Assembly: GCA_036172245.1 (NCBI GenBank)
Contig: JAYWIR010000047.1
Coordinates: forward strand, 434,001 to 498,000
From: Raillietiella orientalis
Taxonomy: Eukaryota
Reading direction: 5' to 3'
Length of the DNA: 64,000 nt
The position numbers and the translations under genes were made by a program. The stretch's first letter is position 1, and every line of letters begins with the position of its first letter. Below the pieces are notes generated by a model that was given only the letters and a program-made list of their open reading frames with translations, ran no database searches and had not been told where the DNA came from. Of the stretch, positions 1-64,000 are shown in pieces.

Positions 1-57
1 CGTACCCGTGCAGAGAGGAATACATCATGGGGAGAGTCTGAGCTCGATGCTCTTCAG

Positions 58-200
58 AAGGTGTGTCAAACTCATTTCAACCACGGGCCATTTCATGCGA
101 CTGGTAAGATTCACGCGAGCCACATGATATTTACAAATTTTCTTAGCATATAAAAAATGGGGGTTTAACATAATAGGGGGCCGCCAGTTTGACATCCCTG
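58..200. mobile_element. Non-autonomous hAT-superfamily MITE
   Basis: Left end AAGGTGTGTCAAACT (58-72) and right end AGTTTGACATCCCTG (186-200) are 15-bp imperfect terminal inverted repeats of the CAGGG.TGTCAAACT type. A perfect 8-bp target-site duplication CTCTTCAG lies at 50-57 and 201-208; 8-bp TSDs are typical of hAT elements. Confidence 0.85.
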
Positions 201-1577
201 CTCTTCAGCATCCTTTTTGAGCTGGTGCTGGAACTGATTTGATGAGTTCACGGACCTGGTGTACAGGCTGACTCTGGCTAGCCTGTTGAGCTCGACGTAG
301 GTCTCCCTACACACCGGCACTGGCGGCCTACGCGGAAAGCTTGCTTCTGCTGCACATGTCCACTCCAGCGTTGTCGCTCCAGGAACTCTTCGTGCTAATC
401 CGTCGGGGAGTGCGCACTTGCGTCAAAGGCAGACCACCGTCCTACCTGTCCGAGAGTCATGGGAGAGAGTTGCACTAGTTCGCTTGAGTTGCACTGACGC
501 CTATGGGTTGTACTTTCAAGTACACAAGTACACAAGGGTACACAAGGGCCATTCCAGCAATACAAGAGCAAAGTCCGGCTGCCTACAATAGGCTCTTCAT
601 CGGAGGAAAGTCCCTCTTGCCGGAAGGCGTTCTTTGACAAACTCATCGAGAGTGTGGTTTTAGACGTTCACTAATTGAGTAACTTGCATACATGATATTG
701 CGATTTTCACGTTTTGATTTTCGAGGTCTTGTCATTACTGGTTTTGCAGTTCCAGAGCAGTTTCTAACTCAGCATTCTCCTGTTCCAAGTTTTAAGGAAG
801 TATTTTTGAACGGTACGTTTTGCGGGTAAAATGCCTCTCTCCATCCCATTTGCTCCTGGCTGAAGCAGATCCGCGGTGAAGTTTGCAAGCAGTTTTCGCA
901 CGTATGAAGAAAAATTCTCGAGTCCAAGAAAATGAATTAAATTTTCGGTGTTTATCCACACAGATTTCACTTCCTGTAAGTACTACTTTGACATTCTAGA
1001 AACATTACACCCGACATCTCGAAGCACACGTACACACAAAAAAAAAAAAAAAAAAATCACCAAAGTATCAGTTTAAACCTGTATTTATTTCTCCATGTTT
1101 CTTTTTCTGTATTTCCCATCTTTCTCCGAGCTAATATACTGTTCTAAAGACCTTGGTCTTTTGTGCAGCTCGTATGCTCCTTTCCCCCCTCCCCCCCCTC
1201 GCCTCTCTCTGTTGTCGCTCCCCGGCAGCTGCCGTGTTGCCAACCGGACAACTGAGTTAAACTGAAAAGTTTGCTGCATAAACAAACGGAAGAAAAGAAG
1301 AACAAAGTCGGATAGCAATAGTAAAGTATCAGGAGTGGATCACTGAGAGAACAGTGGTCGCGAGTCATCCACACGGGCTTTCCATTACTTGTTTTTTCCT
1401 GTGTTGGGTGACAAATGCACCAAAGGGATGGTTGGATGACTGCTCAAGAGCTATGGGAAGAAATTGAGGGTTCCCCCCGAGCCCCCCATCCACGGATGTT
1501 GGTGTTGATCTGACTGTATAATTAGGTGACAGATGTACACTCTTTAGTCATATGGTTTAGTATTTCACGTTTTAAGA

Positions 1578-4500
1578 ATGGCCATCGAAAAGAAAGGTTG
1601 GTTCATCCTTTTTTTTTTCCTTTTTTTTTAAATGTGTTGCCATTTAATGTGAATTGAGACAAAGACAGTGTTCGACGTGTACTTTGCGACAGTTTGGGTC
1701 AGAAATAAGTACTTAAATACCAAGTGCAATTCCGGTTCTCAGTGAAGTTTATACTAATCACAGAAGTTTGCTGTGTAATTTATATATTGCTGTTCGTACT
1801 TGTGTTGCGTATAACATTGGGAAGTTTCTCAATATTAGTATTTGACTGTAGTTAAGGGTTTGAACATTCAAGAAATTGTGTTTGCCAGTATTAAGGAATT
1901 GCTGTATTTCAATTTCACAAACATCGAAACATGATAATAACAACAATCATACCCATAAACATAATTTTAAGCTTCTAATTCTCATGACGTATTAGTGAAG
2001 GCTGAACATGATTAGAAGTACGGTACTGTCAGGTTAAATTTATTGTTAACATTTAATTATAGTGTACATTGCATAGCTTTAGCTTCATGGTTCTGGAAAG
2101 GAAAGATTTTGTTTTGCAATATTAGTCAGTCATGTATTGCCCGATTTTTTTTTTTCATTGAATACATTCGGTGTTCATTATGATATGTGGTTTTTTGCTT
2201 CCTAGTTTGCTTCTTGAGGAGCAAATGTGAGGGTTTATTTTGAAAGCATGCAAATTGACTTTCCATGGCTGAAGCTGTAAGGCACAAAATGAGAGTTTTC
2301 ATTTTTTTTTTTCTATTCTGTAATTTTCAGCGTCTTTTTTGAAAAAACTGATGTTTGCTCCATGCATGAATTGTACTAATCCATTATTCGTTTTTCTTAG
2401 CAATCAATAAGCCAGAACCTCCCAGCATTGAGGAGATGATTGAAGATGTCAAGTCAGCTGGCCCTGATGATATTTTGTTTTGCATCCAGGAATTTGATGG
2501 TAAAATGTTACTTTAAAATATGTCAGCATTCATACATTCTTCCTGGATGAAAAACTATTTATCCTATGATTCTAATCCATTGATTTGATTTGGAAGGATC
2601 ATTGTAGATGGCTTTCTGGAGTTTGTGAACCAACTTGATGCATGGTTATAAATGGAGTTTTGACAAATACTCTTGTATACATTTTTGTGCATTATTGTCC
2701 TGGCAATGTATGTGTTTTATATTTCTCAGGTAACTTTCGTTGCTAGATTTTCTTTTTGATTGTTTTTGAAGTTTTAATGTGATGTTTAGAAGTTCAATCT
2801 TTGTGAAAGTGGTCCCATGAAATCTTCGTTTGAAAATATCTCAGTTTGAAATGCTTGCTGTTGTAAATTGCTTTCATAGTGTACATACTGTAAAATATTT
2901 GTCTTTGTGGATATTTGTGAAAAAAATCTGCTAAGAAATTATATTATGACCAGTGAATATTTTTTATTCAATAAATTAGCATGTCGAATTAACTACTTTA
3001 AAAATCAGAACTTTGGGATATATATGTATTAACTTTTTGTTTGCATCAGTCATATTTCAGGGAAAGTGGAAAGGTTTTTAATCCAATGTTCCATATGTGA
3101 ATATCAGATTATTTTGAGTCTAGATAGATAATGTGAGTTTATGATAATGGAATTTTAATATATAGCAGTAGCTAATTTTTTTCATTATAAGGATTGAGTT
3201 TTTGTTTTCTTGTTCTTTTCTAGTGGAAGTGTGTTTCTAGTTTTCTAGGATATCATTGTACTTGAAGCTACATGAATGTTCATTTCTTTCCAAGATTGTG
3301 ATTTTTTTTATTTGATTTGTGGTCTTCAAAAATTTCAGTTTTTCAATCTTTAAATGAGTAATTTTAGTTCTGTTCATCTCTTAAGTTCTGTTCATATCCT
3401 GAGAAATATATCTGGAGTATGTATGTATTCCTTAGTGAGTAGTGGTAGCATTATCTTTTCTGTTATTCATATAACTGCAGCTCATAGTATGCACAGTATC
3501 ATTTTTTTTTTTCCTCTCCCAAACAACCACATTTCTTTAATTGCAGTTTAATATTTTTTGAAATTCAAAATCCTTTCATGCAATTATGGGAACATGTAAT
3601 TACTTTGGAACTGAATAAGAAGAGTAAGTGTTCAGAATAATATTGGCTTAAAAAAATAAAAATTCACAGCAGCAAGCAAAGCTGAAGACCAAAAGCAGTG
3701 CAGGGAAATTATAGAAATTTCAAGAAACAAGTACCGACTGGAAAGTACATGAACATGCATTTGTTTCTGAGTTACTGATAACTGGTTGCTGTTTGAACAG
3801 GTGTCCAGATCTTGCAGATTAGTGATTTGTACATGCCAAAGAGGTTATAAAGTGAGGAAATTCTATGTAAAAGCCATCAATTTGTTTTACTTCCCCCTTT
3901 GCTATGCAGGTGCAGACATTTTCTCATTTTGTATAATTTTGTTAGTTGTTGGGAGAAATAGGAGAGACTGTTGATATCAAAGACATCGATTCACTGAAAT
4001 AAAAACTGATTGTGCAAAAGATATTAAGATGCAAATGTTGCCACATTAGTGTTAGACTTGAGTGCAGGGCACAAAATAAATAAAGCAAGGTAAACATGTC
4101 TTTTGGAAGAAATTGCATAAGCCTAAGATAACAACTTATTGAGTTTTGAATTATATTTCCCAAGTTTTCAAAGGCAGTATTGTAGAGATTGAAAGGTGAG
4201 AAAGCATTATTGTGGATAACTTACAAATTGATCCCCAATGTATAGTATAGTGAATATATTGATGTAAATCAATCCCTTTGTTTCTGACAGTCCTCAAATG
4301 ATGATTATTTTTTTGAGAGGATTTATTTTTAAGATTGTAGTATGAATCCTTTAAACTGAATCTTTATGTTGGAAGCAATGGTGTGAAAATGTTAATAATT
4401 TTTTTTTCATCAGTATAAGAATGCAGTAAAACAAAAACAAGAAACAAATCACTGAGCAAGAATGTGTTCATGAACTGAAGTTTCGAGTCAAAAAACTTCA

Positions 4501-5385
4501 CTTTGAAACTCTGTTATCCAGAGGCTTCACACAGTATTCCAATTATCTGTTGTTATGTAATATGAATTTACACATCCTTCTTGAGTTATTCATTTTCTTT
4601 GATTTGTGCTAGAAAACAAAAGTGGCTTTATTAGCTGTTTGGTATGTCTTTGTAACTCAATGTATGTATAATAAGGAGGTCAAAAGCAAAGTGGCATTTC
4701 AGGGACTATATGAGAAACTGCTTCAACATAAACTCCTGTGTTTCATATCATCATAATGGTTTGTTGATCCTCCCCTTTCTGATGCAAAAATGTAGACTTC
4801 TGCAGTAAACTTGCATATTCTTCTTTGGACACTGATTTGTTTTGATGTATGTAGTGATCAAACAACCTACAAAACGTACTTAGCACATAATGTTCTTAAA
4901 TTCTGACAAATACCATAAAATGCGTACTAATCATAGATTACAGTGTAACAAAATTTCATTAAAAACTGTAAATATATTTTTTAATGATAATGTAGATATA
5001 TTTTTTAGGTCATTTATAATTAGATAATTTCTAAAATTTTATAGACTTTATTGCCAACGATGATTGTTGAATACTAAGTACATGTAAAATGTACATTCTA
5101 GTTAAGTATTTAATGTTTTACAGTCTTTAATTCATTAATGAATTTATGTTCCACATTCAAATAAGATCCAAATCTTTTGTAGACTTGCACATTGAAGATA
5201 ATTTGAAAGATGAGAATGCCAATGAAATGTATAAAAATCTGTGTAAATTAATTAAATGCCACAAAGGACTACAAAGTGGACAAGATGAACTCAGGCAAAA
5301 AGTTGAAGAGTTGAAAGTTCTTAAAAATTCCATTAACGAATTACTAGCGAGCTTAAGAGAAGGAACTGATGTTGAAATTACCTGA
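1578..5385 (+). CDS. C19orf25: UPF0449 family protein (C19orf25 homolog), 3 coding exons: 1578-1596, 2401-2499, 5183-5385 (106 aa)
   Basis: Spliced translation MAIEKKAINKPEPPSIEEMIEDVKSAGPDDILFCIQEFD-DLHIEDNLKDENANEMYKNLCKLIKCHKGLQSGQDELRQKVEELKVLKNSINELLASLREGTDVEIT*. The P-x-PP-x-x-E-x-x-x-EDV-x-x-A-x-x-x-D-x-x-F motif plus a C-terminal coiled coil match UPF0449 as I recall it. Both introns are GT-AG and phase 1; AATAAA at 5406-5411. Exon 1 is the least certain. Confidence 0.75.
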
Positions 5386-5938
5386 TTATTTTCTTATATT
5401 GTAAGAATAAAAAATTTTGGACATTCATTGAAATGGTTGACTGTATATTTCTATCACAATATGGAAATGTGATTTATTATGCATCTTATTGAAATTGGAG
5501 TAATGCTTATAGCATTCTTTGAAAGTGCTGTACTTACCATATAAAGTGTTTGCTACATAAGTTGTTCAGAATTCAAGGATGTCAGTGTGTATATCTGTAT
5601 GAACCATTTGGATGCTACTCATGTACACATTTAAAAGTTTACTTGAGCACAATTTTTTCAATCCCAATTTGGTAGAGCTGTTAATGTTGAAACTGAAATT
5701 TTTTATCAACACTTCAACATTTCCAATTATTTTACTTCTAAATGAATCCAATGCTTTTTGTAGCACATTTTAAGGTAATACATATTTGAAATAAAAGGCC
5801 AAGTTATATGAATGAAATTAAGTGTTCAGTGTGTTGTATTGCAATTGCAGGATTAATTATAAAGAATGAAATAAAAGTGTCTGTGCACGTGTATCAAAAA
5901 CATGCTTTGTCTGTTCTTGATTTTGTTGGAAGATGCAA

Positions 5939-6002
5939 ACAGCTTTAGAGCCTTATATATCTGCAAGGACTTTGGATTTTCATTATGATAAGCATCATAG
6001 GG
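5939..6002 (+). pseudogene. Fragment of a bacterial-type Fe/Mn superoxide dismutase gene (N-terminal region)
   Basis: Frame from 5939 reads TALEPYISARTLDFHYDKHHR, the conserved ALEP-x-IS-x-x-T-x-x-x-H-x-x-KHH motif of Fe/Mn SODs. The preceding LPY motif is absent, the frame stops after RDRENMEN, and I see no flanking splice sites or further SOD exons. Confidence 0.75.
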
Positions 6003-7904
6003 ATAGGGAAAATATGGAAAATTGATAGATCAATATTAAATGAAATAGCTTTAAGCATTGGAGTCAAACTTTAATACAATCTATTTTTTCGGGTTTTTTG
6101 AACCAACCCATCCCATCAGAGGTTCAATATAGTAAGGATCAGACATAATCATGTTATGAAAGAGGAAGTAGCTATTCCCAGGGATTTCCATTATTTGAAA
6201 GTTATTAAGTTTGCACTGAAATAAATGTGTAATTCTATAATCTTTACTGAGAGGTTGTTATCCAATAAAACAAGGTTTAAAATTCTGTGTAATGTCGTTA
6301 ATTATAATATGGAATCATATTAATTTTCTCGTCAAGCTGTGAATTTTCATGAATCACTTGTAGTATGTACATATCATTCTCTTGAATGGCAAATTGAATG
6401 TTTATCAGGCCTTTCATATTAAGTTTGATGGAAGAATGTAATAAGATTAGTAATCAAGAATTGTTGGATGGAGAAGATATAAAGGCATGTCTTTATAGCA
6501 TATTTACTAAATTCAGTTGAACATAGGTATGGAATGATCCATTGAAAAAAATGCTAGCCATGATTTCTGCAATAATTATTTGTGAAGCATGAATCAGATA
6601 TTCAAGAAAATGCAAGAAAGTAATTATTTCGTTCGAATCTGATTGAATTTTTTCTAAAATGTAACCAGGAACTGTGTGTCAGAAACATTGTTATCTTTTC
6701 TTTTTTTTTTTTTCCCAAGAAACAAAATAGAAAAATGCCAAAATAATTGACACTTTTAAAAAGTAGATGGCAAAAAAAATTCCGATGGTTAAAAATTTTG
6801 TTGACTTTTGCAGTTCTGAGAAACTGACTTAAAGACAAAATATTCAGATGTCATTTATGTAAGCTTAGCAATCATTAAAAGGCGAATTTCACAAAACCTC
6901 ATGGAAGGATATGTGAAGTAACATTCAGCTGTTTAATAAAAATTCGAATAAACAAAAACCCAAAGAGAATTTCATTTTCTTAAAGGAAAAGCAAAACAGG
7001 CTAATTATGAGCAAGAAATCTTTCTCAAAAGCACTTTAAAGAAACAAGATCAGTAACTTTAGAAGGTAACTGACAAGATTCAAAGTACAATTTAAATATG
7101 TGTTCATGAGTATTACTCAACTTGTTAAAATGAAAGCTCATTGTAGAAATGCATGTTCTGAAAAATCTGTGGAATCAAAACGATGAAACAAAATCAAAAA
7201 CATTATTGTGGCATAAAAATGTTTTAGAGACAAAAAGTTTCTGACCATCAAACCATGTACCAAACCATTAGAACAGTGACATACGGATGTAGCTAAAACA
7301 TGGATGTTTCAAGTAAAAAGCGACAAAAATTAAAAGAAATAAATCATAGAGGGCTATAGGTGTTAAAAGCATTGTCATTCACATAACTAAGTTGTTGTGC
7401 ACCAATGACTTAGCACATCTATATAACTACCTAATTTGCTACTGGAATTTTTTATGGATTTCTATTTTCTATATTGGTAACTTGAGTTTCCCAATATTTT
7501 TCATTCAACATAGTTTCTTAAGAATTCCAAAACAGTTCCAAAACTGCACAAGCTACAATTTACAGCTAGAATCTGAATCAAGCAGGTCAAAACCTAAGAT
7601 ATTTCTTGAACACTCGGCATCTTAGTTTGCAAAAAATATAATTAGGAAGAATGGTGCTAAACATTTATTTTCCATTCAACTTCTTGACATGCTCGATGCA
7701 TGTTCTTAACAGATCTTTTGAAGCTTACCATGGCCATTAAATTTAAAACTGCTATCCACGTTTTATTACGAAATATAAAAGTAATTTTCTCCAGCATCAA
7801 TAAAAGTGGAATAACTCCATTTTCATTTATTACCGAGTAAGGGCCACAATTATGAATCCACTCTAGGGCAAGTTTTTATTTTGAACCAATCAGTAAATCT
7901 TGAA

Positions 7905-8273
7905 CTAAATTTTTCTAGTCGCTTTTTTAAGGTTACTCAGGACGGGTCGCTTTGCACTTCGATAGCCTTGTAATTCTTGTAGTCGTCCCTCAATGGACTT
8001 AATGATATCAACATCATCAGGTATGTGTACGTATCGAATCTGTCTACCTTGCACTAACAAGTTTTCGAACCGTGACACAACCCGAGAATCACACGTCATG
8101 ATAGCATTGACAAGTTCTACATTCATATATCCATCCACACTTGATATTTCACCCGTTACTTCGATTTCATTACGAAGTTCAATGCTCACTTTTTTGTTTT
8201 TCAGGGACTGGAGTAAACATAATAACGTGTTTATCGAATAATAACGTTCTCTTAAGCTAGAAACAGCTGCCAT
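7905..8273 (-). CDS. LSM10: U7 snRNA-associated Sm-like protein LSm10 (122 aa, single coding exon)
   Basis: ORF 7905-8333, probable start MAAVSSLRERYYSINTLLCLLQSL at 8273. It contains Sm1 (VSIELRNEIEVTGEISSVDGYMNVELVNA) and Sm2 (FENLLVQGRQIRYVHIPDDV) motifs with the LSm10-type N-terminus (ER...N-S/T-L..LLQ.L) and RYVHIPD. Confidence 0.93.
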   Translation of the reverse strand: MAAVSSLRERYYSINTLLCLLQSLKNKKVSIELRNEIEVTGEISSVDGYMNVELVNAIMTCDSRVVSRFENLLVQGRQIRYVHIPDDVDIIKSIEGRLQELQGYRSAKRPVLSNLKKATRKI

Positions 8274-8779
8274 GACAACACAGCACTCGCTCTGCAGAAG
8301 TTTTGTACAAAGTGGTTCAGCATTGCCCTTCATTTATTTTCTGATAATTCGAAAAAGGAATACAATTAATATTACCACAAAATTGAAACAAACGGTCGGT
8401 GTATAGATGTCTATAGAGAATATCTGCAAATTATATTAAAACTTCTATGCAGGACTTTTATTATGTATCCAAGAGTTCCGGATATTGTTTGGGAACATTT
8501 TATGATGAATATTTGTGAGAACTAGTTGTTTAAACTCACCAGGAAAATCTCAACGATTCTCTTATAGCACTGCATATTGCTTAGTTATGGTATTTGAGGC
8601 ATTATTCAAAAAGCATACAATTTCAGGGATTACGCATTTCTTAGCAATGCACGAAAATTCATTATGGATCGTTAGAATATTTCTTTTACTGAAAATTTGT
8701 GCCACCGTGGTTTTGCAATAACCACTGAATGGCAAGCAGCAGAATCAATTACATGCATGTATTGTATCTAATAATTAGA

Positions 8780-9720
8780 ACCTTTTTACATAAAGTCATG
8801 CAGTGACAGATATGTGTACCTACATGCTGTTGTATATGGAGTGACGTAAATGCATGTTTTGTTTTTAAATGTTCCGTTGTCCTGTAAACAAAGCGTTAGT
8901 AACCTTTTTCTAGCATTTCCAGTACCAGAAAGGTTTTTGTAGATCTTGAAAATCAAGCGACAAAAAACATTTTTCTGACGAATGTGAACTGTTCTGCGCG
9001 TGTTTCTGATTAGAATTGGGCATCCAAGGAAGAGGCGTAGCAAATCAGGGATCTTGAATTTGCAGAATTTTGCTTGTGGTTTATGGTTATGCTCCTTACT
9101 TTTCGATTCATAGTAAGTACTCCGTGGAAAAAAGATGGAAGATGTGCCAAATTATCATCATCGCTTTAGCTGATATTCATGTCACTTCAAGCAGGTGTGT
9201 GTGAGTGCACCTCTAGATTTCCTACATAAAAATTGCTTATTTGCTTTTGTGATTAGGATCGTAGATCCTAATGAGCGATAGAAACTTCTCTCTGGACTCC
9301 GTTCCTACCCTGTCTGTTTTTGTGAAGGGTTTCTTGAAAAGAAATTGCAATCTCTTGAAACAGATTTTCAGCTTTGAGAAAATTCGGGGCTTTCTTATGG
9401 TGCCGATTAACAGAATCAGCTCCGTAATCGTGGCTAGAGTTCGAAAAGCATTCTTGTCTGGGAGCAAGTTTGGTGCTCTTCTCCAGCTGTTATCACCTCA
9501 GAGCACTGCTTGAAGAGTCCAGCCTAGTGTCTATAGCTTATTGCATTGCTTCTTTGCTTTCTGTTAGCTCGGCCTGCCTGGCTGCTAAATCCCTTGCCGC
9601 AGTGCTGTATGGCCTCAGGGCAAGCAACGACAATTGCCAACCGGCGGGGTGGGTGTTCTGCACCATTGCAGGAGTGACCGAACTCCTGGGCGACTGGAAG
9701 GAGTGGACACTTTTGAAAAT
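8780..9720 (-). mobile_element. Decayed non-LTR retrotransposon (L1/Tx1-like) fragments
   Basis: Stop-interrupted minus-strand frames, including a C-terminus-like stretch LRLFLGCP...GNARKRL. Weak resemblance only. Confidence 0.3.
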
Positions 9721-12700
9721 TTATAGTTTTTAATATAAAAATTGAAAACTATAAGTCAATACCTATCATTCTTTATAAAAATCCCAATTTTATCATTTTG
9801 TTTTAATATCACTACCATATAAAGAATATAAATTATTAATAGTCTAAACATTAAATCTAAACGTTAAAAGTAAAGGATATCCTTCTAACTCGCCAGATGT
9901 TATTAAGATTATCGTATTGAATATCAGTTATCAAACAAAAACATTTAGTTGAATGATAATTAATTATTTTCTCAGATTATATAATTTATTATTTTTTATG
10001 AAATTGAATCAATTTTTTTATAAATAGAAATATACGAATTAAGGACAATAAAAGTTCCTTGCACCTGTGCTCTGTCTTCACTGGCATGGCAGATATCGAA
10101 AGTTCGAAACGCGTCCCGTTTTCGAGAACATTCGCTGCCTGAGAAGCGCCCAATGTTTTGTGTGGACCAATGATGGGTAGCTGCTTGATCGTCGCAAAGA
10201 ACGAGGGGTCTCAGCCTGCTACGTTTCTGTTTTGAAGCTTTCTCCCTAATCTTTTCGACTGACTGGTCAAGTTGTGAGACGTCTTTTCTGCCACAGCATC
10301 ACTGCTGTCAGATCACAGAACCGAGAATCCGCTACAATTCGCGGATTCTTGGTTCGACGACGCTAGAGTGAATTTCACTCAAGGGGACCAAGGGGACTCA
10401 CTCCCAAGGGAAAGACACCAACCGCTGACCTAGAGGAAAAGGGCAGGATAGGAGGGAATCCTATGCAGAAAGGGAGAGGCTGGTGATGATTGAACGGGAT
10501 GTCGGGCCTGTTCGTCTCGCATGAGATGGCTGCTTCAAACGGTTGACCTCTCCGTATCCAGAAGCGCGAGATGCACCTGGAAAAGCATCACTCTGGGCAG
10601 TAAAGATGAGATTACATGGAGGCAGCCGACGGACCAGGATTCCAGGATTTCGTGTCGGGTTCTGTCGAAGGGAACTTTAACGAGCCCGGTAGCGACCTCG
10701 GGCGCATCTGAACGAGGCAAGCAGCTTCTGGCCGGGAGAGGGCAACGGGGGATTTCGAAGAAAACGTGCTCGCGGATCCGATTATGCAGCTTCCGATGAG
10801 CGTGTGAGGAAGAGAATCACTGCCAGTCTGCGCACGATCCAGCGCAAGGGAGCGTAGCTCTCTTTCCTCAAAGTTCCCCGGCCAGAGGAACGGCCGATTC
10901 GCTCTCGCTGGAGAGGTGAAGGAACAAAAACGCATTTGATGAGTCGCAACGACTGCAACTGCCGAAGGCTAGAAGATGGCTATCGGGACATGAAAAATGG
11001 TAGCTCAACCTTTCGCTTTCATCACTTCATGAAAGCATCAACTCACGTACAGCAGCAATACTCACATAGCAGAATTACAAAGCAGTCTTCTACGCGTTTA
11101 AGGGAAGGTTCACGGCTGTGATCGTCAGATGCTGGAAGCAGAGTGAACCACCCCAATTCGCTACGAACACATTGAGCATTCCTTTACCTGTGTTGCTACA
11201 AAAGGAAATAAAATGCCTTTTTAGTTCTGTCTCGGGCTTAATGTATTGACGGCCCGGAGGAGGACCTAAATAGGGTAACTGATGGCCTACAAAATTCAGC
11301 TGGTAAGGCGTTTCAGACTGAATGGCCTGTAAAACCTCTGAGCGTATGATACGATCGCCTTCAAAATAACAGAATGAGGTTATGACCTGCTTCTGCTCAT
11401 CGATTTACGTGCTCATTTGGCAAAGAGCTTTGGAAGACAGTAGCAAACTGATAAATAATGAAAGCTACCTGTGAGACGTGGGGAAAGGTTTGGTTCATTT
11501 GGCCCTCTGGCAGCTTACGAAAAGAGAGAATTCGAAACACAATGGAGATTCGAGGAAACGGGCGAAGGCCGAAACCGTGCTGCAAGATCCTGCTGGCAGG
11601 TCACCGTGTGATTACCAGAGTCAGTTCTGGTGAAGGCTTCGGGTAAGGGCATCTGGAAGGAGTATAGCTCCATACGCGGCAGCGAAAGCTTTTTCAGTAA
11701 GAAACTGTGAGAATCATGAAGAACTGACTCTCAAAAAAAAGGAATGCCATTGGTTTGCAAGTTTCTGAAAAGATCCAAAGTCCCTACGAAAGATGCGCTT
11801 CTCAAAAGCAGGGCAAAACCGACGAAGTTTCCTTTTTTACCTTTTCAAATATGCGTTGGTGTCTTCATTTAAGATCGGCTGGGCAGTGACGGCCTAACAA
11901 AAATACACTCGGATGTTAATGGCAACTGTACTGGCGCTACACAACACGAGACTTTTTTTTTGGCTCAAGTGATTTAACCAAGAATAGAAACATATGTTGT
12001 GCCTTGAATGACAGCAAGTAACTGAACCCTAGCGTCTTGTTATCCCAGTTTTGATTTCTTTTTTGAAACAGGCACGAAGTTTAGCAAAGTTCACAGACGC
12101 AGAGAAGCGCAAGCGATCCTGTAGACTCAGCTGCACATCCGAAGTTTGTGACAGTGTGTGAGCTCAATGGTTCTGGCAATGAACTGTGGATGCAGCATGG
12201 GTTCTTTCGTATCAATGGTGTTTCGTCGATTCTCTCTGCTGAGGCTTGTCAAATTGCCCTGGAGCAACGTAATTTGCTCTCGTTTCCGATGTTCCATACC
12301 TGCATTTGATTAGGTGAAGAGGAACTCTGATTTGCATTTGTGAAAGATGCGAGGCGTTGTTTCCCAACTGGGTTACTGCTCAGCTGGAAACCCAAGCAGA
12401 AATTTCTACCCGAAACGCACGCAAGCGCGCACACAGGAAAAAGTAAAAGCGAGTGTTTTGGTGCACTAAAGTCTTGCTTGAATGATTGTTCGCTCCAAGA
12501 ACTGCGTTGTGTCGGGATTCGGTTCTTCTTCGATGGCAGTGTCAGCTCGTTGGATGCCCACCGAAGAAAAAAAAAAGGGGGAAAAGAAATGGGTCGAAAT
12601 GCTGCTTGTGTATGCAAAAAGTGAGAGTGAGATGACTGGTTGAAAGAAGTAGACGTCCCTCGCTGTGCCCAAAAATGGCACCAGCAGCTTTGGAAGACGC

Positions 12701-12779
12701 TTCGCGTCATCCATCTTTGGAATTCGCTTAATTTTGTTATTGGTAGAAAACGTACAATGGAGCTACAGGCAGGCAGCAT

Positions 12780-13150
12780 GGAAGATCAGCATTTCGCCGC
12801 GCTGCACTTCTTGGACTCCCACTCAATTTCCGCCTCTACTACAGCTGCGATTTCCTCTCCTTCTTGGGACACTGGCTTTCTGGAACTGCTGGCTTTCGCC
12901 TTCGTCTGTGGGTTCCTCGCGCCTCGAAACACTCCGCTACGACGACGCTGGAACCAGTTTCCATGGTAATCTTGCAGGGATTTCCGCACGTGAGCTGAGG
13001 TGATGACCGGGACTCTGTCGACCAAGTAGATCTTCGTCTTGCTGGAGCTGCGGAATGCGGGAACGCCGAACGCGTTGATGTCCTCGTTGATGCGAAGTTT
13101 CCCTTCAAAATGAAACTTTGCTTCAAGGTCTCGCAAGCACACGCAGTCGC
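12780..13150 (-). mobile_element. Decayed Tx1/L1 ORF1-like fragment
   Basis: KIYLVDRVPVITSAHVRKSLQDY...GVFRGARN resembles the RRM-like V..VP.....I...L..YG region of Tx1-type ORF1 proteins; the frame is truncated. Confidence 0.4.
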
Positions 13151-13329
13151 CAGCGGATTTCCCGACGATTCACTCAGGCATAGGAGGAACGGCGTAGTAG
13201 CGAAAGACGGTGTCCTGACAGATGTGTCCTTCCCCGTTTCGTAGCGGTCATCCGCACTTGTACCCCGAGACCAACTCGGAAGCAGCCTCCGAAGAATCAC
13301 AGGACGAACAATCAAGCCACTCCTAACAC

Positions 13330-15950
13330 GCGATAACCCACACTGTCCTCCTCGCCCTTACCCACCCCCACGCCACAAATTAGCAGCCATCACCCACACG
13401 ATGGGAATCGACCGCATGCATAGCGTCCAGGCGGACCGCCTTCCGGAAGGGACTTTCTATCGAAGACCGCGTCCTGGCGTCCGCGTTCAGACCGCCACAC
13501 ATCATGAGGGCGTCATCGCCCAGGAGGAAGCGCGGGAGGGACCGAAGATGAGCCAAGGACCGGCCAGAGCTACAGAAGGGATAGGCTGTCGGACAAGGGC
13601 CCACGAGCCCCGGTCGACAGATATTTGACCTGAGCCGCCAACCCTCACCCCGCAGAAGAACGCCCGATCCCGCATCAGGGTGTGGAGGAACTCGGAACTA
13701 CGGATGGAGTCAGGGGCTCCTGACCCGTGAGCCCCTGACGAGCGGCCTGAATCTGAGGGCCATTCTTTTCCCTCAGTCGGCGAAAGGAAGAGGAGAAGAG
13801 GATGGACGAGGAGATACCTTTCTGGATGCAAAGTGCCTACAAGGACAATCAGAACAGCCACCCGATAAGCTGACAGCGAGACACGCTGGTGCGTCTTTGT
13901 CCACGGTCCGATGCTCCTGGATCTACTAAGGAGTCGGCGGCCTCATTCGTCCCTCCCAATTGCTGCTCGCGAGCTGCGCAAACGATAAACCTTAAGAACC
14001 GTGAAAGACCTTCGAGAGAAGGAGAAACCGCGCCCTGCTGTCCGAACTCCTTTGGACGGGCTCCGGATGGGTCCTTGGCTGCTCCCCAGCGGGACCCGAT
14101 GGGCAGCGAATCGAGGAGCTTCGGTCGCCAAACGAAACGCAGGGGACTCCTCGAGAGACCGCGGAGGGAAGCGAGGAAAGAAAGGAGTTTGAAAATCTGG
14201 TCGTCCTGTCGGAAGGGAGGTGCTGCATCCATAGGCGCCGTGCGCATTCCGGCCGCTGGCCCAGGACGCGTGTCCTCTCAGCACGCATCCGGACTGTGCT
14301 GGATGCTGGAGCACACCCACCTTCCCTCCTCGTCGTGCTTCCTGCCTGATTCGGATGGACTCCCGAGTTCCTCGGGCACCTCGGCGTTCCCGCCAAGTCT
14401 CACGCTTCCCATGAACCCCTCTGCCAGCTCTCGCACTTCGGCTGGTTCTCTTCCGGGAGCCGGAAGGGGGTGGGAGGGACGTTCCCCTTCCTCCGTCTCG
14501 CTTCTTCCAGCAATGCAGCCGAAGGCCGCGTCGAGTGCAACTGCTCGACTCACCCCTCGGGGCACTTAGATCGGTCGAAGCCTCGAATGGACGCCCGGTG
14601 ATGGAGGCCATGGACTCCCGTTTTTTCGTTTCCCTTGATCATGCTAACCTGATGGTCACGGTTCGAGCGAGCGAGCCCTCGACGACAGCCCCGGTGACCC
14701 CGATCTGGTTGCCCGGGAGACCCCATGAAACGGCTGCTGAGCCTCGAGCGGGTCCGATGCTCCAGGCCAGAATAAGAGGGGTCGTACAGGGCGTCGTCTG
14801 CACCTCTAAGAGCCCGGAGATGCGTCCCCAGCAGCGCCAGGGTGGCGAAGAGGGGACGGACGTCGGAGGTCTACCCTCCATCTCACCTCAAAGGGAGAGG
14901 ACGGGTCGATGCGAGCGATCGTCACAGAATGCTGGAGATCGGGGGACCCTCGGGAGGGTCAGGGTGATGATGAAAGGGACCGACGGTCTTCAGGAGAAGG
15001 AAGGGGTCCTCCGAGGAGCAAATTGGCGCACTCGAGAATCCTGCTCCGGAGGGGTCACTGGGTCTCAGCTGCCACCCGCAGTCAGGTATTCTCCCAGGGT
15101 CGGGACCTCGTCCATGGGGCGCGATGGGGTGCATGCCGGCTGTGGAGATAATGGGGCGGGCGTGTGGAGGGCGCTCTCTTCCCATCGTCCGCTCGTTCCT
15201 CCCTTCCTCCCGTCAACGGGAGCTCCGAGAAGAAAAATGCGGGTGGATGAATCCCCCGAGCCGGTTACCGAGGTGGACTCTGGTCGCGACATCGATCACC
15301 CTTCCTTGCGTAGCGCTCCTTGCAGAAGTGGTCTGCAAGAGGTGCCGGTTAAGGCTGCTCGCTCAGCGCAGCGAGACCAGGGGACGATGGCACGTGTTGC
15401 CTCCCCCCGGCATGCAAGAGGCAGGGCGCTGTCCAGCGCAGAGCCTGCCTGCCTCCCCTACCTATGTCGTCGCCTGCGCCGCGAGGACAGCTCGTCCTGG
15501 GATGAGAAACCCCACCCGGCACCTCGGGTACTACGAGTCATGGAGCATCCCGAGGAAACCTTCCTTCCTTCTAGCCCTGCGACGAGCCGCCTCTCTCTCT
15601 TCCCGGTGTGTCCGTCCAAGGAGGAACCGCTCCGGATGTTCCGATTTCCGCTTCCTCGCTGGCACGCCGTCCCTCCTCCCTGCAACAGCATGAGGGGATC
15701 CGACCCGGTCCAACAGATCGCGATGTCCGGCGCTTCTTCCGACAGAGAGCTGGAGGCTGCTCGCCGCAGCAGCAGGAGAGGGCTCCAGGGAAGATCGGCA
15801 CTCTTCGATCGGCTGCCAAAGGAGGTTCCATTTCCAGGGGTTTCAGGGACCAGGCGCCGCCCTTCTGTTGATGCCCGGTACGGATAGATGTTCACGACGA
15901 TGGGATCGTATATTCTCGACCAGGTTTTGCCAGCAACCGAAGAGGCTGGA
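13330..15950 (-). mobile_element. Decayed L1/Tx1-type LINE (ORF2 remnant)
   Basis: GC-rich frameshifted sequence with an endonuclease-like RGAGWGF segment near 15.5 kb and a degenerate zinc-finger/WLIFG C-terminal segment near 13.5-13.7 kb. The 450-aa + strand ORF 14535-15887 is its antisense frame. Confidence 0.45.
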
Positions 15951-16388
15951 AGCGCCTGGAGCGCGGCGGGGGAGGAAACTCGCCCCTATCTCCCTCGGCA
16001 CACTGAACCCTTGCCGTTCAAGGACCTGACCGGTTCTCAGGCTCCTGGAGGTGGAAATTAAGCGCGGCGATCTTCGTCGAATGACAGCAGATGCAACGAC
16101 GTCAGAGAGACGGGAGAGAGGAAGAAGAGAGAGGGAGCGGATAACAGGTGACGCAAACAGCTGCTGCTGCTGTCCACTCCCCGGTCTGTGACATTCGCGG
16201 ATCCTCTGGGAAGGCGGAATGGGGGTGCACCGCATCGGGCGATCTGGGCCAACGCTCAATCAGCACACCGCTCATGCCTCCCGCGGATGCGAGCGCCCTT
16301 CCAGCACTCGGCGAGCGGCGGCCGACAGCTCGAGGTGTCCCGACACCGGGACGCTGGCCTGCCGCGGGGCGGGGGAGACTCCACTTGC

Positions 16389-18046
16389 CTTTCTGGTTGC
16401 TGACGGTCAGGACGTTGCCGCTCAACGTCGTCAGGTTGGCTCCATCGGGCAAGTCCCTCAGGTCATGCTGACCTTCGACGATGAGATTTTCCAGAAGCAT
16501 CATCCTCAGGCGGGCGTCGAAGAAGAACGGATCGCCTCCGTCCTGTGGGATGAGGTTGTCGAACGCTCGGTCCAGGGGTAGGAAAAACGTGTACTCCTTC
16601 GACGCGTCTGCAAAACCGGGAGGGGAAAGAATGCAGAAGGGGGGAACAACAACTTTTGGACTCGTCCTCCGGAGACACCCGTCTCTTGGTGCAGGAAGCC
16701 ATTCTTCCATCTGTACGGGGGGGAAGGGAGAACGGGCGAAGACTGCGCAAGATGCGAAAAGCGAGTAACCACCCCTTCCGGCCGCTCAGTGTGAATGCAG
16801 CAGACGGAAGGGCAAAGATGGGTCGGTACGCAGGCGGTAGCACAGCGCACAAGACAAAGAGAGGGGGGAAAGGGGGGGAAAGAAAATATTTGAATTTGTC
16901 CTCCGGAAGAAGAATTTTCCTCCCGAATGAAACAGACTGCTCGGTGTCTGGAATGAAGGGTGAGCATAAGAAAGTTCTGCATAACGACAATTCCAAAGAA
17001 GCGCTCCTGATGGGATGGAAGATGGATTCTCAAAATCCTCGAATCTTGGAACGGGTTCACGGGACTGAACTCTGGGAGGAGGAGGAGGAGCGAAAGCGAG
17101 AGGAATGGAAGGCACCGATTTCTCGAGCCCGGAGCTCCGAGAAATCTCCCATCTGCAACGGCGGGGCTTCAGTCTTCCCGGCCCGCGGGGCTGCCCTCGC
17201 TTAAGATGCCATTTAAAGCGATGGCCCTTGCGTTCGGTGAGAAACGGGCCAGTAGAAAAAAAAGAAAGCTCTCGAAAGAAAAGTCTTGACAGAGCCACTG
17301 TCATCCCATTAACAGACTCCCCTGATTACGCGCCGGTGCGATCTGTGCCCAGCCCGGCTTTGTGTGCGTGCGTGCGTGCGTGCGGGTGGTGTGCATATGC
17401 ATGCGGGCGCGTATGTATATATATGCACATTCCAAACATTAGTTTGAAACAACTAATTTTAGGAATGAACCATTCCAGATCACCTAATGAGAACAATGGA
17501 GCTTTTTCCCAATCGTGATGAAAGACTAGGATGCAGGGTCTGATGGGAGACTGTGTAGATGATGGCAATGTAGAACCGCTCTTCGGATTCTCAACAGGCT
17601 TCCTGTTTTCGGGTCGCTTTTTGCCCTTTCGCTTTTAAAGAAATCATTTCTTTAGGTTTTAGTCCGTGGTCACTCTGGTGACCTTCTGATGCTTTTCGAG
17701 ATCGCGACTGTTGAACAGAAACTCCTGGAAAGCTAAATAATGTGGATGGGGATGAACGGAATCGATTTGCTTGTTTTCCGATAGTGAGAAATGCTGTTTG
17801 AGGTGGGGGAAAAAAAGGAAAAAAGGGTTACATACTCAGCAGTTGTGCGATGTTCGCCATCTTGATGTAACGAGGAAGACCAAACCACGGGAAATCCGAT
17901 TTCTGGGATGCCATGAATTCCAGGACATCGCTCAATGCATTTATTTCTTCCTCAGAGGAGGCATCCTCTGTGAGAAGGACCCTACTACTGGTTAATCCAA
18001 TCCACACCAGTATAATAGCGCAGGCTCTATGGGCAAGCATTTTCAT
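16389..18046 (-). CDS. Secreted fasciclin (FAS1) domain protein, partial: coding exons 18046-17836 and 16607-16389
   Basis: Exon A: MKMLAHRACAIILVWIGLTSS (signal-peptide-like)...SDVLEFMASQKSDFPWFGLPRYIKMANIAQLL, donor A|GTATGT (phase 1), upstream acceptor at 18081-18082. Exon B (acceptor TTTTGCAG, phase 1): NASKEYTFFLPLDRAFDNL...LLENLIVEGQHDLRDLPDGANLTTLSGNVLTVSNQK, with the FAS1 H1 motif (YT.F.P...AF) and the L.TL.G..L.V motif. Exon B ends at AAG|GCAAGT. Later exons not identified. Confidence 0.82.
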
Positions 18047-18299
18047 CTTTCATCTAGAGCTACACAGCATCCTTTGTTCTCTGGGGGGAAAAAAATAAAA
18101 TGAAACGGGATGAAATTCTATGGCGGGGGGAACGAGAATTCAGTGCATCCGAACTCAATATCGATCAGCTGCGGTGCTGCTCAGCAAGGAGAATGCTTCA
18201 TGGAGCTTTACTTCAAAAGAAACACAAAGGAAAACACCACGCAGAGCACCGTCGGTCGCGATGGAACTCTTTTTGACACACCGAACAAACGGGACACTC

Positions 18300-18800
18300 G
18301 CCGGGAAGAGATTTGGGAAAGACAAACTGCGGCAACCGACTGCCAACTTCCTGGAAGTAGGATCTCGCTTCAGGCAACAGGAAAAGTTCCGCAAAGTCGT
18401 CAAGGCAACGAAAGACACGAGGAACGCGCGGCGCGATTCCCGTTCCGAAATTGCCGAATTCCATTCTGGGCTTCTGGCGCTCGAAAAGACTTCTCCCGCT
18501 TCCAGCAAAAACGCGGGAAAATCGAGTCACGCCTGCAGGCTTTTTCGGCATTCGTGGGGTGTTTCGTCTAGGTGGGAGCGGAGGGGAAGCTCGACATGAG
18601 ACCGAGGGGATCTTCCCCGCCCCCTACAGGCATTCAAGCCATTTCAGAAACGCTTGCTGCGATGCGAGCAGAAGAACCCAACGCGAATCCCATCTGCGTC
18701 CAAATTCACCCGACGTGTGCTTTCCTCCTTCCCTCTTCTCTGCAAGCAAGCGGTCTGTGGGGCGGAGGCTGCAGCAGTCTCGTCTTCAGGTACTGAAAGA
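18300..18800 (+). mobile_element. Decayed L1/Tx1 ORF2 fragment (post-RT region)
   Basis: IPFWASG...KIESRLQAF...SGLWGGG resembles the post-RT 'KI...L..W ... F.W.G' region of L1-clade ORF2, interrupted by stops. Confidence 0.4.
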
Positions 18801-18849
18801 CGATAAACCGAGGTCTGTTTGATGTCTTGAGCTTCAAAAAGAAAGAAGG

Positions 18850-19700
18850 AAAGAGAAAAAAAAAGAAGAAAAGGAGATCATTCAAGGCGCTTGTCGAGGG
18901 ATGAGATCCTCGTAAATTCGAGCGAACGTGCCCTGGTCCTCTCGAGATCATCATAGTAGTGCACACACCCCATCTATTCGAATTCTTTCCTAGCGATGCT
19001 GACGCTGTCGAACGCGTGGACAACGCACGCCTCCTCCTTTAACATGGAGTACTTCCATCTCCGTATTTCCGCTCCTTTCTCACCATCGGCTTAGCTGTCT
19101 CCTCACACCCAAATCGCTGAGAAGGGCACTTGTGGACACCTGCGCGCATCACGAACCTTCTCAGTCTTTTTCTCCCCTGCCCTCTTTCCTGCTTGAATCT
19201 CCTCGACACCCTCGAGAGGAGCTGCGAGAACCTTTTTGGTCCCCTTCCATGGATCGTCAAAGATTTTTCAAGAAACAGACTTCAAGCAAAGCACTGGGAA
19301 CCGCGTTCTGCTGGATGCTCACAGGTTAGTACGAGATGATGCCGGGGCAGCATCTTCATTTCCAGCAATTTAACCAGCAGGTGACTGTTCTCCACCGCGG
19401 ACTCAAACAATTTTGTCGAAAATGTTGAAGAACGAGCGTGAACAAGGATGCAAGGACAAGGAGGAAAGTTCGGTGCGGAACTGAACAAAAGCCACACGTT
19501 AGAAACAGAGCTCGGAGCAGAGGATCCAACTATGGCAAGAGGGACATACTACTGCCACTCATCTTGGGCCTATTCCTCGGCATTTCTTCGAGGAAGGGAA
19601 GAATAATTGTTCTTTCTTCCCACTCGATGCCGGAAGCAGAGCCTTCTGATTATGCGAAATGGGGCTGCCGTCGAGGGACTACCGAGCGAGAAGTGGAAAT
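18850..19700 (-). mobile_element. Decayed L1/Tx1 3' fragment
   Basis: HKCPSQRFGCEETAKP resembles the C-terminal C-x2-C...E-T..H zinc finger of L1-clade ORF2, followed by a T-rich tail-like tract. Confidence 0.4.
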
Positions 19701-20699
19701 GAATCACCACAAAAGACAGCGACCGATCCGTCCGTGACTGGAGGGAGAAGAGCTAATGTGTGAACCCGTGATGCTGCTCTGTCGATAAGGTCAAGCAAGG
19801 GATAACAAGAACAAAAATATCGCAAAATTCCTCTTATGAAACGATAAACTTACATTGCACCTTCAGTATTTGTGCATCCCGGAACTCCAGTCACGCTGCC
19901 AAATCCGGAAGAAACGTTCAGAACAGGATTTGCTCACTATTCGAGGAACCCGATCACTATGGCGACCTAGATTCCCGATTGTCTTAGCGTAGGGGTATCC
20001 GGCGATCTCCGATTTTTCCCTGTAAGTTCGACTACTACGCGTTTTTGATGATCTCGCACCACTGGATACGCTGCACGTGCACCTGTTCAGAAGGAGCCCT
20101 CGCAAGTGTCTCCGAGCTGAAGATTCTACTGGCTCCAAAGGATCCACCTTAATTGATCTACCAAGTAGACAGCCTCCGGAAATCGCACCTCCCATTGTCT
20201 CTTCCTTTTCGAGAACAGTCTTGGTATACGTACCGCCGGAGCAGGTCCAGCTCTTCACCTCCCGAGCGGGTGAGCGGACTGCTACCCCGGCGCGGATCAC
20301 AGAACCTTTCATGCCCGATGATCAGAAAGCTGGTTCTCTGGGGTATTCGCCCGCATTGTTCCCAGGGAAGCGTTTCGTCTCCGAGGAATAATTGTCGCCG
20401 TGGCAATTATCTCGCACTTTGGCTGATGCGCGCACTTAGCGGAAAACAGGAAGAAGAGGAAGAGGAAAACCACAAAATGTGCCCATCAGAACCGGCTTTC
20501 GGCGTCGGGTTTGGCAAAGAAAGAACAGGGAGGTCACGATTTCGAGATCATGCGAGCTGTCGGGTGAAAGAATTGATTGCGATGATACTGTCAAGGATGA
20601 TTTTTTTTTTTTACGAAAAGCTTCCGATTTCTATTCGTGATTGTGCGTTGAAATAAGAACGACACACGAGTGATAATGGCAGAAGATGGCAAGGTTTCG

Positions 20700-23600
20700 C
20701 CTCCCGGGATTGCTGGGTCAACGTGGTGAATGTCACGAATCAAGGCGTTCTTCAAATCGTTCGAAGACGCATCAATGAAGAAGAGCCAAACTCTCTCGAG
20801 GATAGGAAGAAAAAAATATGCGTCGAGAGATGATTCCAACCGAATGTCAGGGAGAAGGACAGACTGCCAGCCTTGATCACAGCTGCGACAAGCACGTCTT
20901 CGCTTCGAGCGGAGTTCGTCTTGGAAACGCGAGGGCTTCGCAACAAGCGGATTTACGTCTGAGCCGCATCATCCCAAGAGTGTCCGTTCCGCACCTTCCA
21001 CTCCTGCTGAGTTCCCTTCAATGCCCTTCGTGGACTCCCCACGTGGACTTGCAAACTCTCGAGTTCTCGCGGATATAGGAAATCTCACCGGCCCGCTTCG
21101 AGAAAACGTCAACTCCCTCTGCCGAAGGGCTGCGGTTCTGCGACCACCATTCTTCGTACTCAAAAATCTTTCGTTGCACCAGCTAGCTCCGTTCTCCGGA
21201 AATTGACTGTAAGCGGACGCCGCCATCCGTCATCTGCGAGATGCTCCATGCGATTAGCTTCGTTTCTGATGATGGTGGAGTTCCCACTTCATCGGGAAAG
21301 ATCCTAGTCCTTTTCCGCAGACGACCTCTGCTCCTTTCCTTTCCAGAAACTCCACTTGAGGCAACAGTCTCCGACTCGACAGCCTTAGCGATGGCTCATC
21401 GTGAAGGGATGACGCTGCTCTTCTGGAGAGGGGAAAGCGGCAGGGTCTCAACATCTCTCTATCGCTGGAGAAGAAGGAGACGAGTTTGCTCCGAATCCGG
21501 AAGAGACACTGCCTTCCGGGACCCTCATGTCGGTGGCGGATCGAAGGCGCTGGAGAGAGCGGAAACTGCTGCCTCCGGAGGAAGTTCCGGGTTCGCGAGT
21601 CTCCGAGTGCACCATCAACCCTCTGGCTCTCTTCCAGAATCTGCTTCGTTTCCTTGCTCTTGGCGTCACTGACTCCGGATTCAATCTCATCCGAGCGGGG
21701 CACGCTTTTCGTCAGGAGGCACGCACCGAGCTCTGGGTCCCTGCGGCGCGTTCTCGGACACCCAAGTCTGGGGTCATCGGTTCGCTCCTGTGAGCTATGC
21801 CTCCGATTTTTCGAGCACAGGCGCCCCAAGCTAAGGTCCGCGCGCTTCCGAAGAGCGTGACGTCACCATCTTGCTAGACTCCGACACACGGAACAGCCAC
21901 AAACTCGACTGATGCTGGGGACATCCGTTTCGTACCAGAGACGCCACGCGAGACACTCCATTTTCGGACCCATGGAAAGCTGGACGAGGTCTGCTGCTCC
22001 TTCTCGTTCCCTAAATCGGTCACTACCACGTCCTTTCTCCCGTGCATTTCCGATTCATCACCGCGTTTTCGTCCCGCTGCCGCCCGCGAAGCAGCAGCCT
22101 CGCCCGGTTCACCTCCGCACTAAGTCCCTGATCCCTCTGAGTGTGCGGAAGCGGGGGTTCCTGCACCACTGCTTCTTGGCGATCCCGCCGTGGTGAAGGG
22201 ATCCTGGTACATTTCCGGTACTTCCGGTCCTGTGATTCGCTCTTCACCGTGCTCTCCTCCCGCCACCTGGCGATTGAGGACCCTGGCAACAAGCTTGCTC
22301 AGCGTATGTGTGTCGGGGTCATCAAACTTCTTGCGGCTAAAGAAAAAATCTTAAAGGAGGAAAAGGAGAGCGAGAGAGAAAGAGAGAAAACTTTGATCTT
22401 TTTTATTTAGGTCTGCTGTGAAAACTCTAAGACGCTCATAGGACCGGACGCTGTACCTGCTGCAATGGCTCCTCTTCCGACAGGCTCCAAAGGATGTTCA
22501 CGTGCCAAAGATCAGGCTTGCGCTCTGCCATCAGTTCTACATGAAGCTCGTCGTCTCACAGAGCATCAGAGGGGTGACACTCAGGAAAAAGGTGTCTGTT
22601 CGCGCGCGCGTCGTCGCGTCACCAAACGTTGCAGATCCAATTTCGAATGTCCCCGGCGCTTTCGGAAGCGTCCCCGTCCAATCCTCTGAAGACTTAGAGG
22701 ATGGAATGATCACCTTTAGGTCATCTGAAGATGACCAACAAATCTACTGACTCCACTTCCAGGTGCCTGAAGCACACGATGGTAAGCGAGCGCATCACCT
22801 GATTAAAGATGAAGTGCACCGCGATGGTGTGGGACGTGATGTGTAGTCTCATATCGGCAAAAAGATGAGGAAGACAACGGAATCGGAAATGATGACCGCG
22901 AATAATGGGAAACCGCGCTCGAGTTCTTCCGTCGAAATGAACAACCAGAAGAATGGTTTCCTGGAACATTCTTAAGGGGGGAGGGGAGGGGCATGTGGGT
23001 GATGCCCTGCAAGTGCTGTGCTACGCCCTTTTTCCCAGTGCTACACTTCGAGCACGAGTGGAACTGTCTTCGATGTCCCCCACTGCTCCAGCCTGGCTCG
23101 GCCAGCAGTGGCATCTTCGGGGCCACCGATTCGAGCACGCGACCGCGATCTACCCAGCAGGGTTTTAAAAAGCGACAAGTGTCCACAGGAAGTATTCGGA
23201 GCGCCGGTTCGGATGTTCGGCTCGACGAACGGAAAACACGGAAGTTTCCCACGGGATTCCCTCCCTTCCCTTTAGCGATCCTCAGCTTTGCTCTTGGTGG
23301 ATGAATGCGATTCCTTCCCAGGTATTCCAGAGCATCGTGCAGCCCATCGTTCCAAGGATCACATCCTCCCAAAAGAAGAGAAGAGGAAGAGTGTTGGAAC
23401 CACGGACCTTTCCTTCTTCACTCTCAAGAGGAGGAGGAACCTAGGCGTCTCTTCTCCGCACCGCCGTCGGCTCGTGAGGGACCCGGGACCCCAAGAATGG
23501 CGAAACTCTACAAGAGCTGGGCATTACAGGAAGGCGCGCGAACCAGCTCGTCCGACATCCAACAAAGCAGGGAAATTTACAGAGCCCACTGGCTGGCACA

Positions 23601-24480
23601 CTCTCCCGTCAACCGAGCGTACTAACGGGATCCATTCGCCACGTCGGGATCGCCAAGAAGTAGTGGTGCAGGAACCCTACCGCAGGTTCTGCGCGTTCGG
23701 AGGAGAGCAGGGACTTTGGGCAGAGATGAGTCGAGGACAAGACGGTTGAAACACCAGAAGAATTCCGGGATTGAGGTTTCGCCTGCACCTTCGACCCTTC
23801 CAAACCCAGGCCCTCGCCCAAGGGCTGCTCTACCGGGCAGACTCTCATGGCATGTCCTCGGATGGATAAGCGGCCCCCACCACTGCGCAGCTCTATGCTT
23901 CCCCTCCTGAGGTGACGCAGAACGACCCTCTCCTGGAACTAAGGTGGTCCCCAACGCCGGCACCCCTGGATGAGGAGGAACGCGCATTTGTGCTCGGCCG
24001 TCAGGGTTGTCGGGCTCCGAGTTCCTACGCAGTGGATTCCGGCGCGTGATGACGGCCCTCCTGCTTCTTCAGGGGCTTCCCTCAGCAGCTCCTGTGGCGC
24101 TGTTTCGCTTAGCAAGGGTCTATGAGACCGCCGGTCCCGCCCGCCGGGATCCCCTGAGCTGCCTTCGAGAGGCAGTGCACCGGGAGTCGCCTGTTCACTT
24201 CATGCCCCTCCTTTCTCTCCTGTAAGGAGAGTAGCGAAATGGCCTCACCTCATCCCGGATCTCGAGGAAGGTGCAGGGCAGCCAACCGCTGACCTCTCCT
24301 CCCCCCTCTTTACGCGCTGAAATCCTGAGAATATTTCCTTCTTCCATCTATCGATCTAGGGTGTTTTATTTACCTATTTATTTATTTTTAGTTCTTAATC
24401 CTCCTGCCCCATCATCTTCACGCGGTCTACCCGAGTGTCGGCGCGTCATCCGGAACTGAATGCCCCCGAAGTGACCAGAT
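20700..24480. mobile_element. Cluster of decayed L1/Tx1 fragments in both orientations
   Basis: A homologous segment encoding GIAKK.WCRNP occurs at about 22080-22210 (-) and 23625-23745 (+). A LINE-like 3' end with T-rich UTR and terminal motif lies at 24230-24480 (+). Confidence 0.45.
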
Positions 24481-27400
24481 CGCAGACCCCTGTCCCGCAT
24501 AATTTGGATGCTTCGGCGAGCAGGCACGGCGCGTTGGCACGAACGTCCAGGAGGCAGACGAAAGTATTCGGGTTCGAACCGAGCGGTGGACCGTCCGGCA
24601 CCCTACCTTCCCCGCTCCAGCCCCAGCGCGCACGCGCGGGTGCACCGCACATGCTCCAGGGTGCGCTCTCGAGTGCCCATCGCGGAGCAGCTTCCCACCA
24701 GCAGGGCACGGGAGGCTAGACAGGTTCGAGGGAGCGATGGGAGCTGGAGAGAATCCCTCATTCCTCGCGCCCGTCTCCGGATGTCCTTTCGATGATGCGA
24801 TGGCATCCCGGTTTTTCGAGTGGTTTCCCGGGGGAAGGGGGAGGAGGAGGGTCAGCAGAATTCTCGCGTTCCTCCTGGAGGGCGTATGACGGGACCACTC
24901 CGACTCGTGCGCGAGCGCAAGACCTTTTCGTCTTCCATCTGTCGTCCGCCTCCACCTCCTCCTTTTCTTACTGCTTGGAGATTTCGCAAGCCGCCCACCC
25001 TTTCTTCGGCGAGGAGCCACCGGTCGCGCGGTGACGACGTGCTTTCTTTCAGGTGCTCCGATTCCTCCGACGTCCAGGGTTTGCACAATCGCTCCGCGGC
25101 GGAGCCAGCAGCATGTCGTCGGGGCGCGCGCTCTCGTCTCTCTCCACGCGCGCGGACGTGCGGGAGACCGGGTGGGTTTCCATGGAGATCGGTCGGAACT
25201 CAGAGAGCAGAAAAAAAAGAAGGAAAGAAAAGAAAAGAAAGCAAGGAGAGGGAACAGCACTGGGGCAGCTTCCGGTCCCGGAGCGGTGCAATAACGCGCG
25301 TCCTGCAGGTTCGCGCGCGCGTAGCTGACGCACAGTTCATCATGTGGTGACGCCACGTTCCTCCTCCCGCCCTTTCGAACGTCCAGCCCTGGCGGAATCC
25401 CGTAGGGGGCGGCGGCGGCGGCGGTTCTTGCAGCAAGGAGGGAGCGTTACCGCGTTGGATTTCGCAGGGGGTGAGGTCGCTGTGGTCGCCGCCCAGGGAA
25501 CGGCATTTGCCGAGCGGATGCCTCGGCCGAGGTTCTTGGGTTCCGAGTTTCTCCTGCAATGGCATTCGAGCGTGTTGCCGGTGGTCATCAGTCGGAGGCC
25601 CCCGATGAAGGCCGGAACAATGGGAGTCGACCTTCGGGTCCTTCCAGGAATCAAGGAGTGGGGAGTTCTCCCTCCTGTCGTGCAACGGAGAGCGAACTCC
25701 CCATACCGGGGAGACCCCTCCGGTTTCAAGATGGAGCAGGAGCCTGCACAGGCACCTCTCCAGTTGTCCCTCCAGCCTCCTCCGGGAACCACCTCTCCAG
25801 ACCGGGAGGAGGAAAACGCCTCCCGGTCTCCATACGGCGGGGAAAGGAGAAGACGCGGAGGGACGCATGCTCCCGTCACCCCGTGTCAACAGGAGCGCGA
25901 CCCTGCTGCCGAGGACGGGGAGCGGGAAAAGACGTAGAGCGCCGTCGCCGCGGTTTCCGGAGCAACCGAAGCATCGTCTTCGGCTCGAAACCGCGGGGCG
26001 CCGCCAACGTCCCCCTGGAGCCGCCGCGCGGGAAAGAACCAGATCTACTCACGGAGTATTCCAGGGAGCGGGAAGACGCCTGAGGAGACGTGGAGCTGCA
26101 GTCTTGCCGGACCGCGGAGGAAGCGGAGGAGGAACCCTTTGGAGAGCGAGCGGCGTCTCAGGAGCCCAGCGCCGCGGAGCCGGAATCCGGGCCGGCGTCT
26201 CCGGCGAGAGGCTTTTGAGACGGCAGGCGCAAGATCTGCTGGCGGCCTTGATCGGAGGCGAAATTTCCCCGGCATCCTCTCGGAGAGGCTCGCGGTCTCG
26301 GCCGTTTCACAACGCTGGCGACAGCGCGCACGCGGGCTCCAGAAACCGATGCGCAGCTTCCTCCACCCCCCCCCCCCCTCCCCTTCTCCTCCTCCACCTC
26401 CGCATCTCCGATCGCTCGCATCGCTCTCAGGGGACGCAGTGGAAAGGAAGGAGGGGGGGGGAAGGGGGAAAGAGAAGTCGGGCGGCTCTCTCGCACGCTC
26501 ACCGCGCGGGTGCGAAAGGGTTTGCGGCCCGCCCGGAGGTGTCGGACAAGTCCAACGCGGAGGAGGCCTCTGCCGCCGCGGTCAGCACGCACGCCGGACT
26601 GTGCGCGGCGCGGATGGCGCAAGGCCGACGAGTCGCACCCGGAGGGAGGGGCCCACATCTCCGCCTGCAGCCCTTCCTCCCTCGCCGATCAAAGGGAAGC
26701 GCACACGGCCGCCCGCCGCTGCTGCGCGGGTCTCGTTCAGGGGCGAAAAGTTCGCCTACGGGATGCTGCCGTCAAGGAGATTCCCTTGACTCTTCTCCTC
26801 CTAACCCCTCCCCATTCCTCCTCCCCGCCTCGCCAACGGCGGCGCCTCTCCTCGTCGGCATCCGCACGGGAGGTTGGAGATCCCTCTCAGCCGGCGGGGG
26901 CGGAAGGTCTCGATCGGATGCTCCAGGAACGGTCTTCCCGCACGCCAGGCGTCGACTGGGAAGCCCGAAACCTTAAAGTTCCTAGAAGAGGCATCCCTAA
27001 AAACAGAATGTGGAGGGGGGGAGGGGGGGAGATGGACGTCTTGCCCGGACGCCGCGGACGCGCAGCCTCCCTCTCTAAAAGGAGCGCAGCGCGACCTTGC
27101 GGCGCGAACAGATGCCGGCGGGGGCTCTCGTCTCCCGGCGCGAAGGGGGCACGCCAGCTCCTTCTTCCCCCCCCCCCTCCGCGCCCCTCCTAGCTTCAAA
27201 GGGCATCCTCGAGGCGTTGCGCGCTCCTCCCCCTCCCTCCGACACGCATCCACGGTGACGTCTCCGTTCTCGCCTGAAGCCGGAAGGCCAAGGAGGGTCG
27301 CTGCGAGGCGCTGCTGACCAGAATCCTCCCCGGCAGCGCGAGGTGCCGGAGGCAAGAAGAATGACATGTTTGGGTCGGGGGATTATGGGGTGATAGGGGT

Positions 27401-27920
27401 GCAGAGAGGGGGTGAGGAACCGGAAAAGAGGGGCGGCAGCTGGCGGAACCAGGCATGGAGGGGCGCTTGTAGCCCTTCCTCTCGCGGGTCGAGCGCACTT
27501 CGCCACGCCGTGGTGGAAAAGAGGGAGGGGGGAGGGAAAGAGAAGATGGACCGCTCCTGGGGCCAGTGGGGGACGCAGCGGCTGCGCATTGCAGCAACGC
27601 GCTCGAGAGCACCATCGCCAGGTATCTTCCGAGCCTCCCGACGCAGAGTGGCGTCCCACGCCCGTGTGAGCCGCGCGGGGAGACGCCTCCCGTCCGCCGC
27701 CAAGACACAGCTGGCGCACGCCCCGAGGCCATTCGATCCGTCCCTCCCCTGCCGGACCAAGCGAAACTGCTCCGGAGGGACCCTTTGAGCTTCTACCGAC
27801 ACCGACAGGACTCTTTTCCGGGATTCCCCCTGCTGGGGGACGTACCTACACGGCCTCCAGAGGGAGGAATACTGTCCAAGCCGCCTTAGGGTGCGTGTGA
27901 CTTTTGGAGTCATAGATTTA

Positions 27921-29900
27921 TCACCCAGTCACTCCGGGACGTTTATTATGAAAAAATAAACATACATGTGTAGGGCTATCGACCCTGCATTGTCTGAAAA
28001 TGCTAGGAACCTGCCGAGTGACCGGCACGCAGACCGGCGTGGTTCGCCTCCGCAGCGGAGGAAGAGGGAAGGGCAAATAGAAATAAATTAAAACAAAAAA
28101 GACTATACATACCAAAAAATGGGATGGTTAGGGAAGGGATCGCTGTCCTTAGGAGAGCGTCCTCTGCATTCTTTTCTAGATGCCGGCAAGTTCCATCCGA
28201 GTATGCTCCAGGTGGGGCCATCTTGCTGCCGTCCGCAGGAAGCGAAGGGCGAAGGGCAGATGGCGTCCCTATCGCGCCGTCCTCCACTCGCGTAGATCCA
28301 GACCGCCACATTCCCACGTAGGCAGCAAAGAGCTGCTGGGGATGCGTCGGGCAAAAGGGCATCGTGTACGAAGAGGCGCCTCTGGCATTGTCCGTGGGTG
28401 CACCAAGGGGCGTTGCGTAAGGCAACCACAGGGGCCGGAGGGCGACACGGTCTACGAGCAGGTGCGGGAGCTGGGATTTCCGTTGCCCGCACCTGAAGCA
28501 GTTTGGGTCCATTGTGCCCCGAGTCCAGTGAGAGCGGCGGGCGTTGCACGGGAGACCCCAGTGCAACAGCAGAAGTGCCGACTTCGGCCACTTCAGGGGG
28601 AGGATCCGGTTGTTCTACAGCTCTGTGGGCCACTCGAGGTCTTCCTGTAGGTTTCCCAGCAGCTCACTCCAGCGCAATGGTCCCTTCGGTGAGGTGCTTG
28701 GGGTCACAGAGTTTTCGTGAGCTGGCCTTTGGTCCAGCCACCCTCGTCTTATGACTGATTTCGCAAGTGACCTCCCTTCGGGGTATAGGCGGCCATCCCG
28801 GAGGAATCATCCTATGGATCTAGGAAGGCTCCGGAGGAAAGAATCCTCTTCTCTTACTGTTGGGAGAAAACCATGAAGGGAACCATCTCTTTCTTATTCC
28901 ATCCGGAGAGACCCCATGGATGGGACCACTCCATTGTTTTTCTTCCCCTAACAGAATCCGGAGAGGATCCGCTCCTTGTTGTCTCCTCTGAAGAGAATCC
29001 CGAAGGGACGCTTTCCATTTTCTCCGAGGGGCGCCCCCTGGAGGGAGCAGAGCGCTTCTGACGCGCTGGAGAGGCGACCCGAGGGGGGCATCATTCAGTT
29101 TCATGGTCGTCCCCCGAGGGGGAGATGGTTCGATTTTCGCATCCGGAGGGAAACCCCGAAGGGCTTCTTGATTCCCGCAAGGACTCCGGAAGGTCCACTT
29201 TCCAATCTCAGCCAGTCCACGGGAGCATCCGGCTTCCACCGGTGCCGCACCCGAAGCCCGTGGGCCAGCTGGGGCCACCCTGCGAGTTGGGGTGGAAGGA
29301 GGACTTGAAATCCACACGATGCACACCCCATTTCTCGATGCCGATGTTCCACGTGGGGGTTCGAACCCGCGACGCTCGGTGCCATTTTGGCAGAGGCCGT
29401 AGCCACGCGGGCGCAACGCACGTGAACTTCCCCTTCTCGTCCTTCCCACTCTCGAGTCTGGAGGCACGAGGCGTCTCGCTTCCCGCGGGCCGCTCCAAGC
29501 TCCGCAGCAAGGGGATGCGCGCTCTCCCGAACTGGTTCGAGAACCGGGAGACTTTCTTGTGAGGTAGGGGGCATGGAAACCTGCCGGTCTTGCTGGCGCT
29601 CAACCCTCCTCCTCGGGACGCTTAGCAAGCGGCCAGGGCTCTCCGCCTTTGAGCACGCGCGAAGCCTGTGAGACGCGGTATCCCCCTATGGCGCGTCGCG
29701 AGCCGCGGATGCTGGCGCTGCTCCGGACACCCAGGAGCTTCCTTTGGGAAGGTCCTCCCCTTCCGGAGCCGCGAGGTTCTGGAGCAAAGCCGCGAAGAGT
29801 TGGCGTCCCGCAGTCCTGAGCAGGCCGGGCATCGGTGTGCGCCGGCTACTGCATCTTTCCGTGACTCCGAGCGAACCCAGGTGAAACAGGGTCAGGTGCA
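27921..29900 (-). mobile_element. L1/Tx1-type LINE, 3' part (local family A)
   Basis: ORF 28003-28566 reads HWGLPCNARRSHWTRGTMDPNCFRCGQRKSQLPHLLVD..LRPLW (zf-RVT-like C-x2-C...H), followed by a 3' UTR shared with other copies, AATAAA (27942-27947) and a terminal hairpin. Confidence 0.7.
28810..29413 (-). mobile_element. tRNA-derived SINE-like element, copy 1
   Basis: Minus-strand head GCCCGCGTGGCTACGG...GCGGGTTCGAACCCCCACGTGG (A-box-like plus B-box). The body aligns by eye with the copies at 31144 and 39477. Confidence 0.7.
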
Positions 29901-29904
29901 GAAG

Positions 29905-30013
29905 CTCTCCTCTTTCCTCTTCCTCTCTCTCCTCCTTCTCTTTTTTCTCTCTTCCTCCTCGTTTCTCCTCCTCCCTGAATCATCCTCATCCTCTTCTTCC
30001 TCCTCCTCCTCCC
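29905..30013 (+). repeat. Polypyrimidine (TCC/CT) low-complexity tract
   Basis: Directly visible C/T-rich run. Confidence 0.75.
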
Positions 30014-30329
30014 TGGAGTAGCTTAGTCGCCTGTCCGTGCCCTACCAACTCTGTTCGGTGAGGCCGCTTCCTTCTGGGACGCTCAGTCAGCTGGCCCCTC
30101 GCACGCCGCAGAATGAGATCGACCCGCCTCTCGTTCGGAGCGATCTCACCGAGAGCTCTGGCATGTCATCTGCTGCGAAGAATCAGTTCGGCTTCAAAAA
30201 TCCGCAAGGACGGAATGGAGTTACTGTTGCATGCGTCTTCGGGCCTGTTCCCTGCAGCGAAGTGACAGATGTCTTCCTCCGTCCGGGGCTCAAAAGCGTT
30301 GCCCTCAGGCATTTTGACCTCTTCAGTGA

Positions 30330-33300
30330 TTGCGAACACGACCTTTTCTCTGGTCTCGTGTGACCACCAGCTCCTGCGCGAATCCCGTGTGTGAGCGAGG
30401 AGCCTATCGCGAGGAGTCCAGATCGAGAGCGGAAGCTACTCATCTTTGTGAACCTCACGGAGAATGTCAGCAGCTGGAGGTCACACGAGCACAGCTCATC
30501 CTCTGGGAGGGAAGAGCGCTTTGGTCTTGGAGCAAGCGGTCGGTCGTCTGGCGCACCTGAAATTCGCGAATCGGTACCGAGCTGGGAGTGCCAAGTACAT
30601 CCGGCAATGTCGAACTTCGGGACTCCGCCCGACTCCAGCACATCTTGGGGACACCGGCACCTTGAGGCATCCCCTTCGAGGAGTTCATCTGGAGCGTCAT
30701 CATCCCAGGTGGCCACTGTCCAAGGGCAAGGCAGGAGTCCTTGCGGGGAGTGCCCTAGGTGGCAACGGCCTGCCAGTCAAGGAGTCCGGTGCTTCGGCGC
30801 CCAGCAGTCGCTGCGCAGCGAGCACGACTGCCGTTGAAGTGCCGTAGGAGACGTGCAGGATCTGGACCCACAGGAGCCGCAGGAGGGCAGCCGTTTCGAG
30901 GTTTCCCTAAAAAGGAAAACCGAGATGCGTGCAGCGCTCGGAGGACGGAAGGGGAAAGCGTGGTGCGTTCCGTGCAGCCCGAGGAGTGTCGGTCTTGAGC
31001 TATCGGAGTAAAGAAGAGAGCGCCCCTGAAGCGCATCCCGCTCCTGCTCCTTCTCTCCTACCATCGCGGCTGCGAGGACTTCAGTAGAATGCACTCCACA
31101 GATTTTTCATGTCGTTGCAGGTCTTGGAAAAGTCCTGACTGACGACCGCGTGGCTGAGGAGACTCCTCGCGTGCCACCGACAGTCGCGGGTTCGAATCCC
31201 CACGTGGGGGATCGGCGCCGAGAAATAGGGTGAGGGTGTGCTGTATGGGCTTGCAAGTCCCCTCCTCAGGACGACTCTGGTTGGCCTACTCGGGTGCGGC
31301 ACTGGTAAAAATCGGAAACCTCCAGGGAGTGGTCCTCCGGGGTCCCTCCAGGATTCAAAGATCCGGTTCCCTTTGGAGTTCCCCTCCAGTTGTGAAAATA
31401 GATCCTCTTTACCCACTTGGGAGGGTGGGGGTGGATTCTCCACTGTGTACCATGGAACTGGTGGATCGATGCCTCTCCAGAGAGTGAAGAAGCCTTGCTC
31501 CCTTCGGGGAGCAGACCCTTCAGAGAAATTGGGGAACATCCCTTCGGAGTTCTCTTCGGAGGAGTAACAAGAAGCGGTTCCTTAGCGGATTCCTTCTGGA
31601 GAAGAAATTCCAGGAGCAGATCCTTTTCAGGATCCTTTCGGAGAACCAGGGTGAGTTTCCCTCCGGGGTTCCCACTCAGGGGTGAGAAAAAAGGACTCTT
31701 TCCTCCGAATCCTTCCTCGGCTCACAGGGTGTCCCTCTGGATTTTCCCCCTACAGCCTGAAGAGTTGACACACACTTTCGAATGGCGTGGGCGGTGTCAA
31801 AGAGCTGCGTGGCATGAGGAGGCGAACGACACTTCAGTACTTGGTGAACCCCTCAGAAAAAAGCTGGAAGGATTGCCATCATCAAAGAAGGCCTCTGTGA
31901 CTTTCCGCCTCCGTCCCCTGCTTTTTGTTTGCCTCTCTCCACCTGACGTCAAGAGAAGGATGGAGGACCTCCTGAGAAAAGCCCTGAGGTGCACAGGGAG
32001 GTCCAGAGTCCGCGTGCTCCGCGTAAGGATGGCGGACTGGGCCTCCTTGGGCTGGAGAGGATGGAGTGTCAGCTCCAACTCAGAAGACTCGCCCTCGCAA
32101 CGAGATGATGGACCACGCCCTCGTGTCCATCAGCGCGGCTCCTCGAAAAGAGCTCAACCGTCTGCGAGGAACTCGCGCCCCTCCTCGTTGCTGAGGAGTT
32201 GCAGATACCAACTCCGCCAGATGGCTGCCCTGATGGAGGAGGACACCTGGATCTCTTGCCTCCCCGCGAACTGCACTGCCTGGCTCCAGGAGTGAGTCTT
32301 CGCCTAGGGAAATATCCATGGCGCGAGCGAGACGGAGTGCGACTGCCTGCAGCGAGGCATCGACGCTCGCAAGTCGCTGGAGGAGATCGTCCGCAACCGG
32401 TTCAAGATGCAGTGGACCTCGTCTATCTCTTCTCCCTGTCCCAGTGCCACTCTTCCCGAGGGACGCACGGGGCAGCGTAATGTCGGCGAGGTGGGAAGCG
32501 ACACGCTGCATGGCAGCGAAGAAGAAACCATTGAAGGCGTGGACAACCTCGGGAAGTGACGGACGCTGCGACCCCGAGTGCTCCACTCCAAGGACTTCTA
32601 CGCTAAGGAGAGCTGCTCGCGATCCCTCCGGAGGAGGAGAAGTGGCCCCCAGCGTGCTGGAACGGTGGCGCCGTTGTCCTCAAGTGGCGGGAGTTGGCGT
32701 TGTTGTTATTGCATGGGGGAATCCCATGCAAAGCGCGCCTTCACCACTGGACACGGGGAAGCGTGGACGCTCAGAGTGCAGGAAGAAGGTGCGGAAAGAG
32801 GGATACCCTCCCGCACCTGCTGTTAGACTGTGCTGCCCTCCGACCCCTTGGGATCGCCTCGCGACGATCCCCAGGGACCTCTTCAGACGCCTCTTCGTGC
32901 GCAGTGCCGCTCTGCAGCCAGCCGCGTCCCTCGCAGTGCTCTGCTGTGTTCGCGAGATCATGGCGGCCTGGAACGCCAGGAGAAGAGGCCAAAATACCAG
33001 GAACGCCATCCACTGGACGCGGATCTTCCTGAAGACCGCCAAGAAATGGCGCCAGCTGGGTTACATCAGAACACAAGTTGTCAGCATCCTGTGCAGGATT
33101 CAGGGGACTCCTGGAAGCGTACAATGATCCCTTTCTGGTTTCCTCATCCCCTTCCCGTGTGTAAATTTCCTCCCCTGTTTTGTTTGTTTATTTGGTTTAT
33201 GTGTTTTGTTTTCCCTTCCCCCACGCTGCAGAAGCGGACCTCGCCGGTCTGCGCACCACTCTTCGGTAGGTTCATTGAGCGTGAAAGAAGCAAGGGTTCA

Positions 33301-33392
33301 ACCACACCGATGTATTCTCATTATTTTATATAATATATATAATTATTATCATTATTTTATATAATAAATGCTGCTCCGGCATAACCGGGTGA
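30330..33392 (+). mobile_element. Internally deleted L1/Tx1-type LINE (local family A) with nested SINE
   Basis: ORF1-like segment with a degenerate knuckle (VRCFG...HDC, about 30780-30835), the ORF2 motif RKDGGLGLL (about 32020), zf-RVT-like LHGGIPCKARLHHWTRGSVDAQ...CGKRDTLPHLLLDCAALRPL and WNARR (32700-32985), then shared 3' UTR, AATAAA at 33363-33368 and terminal hairpin. Confidence 0.7.
31144..31830 (+). mobile_element. tRNA-derived SINE-like element, copy 2
   Basis: GACCGCGTGGCTGAGG...GCGGGTTCGAATCCCCACGTGG (B-box 31189-31200), followed by about 600 bp homologous to the other two copies. Confidence 0.7.
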
Positions 33393-34099
33393 TGATCATC
33401 AAGAAACGCTTTTCTTTTCAGGTATCGTTTCATCCATGTATTTCTTTTCTTTTCCTCAAGATTCGTGCTCCACGTTTCTCGTGCATCTCCTGTTCTCTGC
33501 CACTCCGGATGGAAAACCTGACTTTACTCATCTTGCAGCCGACCAGCCTGGTCGACTCGAAGATTCTTCTCCGCCTGCGATTCTCTCAAACCGTGAAGTC
33601 GTGTCCTCTCTCTCTCTTCCGCCATCTCCTGCAAGCTGTTTAGGAAAGCCGTTGAATCTCCTCCTGCATGTACCGCGTTGGTTTTCTTTTCCTTTTCCGA
33701 ATTTCTTGTTGATTTTCGCAACCGGATGCACGCGAGACTTCTGAGGCATTCGAAACGGCGCACCTCGGACCTCGACACTGCAATCGCCGAAACACGATTG
33801 CAGCAAAGCGTGCATGGAGTGCACTCGATTACGGATGGGTATGGACCAGAAACGAGATGAGGCAGAAAGAATACAACACTCGAAGTACGCAGAGCACCCA
33901 CAGTCCCATTTGGAATTCACCGTTCGAGTGTTTGCTGAATCATCGACAGTTCTGTGCATACGATGCTGACGGATGAGGGCGCCAAATGGAGATGTTTGGA
34001 TTTTTCTTTTGTTTCTGCCCCTTCGTTTCAAGCTGTTTTTCGGGTTATCCCTTCCCAAGTTATCTGTATAAGACTTTTTTTTTTTTTTAAATCCCGTTT

Positions 34100-34600
34100 T
34101 GCAACTCTCTGTTCTGGCAAGAGAGCATGGCTTGGTGGTATCCGAGCGCTTATGAATCTCATCAGATATTTCTTCCGAGTAACTGTCTGCCGATTGGAGG
34201 CGTCGGAGCCGATTTGCTAATCGCGGCTTTTACCTTGCGTTGTGGAACGGAACGTTCAATTAAAGATCACAGCAGAAACCTCGAAAGCGTTCCGTGCCGA
34301 TACTGACGAGCATTTGGTTACGCGGTTTTGAAGACCCGAGAGGGAGCGTTTGGTTCTGATCACCAACGGCTTCAAGTAGCATCGCACTTGAAATCGTGCA
34401 GCCAAGAGATTCTATTGCATCCGCCTCTCTGTCATTGGGATCACTTCTGGAAACTGCACGCCTGCGCTGTTTTCTCCGAACGTGGACTCCGGCACGGTCG
34501 TCCGGAACCCGGGTTTCGGACTGATCTTTGCGTTTTGTGCCACGAAGAGGTGCACTTTGGCTCTCTGCTGTACCGAATGGAAACGGGATGATCGCCATCA
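34100..34600 (+). mobile_element. L1-clade endonuclease-domain fragment
   Basis: GSDHQRL...HFWKLHA matches the SDH...WKLN signature at the end of the APE-like endonuclease of L1-clade ORF2. Confidence 0.5.
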
Positions 34601-34915
34601 CGTTTCGCGATGACAGTGAACACGAACTTTCCAAATAAAATTTCTTTTCTTCCTTTTCGTCCTCTTCACATTAGAGGACGATTGGTCCTTTTAATGTTTA
34701 AAGGATTTTTTTTTTCTTCTTTGAAACGAAAAAAAAAAACAAAACAAAACAAAATAAGGATGCCATCCAGGATAAACTCTTGCGATAGACAAATGCATAT
34801 CTGCTTCTACTTTGTATACGAGAGGGTTCTAGAGAAAGCAATTCAAAGTCAAAAGATACGGGGGCGGCGTCAAAATCCTCAGGCCCATTCCGACACGTGA
34901 AAACGACATGACGAA

Positions 34916-36276
34916 TTAGCAGGGCCGGTAGGTGACTGCCGGAGAATTCCTGCAGGTGAGCACGCTATTTAAGCTGACGGTCCCTGTGAACGACGTCGAC
35001 ACGACTGTCTGGAATATGGTTTCGGTCACGGTGGCTCTTGCGCATCCGAGCTGCCTGGGCTTGCGGTGGTGGACCGTTCGGGTGTGAGGATCTTGGGACA
35101 CCGGGCTGGGCTGCAAATCATGGTGACCAAGAGAATCGTTAAAATCCGGAGCAACCGGGGCGGAAGACGGAAATGGTTCTTCGCCTGCTTGCTCGGACTC
35201 CAGCAGAAAGCCTTCTGGACTCCGGGTCGCGCCATTGCTGTGTCACGCTGCTGTGAGCACGGGACCATACAGACAGTATCACAGACCTCCGCTTCCGTCT
35301 GCCAAACGTGCACATGGCAGGAAGAGCCAGGTTCAGGAGGCATGTGGTGAGTGTGGTGACGAAACTTGTCACTGTGCTGATTCGGAACACAGTATCCAGG
35401 ATGGTTCCTTCAGGAAGGAATAGCCTCGGAGAAAATTTTTCTTTCCTCTCTGAGAAACTCACAAATCATTAGTGCCTTCAGAAATATGATGGAAATATAA
35501 TTTTACATAATTTTCTTGTGTGGTTCGGAAATTGAAAGGAAAGAAGTAGGGGTAACCTTGGACATTGGGATTTTCTTTCGATCCCATTACCGAATTGAAT
35601 GCATCGTGGATCTCTTCTTACTGGTTTAAAACTCGCATCAGTAACATCAGTGAATAAATGACGATAATCACGGCATGTATGGGTGAACGGATAAAAGAAA
35701 TTGCTGAAATGGTTTGAATCGCGGCTCGAAAGCATCTCAGTTCGGCTTCGGTTCGTCAGATGGCACCGCGCGTCTTCCTGGCTCGAAGATATGGCTGCCT
35801 GAAGAGATGGACGGTTGCGAAACGACGATGGCTGTCAAAGAAAACGCAGCGCTACGCCTCTGGGAACAAATCCCTGCGCCTCCTTCCACAGCACCGTTTG
35901 GAAGATTTTTTTGATTAGCGACTTATCTAATAAGTCATTACGATAAGTGCGTCCGATGAAGGGCTTATTTAGAATTATCGAACTAGCATTAGATCGTGAA
36001 AGGCCAACGCAGAGTCGCGGAAGAACTGATCCGTGATGCGTGAAAGGAACATGTGTTGTAAAGCTGGGAAAATTCCCCACGGGGACGTGCCCGTCAAAGG
36101 AGGATGCTTCTTTCATCTTCCGTTTCTTCGCGTGGATTCGAAACGGCAGAACGTCCCCGCGTTTTTGCACCGATAACGTTCCAGACTTGCTTACCCGAAC
36201 TGAGTGACGGCTGCAACTCAGAAGACGAAACCACATTCAGAGACACCAAGGCTAATGCTATTGCAAATGCTTGCAT
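34916..36276 (-). CDS. Small secreted Thr-rich, Cys-containing protein with a basic cleavage site; exons 36276-36195, 35449-35271, 35110-34916 (151 aa)
   Basis: Spliced: MQAFAIALALVSLNVVSSSELQPSLSSERKEKFSPRLFLPEGTILDTVFRISTVTSFVTTLTTCLLNLALPAMCTFGRRKRRSVILSPSPVSQDPHTRTVHHRKPRQLGCARATVTETIFQTVVSTSFTGTVSLNSVLTCRNSPAVTYRPC*. Donors GTAAGC and GTATGG; acceptors CACTAAT...TTCTCAG and TTTGCAG; phases 1 and 0 are consistent; hydrophobic N-terminus. An alternative upstream in-frame ATG lies at 36303. Confidence 0.72.
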
Positions 36277-36443
36277 TGTGCAGACCCAGGGCGCAGCTTG
36301 CATACAACCATAAAATTCGAATTCCTTCCCCGTCTCTCTCTGCAAGGATCTAGTCTGAAACAGGAGGAAAGAGCAGGCAGCATGAAGTTTCGTCTCCCAA
36401 GCAGGAAGTCTTATCAATTGATGCATCCATCCCACAGGCTTAA

Positions 36444-37355
36444 CCCCAGAAGGGTAACGTGGCGTCACATACGACACACAGGAACCAAAATGTGCAGACT
36501 TTCTGCCATGGTCAGCGCTGAGAGCACGCCGTTCCAGCTACCTCTTGCCAAGCCTTCCGTGTGCCTGCAGTCTCAATGGCGTGCACACCGGCTGCTCTGG
36601 TTTCATTTCGTGTCCGATTGTGTGTACACGTACACGACACCACGTTTTACCTTCTACGTAAAAATTTGTACCCGTGGCCTCTCATACTGGAATTTTCACA
36701 CAGAATGAACGCGAAGGGTTGCTTGGGCGCTGTGAAATAGGAGAAAGGAATCGGGAAGAGTTTTCATCTGATGAAGACCAAGATTTGGATGACGCAAATT
36801 CGGAAGCAGGGAGCATACAGGACGACGAATTTTCAGCTGATGGAAGTGATGTGGATGGCCTTTGAGACTTCTTTGTGGAGTGTTAGACGGGGGAGGGATG
36901 AATTCGCATGTGGCGTTCATTGCCAACAACCTTGGAAATCCAAATTTAAAATTTAAAAATTTCCAGAAAAACATTCCTTCGAAATTCAGACACACACCAG
37001 CATGTAACACCTCATGTGGAACGCTGGCCACAATGCGAAAATTTGTCTCGCTCTTTGCGAAATTTGATTTTATGTGTACTGAATGAAGAAGATCCGAGGT
37101 TCCAAGATGTTCCACAAGCGCTGCGAAATGTACCCACGTTCCGCCAGCCGGAAAAGAAGGGAAAGGTGTAGCAAAAAAGGTCACATGCTCCCCCCAACAC
37201 CGGAGACCTTTATGTTGTGAGTGTGCCAGTAGCTTATAAAGTAATTTGTAAAGATAATTTGCAATTCATTAACCAAATAAAATGTTCGTGAAAAATCATC
37301 AAAGCTTCGTAATTTCAATTGGTGCCCTACATGACACCACGTAACCATTTGTGCA
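36444..37355 (+). mobile_element. Internally deleted piggyBac DNA transposon
   Basis: TTAA (36440-36443) followed by CCCCAGAAGGGTAACGTGGCGTCA, with a degenerate inverted copy TGACACCACGTAACCATTTGTG at about 37332-37353. Internal remnants: acidic N-terminus (SSDEDQDLDDANSE), transposase C-terminal LLCGVLDGGGMNSHVAF..N and a Cys-rich tail KRCEMYPR...RCSKK...QH...LCCEC*. I see no catalytic core. Confidence 0.75.
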
Positions 37356-38819
37356 CAAAATCGTCACGTTGCTCCCCTTCTATGGTCCATGCGGAAAATG
37401 GGAAGCGGTCTTTCGGTTTTTCTCGAGGAGCACTTCCTTTCTTTTCCTCTCTCGTGATCCCAGCTGGGGGGAGCACGGACACACAGATGCACGCGAGAGG
37501 AAAGTTTGTACGTTGGAGCCGAGGCACTTTGAACGAAGCAACACACATCTTCGTACAAACAAAATGCATTTCTGTACACATGAAATGTATAAAGTTGGGC
37601 ACGCTGGCGACCTGCATGGTTCGCCACCATCCCAGCTGGTATAGTGACTGGAGGTTGCTGCCGGTCCGATTTATGGACTGAGATTCTCAGAAGATCTTCT
37701 CCTTTCGAGTTTCCGGAAGAAGTTTCCAGCCCTTTCCCCAGCTTTTAAGGGGACGGGCTTCAGGAGGAGCACGCGTTCTGCACTGCAGCGAGCGCGCTTC
37801 GAAGGACTTTTCTTCGGGAGCGGATGCTCGCGGCTGCGTCCCAGACGGATCGACCGCAGCTGAACCTGGAGCGTCGCGGATCAACACGGGGGCCGCTTCG
37901 TTGAAACGGTCGCTTCCCCCCCCCCCCCCCCCCCCATCATCCCCCGCGCGCGCGCAAACGTGTCCTGGACTTTCCAGGCCGAACTTGTCGTCTCGGGGTC
38001 CAGATACTCAGCGGCCGGACATTCGAGTCGATCTGTCGTGTCGAGTCATGGAGGAGAGATCAGAAAACGGGGAAGGAAACGAAGATAAACAGCCTCCGGC
38101 ACGCCTCCTCACGAGCTCTCGGAAGTCTTCGTGCCTGCATCCAGACGAGCTTCCGGGAAGAAAAGGGAGCGGGAGATTGGGAACGCGTGCAGGAGACCCG
38201 GTTCCACGCCGAGAGGCACAGAGGCTTACGGAGTGCAGAATGGGGGAACCAAGCGACCGGCACGCGTTCCGCTCTCGAAATTCGAGTTCACGGCAGAAGA
38301 CGTTCAAGTTCATGGCTTGGCGCGCGACAGAAACTAGTCGTGACTCACGGCGCCCACGACCTATTCGGGAAATGGCACCGCGTCAACGACAAGGAAGGCA
38401 TCATCTTCCGTGTGGTGCAGTGTTGCCAAACTCTTCCCTGCGGAAGAAGACTCGGGGAACATGGGGGTGGAAGCGGACGAGAGGAAGCTTGGACTCTCCG
38501 CATCGTGGGAGTCCGTTTCGCTTCCGATTAGAAACAGCAGCAGCCTCATCTCCAATCGAGGTTAAAGCAAGGAAGCTTCCTTGACATCAGGTGTTTATGG
38601 GGATCGGGTCGAGGAGGATTGAAATTCCATGTCTTGAATTCGTTGACCTTTTTTTTTTTTAAAAAAAAAAGGCCAGTAGCGACTTCACAGGGAGATCGTT
38701 GCTATTGACCTAGGATGCTGGAAGTCCTTTCGGGTTATTCCGTTTCCACTGCTTTTCTTCCATCTTCTCCCTCTTTCTTTCTTTCTTTTTCGGTCTTTTT
38801 TCGGTTCTCAAGGAGGGCC

Positions 38820-39477
38820 GAAGAGCCGTTCGCCTCCTCATGGGAGGCTCGCGAAACTCTCTGGCACCGTCCGCACCACCCAAGGGTGCGCATCAACTCG
38901 TCAAGTTAAAGGAAATAGCCCCCGAGGGACCACCCTAGGAATCCGGGAAGGGCGGCGGAGGAAGAGGTTCTCTTTCTCTCTTGCGCTTGAGAGGGGAAAC
39001 TCCGAAGAACCCCGCCCTGGTTGTCTCCGAAGGAAACCGGAAAGGATCCATTCCCCGTTGCCTCCTCCTCCTCTGAAGAGAACCCTGAAGGGACGCTCCC
39101 CATTTTCTCTGAAGGGAGCATTGCGCTTCGTCGCACTCTGGAGAGGAGACCCCTTGAATGGGATATCAACCAGCTCCATGGTATGCGATAGAGGGTCCTC
39201 CTGAGAGGGGTGGAGGGACGCTCCATTTTCGCAGCCGGAGGAGAACCCCAGAAGCCTCCTTGACGTCTTGTAAGGACCACGGAAGGTCCACTTTTAATCC
39301 TGGCCAGTCAATGGAGCATCCTCCAGTGCCGCACTCGGAGCCAACCGAGGGGCCAACCAGCTCCACCTTGCTGGAAACCCACACGACTCGCCCCCCCATT
39401 TCTTTGTGCCGATGCTTCTCCCCGGGCGGGATTCGAACCCGGTGCCACGTTGGCAAAGGCTGCAGCCAACGCGGGCC
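38820..39477 (-). mobile_element. tRNA-derived SINE-like element, copy 3
   Basis: Minus-strand head GGCCCGCGTTGGCTGCAGCC...CGGGTTCGAATCCCG (B-box 39428-39439). The body (AAAGTGGACCTTCCG, CCTCTCCAGAG, GTCCCTTCAGGGTTCTCTTCAGAGGAG) matches copies 1 and 2. Confidence 0.7.
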
Positions 39478-39719
39478 GTGAGGCTGCGGCCAAGTTTTCT
39501 TTGATGACTGGCACAGAATCGATGATAAGAGCGCTTGGATCTCACTGAGTACTCAAGATGCAAGAGCAGAGTTTCCATCTTGAGTTTGATGGACCTCCTA
39601 TCACCGCGTGAAGACAATGGTGCTCCAGCATCTCGGCGTCCTAATTTCATCAAAAGTTTTTCCTTCTGGAATGTCAGTAAGTAAAACAAGAAGGAAGAGG
39701 AGGAGATAGAGGAAGAAAG

Positions 39720-41000
39720 CTAAAAGGGTCCTATCGGGTGATGATCTCTAAGGAGACAACCCTTGCGCATCAAACTGACGAAATTCACAAGAATCACAGA
39801 AAAATTGGCAGCAGCGAAAAGCCGAGCGGGCCGAACATTGAACCAGAGTCTCCTGGTGCTCCAGCGAGGCACACGAGGGTGACCTGTGGCTCCAGAGAAC
39901 TCCCTGTCCACGTCGGCTGTGGATGGGGCGGGGGTCTTCAGGGAAGCGCTTAGAACGGAGCCAGCACAAAGCAGCGCAGGTCGGTGCGGCACACAGGCGA
40001 CCGGAGTGGCGCGGTGGAATCTCGTCAGCTCCCGCCCACGCTGACTGCCCCCAGAGCTTTTGGAATCTTCTGTTTCCCCGTCGGAGATCGGAAGCGTGCG
40101 ACCCTCGGCTTTAGAAGGCGGTTTTTCGGAAGCTGCTCGGGCGCTGGAAGGAGAAGAGGCGGTTCTTCCGTGACCTGGATGAAACACGGAAGAACACCGG
40201 CGGAAAGGGAAGGAAGACCGTCCTGGTCCCCGAGAAAGCGTGTTTCCCGCCGAGGCGGGAGCTCTGGAAGTTGTTGGAGTTTCCGCCTCGACTGGCTGGA
40301 ACGGTGGGATCCACAGCGCCATGCAGTGCACAGCCGCCCAAGAGGAAATCCCGATCCCTCTCTCTTCCGAGGGCTTCGCGCGCACTCCATGCCTCCGCAT
40401 TCGTCATCCCTCTGCGTTTCTTCCACTTGCTTCCGCCGTTGCTGTCCTTCCGTCGTCACGCTTCCTCTGCGCGTCGTCTCAGTGTTCATTCCCTCGTGGA
40501 CCATCGCATCGTTCCTAAAGCGTACCTCGAGACGGCGCACAGATCCTGTGAGCTCTGCGAGCCGTCTCCGAGGTGGCGAAGGCATCGCGGTTCAGCACGG
40601 CCACGTCATCCCGCCCGCCCAATGGAAGCACGGAAGATGACCCACGAGGTATAGGGAATGGGAGCAAGCGCCCACAAGTTCTCAGAGGCGACTCGCAGTC
40701 TGCTATGCAACCAGGCCCAGCGCCGAGTGTCCGGACACGCCATTTCCCAGGTAGCGCATGAAGACGCGGGACTCCTCCTCTTTCTTCGCGTGCCTGTGCT
40801 GGAACGACGGGAGAGGAGCGACCTGCTTCCTGTCTGGATGATGGGCAAGCAAGCGGGCAGGAAAGCACTCCTGCATCGGATGCTGCACACGAAACAGACG
40901 GGGTCGTCATCAAACGCGCGGTTCATTGGCCCACGCACATTCCACCTCCGCAGCCTCACTCTTCGGAAAAGAGCTCTTCCGTTCCCCCATCTTCCCGGGA
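39720..41000 (-). mobile_element. Decayed L1/Tx1 ORF2 endonuclease region
   Basis: VRLRRWNVRG at about 40930-40965 (-) matches the N-terminal WNVRG motif of APE-like LINE endonucleases; downstream frames are broken. Confidence 0.55.
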
Positions 41001-41984
41001 AGGCGGAGGAGAGGCAATCGGGAAATCCGAGTTCAGATAAGTAACGACCAAACCTGCACGGTGCTTTCGTCTGCTGGCTCTCCAGATCTCCGGGATGCCT
41101 GCTCGACATTTAACCGGCAGAGAATTTTGGAGAGGGGGAGGGGAGGGGGGGTTCAACAAAAAGAACAAATAGCTCATTGGCTGGTGCTCGAGGAACCAAA
41201 GGAGGTTCTCTGCCACAGTGGCTCCTGCTCGTGTGGCAACCACGGCTTTCCCGCATCCTCTCTGAGATGAACGTGAGATCTTACTTGGGTCCACGAAGGA
41301 TTTCGAAGCTGTTAAACACGAAAAAGCAGATCCTTCGATGTGATCGGAAGAAAAAATGGAACAGAGTGGAGTACGTGAGCGTTGTCCGTCTCTGCGAGCT
41401 CAGAGAGTGCTACTCCACGAGACATCGCGACGCCAATACCCAAGAATTTCCAAAGTGATAAGAAGAAGAAGAAATTCTCGTCGGAGCTCCATTTCATGAG
41501 ATGCTGGTGATTCAGTTTCCACGGTTGCAGCAGACACAGAAAGAAGAGAGTAAGAATTGCGATCCAGCAGCCTTTATAAACATTGGCTGCAGGAAGTGCA
41601 AGCAAATGAAGAAGGAGAAAAGGAAAAGGCCAACAGCAGCAAAAAGCCACCAACGAGGCGCGCCTCTCAACAGCGCTTTCCTTTCGAGTGGAACCACGAG
41701 ATCCGCCTCCCGGAGGGAGGCAGGCAGCCCTGCAGCCGTCACGACGAAAGGTCTCCCTCCACAGGAATCGAGGGCCTCCATCCGTCCCCCACGGGGACGG
41801 ATGGAGGCGTTTCGGCGCAGAAGAGGCCGACGGGGGAGAGTGGCAAGAAATAGGAATCAAGGGACGGACTCGGAAGAGATGGTCACCCTCTCGCAGCGCC
41901 GATTCCACAACTCCAAACCTCGTCCACTCCGAGCCGCCTCACGGAATTCTCAGCAGAGTGCACGTCCCCACACCCCCACCCACA

Positions 41985-42228
41985 CATATATATATATATT
42001 GCTATTTATTAACATACACATTATTAACAGTAATATTATCGGAACACATACGTTGATTAACACATACGTTGGCATCCATTTTATTGATAAATTTAATAAG
42101 TTGTTGATTATACTGTTGGTATTTATATTTAAAACTCATAAAAAAAATAAATATACGTGATTATTGTATACATCAATATTTATAGATTATATATATATAT
42201 ATATATGTGAGTGGACACACACATGTGC

Positions 42229-42259
<31 letters not shown>

Positions 42260-42262
42260 ATA
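41985..42262. repeat. (TA)n microsatellites in an AT-rich island
   Basis: Visible TA runs at about 41985-42000, 42188-42206 and 42232-42257. Confidence 0.8.
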
Positions 42263-45200
42263 TCAATACACATAATAAGGAAACATATTTATTTTTTTAT
42301 GTGTATGTTGATGAATACGAATAACCGTGTACACTAAAGTCAATTTATATATTGATCTATGTAAAGTAAGCATGTACATTTATTTTTCATGATCTTTCGG
42401 GATTTTGATGGGCACCGCGCTACAGGAGCGTCCTCGGAAGGTTGCACCATGAGAACGAAAAAAGTAAAATGCTAATTGAAAAATGGTGCATGAATTTAAA
42501 CGCGTATACATACGCATTCCTGTACAAGCAAGTATGTAGAAGCAAATACAATGCAAATGACTAAATTTGTGTTTGTGACGGTCATCCGTTCGGTTTGTTC
42601 CAATTTCCGCGGACGGGAATTTGTCCAGACCATCATGATAACACGATGATACAAGTGTGGCCTGGCAACGAGCAAACAGTCGTCAGTGCATCGGCCACAG
42701 AACGTTCTGTCAGCGAGCTGTGGACCCGAACTCTCGCCGGGTTGAACTTCTAGAAGTCCTTGGAGCGTTTGCGACCACCTTGGAGAATCCACTCGGGAAG
42801 GTCCAGAAACGCTTGTGATGACGCAAACCCGCCGGCTCGCATTATTATTGGTCAAACGGGTGTGACGTAAGGGGTCGGCAAGCGGACGCGCGCTTCGAAA
42901 AGATCCGCATTGCTGGCACTCGGGAAGTGTGCCATCCAGCGGCGGGTCACCACGAGGAGGCTCCCCCGCAAAAATCGCGGCCGGGTCAACCTCCCGAATT
43001 CCTGAGGGATTTTTTTCGTCCAGCGGTCGCGGGCGAATCCGACAGGACCAGCAGGAGCGAAAGAATCCCTCCGAGCGGCGCGCTCCACGGGTCTCCGCCG
43101 GGCGACCCCGAGACCCCGCGTCAAGGAACGCTTGTTCGTCCCGGGCAACCCCGGAACGAATTCCCGGCCACGTCACCACTTTTTTCCTTCGGGACTCACC
43201 TATGCAAGGGCGAAACGATGGCAAGACTCGGACATCCCGTGGGCTGGCGTGTTCACACACATTCCACTTGCGTGGCGGGCGAGAGCGCTCCCGGGTCGAC
43301 TCCGCACGCCCCTCTTCTGCAAACGGAAGCGCCGGGCAGCATAAAAAACTCCGGATCGAAGAAAACGAAGCGACTCATCTGTGCTGACCGTAAAGTTCAG
43401 GAGTTCAGACATGGCTTAAGGGCATCGGAAACCGATCGCTTCAGGAATCGATACCCAGGCGGCAGTCGTCCTTTGCCGAGCCGCGGACCCACAAGCAGGA
43501 TTTCCGAGGGTGGGGTGGTGGGGTGTCCGGACCCGGAAGATCCGGGTGCAATTCCGGCATAGCCGCGGAATTGACACGGTGGCACTTTGACTCCCCACGC
43601 GGACGTCGCCACTGAAGCCGCTCGGCGGTTTCACCCACGTCGTCGTCCGCCTCCACAAAAAAAAAAGCGCTTGCGTCCGGGACTCATCAGGGATCGCCCC
43701 GTGCCGACGCGCGAGGCCGGGAATGGGCGAACCACGGAGTCAGCAACCCTCCTCGCCCCTGAGGGCGCGCGCGCACACAACGCAGCCGCCTCCGAGGGCA
43801 AACGGAACGCCGGGCACTCGCATGAGAACGCCTCGGGCCAGCGAGACACGTGTCGGTGCGTCTCCGCACGCATCCGGTTGCCCACGCGCGTTTGAGGTTG
43901 TCGGAGGAGGGTCATCACCATCGCTCCCGGCTGCCCTGCTGGCGACCCTCGCGCGCGCGGTCTTCGAGCCCATTCCGTTCGCCTCCCGGCTGGAAGATCG
44001 CACTTTGCGCTTCCACTCGGAAATCTGCGGGGAAGAAGGGAGCAAGAAGAGAAGAGAAAGGGAGGGAGGAACAAGGGTGGAGGATTAGGAATCTTGTGGG
44101 TTGGTCCTGCGTTCCACTTGATTGGGCGAGGAGCACTTTCGAGTTCCGGGCCGACTCCTCGCCTCCGGCAGAGGACCCGGGAGGATCCACTTGGCAAAGT
44201 CCGCGCGAAGGACTGGCAAGAGGACCCGGGATACCTCTGTTCCCTCTTTGGTTCCCGTGAGTTCCCGCGCTCGAGGTACCCGCCCGTTGAGGATTCTCTC
44301 CAGTGGATCTTCCCGAGCTCAGGGCACGTGCGGGAAGATGGGAGGGGGGAGGACAAAATGGCGGTAGTGGTGGCCGCCGACGTTGCACCGCAGGCTCACG
44401 GGCGGATCTCTCCGCTCACCGCTCCGCGACGGATCTGCTTCTCCCATGAGAACCGCGCCTGCGCCGCCACAACTCCACGGCCGCGGCCGGAAGAATCGAC
44501 CGAGCTAGGAGTCGCCGGCGGGCCCTTTCGGGTGAGCGTGCGCAGAAGATCCTTGCGGCAGTCGACCAAGGAAAGCTTCGGGTGGTTGTTCCTCCAGCTA
44601 CCTCGCCAGGGTCCTCCCAAGGAGGAGGAGACTCGCGGAGCCGCCTGAAGGGACTGCGATCCCGCAGGAAGAAGCGCGTCGCTCTCCGCCCTCCTGAGCG
44701 CAGCGCGACTGCCGTCCGCTGCAGCCGCAGCCTGTTCGGAGCGCTCTGAACAGATTTGGGAGAGCAGCGGCGGGAGAAAGCAAGGGACGGTCTCCCAGGT
44801 GATCCTCTAGTTGTTGACTCCAAGCACATCAGCTCCTCTTGCTGCCATTGGCTTGGGATGCGGATTTGCAGATGACCTCCCAGAGCCGAACCTGGAGCTG
44901 CTGGGAAAATCCCGCTGTTCCCAGAGTCCGTCAGCAAGGCTAGGGTTTCCTTCCCCCAGACCCTGAGCCTGGGAGGACCCGAGGTCGAAAGGCATTCGCC
45001 GAGGCCGCGCTCGTTCCGCCAGGGCTCATCTCGGCGTTCCCCAGTTCCTGTGTGTAGTGGCTTAGCAGAGGGAAAAACAAGAACAGAAGGGAGGAGCGAT
45101 CGCCATTTAACATCCCTCCACTCTGCCGCGTTCCTTGCACTTGGGGATCGTCGCCCGCGAGCAGCTGCAGGTTCGGGAGGGAGGAGGGATGTGCCCCTCG

Positions 45201-46739
45201 ACCCCGTATGCCAGCTTCCCTCTTCGGCAGCAGGTGCTCTCAGCAGCCTCCCGAGAGGAGTCTCACCCTCTCCGTGGTGACGGGGGACACGGACCGGGGT
45301 TAACCCTGGTCCGTACCCCGGAACGGTCAGATCTATTCCTGGACTCGCAGGCTAGACTGGCCCTCCCCGCGTCCGGGTCACCTGAGCAGAGGACGGGCTC
45401 GCCTCTGCGGTCCTTCGGGGGGTAAGGTCGGGTCTTCTTCGGACCCACTCCTCCTCTGCCCCGGGATTAGGTCGGTCCTTTCTTCCGGCCCTCAGGCTGT
45501 TCTTTGTCGAGAACAACATCAGACGAGCAGGCGGGAGAGCGGGACGACCCGTGCCAGAGACCCGCTGGCGTCCGCACGCCGCACCCTTCCGCTTCCTTCT
45601 CCCTCGCTGCTTGGGATGTCCCCATTCGTAGCGCCATTGTTGGGCTCATATTCTCCCTCGGAAAGGGAGGGACCTGCGCTTCCTCCGCATGCGCTTTCCA
45701 TGCCTCCCTCGGCCAACCCTCCCGCCCTCCGGGCTCCAGCGCTCGACGGTTCAGTCCTTCAGCGTTCGGTTGCTTGCTTGTTCACCTGCGCCTTCACTGC
45801 AGGTGCTGCTCTGCGCAGTAACGGATCTTAAGGGTTGGTCGGGAGACTTCCGATGGTGGTTCAGGGGATGTCCTGCTTAGCCCTAGGGGTTCATCCCTCC
45901 GACGAGAACTCATAGCGGACCTGGACGCGGGAGGGCACTATGCAGCGGAAGAGCTCTCCGACAACCAGAACGCCTGGAGCCCCGGCGAAGAGAGAAGAGG
46001 TGGGAAAAGCTGGATCCGAGGTCCCCCGCTGGAGGAATGAACCCGCTTTCGGGTTCGGCCGATTTGACGCGCCAGAAATCGGGCAACACCCCGCAGCTCC
46101 CCAAGAAAAGCGGCGGCGACTGTAAAAAAAAAAAAGTCCGGGACTCCCGCGGAAGTTTCGCTGCCGGCACCTTGCCATGTAGCGACCCGACTGCTGCGTG
46201 TTTCGTCAAGTGGCAGTCATGGTGAGGTCAAGTTCACCTTCCCATTTTAGAAGGGCGCCTGACTTTTCTGTCCCTCATGCCATATGAACTGCGATCACCC
46301 CTTTAGATCCCTGCAGACGGGGGACGTCTAAATGAGTCCTTGGACGAATTTCGACCGGCTTCCCGGAGGAAACCATTGGCAAAGCAAAGATGACAAAAGC
46401 AGATCCCATCTCGGTGGAGTGTGGAGAGGATCGCGCCTACTCGTGCGCCTTCTTCGAGTCCATTCTGTTCGCCGCCCGGCTGGAAGGCCGCGCTTCGGAA
46501 AATCGAGGGGAAGAAGAGAGGAGGAGGAGGAGGTTGAGCAGGATGAAGGCAGGAGGAGGGAGAGAGGAGGGGTTGGAAAGGAAGAATAGGAAGAGCAGTC
46601 GCATTTCGCCGTAGATTTGTCGCGCCTGCTGCCCCAGCGAGCGGAATGACCATTGAGGAGCCAACGAAACACGGCGGAGGACGAGCGGTCGACACAGAAG
46701 CAGCAACGACGAAAGCTGCAAAAGCAGGGTCGCGACGGA

Positions 46740-47550
46740 CCGTTCATCATAAAAATAATAAAAGTACGAGCATTGTGAAAATAATAGAAGTACTAGTTGC
46801 AGGACTCTCTGGCTTGTTGCCTCCAGACAAGTACGGAACCTTCCTTTCAAAACCGGCGCTGGATGTCGGCGATCAACTTCTTCATTTTCTCTTCCAAGTG
46901 AGGTCACCTGGCAGCCGTCCTCATGTAGGCGACTGCCATTCCCAGTGATCTCCCTTAGCTGCGCCGTTGCCTCCGGCACATGGCGGGCGTTGATGATGGC
47001 ACTGCGATGGTTGTGATTACCGCGCCCGTCGAGGGTCTTCTCGAAGCGAAGCACCGTCACAACACGTCGCGGGCGGATCTCTCCTGGTGCAGGAGCGCTG
47101 CTGCCAGCCCCCGCCACGGTCCCTGTAGGACGCCGCAGTCCAAGGGCAGTTGCGGCGGGATCGACTCCACCGACCCCACACCTGGCACTGTTCGGGGATG
47201 CAACCCCCGCGGAAACGCTCGTTGCACTGGAATTACCAGTGGAGGAAGAGCATCACGTCCTGTTCCCAAGGGAAGGGAAACAACGAACCGCCCACACATT
47301 GGGCAGGAACCACAACTTCCTCGGGGGCAACACTCAAAAGTTCGCTCCACCGAAGGAGTCCCGTCGCCATAGCACGCGGAGTAGCAGCGGCCCCCAACTC
47401 GCGCGTCTTCCAGCCGCGAAACGCTGAGAGGTACCAGCATCCAATCTTCTCACTTGGCGTCAAGTACTTCAGGTCTCCTTTTTCCGGAGTAGGAGTCCCA
47501 AGTCGGCGGAAACCCGAAGAAGGGGCTTCCCTGAATGTCACTGCGATCTT
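46740..47550 (-). mobile_element. Decayed L1/Tx1 3' fragment
   Basis: IPVQRAFPRGL...GSVESIPPQLPLDCGVLQGPW and AIINARH resemble the zf-RVT/C-terminal region of L1-clade ORF2. Confidence 0.5.
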
Positions 47551-49149
47551 CTTCCTCCCATTTGATTAGTGTTTGCGCCTGAAATCGTGACCCGGTTCGC
47601 CACCTTGCATTCCGTCACGTGCGAGCTCACCCAGGTGTTTGTGCTGCAACAGTCACGACACGTGTTTGTTAGATCAAACACCTTTCGTGGGCACGCCTGA
47701 ACTCTGAATTCGCATCACAAACACCGCCTACCGGAGGGGCACCTTCTGGAATGTCTTCAACCTTTGCCTCTTTCGCCGCTGGAATGTCGAAGGAATCCGT
47801 CATAAGGGATACGAAGTTACGGCAGGGTGCCACCCCTGACCCTAAGCGACACCCTGCGGGAACCCAGGAAGCAGAAAGCTCGGAGACAAAGCGATACACG
47901 GTGGGCACCCCTCCCCTACCTCCCACCGCCCCCACCTTCCACCTTCGCCTCTTTCTTCCGGCTTTGTCTTTCCACGTACATGTCTAATGCATAAGTGCAT
48001 CCAAAGGTTTCATTTTTTTAATATTCCGCGATCCAAAATATTCTGCAAATCTAATCGTTGAATCTAATCTAATCTCTCATTCTTGAAGTTCCATACGTGT
48101 GTTATAATGACACATCAATAAAAATACAACTCGGAGATAAAGGAAAAAAAAAAAAAGAATCAAATGGACAAGCACAATCTTTACTTTTATCCCATCTCGT
48201 CTTCCTGCTTAGTGACGGCGAAGTGACGATGCTGAGACGCAATGAGCATGCGCGTTGCACTGTCGGATACGTCTCAAATGATTCCGTGCTCATGCAGTGC
48301 CATCGCCATACACGGAACTTCGAAGGGGACTCTGAGAGGCAGAATTGCAACACGATGGAACGATCTCTTCGGAGATCAGCTGGACGTTCCCAATGGTGTT
48401 TTCACTTTCGATGCCGGATGCAGGGTGGAAACCAGGTGTTTGTTCATGTCGAACCACTCTTGCGACTTGAATCCCCATGTGCCGTGTGCTCACAAATAGG
48501 ATCTTCCCAGTTCAGTTTTAGTGTTTAGTCCTTGCAGACTCACCTTTTCCGGATGGATTAAATGTTTTCAGTGAACAGATAGCGAAATAGGGACCGAAAA
48601 AGTCTCTGCAGAGTGATGGAGGCGCTTTTACCCTGTCACGAGTCAACACCCATACCTTTATTAGCCCACGTTCAGGACAGAGGCAAAGCGAATTGCTTAG
48701 AGATCAATGTTTGTCCAGATGCCCAGCTTCTTGCTTTTCCTCAATTTCTTTGTTCTTTCACTTTCTTCGGGCCGCTCTCTTCCTAGTTTACGTGGATCTT
48801 CCTCTACGGAGTTCTCAAAGGCGCCGCTGCAGTGTGTTTGCATCTCCCATGTTCGCATTCAGTTCTGGGATTCCGGATTCCAGAGTGACCGGCACGTGTT
48901 TTCGTATGCCAGCACGATCCTGTTTACGATGGCGGGACGCATCGTGCGTTTTGTTACAAAACAACACGAACAAACAAGCACCGATTATGGAAGCACAGAG
49001 GATGGGTGATGCAAGAGGAAATAACAAAGCAATCGGAATGGAAAAGTCGGATCGCATCCTCCATCGTGACTTCTGGTTCGGAATGTTTCCCGCCCGATTT
49101 CGTTCTCGTTCGACTCGAGTGAAGAAGGTGCCTTTCTCCTGCATAGATT

Positions 49150-49700
49150 GAAACTGCGCAAGAGTACCCACCGGAGGAGGGTAGGAATGGATCATAAGCG
49201 AATGCGTTTTGCAGGTCAGCGGTCATTCTGCTATTTGAGCCTCGCCATGAATTATCGGAATCCCCCTCTCGGAAAGTTGAGAGCTCCGCCGGACTTGCGC
49301 TGACCGTGGACCATCTGAAGAACCAAGCTCTTGCGAGCTCAGCACTGGTGACTGGGGGTTTTGCATGTATCGGAAGAACACACACAGCCGCCTCTGCAGC
49401 AATGGTCTTCTCCAAGAAGGCCATAGAGAAGCATCCGGAAAAAAAGCAGGATATGTACGGAGCCCAGTACGAAGCTCCGTTTTGAAGCGACTTGTTATGG
49501 TACGGAAGAAGATTTTGATCGACGCAGTCGAACGTCCTCTTCCAATCCACTGCGACTCAGGGGCTCTCGGTTCGTTCTCTCCCTGCCTGTCTTTCCATCC
49601 TTCGCCTTCGAAGAGTGCTGGATTCTCCTGTCCGCTAAATGCAACGCTCTTTTGCATCTCCAGTCACATTCTGGAGAGGAACAGCTTGGCCTCCTTGCCT
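49150..49700 (-). mobile_element. Reverse-transcriptase fragment (non-LTR)
   Basis: DWKRTFDCVDQNLL at about 49510-49550 (-) resembles the D..KAFD.V.H..L RT motif; the rest is degenerate. Confidence 0.45.
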
Positions 49701-49954
49701 CGTCCGGGAAGATCATAAGACCGTTTTGGGCTGACCACGATTTTGGCCACCCGTCACAGGCGCTCAGCTCACAGCTTGGCTAGCAAATTGGCGTCCGCGT
49801 TTACCACGGCAGCCGGACATCGGTTGCCAACGTTCCGTTTCGTTTCTGTGACCGAAACGAGACGGACACCTCGCCCGTTTCTCGAATCCGCGTTGCCAGC
49901 CAAGTGCAGGCGGGAAGTCAGCTCTTTCGCGAATCGCTGGCAAAACTCCACTGG

Positions 49955-50995
49955 CGTGACGTCCGGTCGCGTCGAGGCGTTTATTTATGTAAAAATAAAC
50001 ATACAGATCAGTGGCAGGAAGCTTGGTCCTTTCATGCTACACATGTATGCAAAAAGCGACCTGTCGAGAACAGGGGCGTAGGCCGGCAAGGTTCGCCTCG
50101 GCAGCAGAGAGGAAGGGGAAACAACAAAAAAAAAAAATAAAGCAGAAAATATATATATAAAAAAAATTGGGAGGGTCCAGGAAGGGATCACCAGGTGCTC
50201 GAGGGTGTCCTCTGCATCTTTTGCAGGATGCCGGCAAGTTACTGTTTTAAAGTTCCCAGATGGGATGATCTTGACGCTACCCTCATGAAGAGGACAGAAA
50301 AATAGATGGCATTCTGTTCTGGCCTCTGGCGTTGCTCCATGCAGCCACGATACCTCCGCGTGGGTAGCAAAGTGGGGATGCGGCCATCGTGAAGGCGTCG
50401 CGCAGGAAGAGGCGTTTCAAAACGTCTCTGGTTTGCCCTTGGGGATCCGCAGGGACGTGACAAAGCGTTCCCACAGGGGAAGGAAGGCAACACAATCCAT
50501 GAGCAGGTTTGGGAGGGACTCCGCCGCACCTGCTGCAGTTGGAGTTTGCACTCCCTCGGGTCCAATGGTGTTCAACGGTACGAGAAGCCCCAATGCAACA
50601 GAAGGATCGCCGACTCCTGCCACTTTAGGGGGAGGGTTGCACTATTCCAGAACGATGGAAGCCACTGTACCTCCTCCGGAGGAATTTGTAGCAACTCTTC
50701 CTGGCGCAGTAGTCTTCTTGGAGGGGCACTCGAGGTGGCAGCGTCCGTCAACTCCCGAGTTGTCCATGCACCCAGATGTTTTTCTCTCTGCTTCTAATTG
50801 TACACATCACTTCCTGCCTTGTCGGAAGGTACAGTGGTCCTGGCGTCAGTTCGCTGTTTGAAGTGTTCTCATGGACACTGAGTCTACGGGAAGGCTCGTG
50901 CGAGGGCAACCCACCCTTCGAACTCGGCAACGGATGCCCTTAAAAAATTGGTCCGTATCCAACAAGGCAGTTGATCGGAATCAATGCAAAAAAAA
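49955..50995 (-). mobile_element. L1/Tx1-type LINE 3' part (local family A)
   Basis: Shares the zf-RVT-like region (DPRECKLQLQQV...NLLMDCVAFLPLW), the 3' UTR (GCTGCCGAGGCGAACC..GCCGG), AATAAA and the terminal motif with the 27921 and 33392 copies. Confidence 0.7.
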
Positions 50996-51599
50996 AAACG
51001 ATTAGATTCTCCTGCGGCCGTCCTCCCCTGGCGCTCTTCGCCTCCCGAGCTTTCCGATGGAGGCGATGGTGTCGCCAATCGAGGAAGGCTCGTCGAGGTT
51101 TCGCCGCAGCCCCGCTCCTGGCTCTGGAGCGCGCCTTCGGCCAGCAGTCGCTGCAAGTCACGCTCCGTAGGTGCTCTCGCGTGAAGGGAGGACCTATATG
51201 TGCTAAAGGACTCTCAGGAAGACGATGCCTCAGACGACTGAATTCCTGAGACACTTGTGCACTGCCTCGAGGGGTGTCGACGGCTCTCTAAACTACTTCG
51301 TCCCGTTCCGCAAAGACGTCTTCGAGAGGCACTCACCCAAGAGACTGCGCAGGGGACAAACAACCTTCGGGCGCAATTTTCATATCCTCTCCCGGTTGCA
51401 GGCTGCCCCCTGCAGCCACGCCTGGAGTTGTTTTTTCTTCACCCAATTACACCGTGTGCGAAACAATATTGACCTTTACCACAAAGCAGTCGAAATGAAA
51501 ACAAAAAGTCATCCTTCCGCAGCGGGAGGGCAGTGAGGGCAAACTACCCTCTGGCAAGTCGAAGAGGAAGTCAGTGATCAGAGAAAGTTTGCTGAAAGT

Positions 51600-52900
51600 G
51601 GATGACACACGGGAAAAAATAAATAAATTTCTAACAAAGAAAAAAAAGGTTCCAAGATGTTGAAGAGGGGAAGGGATCACAGCGTACTCCTGGAGTCCTC
51701 TGCATCCTTTGCTTGATGTCGGCAAGTTTCTCCTCGTGCTGTGAGTGAGTTGCGACGTCTTAAGGTGTCTTAAATAGGAGATCACCATCGGGATGGCGTT
51801 TCTGGTCATTTGTGACAGTACAAAGAACTGCGATCGACGTCTCAGGAGACATCCCGCCACGAGTGAAGAGGCGCCTCAGTAGACTTTTTGGGTTGCCCAG
51901 TCACGCAGCCTAAACGCTCCCAAGCACCCTGGAGGGCAGCACTCGACAAGCAGGTGAGCGAAGGTTCCCCTTCCGCCACACCTGCTACAGTCTGGAGCCA
52001 CTCTACCCATGGTCCAGTGGTAAAGGGCTTGCGTTGTGTGGGTCAGCCCAATTCAGCGGTCGCAACTCCGAATCTTGCCACTTCACTAAAGCTGGCAAGT
52101 CGGCAGGAGATGCAAGATACTTTTGCCGGCGTTTTCACCTGAAGAAGAAATGTCTTCCGATTTTGAAGGAGGTGGCAGTAGCGTCTTCGCATGCCGTGGT
52201 CTCGATCAAGATCGGTAACGCATCCCTTCGATATCTGATGATGCCATTCTCATTCTCTTCGCGATTGCTTTTCTTCACAATCTTTTTTGGTTCTTCCCTT
52301 TCTTCTGCTAGTGACCCGTTATCACTGTCGTTCTTGCCACGTGCCTCCGAATCCTCGTAAGGATTTATGGGTGTGGTTTGGAAGAGCCCTGAGGATTGCT
52401 CCGGCGTTCATTTTTATTTTATTTTATTTTTTCTTAATCTTCTTTGAGGGTTTCTCCTTGTGCGCCACGGTTTTGCAGAAGGCGATCGTGGAGATTCTAA
52501 TGTTCGCCTCAGGGCATACCGTTTTTTTCACCTGGAGCCGTGGCATGCATCTTCGGGCACCTCTTCTTCAGGTTCCCGGCCTGGCTAGAGCAGTTTCCCC
52601 TTGACTACGAGACGACAAATTGGTTGTTGACCAGCAGCTCGTGAGGCAGATCGGAAAGCCATGAAGCCAAGCCGCTGGACAACCTCCGGGATCTCAGGAA
52701 GGAGTTGCGCTTAGCACACTTGATAGAGAGCTCACCGTGCCATACTGAGAGGGCTGGCGGACGACATCCGCTTCCGTCGTCGTCAGCGCTATACTGGTGT
52801 GGCGGACCACGATCGAGCGGAGAGGCTTACGGCTGCCCGGTCGATGTTGATCAGGGTTCTCAATAGATCCTGAGCGAGACCAGCATCACCTGAGAGCAAG
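51600..52900 (-). mobile_element. L1/Tx1-type LINE 3' half (local family A, 3' end truncated)
   Basis: GAAGGGATCAC...CCTCTGCATCC...GATGTCGGCAAGTT at about 51670-51730 is homologous to 28130-28190 and 50180-50240; a zinc-finger-like region lies at about 51900-52080. Confidence 0.6.
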
Positions 52901-55199
52901 TTCAACATGACCTGACCCCCACTAAGGATCGTGAGCCTGTAGAGTCCATCCTACCTCATACCTCAGCTTTTGACCGAGCTCTGCTCTCCGCGAAAGGATT
53001 CTGCGGCCTGCAACCTGGCTCGAGGTCTACGCGGTTAATGGGAGACGCATCCTTGGAGATTGCCTTCCCTTCCATTCCTCTGGAAAGAGAAACTGCTGGT
53101 TCTCTTCCTTGAAGTAACAGTGTCTCCTGGCACATCTGCCATTCTACTGCTATCTCACACACCACCAAATCGAGTGGAAAAATCGACTTTTGAGCAAACA
53201 GGCAGACAGCGCCTGCTAACTTGCCGTCGCTCGTTCTCCGCTAACTTGGGATGAAAATGTAATATAATTTGAGAAATCACCAAGGTGACCCCTGCTTCTG
53301 AGCATCAGTGATGAGTGTCAATGTTCTTTTCTTCGAGATAACGAATGTTTTTTTTCTAGTTCTCTCAAGAGAATGGTTTCCGAAACTTCTTGCACAAAGA
53401 TTGCAAGCAGAGTAAATGGTCTTGCATTTCCGGTTCACGCTTTGGTATGTGCAAGATGGCGAGCTCAGTCGTTCTTTCGCTAATGCTTACTTCCTCAAGT
53501 TTTCTTCTTTTCCTACGGGTTCCGCTCTGGAAATGCGGATGCAGAAAGGTCGCCCGTTGGTGAAGGGAAGCAAGAATCTGTAGAGGAAAGGAACTGCAGG
53601 GTTCGGATGCCGAACTATCAGCCACGGTTCTCCTGCGCAAGAATCGAAACCGCAGAGTTGATTCCTGTATCTTTCCTGTGCGTTCCCTGAGACGGAAGGC
53701 ACACATCGAGACGCGCCTTGCATCTTAAGAAAGACAAAATTTCGAAGATTCCAGAATACAAGAAAGCCGCTAGTCTCTTCCTGCTTTAAAAGCAAACACG
53801 AGGCTAAAAGAGATTAAGTCTGAATCCATGAATCTAAATTTAGTGAGACTTAAAGACCATAAGGGCAGTTTCCGTTTTGCATGGCTCCAGTTATTGTAGC
53901 ACTACATGACCCTACGACAATCATGTAAGTGCTTTTTAGGGTTGCATGAAGAAAACTCGAGAGGTTGCACAAATCCGAAAAATGGTATTACCTCCTTGGC
54001 TTTATCACTGGAACGAGAAACGGGACCACGTTCGGAAGCAACGCGAAGCCATGAAGTGCCCTCGGTGCCGCGTTCAACTAACGTGTTGCTAATGCAAGCC
54101 GCTAAGAGTTGGTAAAAAGAGGAACTATCACAACTCCCAGCAGACACGGGAAAGACATTCTGTAAGGTTGTAGTTGACGCGCGTTAAAATACATTACAGG
54201 ACACTGTGAATGTGTGATCTAGAATAGAAGCGAAGGTACATATTTCGTACGTGCGTTCGGAGACAGACACTTCAGCCCATGGACTGGGACCCAGTCCAGG
54301 GACAGCCCCTCTTGCGAAGACAAAGAGGCCAGAGACACCTTTTTTCATTCAAAACTATAATTATGTTTCCATGGATTTCCTTATTCAGCACCCCAAAATC
54401 GTTGCCGTACATCATGAGGAGCAGCACCGAGCAAGTGTTCCAGGTGCATCTACATTCCTCGGTCCCATTTGTCCATGCAGTTTGGAGACTGCCTTGATAG
54501 ATTTCATCATTCCTTGAGATCCGGGTAACTCTTTGCCAGCGTGCGCAGCTGCACATATTCTGCTACGCACGTTGCGTCTCGAGCGCAAGACACCTGCGTA
54601 GCCTTTCACCTGCTATGGAACTCTCTTCCATAATCTCTCGATCCGCGTCCGGCTATCGGATTTCTCGGTGCTCGTGCAATGGAGATAGGCAGCGTGCAAC
54701 CCCACATCCTGTGGGAGTAGGGAACATGCCACGACAGCGCGTTCTCACGTACCGGACGTTCTTTTCAGAGAATCAGCAAACTGCGTCCGTGGGTCGACAT
54801 GTCGGAGGTACGTCGAGGGCGTGGAAGCCCTCGAGGGAACGAAACGCCGGAAGAAGCTTGCGGCGAGACGGACATCGTGCTGGGGGAGTACGAAGAGCCA
54901 CAACGGACTACAGGCACTCCCGCCTCGGCCGACAATCCTGTGGCGGGCACATGGCCGGCGTATTTCAATGAGCTTTGCTCTTTCGCTGATCGCGCGTTTC
55001 TCTTTGGCGTTTCGGGGAGTCTCGCTGCTCTGACACTTGGGCCCACTTTGCACACCCATGAAGCAACCCACTGAAGAGAAAGCAGGAGGAAAGGGAGTAT
55101 TAACTGCGCTTCTGGTGTGCGTCAGACAAAAACAGGATGAAGTTTCATGTGTGTAGGAAACTCGGATGCCAAAGGGTTAAACGAAGTTTGAGGTCTTCC

Positions 55200-55720
55200 G
55201 CGCAGTGGAACGCAATAGGCTTTTCTGTTGCGTTGATTCCGATCAACTGCCCTGCTGGATACGGCCCAATTTTTAAGGGCATCCGCTGGCGACTTCAAAG
55301 GGTGGGTTGCCCTCTCACAAGCCTTGCCGTAGACTCAAGTGTTCACGAGAACAATTCAATCGGCGAGCGGCCGCCAGGACCACTGGGAACAGTAGGTGCA
55401 CGAACGGCCTTTCATCATGAAGGAAATTGGAGCACCAGACTTGCGCCAGAAGCTTTCTCTGGACTCCTGATTTCGCAGTCATGAGAAGGTCCGAGGCTGC
55501 GCACGTCCGAAAGGGACCCGGAGAGGTGATGCAAATATGCTTGTGTGCGAAGAATGACATTGCCCTTGGGGCTGATCACGTGCCCCCAGCAGGATTTGCG
55601 ACAGGATCCTGCACGCTTTCCCGGTTCCATATGGGCATCTGCCTCAGGTAAGCTGCTCAGCGAATGGGGATCGACTAGAGCCGTGCACGAGGCCGCAGTC
55701 GACAACACCGCCGGGTCTTC
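55200..55720 (+). mobile_element. L1/Tx1 ORF2 fragment, inverted relative to 50830-51000
   Basis: ALIPINCPAGYGPIF (+) matches ALIPINCLVGYGPIF (50940-50990, -), with nucleotide similarity over about 170 bp. Confidence 0.6.
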
Positions 55721-56883
55721 AGCCTCAAGATACTGCTTGCAGGATGGCGAAAACTGTTCTCACAAGTGGAGAATAAGAAAAGTTAAAAAGTTACCTTTTA
55801 CTTTTTTGTTCATAGAGACTTTTCAATTGACATTTGCAATAAATTTCTTGGCGATTTCTCAAGCTGGGACGCAATGTTTCTACTTTTGAATTGGATGCTC
55901 TAAATTTCTCGGTAACATACTTTGCATTCAAAATTCCAATCGACGTTAAGCAGTACTTTCATTTGCTTGAAAATGCAGTGTGCGGTGAAGTTAGTGGCAA
56001 GAATTTGTTTTAGATCTATGTGGGCATAACTGCATTAACTTACTAACACAGGCGGAAATTATGCTGCTCTCAAAACCATTTAATAAAAAGTTCTGTACAT
56101 GTATCCATTGTGCCAACGTTTGTATATGGGTTTGTATGACGTTACCGCAAAAACGCTTATAAGCATTTCAAGTGTAATAAATACTAATCTTGTACGAGTA
56201 CTTCATGCTTGTTGTCTAATTCACACTTTGGAAACAACATGCCTATATTACAACTGTGGTATTCCTTTAGTAATTTGCAACCGAGTACCATGCTCACATG
56301 TTCAGCAGAAATCCTCTGCATTTTGCTGACAATTATAAAATATTTATGGGGTTTCAGATTCTGCACACTATGTTTCCTGATACTCAATTATTTTCTATCT
56401 GCTATAATGTCATGTGAATCATCTTTGTTTTGTGAATCCATCTACTGATCTTTGCAACCAAAGATGACTACATTAGTCTTTGTCCACTTGTAATCAAAAG
56501 AGAATCAATGCATAAAATGGCCCCAAAACAAAATGAAGTCTTGACATTATGTTAATTTGAATTTCTGATACAGATTTGCTGCCATGAACTTTCTTGCATA
56601 CTTGCAAATATTAAAAATATTTAATATATAGTTTCTTTCACACTTTTTAATGATTTACAAGGGTTTATAAACCTCTCATGCATCAACATTTAAATAAAAG
56701 ATTATGCTCCACATATGACGTGACAAGAATTACAATAAATCTTAAGTTAATAAATAATAACTTTAAAGAAATATACTTGGATTTGTGTTCAGCACCCTGA
56801 AGGAATCACATATTCATTTTTGATATATCCATACAACTTTCACAAAGTAAATGGGGATGATCTAGTGAACAAGGAATGAATTA

Positions 56884-58015
56884 TTAATGTCGAATTTTTG
56901 ATTTTGTATTCACTTTCTCTACTTCCACATTCTTCTTTGCCTTGCATTTTGTTTCATTTGTGTTTTTAATTCTAGCTTTCTTCTGAACAATTTTTGGAAT
57001 TGTGCTGCAGTTAATTAGATATTTCATTTTTCAAGTCACATACGTTTATTAATTCAAGTACTCACAGTTCTTCACTCTGCTGATTCCTCCTAGAGACATC
57101 AATAGCTTTCTGTCCTTTCAAATCAGACTGAAATTTTATTCTTTAAAAGATTGTGCATTAGGAATTCCTATACAAAAGTTGTACCTTTTTACAGATTTCT
57201 TGTATCTTTCATGTGGGCATGAATGATTGGTTGTTTCATCTGCTTCTATGCACATTTCTGCTGCAACCCAAGTTTCCTGATTCTCAAATTTGTCATTGTT
57301 TTTTGAGCCAAAAATGCATGCCAACTCAGCATTTGAACATTTACTAAGATCTTTTGCACTCATATATTTGTCATAACTAATACAAAGATTCAGATGTATT
57401 TATAAATAAGGAAGAAACTCGCAATGGGTGAGTTGATCACTTACCGATTTTTCTTATACTCCATTAAAGTACAAGAATCACATTCTAAGGATTTGTGCTG
57501 CTTACGTTGGAAATTTGTAGAATTATTGCTATCATTCAAAGAATTCAAAAGATCATCATACTGTTCTGTATATACCTCCCAATGATTCACTCTCTCTTTG
57601 TAGCCAAAACCTGAGACATGGACAAACTCAAATTATATCCACATGAATTACAAACTTGATTTAACTAAATATCATAATTATAAATCAAAGGAGGCCTGAT
57701 GAAGCATTGATCTTTAATAGTATGGTCTGCATTAGTCTTAACTTGAAATTATGAATATGATAACAAAAATCTTGAAATCATATCATTACCAATGATGTGA
57801 TATGAATAGAAATCCAGGAAGATATAATTTACTTTGAAATTTTAGTTATCTTTAATGCCAACAGACAGATTTTATGGGGCAGGAAAACCATAACCTTTCA
57901 TATCAAATTTCTGCATTGGTTTGATTATATCTTTTCTTCCAGTTTCTGCTTTTCCCAAACCTTTGCCTTCGGACCAACCCATTTTCTCCAGTAGATGACG
58001 TCCACGATTGTACAT
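56884..58015 (-). CDS. PINX1: PinX1-like G-patch domain protein; exons 58015-57895, 57610-57445, 57376-57185, 57089-57066, 57004-56884 (about 207 aa)
   Basis: MYNRGRHLLEKMGWSEGKGLGKAETGRKDIIKPMQKFDMKGFG is a G-patch motif. NHWEVYTEQYDDLLNSLN, SLE...KKNR and YDKYMSAKDLSKCSNAELACIFG match the PinX1/Gno1 post-G-patch blocks (W.....F..LL..LN; KDL......L.CIFG), followed by a Lys-rich C-terminus. Introns are GT-AG with consistent phases. The last two exons are less certain; exon 3 could instead read through to the stop at 57136. Confidence 0.8.
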
Positions 58016-60599
58016 ATTTTCCAAATTTATTCATTAAGGTGAATTTTATTTTGGGGGAAAATATAGCAATAGTTCTTTTTCTTTTCTTGAGAAATGCAAA
58101 TCGATGAACAGCTAACCTCTTAAGATAAACACACAATTCTGATAAACAGCAAAAATAACCTCTGCATTTCGTATTGTACACGGACATCGAAAAACTCGGC
58201 ATTTGCTACGTTTTTTCGATACAACTTTGGTAAGTCAATCAAATTTATCATACAGAAAAATATTTCAGCCTAGCAAATACGCAGACGCATTCATCACACA
58301 TTTTACAAAAGTTTTACACATTTTCGATTAAAATGGGAATTATCAAAAGTTTCATTTAAAAATTGAGCGAAAAAAACCATGGCACTCGAGCGTGATTGAC
58401 ACCCTTTTTGATTCTTGGAATGTAAAGTAATCGCTCCTTATATTATAACGAATAGTTGTCACGACAACTACAGTGTGGCTCTCGGTCCAACGTATCGCGA
58501 AATTCTGCTCATGATGAGCACTCTTGTCTGCTACCTCCTGATCCATAGAGGTATGCTTGCAGGTCTTACAGGGACCATAAGATAAACGTCTCAAGATAAT
58601 AGACTAAGCAATATGAAATACTTGCTTTGGGCCTGTGATATTTCTGGAAAGCATGAGGAAATAATGTTACAGTACACTGCAATCCCATCTTGGATGAGGA
58701 TTTTTATGAAGAAAGCTTAGAGCTGAGTTGTTTTAGTTGGAAGCATTAACTTGAATAACATGGATTTGAATAGTTTATCCAAAGATTATATCTATCATTT
58801 GAATAAAAAAAAAATTATGCGTTGTTTTTAGCATTATGCATTCTTGAAAGTCAGAGATCAGACTAAAAAGAGTGAAAAAGCGACTAAATTTCAATCTAGC
58901 TTAAGTAAGCCCAGATGTCACATCACGATAAATTATTTTGGAATTGAAAAAAAAAAATTATAAACATCTCATTCTTAGGACGATTGAAAATTTTGTCATT
59001 GCCTCTGAGTTTCTCTCATCCAAGCATTTAACTTCGGTTGTTGACTTCGTCGGTTGTGTTCAACACTTGCTCAACAACAGTTCAGAAGGAAGTGTACTGA
59101 GAGTACACTGTCCTCGTAAAGTTCCAGTTTTGAACTTGAATTGCCATGATGTCTACAGACAAAGGCTATGGCTTGGTGCTGTTGTGTGCTTGAAGTGCTG
59201 TCGTCTATAAATTCAATTACTCTTTTACTTGAGCAGCAGTCACTCCTCTCCTTCAAGTGGTTAATTGATCCATCGGTGATGAGATGGGATTTTCTCATGA
59301 AATCCGTTGAGGATTTCTTCTTTCTACTCCTTCGTGATACTTCCCAAGCAAACATATTGAGGATTCAAGACTCCTCATGCCTTTACTCCTGATGACCAAT
59401 AATTGGCTGATTATTCATCATGGTTGGTCTTTATAGAACCACACCATCTTGAATAATTCTATAGAGGATCAATTATAGGAGGGTTTGTTTTTTTCATAGT
59501 ACTACTTGGAACCACTTACTCTGTACCTTGCCAAGTACAAATTAGAACAGACCCCACCCTTTGACTACCATTTGTAAGCTCTCTGGTCAAAGCTATCATT
59601 CAGGAAGATTTTTTTTTAAAGACTAAGATTGTGAACAGAAAACCTAGCACAGGAAATTTTCAGTTTTCGGGACACCAGCTGACTTGTATCAAGGGTCAAA
59701 TCTCTTTGCACGTTATCCTGTAACCTGAAATCCCTGTATCCTGAAATTCTCGCAGATTCTTGAAGAACAGGAAAACTTTGGAAACTGGAAGTCGCCCTAT
59801 CCATTGCTATGAAATTCGGGTAGAAACTAGAGTGTTTCAGCTTCATAACCTTGTTTCCTTCAGAGAGAGTATTTTGTGTGTCCTCTAGGAATTACTACAG
59901 GCAACAGCGAAATCTGTTTTTTACTGAAACATGATTTATGCAGACCTACCCGAACGTGATCCAAGAGAACCAAGTTCTTACATTCAAATGTTCTTATCTA
60001 ACCAAAGAAATGGTAACTCACAGTGAACTTCACAGTGAATATGACATTGCCTTGGTTCACATAAGCTGTTGCAAGGGTGCAGTAGAACATGAACCAAATA
60101 TTCAAGGCTTTCGAACCAACTTTGGAAGCAGGGTTTGACTCTCGAGAGGATTCTCTGGTTTATTCTCCTCACATAGCCTTCTTGTTCTTCAGGAATATTG
60201 AAAGTGAGATTAATATGCTAAAAATTCAATACTATCTCTGTTGGGAGCAAGTTTACGAAGCTTAGGAATCCATAGCTTCTGCTTGAATTACTTAATTAGA
60301 AGTCAAGAACATTCTAACCATTAGCAAGAAGTATATATACGGAAGGAAGCATCGAAGATTTTTGATAATTCAAACTCGAAAGGTATTTTCCTAAGCAGCT
60401 GCCAAAATTGTATACTTGCAAATGAAGGCATTCACAATCCAGACTTGTGATCATTTGTTTTGTGTGTAATATCCTAATTTCAATAAAATTATCTGATTTT
60501 TCATATAGAGATGCATGAAAAAAATGAATGGAACTACTGAGATTATCATGACCATGAGTTAGAAATGTACTTCAAGGTAATTCCAAGAGAGAGGGCACG

Positions 60600-61093
60600 A
60601 GAAGTATGGTCTTTCTTCCATTCACTCGCCAAGGTCGAGGTCGGAGAACACCGCCAGGGACTTGATGAAGCCATTCCTCAAGAGTGACGGGCTTTCATCA
60701 CGAGGCGGGAAAGCGACTGGATGTTGCATCTGCACCATCGTAGCCACCTGGCACGTGTTGAAGCTTCCCGCTTAGCGACAGGAGGGGTTGCCCGCATGAT
60801 AGCCGCCAGAATGAGGACTGCAGACAGGTGACCCATTTTGGAAGTCGTGAGGGTGCTGGGCCGGTTTTATGACCAAAGAATAGTCAAAACCAAAGTCTCT
60901 ATTCTCTCTCTCTCTCTCTTTTATTTATTTATCGTCTCGTCTCGCTTCGAACTTCCTCATGTGATCGACCTGCGTGTCGACGATCCTTCCTCTCGAACTC
61001 ATTCTTTTTGGAAAATCGATTCCCAATTTATTTGAAAGTTTGTTTATTTCTTTATTTATTTTTGAAGTAAATGACCCGGAGTGACCGAGTGAA
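60600..61093 (+). mobile_element. Diverged LINE 3' end (related to family A)
   Basis: GC-richer segment followed by a T-rich UTR, AGTAAA and CCCGGAGTGACCGAGTGA, the same terminal motif as the 27921 and 33392 copies. Confidence 0.5.
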
Positions 61094-64000
61094 GAGGCAA
61101 GACCGAGGTGAAATCCCCACCTTGAGCTTCAATCTTCAAAAGCAGAATCGGTGCTCTTAAGCGCTGAGTGGTAGTACAACTGAGAACGCATTTATGAAGC
61201 AATCATTGCGTGTGTTCTCAAAGACAGGTGATTCATTTAGTCTGAAGCCTCAGGCGAGAGCAAGACTTAGCTCACTGGAGGATGCAGCAAGATGTAACAT
61301 TGAAGCGTTGCTAAAGACCCCCTGAATCAAGACTTCAAAGGCTAAGACAGAAGTTTTAAAATCTTTAGGGAATTCAATTTGTGGGTATAAAACTGTATAA
61401 ATCTTCAATTTATTTCCATCATTTTTTTAATATAAGTGTACCTAATCGATTATTATTAATACCACGCATTTACATTTTGTATTTTGTAACACACATGTAT
61501 ATTTGGTATTTATGATCTTCAGAACAGAATTCAGATACGCTTTGATTTATCGATATCGCAAATGTATAGAATATCGAAAAATGCATGCTTTTCCATAATA
61601 CAGTGCTCACGCTAGAAAAAATGCAGAAAAAATATGGCATTCATAAGAATTATTAAAAACTAATTAAAGGGAAATAAGAATCACGATTTATAGTTTTTGG
61701 TATGTGTACACATATATGTGTGTGTACACGTACTGTTTAACATAATAAACAAAATAGGACGAAGTTGGAAAATGGAGTGGAATACTTTGTTGCAAAAGCT
61801 ATTATAAGGGTAGCAATCACTAAGAATTGTTATAATTTGAATAATACATTTGATAACTAGGAATGATACTATCAACAAATGAAGTTTCAAGTTTTAACGA
61901 CTGATTTCATGAATTATAACAAGATAGATGATAATCGAATGAATAATATTGTAATAAAATAAATTGTAAGAAAAATTAGAAAGGTAGAGGAATCATTTTG
62001 TCACTTGTTGTGAGTGAACAGAACATTAAGCGTAGCAATCTCTCCAAGATAGTGCTGTCAGGAAGTTCAATGATTTCTGGGTCAGGACAACCACATAAAT
62101 TCTGTACTGTTCATCTTTAGGCATAAGAATGGTATTACATGCCTTAGAATGAAACGAGGTGTAAGTAACTTTTCAAGTAACTTGGATGAAACCTCCTCGT
62201 AATGATAGAATTTGAGGCAGCAATATGGAAAAATGATAAGTGATGTAAGGAAGTGATGCTCATGATCCTAGAAGCAGTTTCTATTGGTTTCTGGCTTCTA
62301 GGGGAATCATTACTATGAATTACCTACGGGAGCCATGTACTGTAATTATGGGAACATTGTTCGTGAAGAGCAATGGAAACAAACGCGAAGAGCAGCTTCA
62401 GTTTCGATGAGAAATTCCTTTATTATTTTTTTTCTGAAAGTCCTTAAGAGATGCGGGGTCTGCGGTGCTAGTTTGATCTCCTTGAGGAAAACTTGGCTGA
62501 ACTTTTGAGTCCGAATGCATCAGTCAGATCTTCACTTGTATAATGGCGAGGATTTAGATCAGTTTTCAAACAATGTTCTTCTGTCACAGAGATATCCATA
62601 CTGCTGTAACTATTATATAGTTACCTCTCTCCATAAAAAGATAGCTTAGTTTTCATTTGTTTGTTCGTTCTGTCAGATACTGCTGTAGGTAGTAACCGCA
62701 TGGCAGTCTCACACTTCAGTGTAGGGAATTCAACTTAAACTCATTGGTAGCAAAGGATATCATGGTTTTGATCGGAAGAAGGTAGCAAAATGATTACAGA
62801 AATTGAGAAACTCAAGCTCCAATTAGAAGGCAAAAATAAGCAAAAATACTTTGATCACCATGAATAGAAGGAAAAAAAACGGAATTAAAGGGCTTCCACT
62901 TCACAAGACGTCTTCGATTCAAGTAGAATGCAGTTCAAGTTCAGAATAGTGCAAATTCATTTGTTTTAGACCTGTTCATCCATTCATCAAACCAATTGGG
63001 TTGCATGATTCTCATATCCATTTCAGTCTCTCAAATCATCACTGAGGTTGCGTTGCATCAATGAGGTCTTGAAAGCCACTTCAACTTTGGCAATATAACT
63101 AAGATCTTTTATGCTATTTAGCTTTTGACAAGTTTTCGATTAGAATTTTGGTAGACTACACTTTAGTATTTAACCTCAAAGGTAAGGCCATGATGCCTAG
63201 TGTGGCTCTAGGATCCCAGAATGCTCAAATATTTCTCTTTTTCATTTAGCACTCCATAAATCAGATTGAAGAATAATTACGATTTTTCCATTTAGTTTAG
63301 AAAACTGCAACTTGAAGAAACATCTCCAGTCAGGCTCAAAAATGCTTTCATATACACTTTTTTTGTTCAACTATTCAGATCTAACTATAAGTTTATCTTA
63401 TTTCATGTTTTTCCTCTGTCAATAGTATTTGTAAGTTCTCTATAACCATCTATGTGGAAATCAGGAATCCCAAGCAAGTCACGCTCTAAAACTAAAAGTT
63501 CGTTTCTCATTAACATTCAAAAGGTAGGAAGTCATGTGGAAATTTATTACCCAGGAGCAACTGAACATTGTCCAACTAGAGGTTAAGCGCTATGCCATGA
63601 AGTGCATTTATTTAAGGGCTCTGTATCCCAATGGAGAAGGTAATTTATTCGAAGGCGGGTTTCGAAGAGCGTCCTCTAAGGGTCACTGCTTTATACTCTT
63701 AAAATCGCGTTGGGCAGGTATTTGTTGCCACTACAGCTAATAGTACCTCATCCTTATAATTGGAAACGAAGGTTCTTCTCATACAACAGGAGAGCCTCGC
63801 AAAGTAGTATTCGCAACCGATCTGAGGAGAAAGATCAAGAATTGAATAAGCGACATATGCAGATATCAAGTCGATAAAAGTAGCAAATGTATGTGTTCTT
63901 AAACGAAGTTGAAATTCCGTAAGCAATTGGATGCAAGTAAGGAATTCTCGGATCAGATTTACGGGATTCCGTTTTGAAGATAGCTTGCTTTAAAATGAGA

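Follow-up and report, generated by a model that had tools for sequence, protein, structure and literature searches.

Transfer of Wolbachia DNA to host chromosomes is well known, and in arthropods and nematodes nuclear Wolbachia transfers (nuwts) consist of fragmentary Wolbachia DNA in host sequence that carries inactivating changes and has no function. Sections of the published work describe, in Brugia malayi, two nuwts that lie next to each other but stem from different regions of the Wolbachia genome (PMC3849323) and place on record one nuwt located in a 3' UTR (PMC4046930, PMC3849323). Complex numts, as portrayed in parts of PMC2820518 and PMC6215612, combine non-continuous pieces that differ in orientation, and their origin is put down there to NHEJ at breaks and to the concatenation of pieces before they insert; the capture of mitochondrial DNA at induced breaks in yeast is cited in a section of PMC2820518 as the experimental basis for NHEJ insertion.

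In the 64-kb stretch of DNA analysed here (the window), eight abutting tiles, 49-92 bp in length, account for the whole of positions 5878-6425 (548 bases). Each tile matches a different Wolbachia locus at 88-100% identity, and these loci are unlinked. This segment is probably a composite nuwt, made of eight short pieces from eight unlinked loci, non-functional and lying between two convergent host genes. Such an event is in itself ordinary and of a known kind, and the mosaic is unusually fine and even-sized. With the nuwts of arthropods and nematodes it shares the fragmentary state, the inactivating changes and the lack of function, its integration being read from the assembly, whereas it differs from them in that eight pieces of under about 100 bp abut with junctions of 0-2 bases. 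A limited literature search returned no published multi-tile nuwt like 5878-6425. Several non-continuous donor pieces, different orientations and NHEJ-type junctions are also features of complex numts and nupts; here, however, the place of the organelle as donor is taken by a facultative endosymbiont whose genome measures about 1 Mb, and the density reaches eight pieces in 548 bp. Break capture in yeast is similar in that end joining without homology seals in short donor fragments, at times more than one at the same break, but the system is experimental and its donor is an organelle. The mitochondrial fragments captured there are reportedly short, and to our knowledge eight fragments in one break have not been reported in that work.

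An eight-tile Wolbachia mosaic

Genomes, contigs and loci are cited below by our own handles (G, C and L numbers, respectively). Tile 1 (5878..5935, plus strand) is a sense fragment of putA, encoding a bifunctional proline dehydrogenase (source ORF PutA, NF008869, E 0); it is 91% identical over 58 bases to G076:C120, G078:C24 and G081:C10, with four mismatches and a 1-base insertion relative to the reference. It is followed by sense fragments of sodB (Fe superoxide dismutase; tile 2, 5937..6002, plus strand; source ORF NF007832, E 1.7e-63) and of ispE (tile 3, 6004..6061, plus strand; NF011202, E 3.4e-75), the latter 93% identical over 58 bases to G076:C119, G078:C65 and G068. Tile 4 (6060..6142), with its coding sense on the minus strand of the window, derives from an NDUS4-like gene (PF04800; source ORF matching Pfam NDUS4 at E 3.7e-26), is 96% identical over 83 bases to G076:C126 and carries a nonsense change at 6083 (Q to stop). 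Tile 5 (6144..6213, plus strand, sense) comes from a collagen-repeat, phage-tail-fibre-like gene, with matches of the source to Pfam Collagen and to PHROGs tail fibre families (best E 1.9e-26); it is 93% identical over 70 bases to G068:480954-481023, and the source gene is multi-copy, being present at two places each in G049, G068 and G078.

The remaining three tiles include non-coding DNA. Tile 6 (6215..6306, minus strand) holds the last 46 bases of znuA in antisense and the spacer running to the 3' end of ndk (source genes ZnuA, NF007091, and Ndk, NF001908), and is 88% identical over 102 bases to G076:C121 and G064:C92, the BLAST alignment extending weakly back to 6205. Tile 7 (6306..6354) is non-coding spacer from between the divergent genes surE and ligA, 100% identical over 49 bases to G076:C69:1340-1388; the source spacer spans 1229-1417 of L133, between SurE (NF001490) and LigA (NF005932), and no Rfam family was detected in the tile-7 source loci. 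Tile 8 (6354..6425, minus strand, antisense on the plus strand) is a fragment of carB, encoding the carbamoyl-phosphate synthase large subunit (NF003671, E 9.7e-297), sharing 97% identity with G076:C3 (63 bases) and 93% with G068 (72 bases). Of the eight tiles, four are thus in sense and three in antisense orientation with respect to their source genes, and one is non-coding.

The mosaic is of Wolbachia origin. All 60 genomes of the Wolbachia genus match it, with tile E-values of about 1e-14 to 1e-33 (the set is the genus of G002, containing L002, 'Wolbachia endosymbiont of Onchocerca ochengi'), as do 73 of 98 genomes at the family level. Nucleotide similarity to Wolbachia rises above background in the eight tiles, the rest of the window being blank: none of the five best genomes matched positions 12001-64000 at E <= 0.01, and within 1-12000 outside the mosaic there were two marginal, AT-rich matches, at 1037-1059 (E 0.0016) and 4580-4633 (E 0.0035). 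Single matches in the 60 genus genomes reach 102 bp at most, so that the joined mosaic is absent from every Wolbachia genome searched.

The sources of the tiles are dispersed. In the single-contig genome G049 they lie, for tiles 1 to 8, at 141, 638, 168, 1114, 324/768, 111, 521 and 367 kb; they are also scattered in the single-contig genome G068, and seven of them fall on seven different contigs of G076. The last of these genomes is the best or tied best match for seven of the eight tiles (tile 5 is without a listed G076 match), with a summed identity of 453/479 bases; two of the eight tiles are 100% identical to a Wolbachia genome and the other six differ from all 60 genus genomes. On sequence grounds, a single donor lineage, a Wolbachia close to G076, is the best reading, and the donor material is best read as genomic DNA rather than mRNA, given that two tiles are wholly or partly intergenic and that orientation is mixed. 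An mRNA-derived retrocopy was ruled out, since some tiles are intergenic, orientation is mixed and neither a poly(A) tail nor a target duplication is present.

These source positions also bear on the possibility that the tiles are stubs, one large old insertion, or several at a hotspot, having been trimmed to eight pieces by deletions and inversions. Whole-genome and very large nuwts do exist and fragment over time, according to portions of PMC4046930 and PMC12693587, and seven of the eight sources share one strand orientation in G049 (chance about 0.07). However, source order is not collinear in either G049 or G068, seven deletions would each have had to stop within 0-2 bases of the next stub with no intervening bases, the stubs are suspiciously even in length, and two tiles identical to living Wolbachia, together with the 453/479 overall match, look young for such structural decay. 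We therefore regard this origin as improbable.

Inactivating changes are present in these 49-92 bp pieces, namely the insertion in tile 1 and the nonsense change in tile 4, and stops occur in all frames of the mosaic (6-16 per frame). The mosaic is accordingly best regarded as dead DNA without function.

The superoxide dismutase fragment

The first-pass annotation had drawn attention to this locus by reporting a superoxide dismutase (SOD) motif in intergenic DNA, and the motif is real. The frame at 5921-6025 (plus strand, stop to stop, with an ATG at 5933) translates as FCWKMQTALEPYISARTLDFHYDKHHRDRENMEN and matches Pfam Sod_Fe_N with 30.1 bits (cut-off 27; E 6.9e-7), frame residues 7-27 aligning with profile positions 12-32 of 82; the 22 Fe/Mn SOD residues are encoded by 5936-6001 (plus strand). 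A search of solved structures with this frame gave 138 distinct sequences at E <= 10, and all 60 of the 138 that were listed are Fe/Mn SODs by name or known homology. The claim that the motif is bacterial rather than animal, and closest to Wolbachia, was borne out both in protein and in DNA. The sole candidate in a word search of 5.8 billion proteins was a 202-aa 'MAG: superoxide dismutase [Wolbachia sp.]', identical to the window peptide at 21 of 22 residues, and at the DNA level all 66 bases of 5937-6002 agree with four genomes of the Wolbachia genus (G076, G078, G081 and G049), identity across the genus ranging from 87 to 100%.

Also correct was the statement that no SOD sequence flanks the motif, since a tblastn search of the whole window with the full-length Wolbachia SOD recovered residues 12-33 only, at 5936-6001 (E 1.5e-9), with no second significant match (next E 0.86). 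The suggestion that further bacterial scraps lie nearby held in so far as seven more Wolbachia pieces abut the SOD fragment, but their place is 5878-6425 and not the proposed 5.5-6.1 kb, and the SOD piece, instead of being an isolated relic, is one tile of eight.

The fragment cannot be an enzyme, since it covers only profile positions 12-32 of 82 and lacks a C-terminal domain. Although its 22 residues fit the N-terminal alpha-hairpin motif of a functional Fe/Mn SOD, such a gene encodes complete PF00081 and PF02777 domains with all metal ligands, which the window does not. The 30-codon frame that runs from ATG to TGA at 5933..6025 (plus strand) is chimeric and is not a gene: its ATG belongs to the putA tile, residues 2-23 to the sodB tile, and its tail is the ispE tile read out of frame. 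The SOD-like frame is thus best understood as an accident of the patchwork that encodes nothing useful, and such patches can place short bacterial protein motifs, perfect in appearance, in the intergenic DNA of eukaryotes.

It could be argued that a peptide of only 22 residues from a widely conserved motif, with 60-73% identity to many bacterial SODs, reflects chance resemblance or a piece of a host or animal MnSOD gene. A tblastn search of plasmids with the SOD sequence did return 98 records, the 20 listed showing only generic matches of 48-73% to bacterial SODs. This reading is nevertheless extremely improbable, given a DNA identity to Wolbachia sodB that extends to synonymous sites, seven neighbouring tiles that match other Wolbachia loci, and 52 kb of the window that gave no match at E <= 0.01 to the Wolbachia genomes tried. 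A host or animal MnSOD pseudo-exon, in particular, was ruled out by the Wolbachia DNA identity and by the lack of any other SOD exon.

A phmmer search with the 34-aa frame against 1.84 billion representatives was uninformative, with three proteins at E <= 0.001. All three look artificial and contain the SOD motif twice.

Junctions, tile lengths and the probable route of insertion

Four of the seven internal junctions have one unassignable base (5936, 6003, 6143 and 6214) and the other three have overlaps of 1-2 bases (6060-6061, 6306 and 6354). An NHEJ-type junction was defined as blunt, with 1-4 bases of microhomology or with short filler, and lacking a target-site duplication, the internal junctions being those judged; the mosaic combines near-blunt or microhomology junctions with non-contiguous donor pieces and mixed orientation, as expected of a multi-fragment NHEJ-type insertion. 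Around the patch we detected nine families of direct repeats and eight inverted pairs, all short and none bracketing it, and this search revealed no target-site duplication or terminal repeat flanking the mosaic. On the evidence of the window, transposon cargo was likewise rejected, terminal repeats and duplication being missing.

We infer a single insertion event, with end joining as its most likely mechanism. DNA from lysed Wolbachia would have entered the germline nucleus in the form of very short, double-stranded fragments, many of which the end-joining machinery may then have ligated into one chromosomal double-strand break, in parallel with the ligation of fragments at breaks that is proposed for complex numts and nupts. 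That the mosaic is integrated in the nuclear genome is suggested by the assembly, together with tiles shorter than a read and junctions of 0-2 bases, unlike those of assembly chimeras.

The alternative is an artefact: degraded DNA could have been ligated into chimeras, chimeras could have formed during amplification, or gaps could have been filled with the reads of a resident Wolbachia. Hosts that carry live Wolbachia yield mixed sequencing libraries. The problem that such libraries pose is described in a section of PMC3849323. Random chimeras, however, are expected to be mostly host-to-host, whereas here eight consecutive Wolbachia-only joins lie between host flanks, and overlaps of 0-2 bases are far below the word length of any assembler or gap filler. 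In addition, the six tiles that differ from all 60 genus genomes, along with the frameshift and the nonsense change, are as expected of nuclear decay or of an unsampled donor, and we consider an artefact very improbable. An exact 25-mer across the junction of tiles 2 and 3 had no match in metagenome contigs.

Insertion of a composite nuwt by end joining is the explanation that we favour, and one property of the tiles goes beyond it. Their lengths have a mean of 68.5 and an SD of 14.1 (CV 0.21), and a CV as low as this arose with a chance of 7e-5 in a simulation of 200,000 sets, each of eight exponentially distributed lengths. Random breakage predicts far less uniform sizes, and simple ligation of random debris leaves this evenness unexplained. 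A narrow length distribution suggests a processivity-like limit, as would be expected if a polymerase had made the patchwork, with a broken host end or a reverse transcriptase copying about 70 bases per Wolbachia template and re-priming through 0-2 bases of homology, eight times over. Such a process may be likened to Pol theta filler DNA, microhomology-mediated break-induced replication or end-to-end template jumping. Short overlaps or extra bases at junctions are the marks of Pol theta fillers and of template jumping, and the mosaic has overlaps of 1-2 bases or single extra bases; moreover, at the junctions between tiles 4 and 5 and between tiles 5 and 6 there is a longer, imperfect similarity between both sources, which is compatible with template switching as well as with ligation. 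On the other hand, four of the seven junctions have no overlap at all, and for the reverse-transcriptase version two intergenic tiles and a 4:3 mixed orientation are unexpected of cDNA made from mRNAs. Synthesis by a polymerase seems unlikely.

More speculatively, the even tile size (49-92 bp) and near-blunt joins could be the footprint of a specific route: either Wolbachia DNA enters the germline nucleus as a pool of fragments limited in size to about 70 bp, or a polymerase of low processivity copies it some 70 bases at a time, switching templates serially. Both would give 'micro-mosaic' nuwts that screens miss; we offer this as a tentative idea. Screens as presented in parts of two studies used hits above 100 bases (PMC4046930) or E < 1e-30 (PMC12693587), and taken tile by tile the mosaic would fail these thresholds. 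For annotation and contamination screens in general, such patches fall tile by tile below common thresholds of length and score. If a micro-mosaic route were true, a class of insertions would be missed systematically by screens that use hits of at least 100 bp or strong per-gene E-values, the flow of DNA from endosymbiont to host would be under-counted, and the patches would record the travel of the DNA. Meanwhile, the locus adds a clean, young-looking case in which eight sub-100-bp pieces of unlinked bacterial loci are joined at one spot; it informs on the state of the incoming DNA, which would have been very short, of genome-wide origin and inclusive of prophage-like DNA, as well as on its repair into the chromosome.

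The flanking host genes

In the assembly, the mosaic lies in the spacer between two convergent genes, in DNA that is AT-rich and CpG-depleted. Upstream, a host exon at 5131..5385 (plus strand) ends with its stop 493 bases before the start of the mosaic; its first-pass label as C19orf25-like is marginal, as the match to Pfam UPF0449 (25.8 bits, E 1.5e-5) stays under the cut-off of 27. In the 64-kb window as a whole no tandem repeats at a score of at least 80 and no Rfam families were detected, and a fasciclin-like ORF in a GC-rich block had no match in a protein collection searched for longer proteins.

The gene downstream, 1.5 kb from the mosaic in the assembly, is a single open frame at 7908..8333 (minus strand), for which the label LSM10 is well supported by an LSM domain of 50.1 bits and by LSm10 proteins as the best matches. 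Of 90 candidates in a protein search, 39 had E <= 0.001, and the top named matches were the LSm10 proteins of Pycnogonum, Limulus, Tachypleus, Anneissia, Priapulus and Amphibalanus. All are at most 54% identical, with chelicerates first and crinoid and priapulid scores nearly equal, and this similarity points to a probable invertebrate host.

A superoxide dismutase fragment and its Wolbachia counterpart

An open frame of 34 codons on the plus strand (5921-6025, with an ATG at 5933) translates as FCWKMQTALEPYISARTLDFHYDKHHRDRENMEN, whose residues 7-27 correspond to positions 12-32 of the 82 positions of the Pfam profile Sod_Fe_N (30.1 bits, E 6.9e-7; curated cut-off, 27 bits). Among solved structures, 138 distinct sequences matched the frame at E <= 10, and the 60 listed were all Fe/Mn superoxide dismutases (SODs) or plastid PAP4/PAP9 homologues, in agreement with the SOD motif reported at this locus in the first-pass annotation. 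Because a 30-bit match over 21 residues, although significant for one window, is unsafe in a scan of many windows, independent evidence was sought. A word-indexed search of 5.8 billion proteins, in which at least 40 residues were required and the frame was extended through the upstream TGA read as X, returned as sole candidate a 202-aa 'MAG: superoxide dismutase [Wolbachia sp.]', identical to the SOD piece at 21 of 22 residues. When this full protein was compared with the whole window by tblastn, its residues 12-33 alone were matched, at 5936-6001 (E 1.5e-9); further SOD-gene sequence was not found in the window (next match, E 0.86), as expected from the earlier reading of a piece lacking flanking SOD sequence. 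As DNA, 5937-6005 shares 87-91% identity with sodB of three Rickettsiales loci from the genome collection, two of which are titled as Wolbachia endosymbionts of filarial nematodes, and the similarity both starts and stops abruptly.

Eight abutting tiles of Wolbachia DNA

When the initial 12 kb of the window were compared with the complete genomes from which these three sodB loci come, a row of short matches appeared, each to different genomic places. A family-wide search, in which 73 of 98 genomes matched, supplied better references (G076, G078, G049, G068 and G081, all of the Wolbachia genus), and the tile map was drawn from full searches of 4800-7900 and 1-12000 against these five. Eight tiles, T1 to T8, jointly span 5878-6425, and nowhere does more than one base separate two neighbours. 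Their sources were identified with NCBIfam, Pfam and PHROGs from the open frames that surround the matches in the reference loci. T1 (5878-5935, best identity 91%) derives from putA, T2 (5937-6002, 100% over 66 bases in four genomes) from sodB and T3 (6004-6061, 93%) from ispE, all in sense orientation on the plus strand, followed by T4 (6060-6142, 96%), antisense, from an NDUS4-like gene (PF04800), and T5 (6144-6213, 93% with G068), sense, from a gene for a collagen-repeat protein matching phage tail-fibre families. T6 (6205/6215-6306, 88%) comprises, in antisense, the last 46 bases of znuA and the spacer to ndk; T7 (6306-6354, 100% with G076) is non-coding, its source being the spacer between the divergent surE and ligA, in which no ORF of 60 aa and no Rfam family was found; and T8 (6354-6416/6425, 97% with G076 and 93% over 72 bases with G068) is antisense carB. 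Several Wolbachia genomes carry the T5 source gene at two sites each (loci L128, L132 and L137, from G068 and G049); it is presumably prophage DNA, and prophage sequence would thus be among the transferred fragments.

All 60 genomes of the genus containing G002, which carries a locus titled Wolbachia endosymbiont of Onchocerca ochengi, match the patch formed by the tiles. The longest single match in any of them is 102 bp, and the tiles are therefore adjacent in none of the Wolbachia genomes searched; in G049 and G068, each a single contig, their sources lie hundreds of kilobases apart, in an order differing from that of the window. None of the five reference genomes matches the control region 12001-64000 at E <= 0.01, and within 1-12000 outside the patch they give only two marginal AT-rich matches. 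We consider it beyond reasonable doubt that all eight tiles come from Wolbachia. G076 is the best or tied best reference for seven of them, T5 having no listed match there, which speaks for a single donor lineage. The first-pass interpretation of the SOD piece as endosymbiont DNA closest to Wolbachia is supported at the sequence level and extended: the further bacterial scraps it anticipated exist as seven more abutting tiles, over 5878-6425 rather than 5.5-6.1 kb.

Five coding tiles (340 bases) differ from their best references at 14 sites, distributed 5/1/8 over codon positions 1/2/3; seven are synonymous and seven non-synonymous, one being a stop, counts too low to tell donor divergence and decay apart. 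T1 shows four mismatches and a one-base insertion. The two tiles without any change suggest that the transfer is not very old. The G+C content of the patch (31%) is uninformative, given flanks of 28% and 30%.

Junctions and nature of the patch

Junctions were read by comparing every tile with its reference, extended by 25 bases on either side. Four contain one base foreign to both sources (5936, 6003, 6143 and 6214) and three a 1-2 base overlap (6060-6061, 6306 and 6354); at T4/T5 and T5/T6 the sources are also imperfectly similar over 8-9 bases. No direct or inverted repeat bracketing the patch was found. The T2/T3 junction (6000-6008) is an oddity, in that TAGGG stands at the end or start of both sources and the window retains both copies (ATAGGG-ATAGGG), not collapsed, unlike in microhomology joining.

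The putative integration of the patch in a host chromosome is argued from three points: in the assembly, host genes lie on both sides of it; its tiles are shorter than sequencing reads and overlap by 0-2 bases, a form that no assembler or gap filler yields; and a frameshift and a stop set it apart from living Wolbachia. As the tiles are mixed in orientation and partly intergenic, they look like fragments of genomic DNA and not like mRNA copies. The structure of the patch agrees with published descriptions of complex numts and nupts, whose non-continuous donor pieces of differing orientation are attributed to concatenation, either ahead of insertion or in its course, at double-strand breaks by non-homologous end joining (PMC2820518; PMC6215612). 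For Wolbachia, short nuclear transfers (nuwts) down to the detection limit, one within a 3' UTR and two adjacent ones from different genome parts are known (PMC4046930; PMC3849323). On these grounds we file the locus as a probable composite nuwt, a kind of event already known; the patch is a non-functional relic.

One feature is left unexplained by the composite-nuwt reading, namely the even tile size. Strict lengths are 58, 66, 58, 83, 70, 92, 49 and 72 bases (mean 68.5, SD 14.1, CV 0.21), and a CV as low as this arose with a frequency of 7e-5 when eight exponentially distributed lengths were simulated 200,000 times; since the tiles abut, overlooked small pieces cannot account for it. This evenness keeps alive two alternatives, that polymerase template switching built the patch or that a size-limited fragment pool supplied the tiles. 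No nuwt of many sub-100-bp tiles was described in the literature searched, and one may be reported elsewhere; under the thresholds of two nuwt screens, matches above 100 bases (PMC4046930) and E < 1e-30 (PMC12693587), single tiles of this size would not register.

Genomic surroundings

The patch lies in AT-rich, CpG-depleted DNA between a UPF0449-like exon ending at 5385 (25.8 bits, E 1.5e-5, just below the Pfam cut-off) and LSM10 (7908-8333, a single frame on the opposite strand to that exon; LSM domain, 50.1 bits). Of 90 candidates, 39 proteins are related to LSM10 at E <= 0.001, and the top named matches come from a sea spider (53%), horseshoe crabs (42-43%), a crinoid (54%), a priapulid and a barnacle. 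These matches place the host among the invertebrates, probably the arthropods. An AATAAA at 5870-5875 directly precedes T1, 485 bases past the stop of the UPF0449-like exon; the patch may lie at or just past the polyadenylation site of that gene, where breaks could be tolerated.

Farther along, a block of about 46 kb (10000-56000) has a G+C content of 50-66% and a CpG observed/expected ratio of 0.8-1.1, the DNA on either side being AT-rich and CpG-depleted (30-37%; 0.31-0.69). No Rfam family or tandem repeat was found in the block, nor Wolbachia-like DNA within 12001-64000 with the five reference genomes. Only one of its 124 stop-to-stop frames of at least 130 aa has a Pfam match, a Fasciclin-domain frame of 227 aa on the minus strand (16105-16785; PF02469, E 1e-6), which is its sole recognisable coding signal and for which a protein search found no relatives among longer proteins. 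Either a large host domain lacking methylation or foreign sequence from another source may account for the block.
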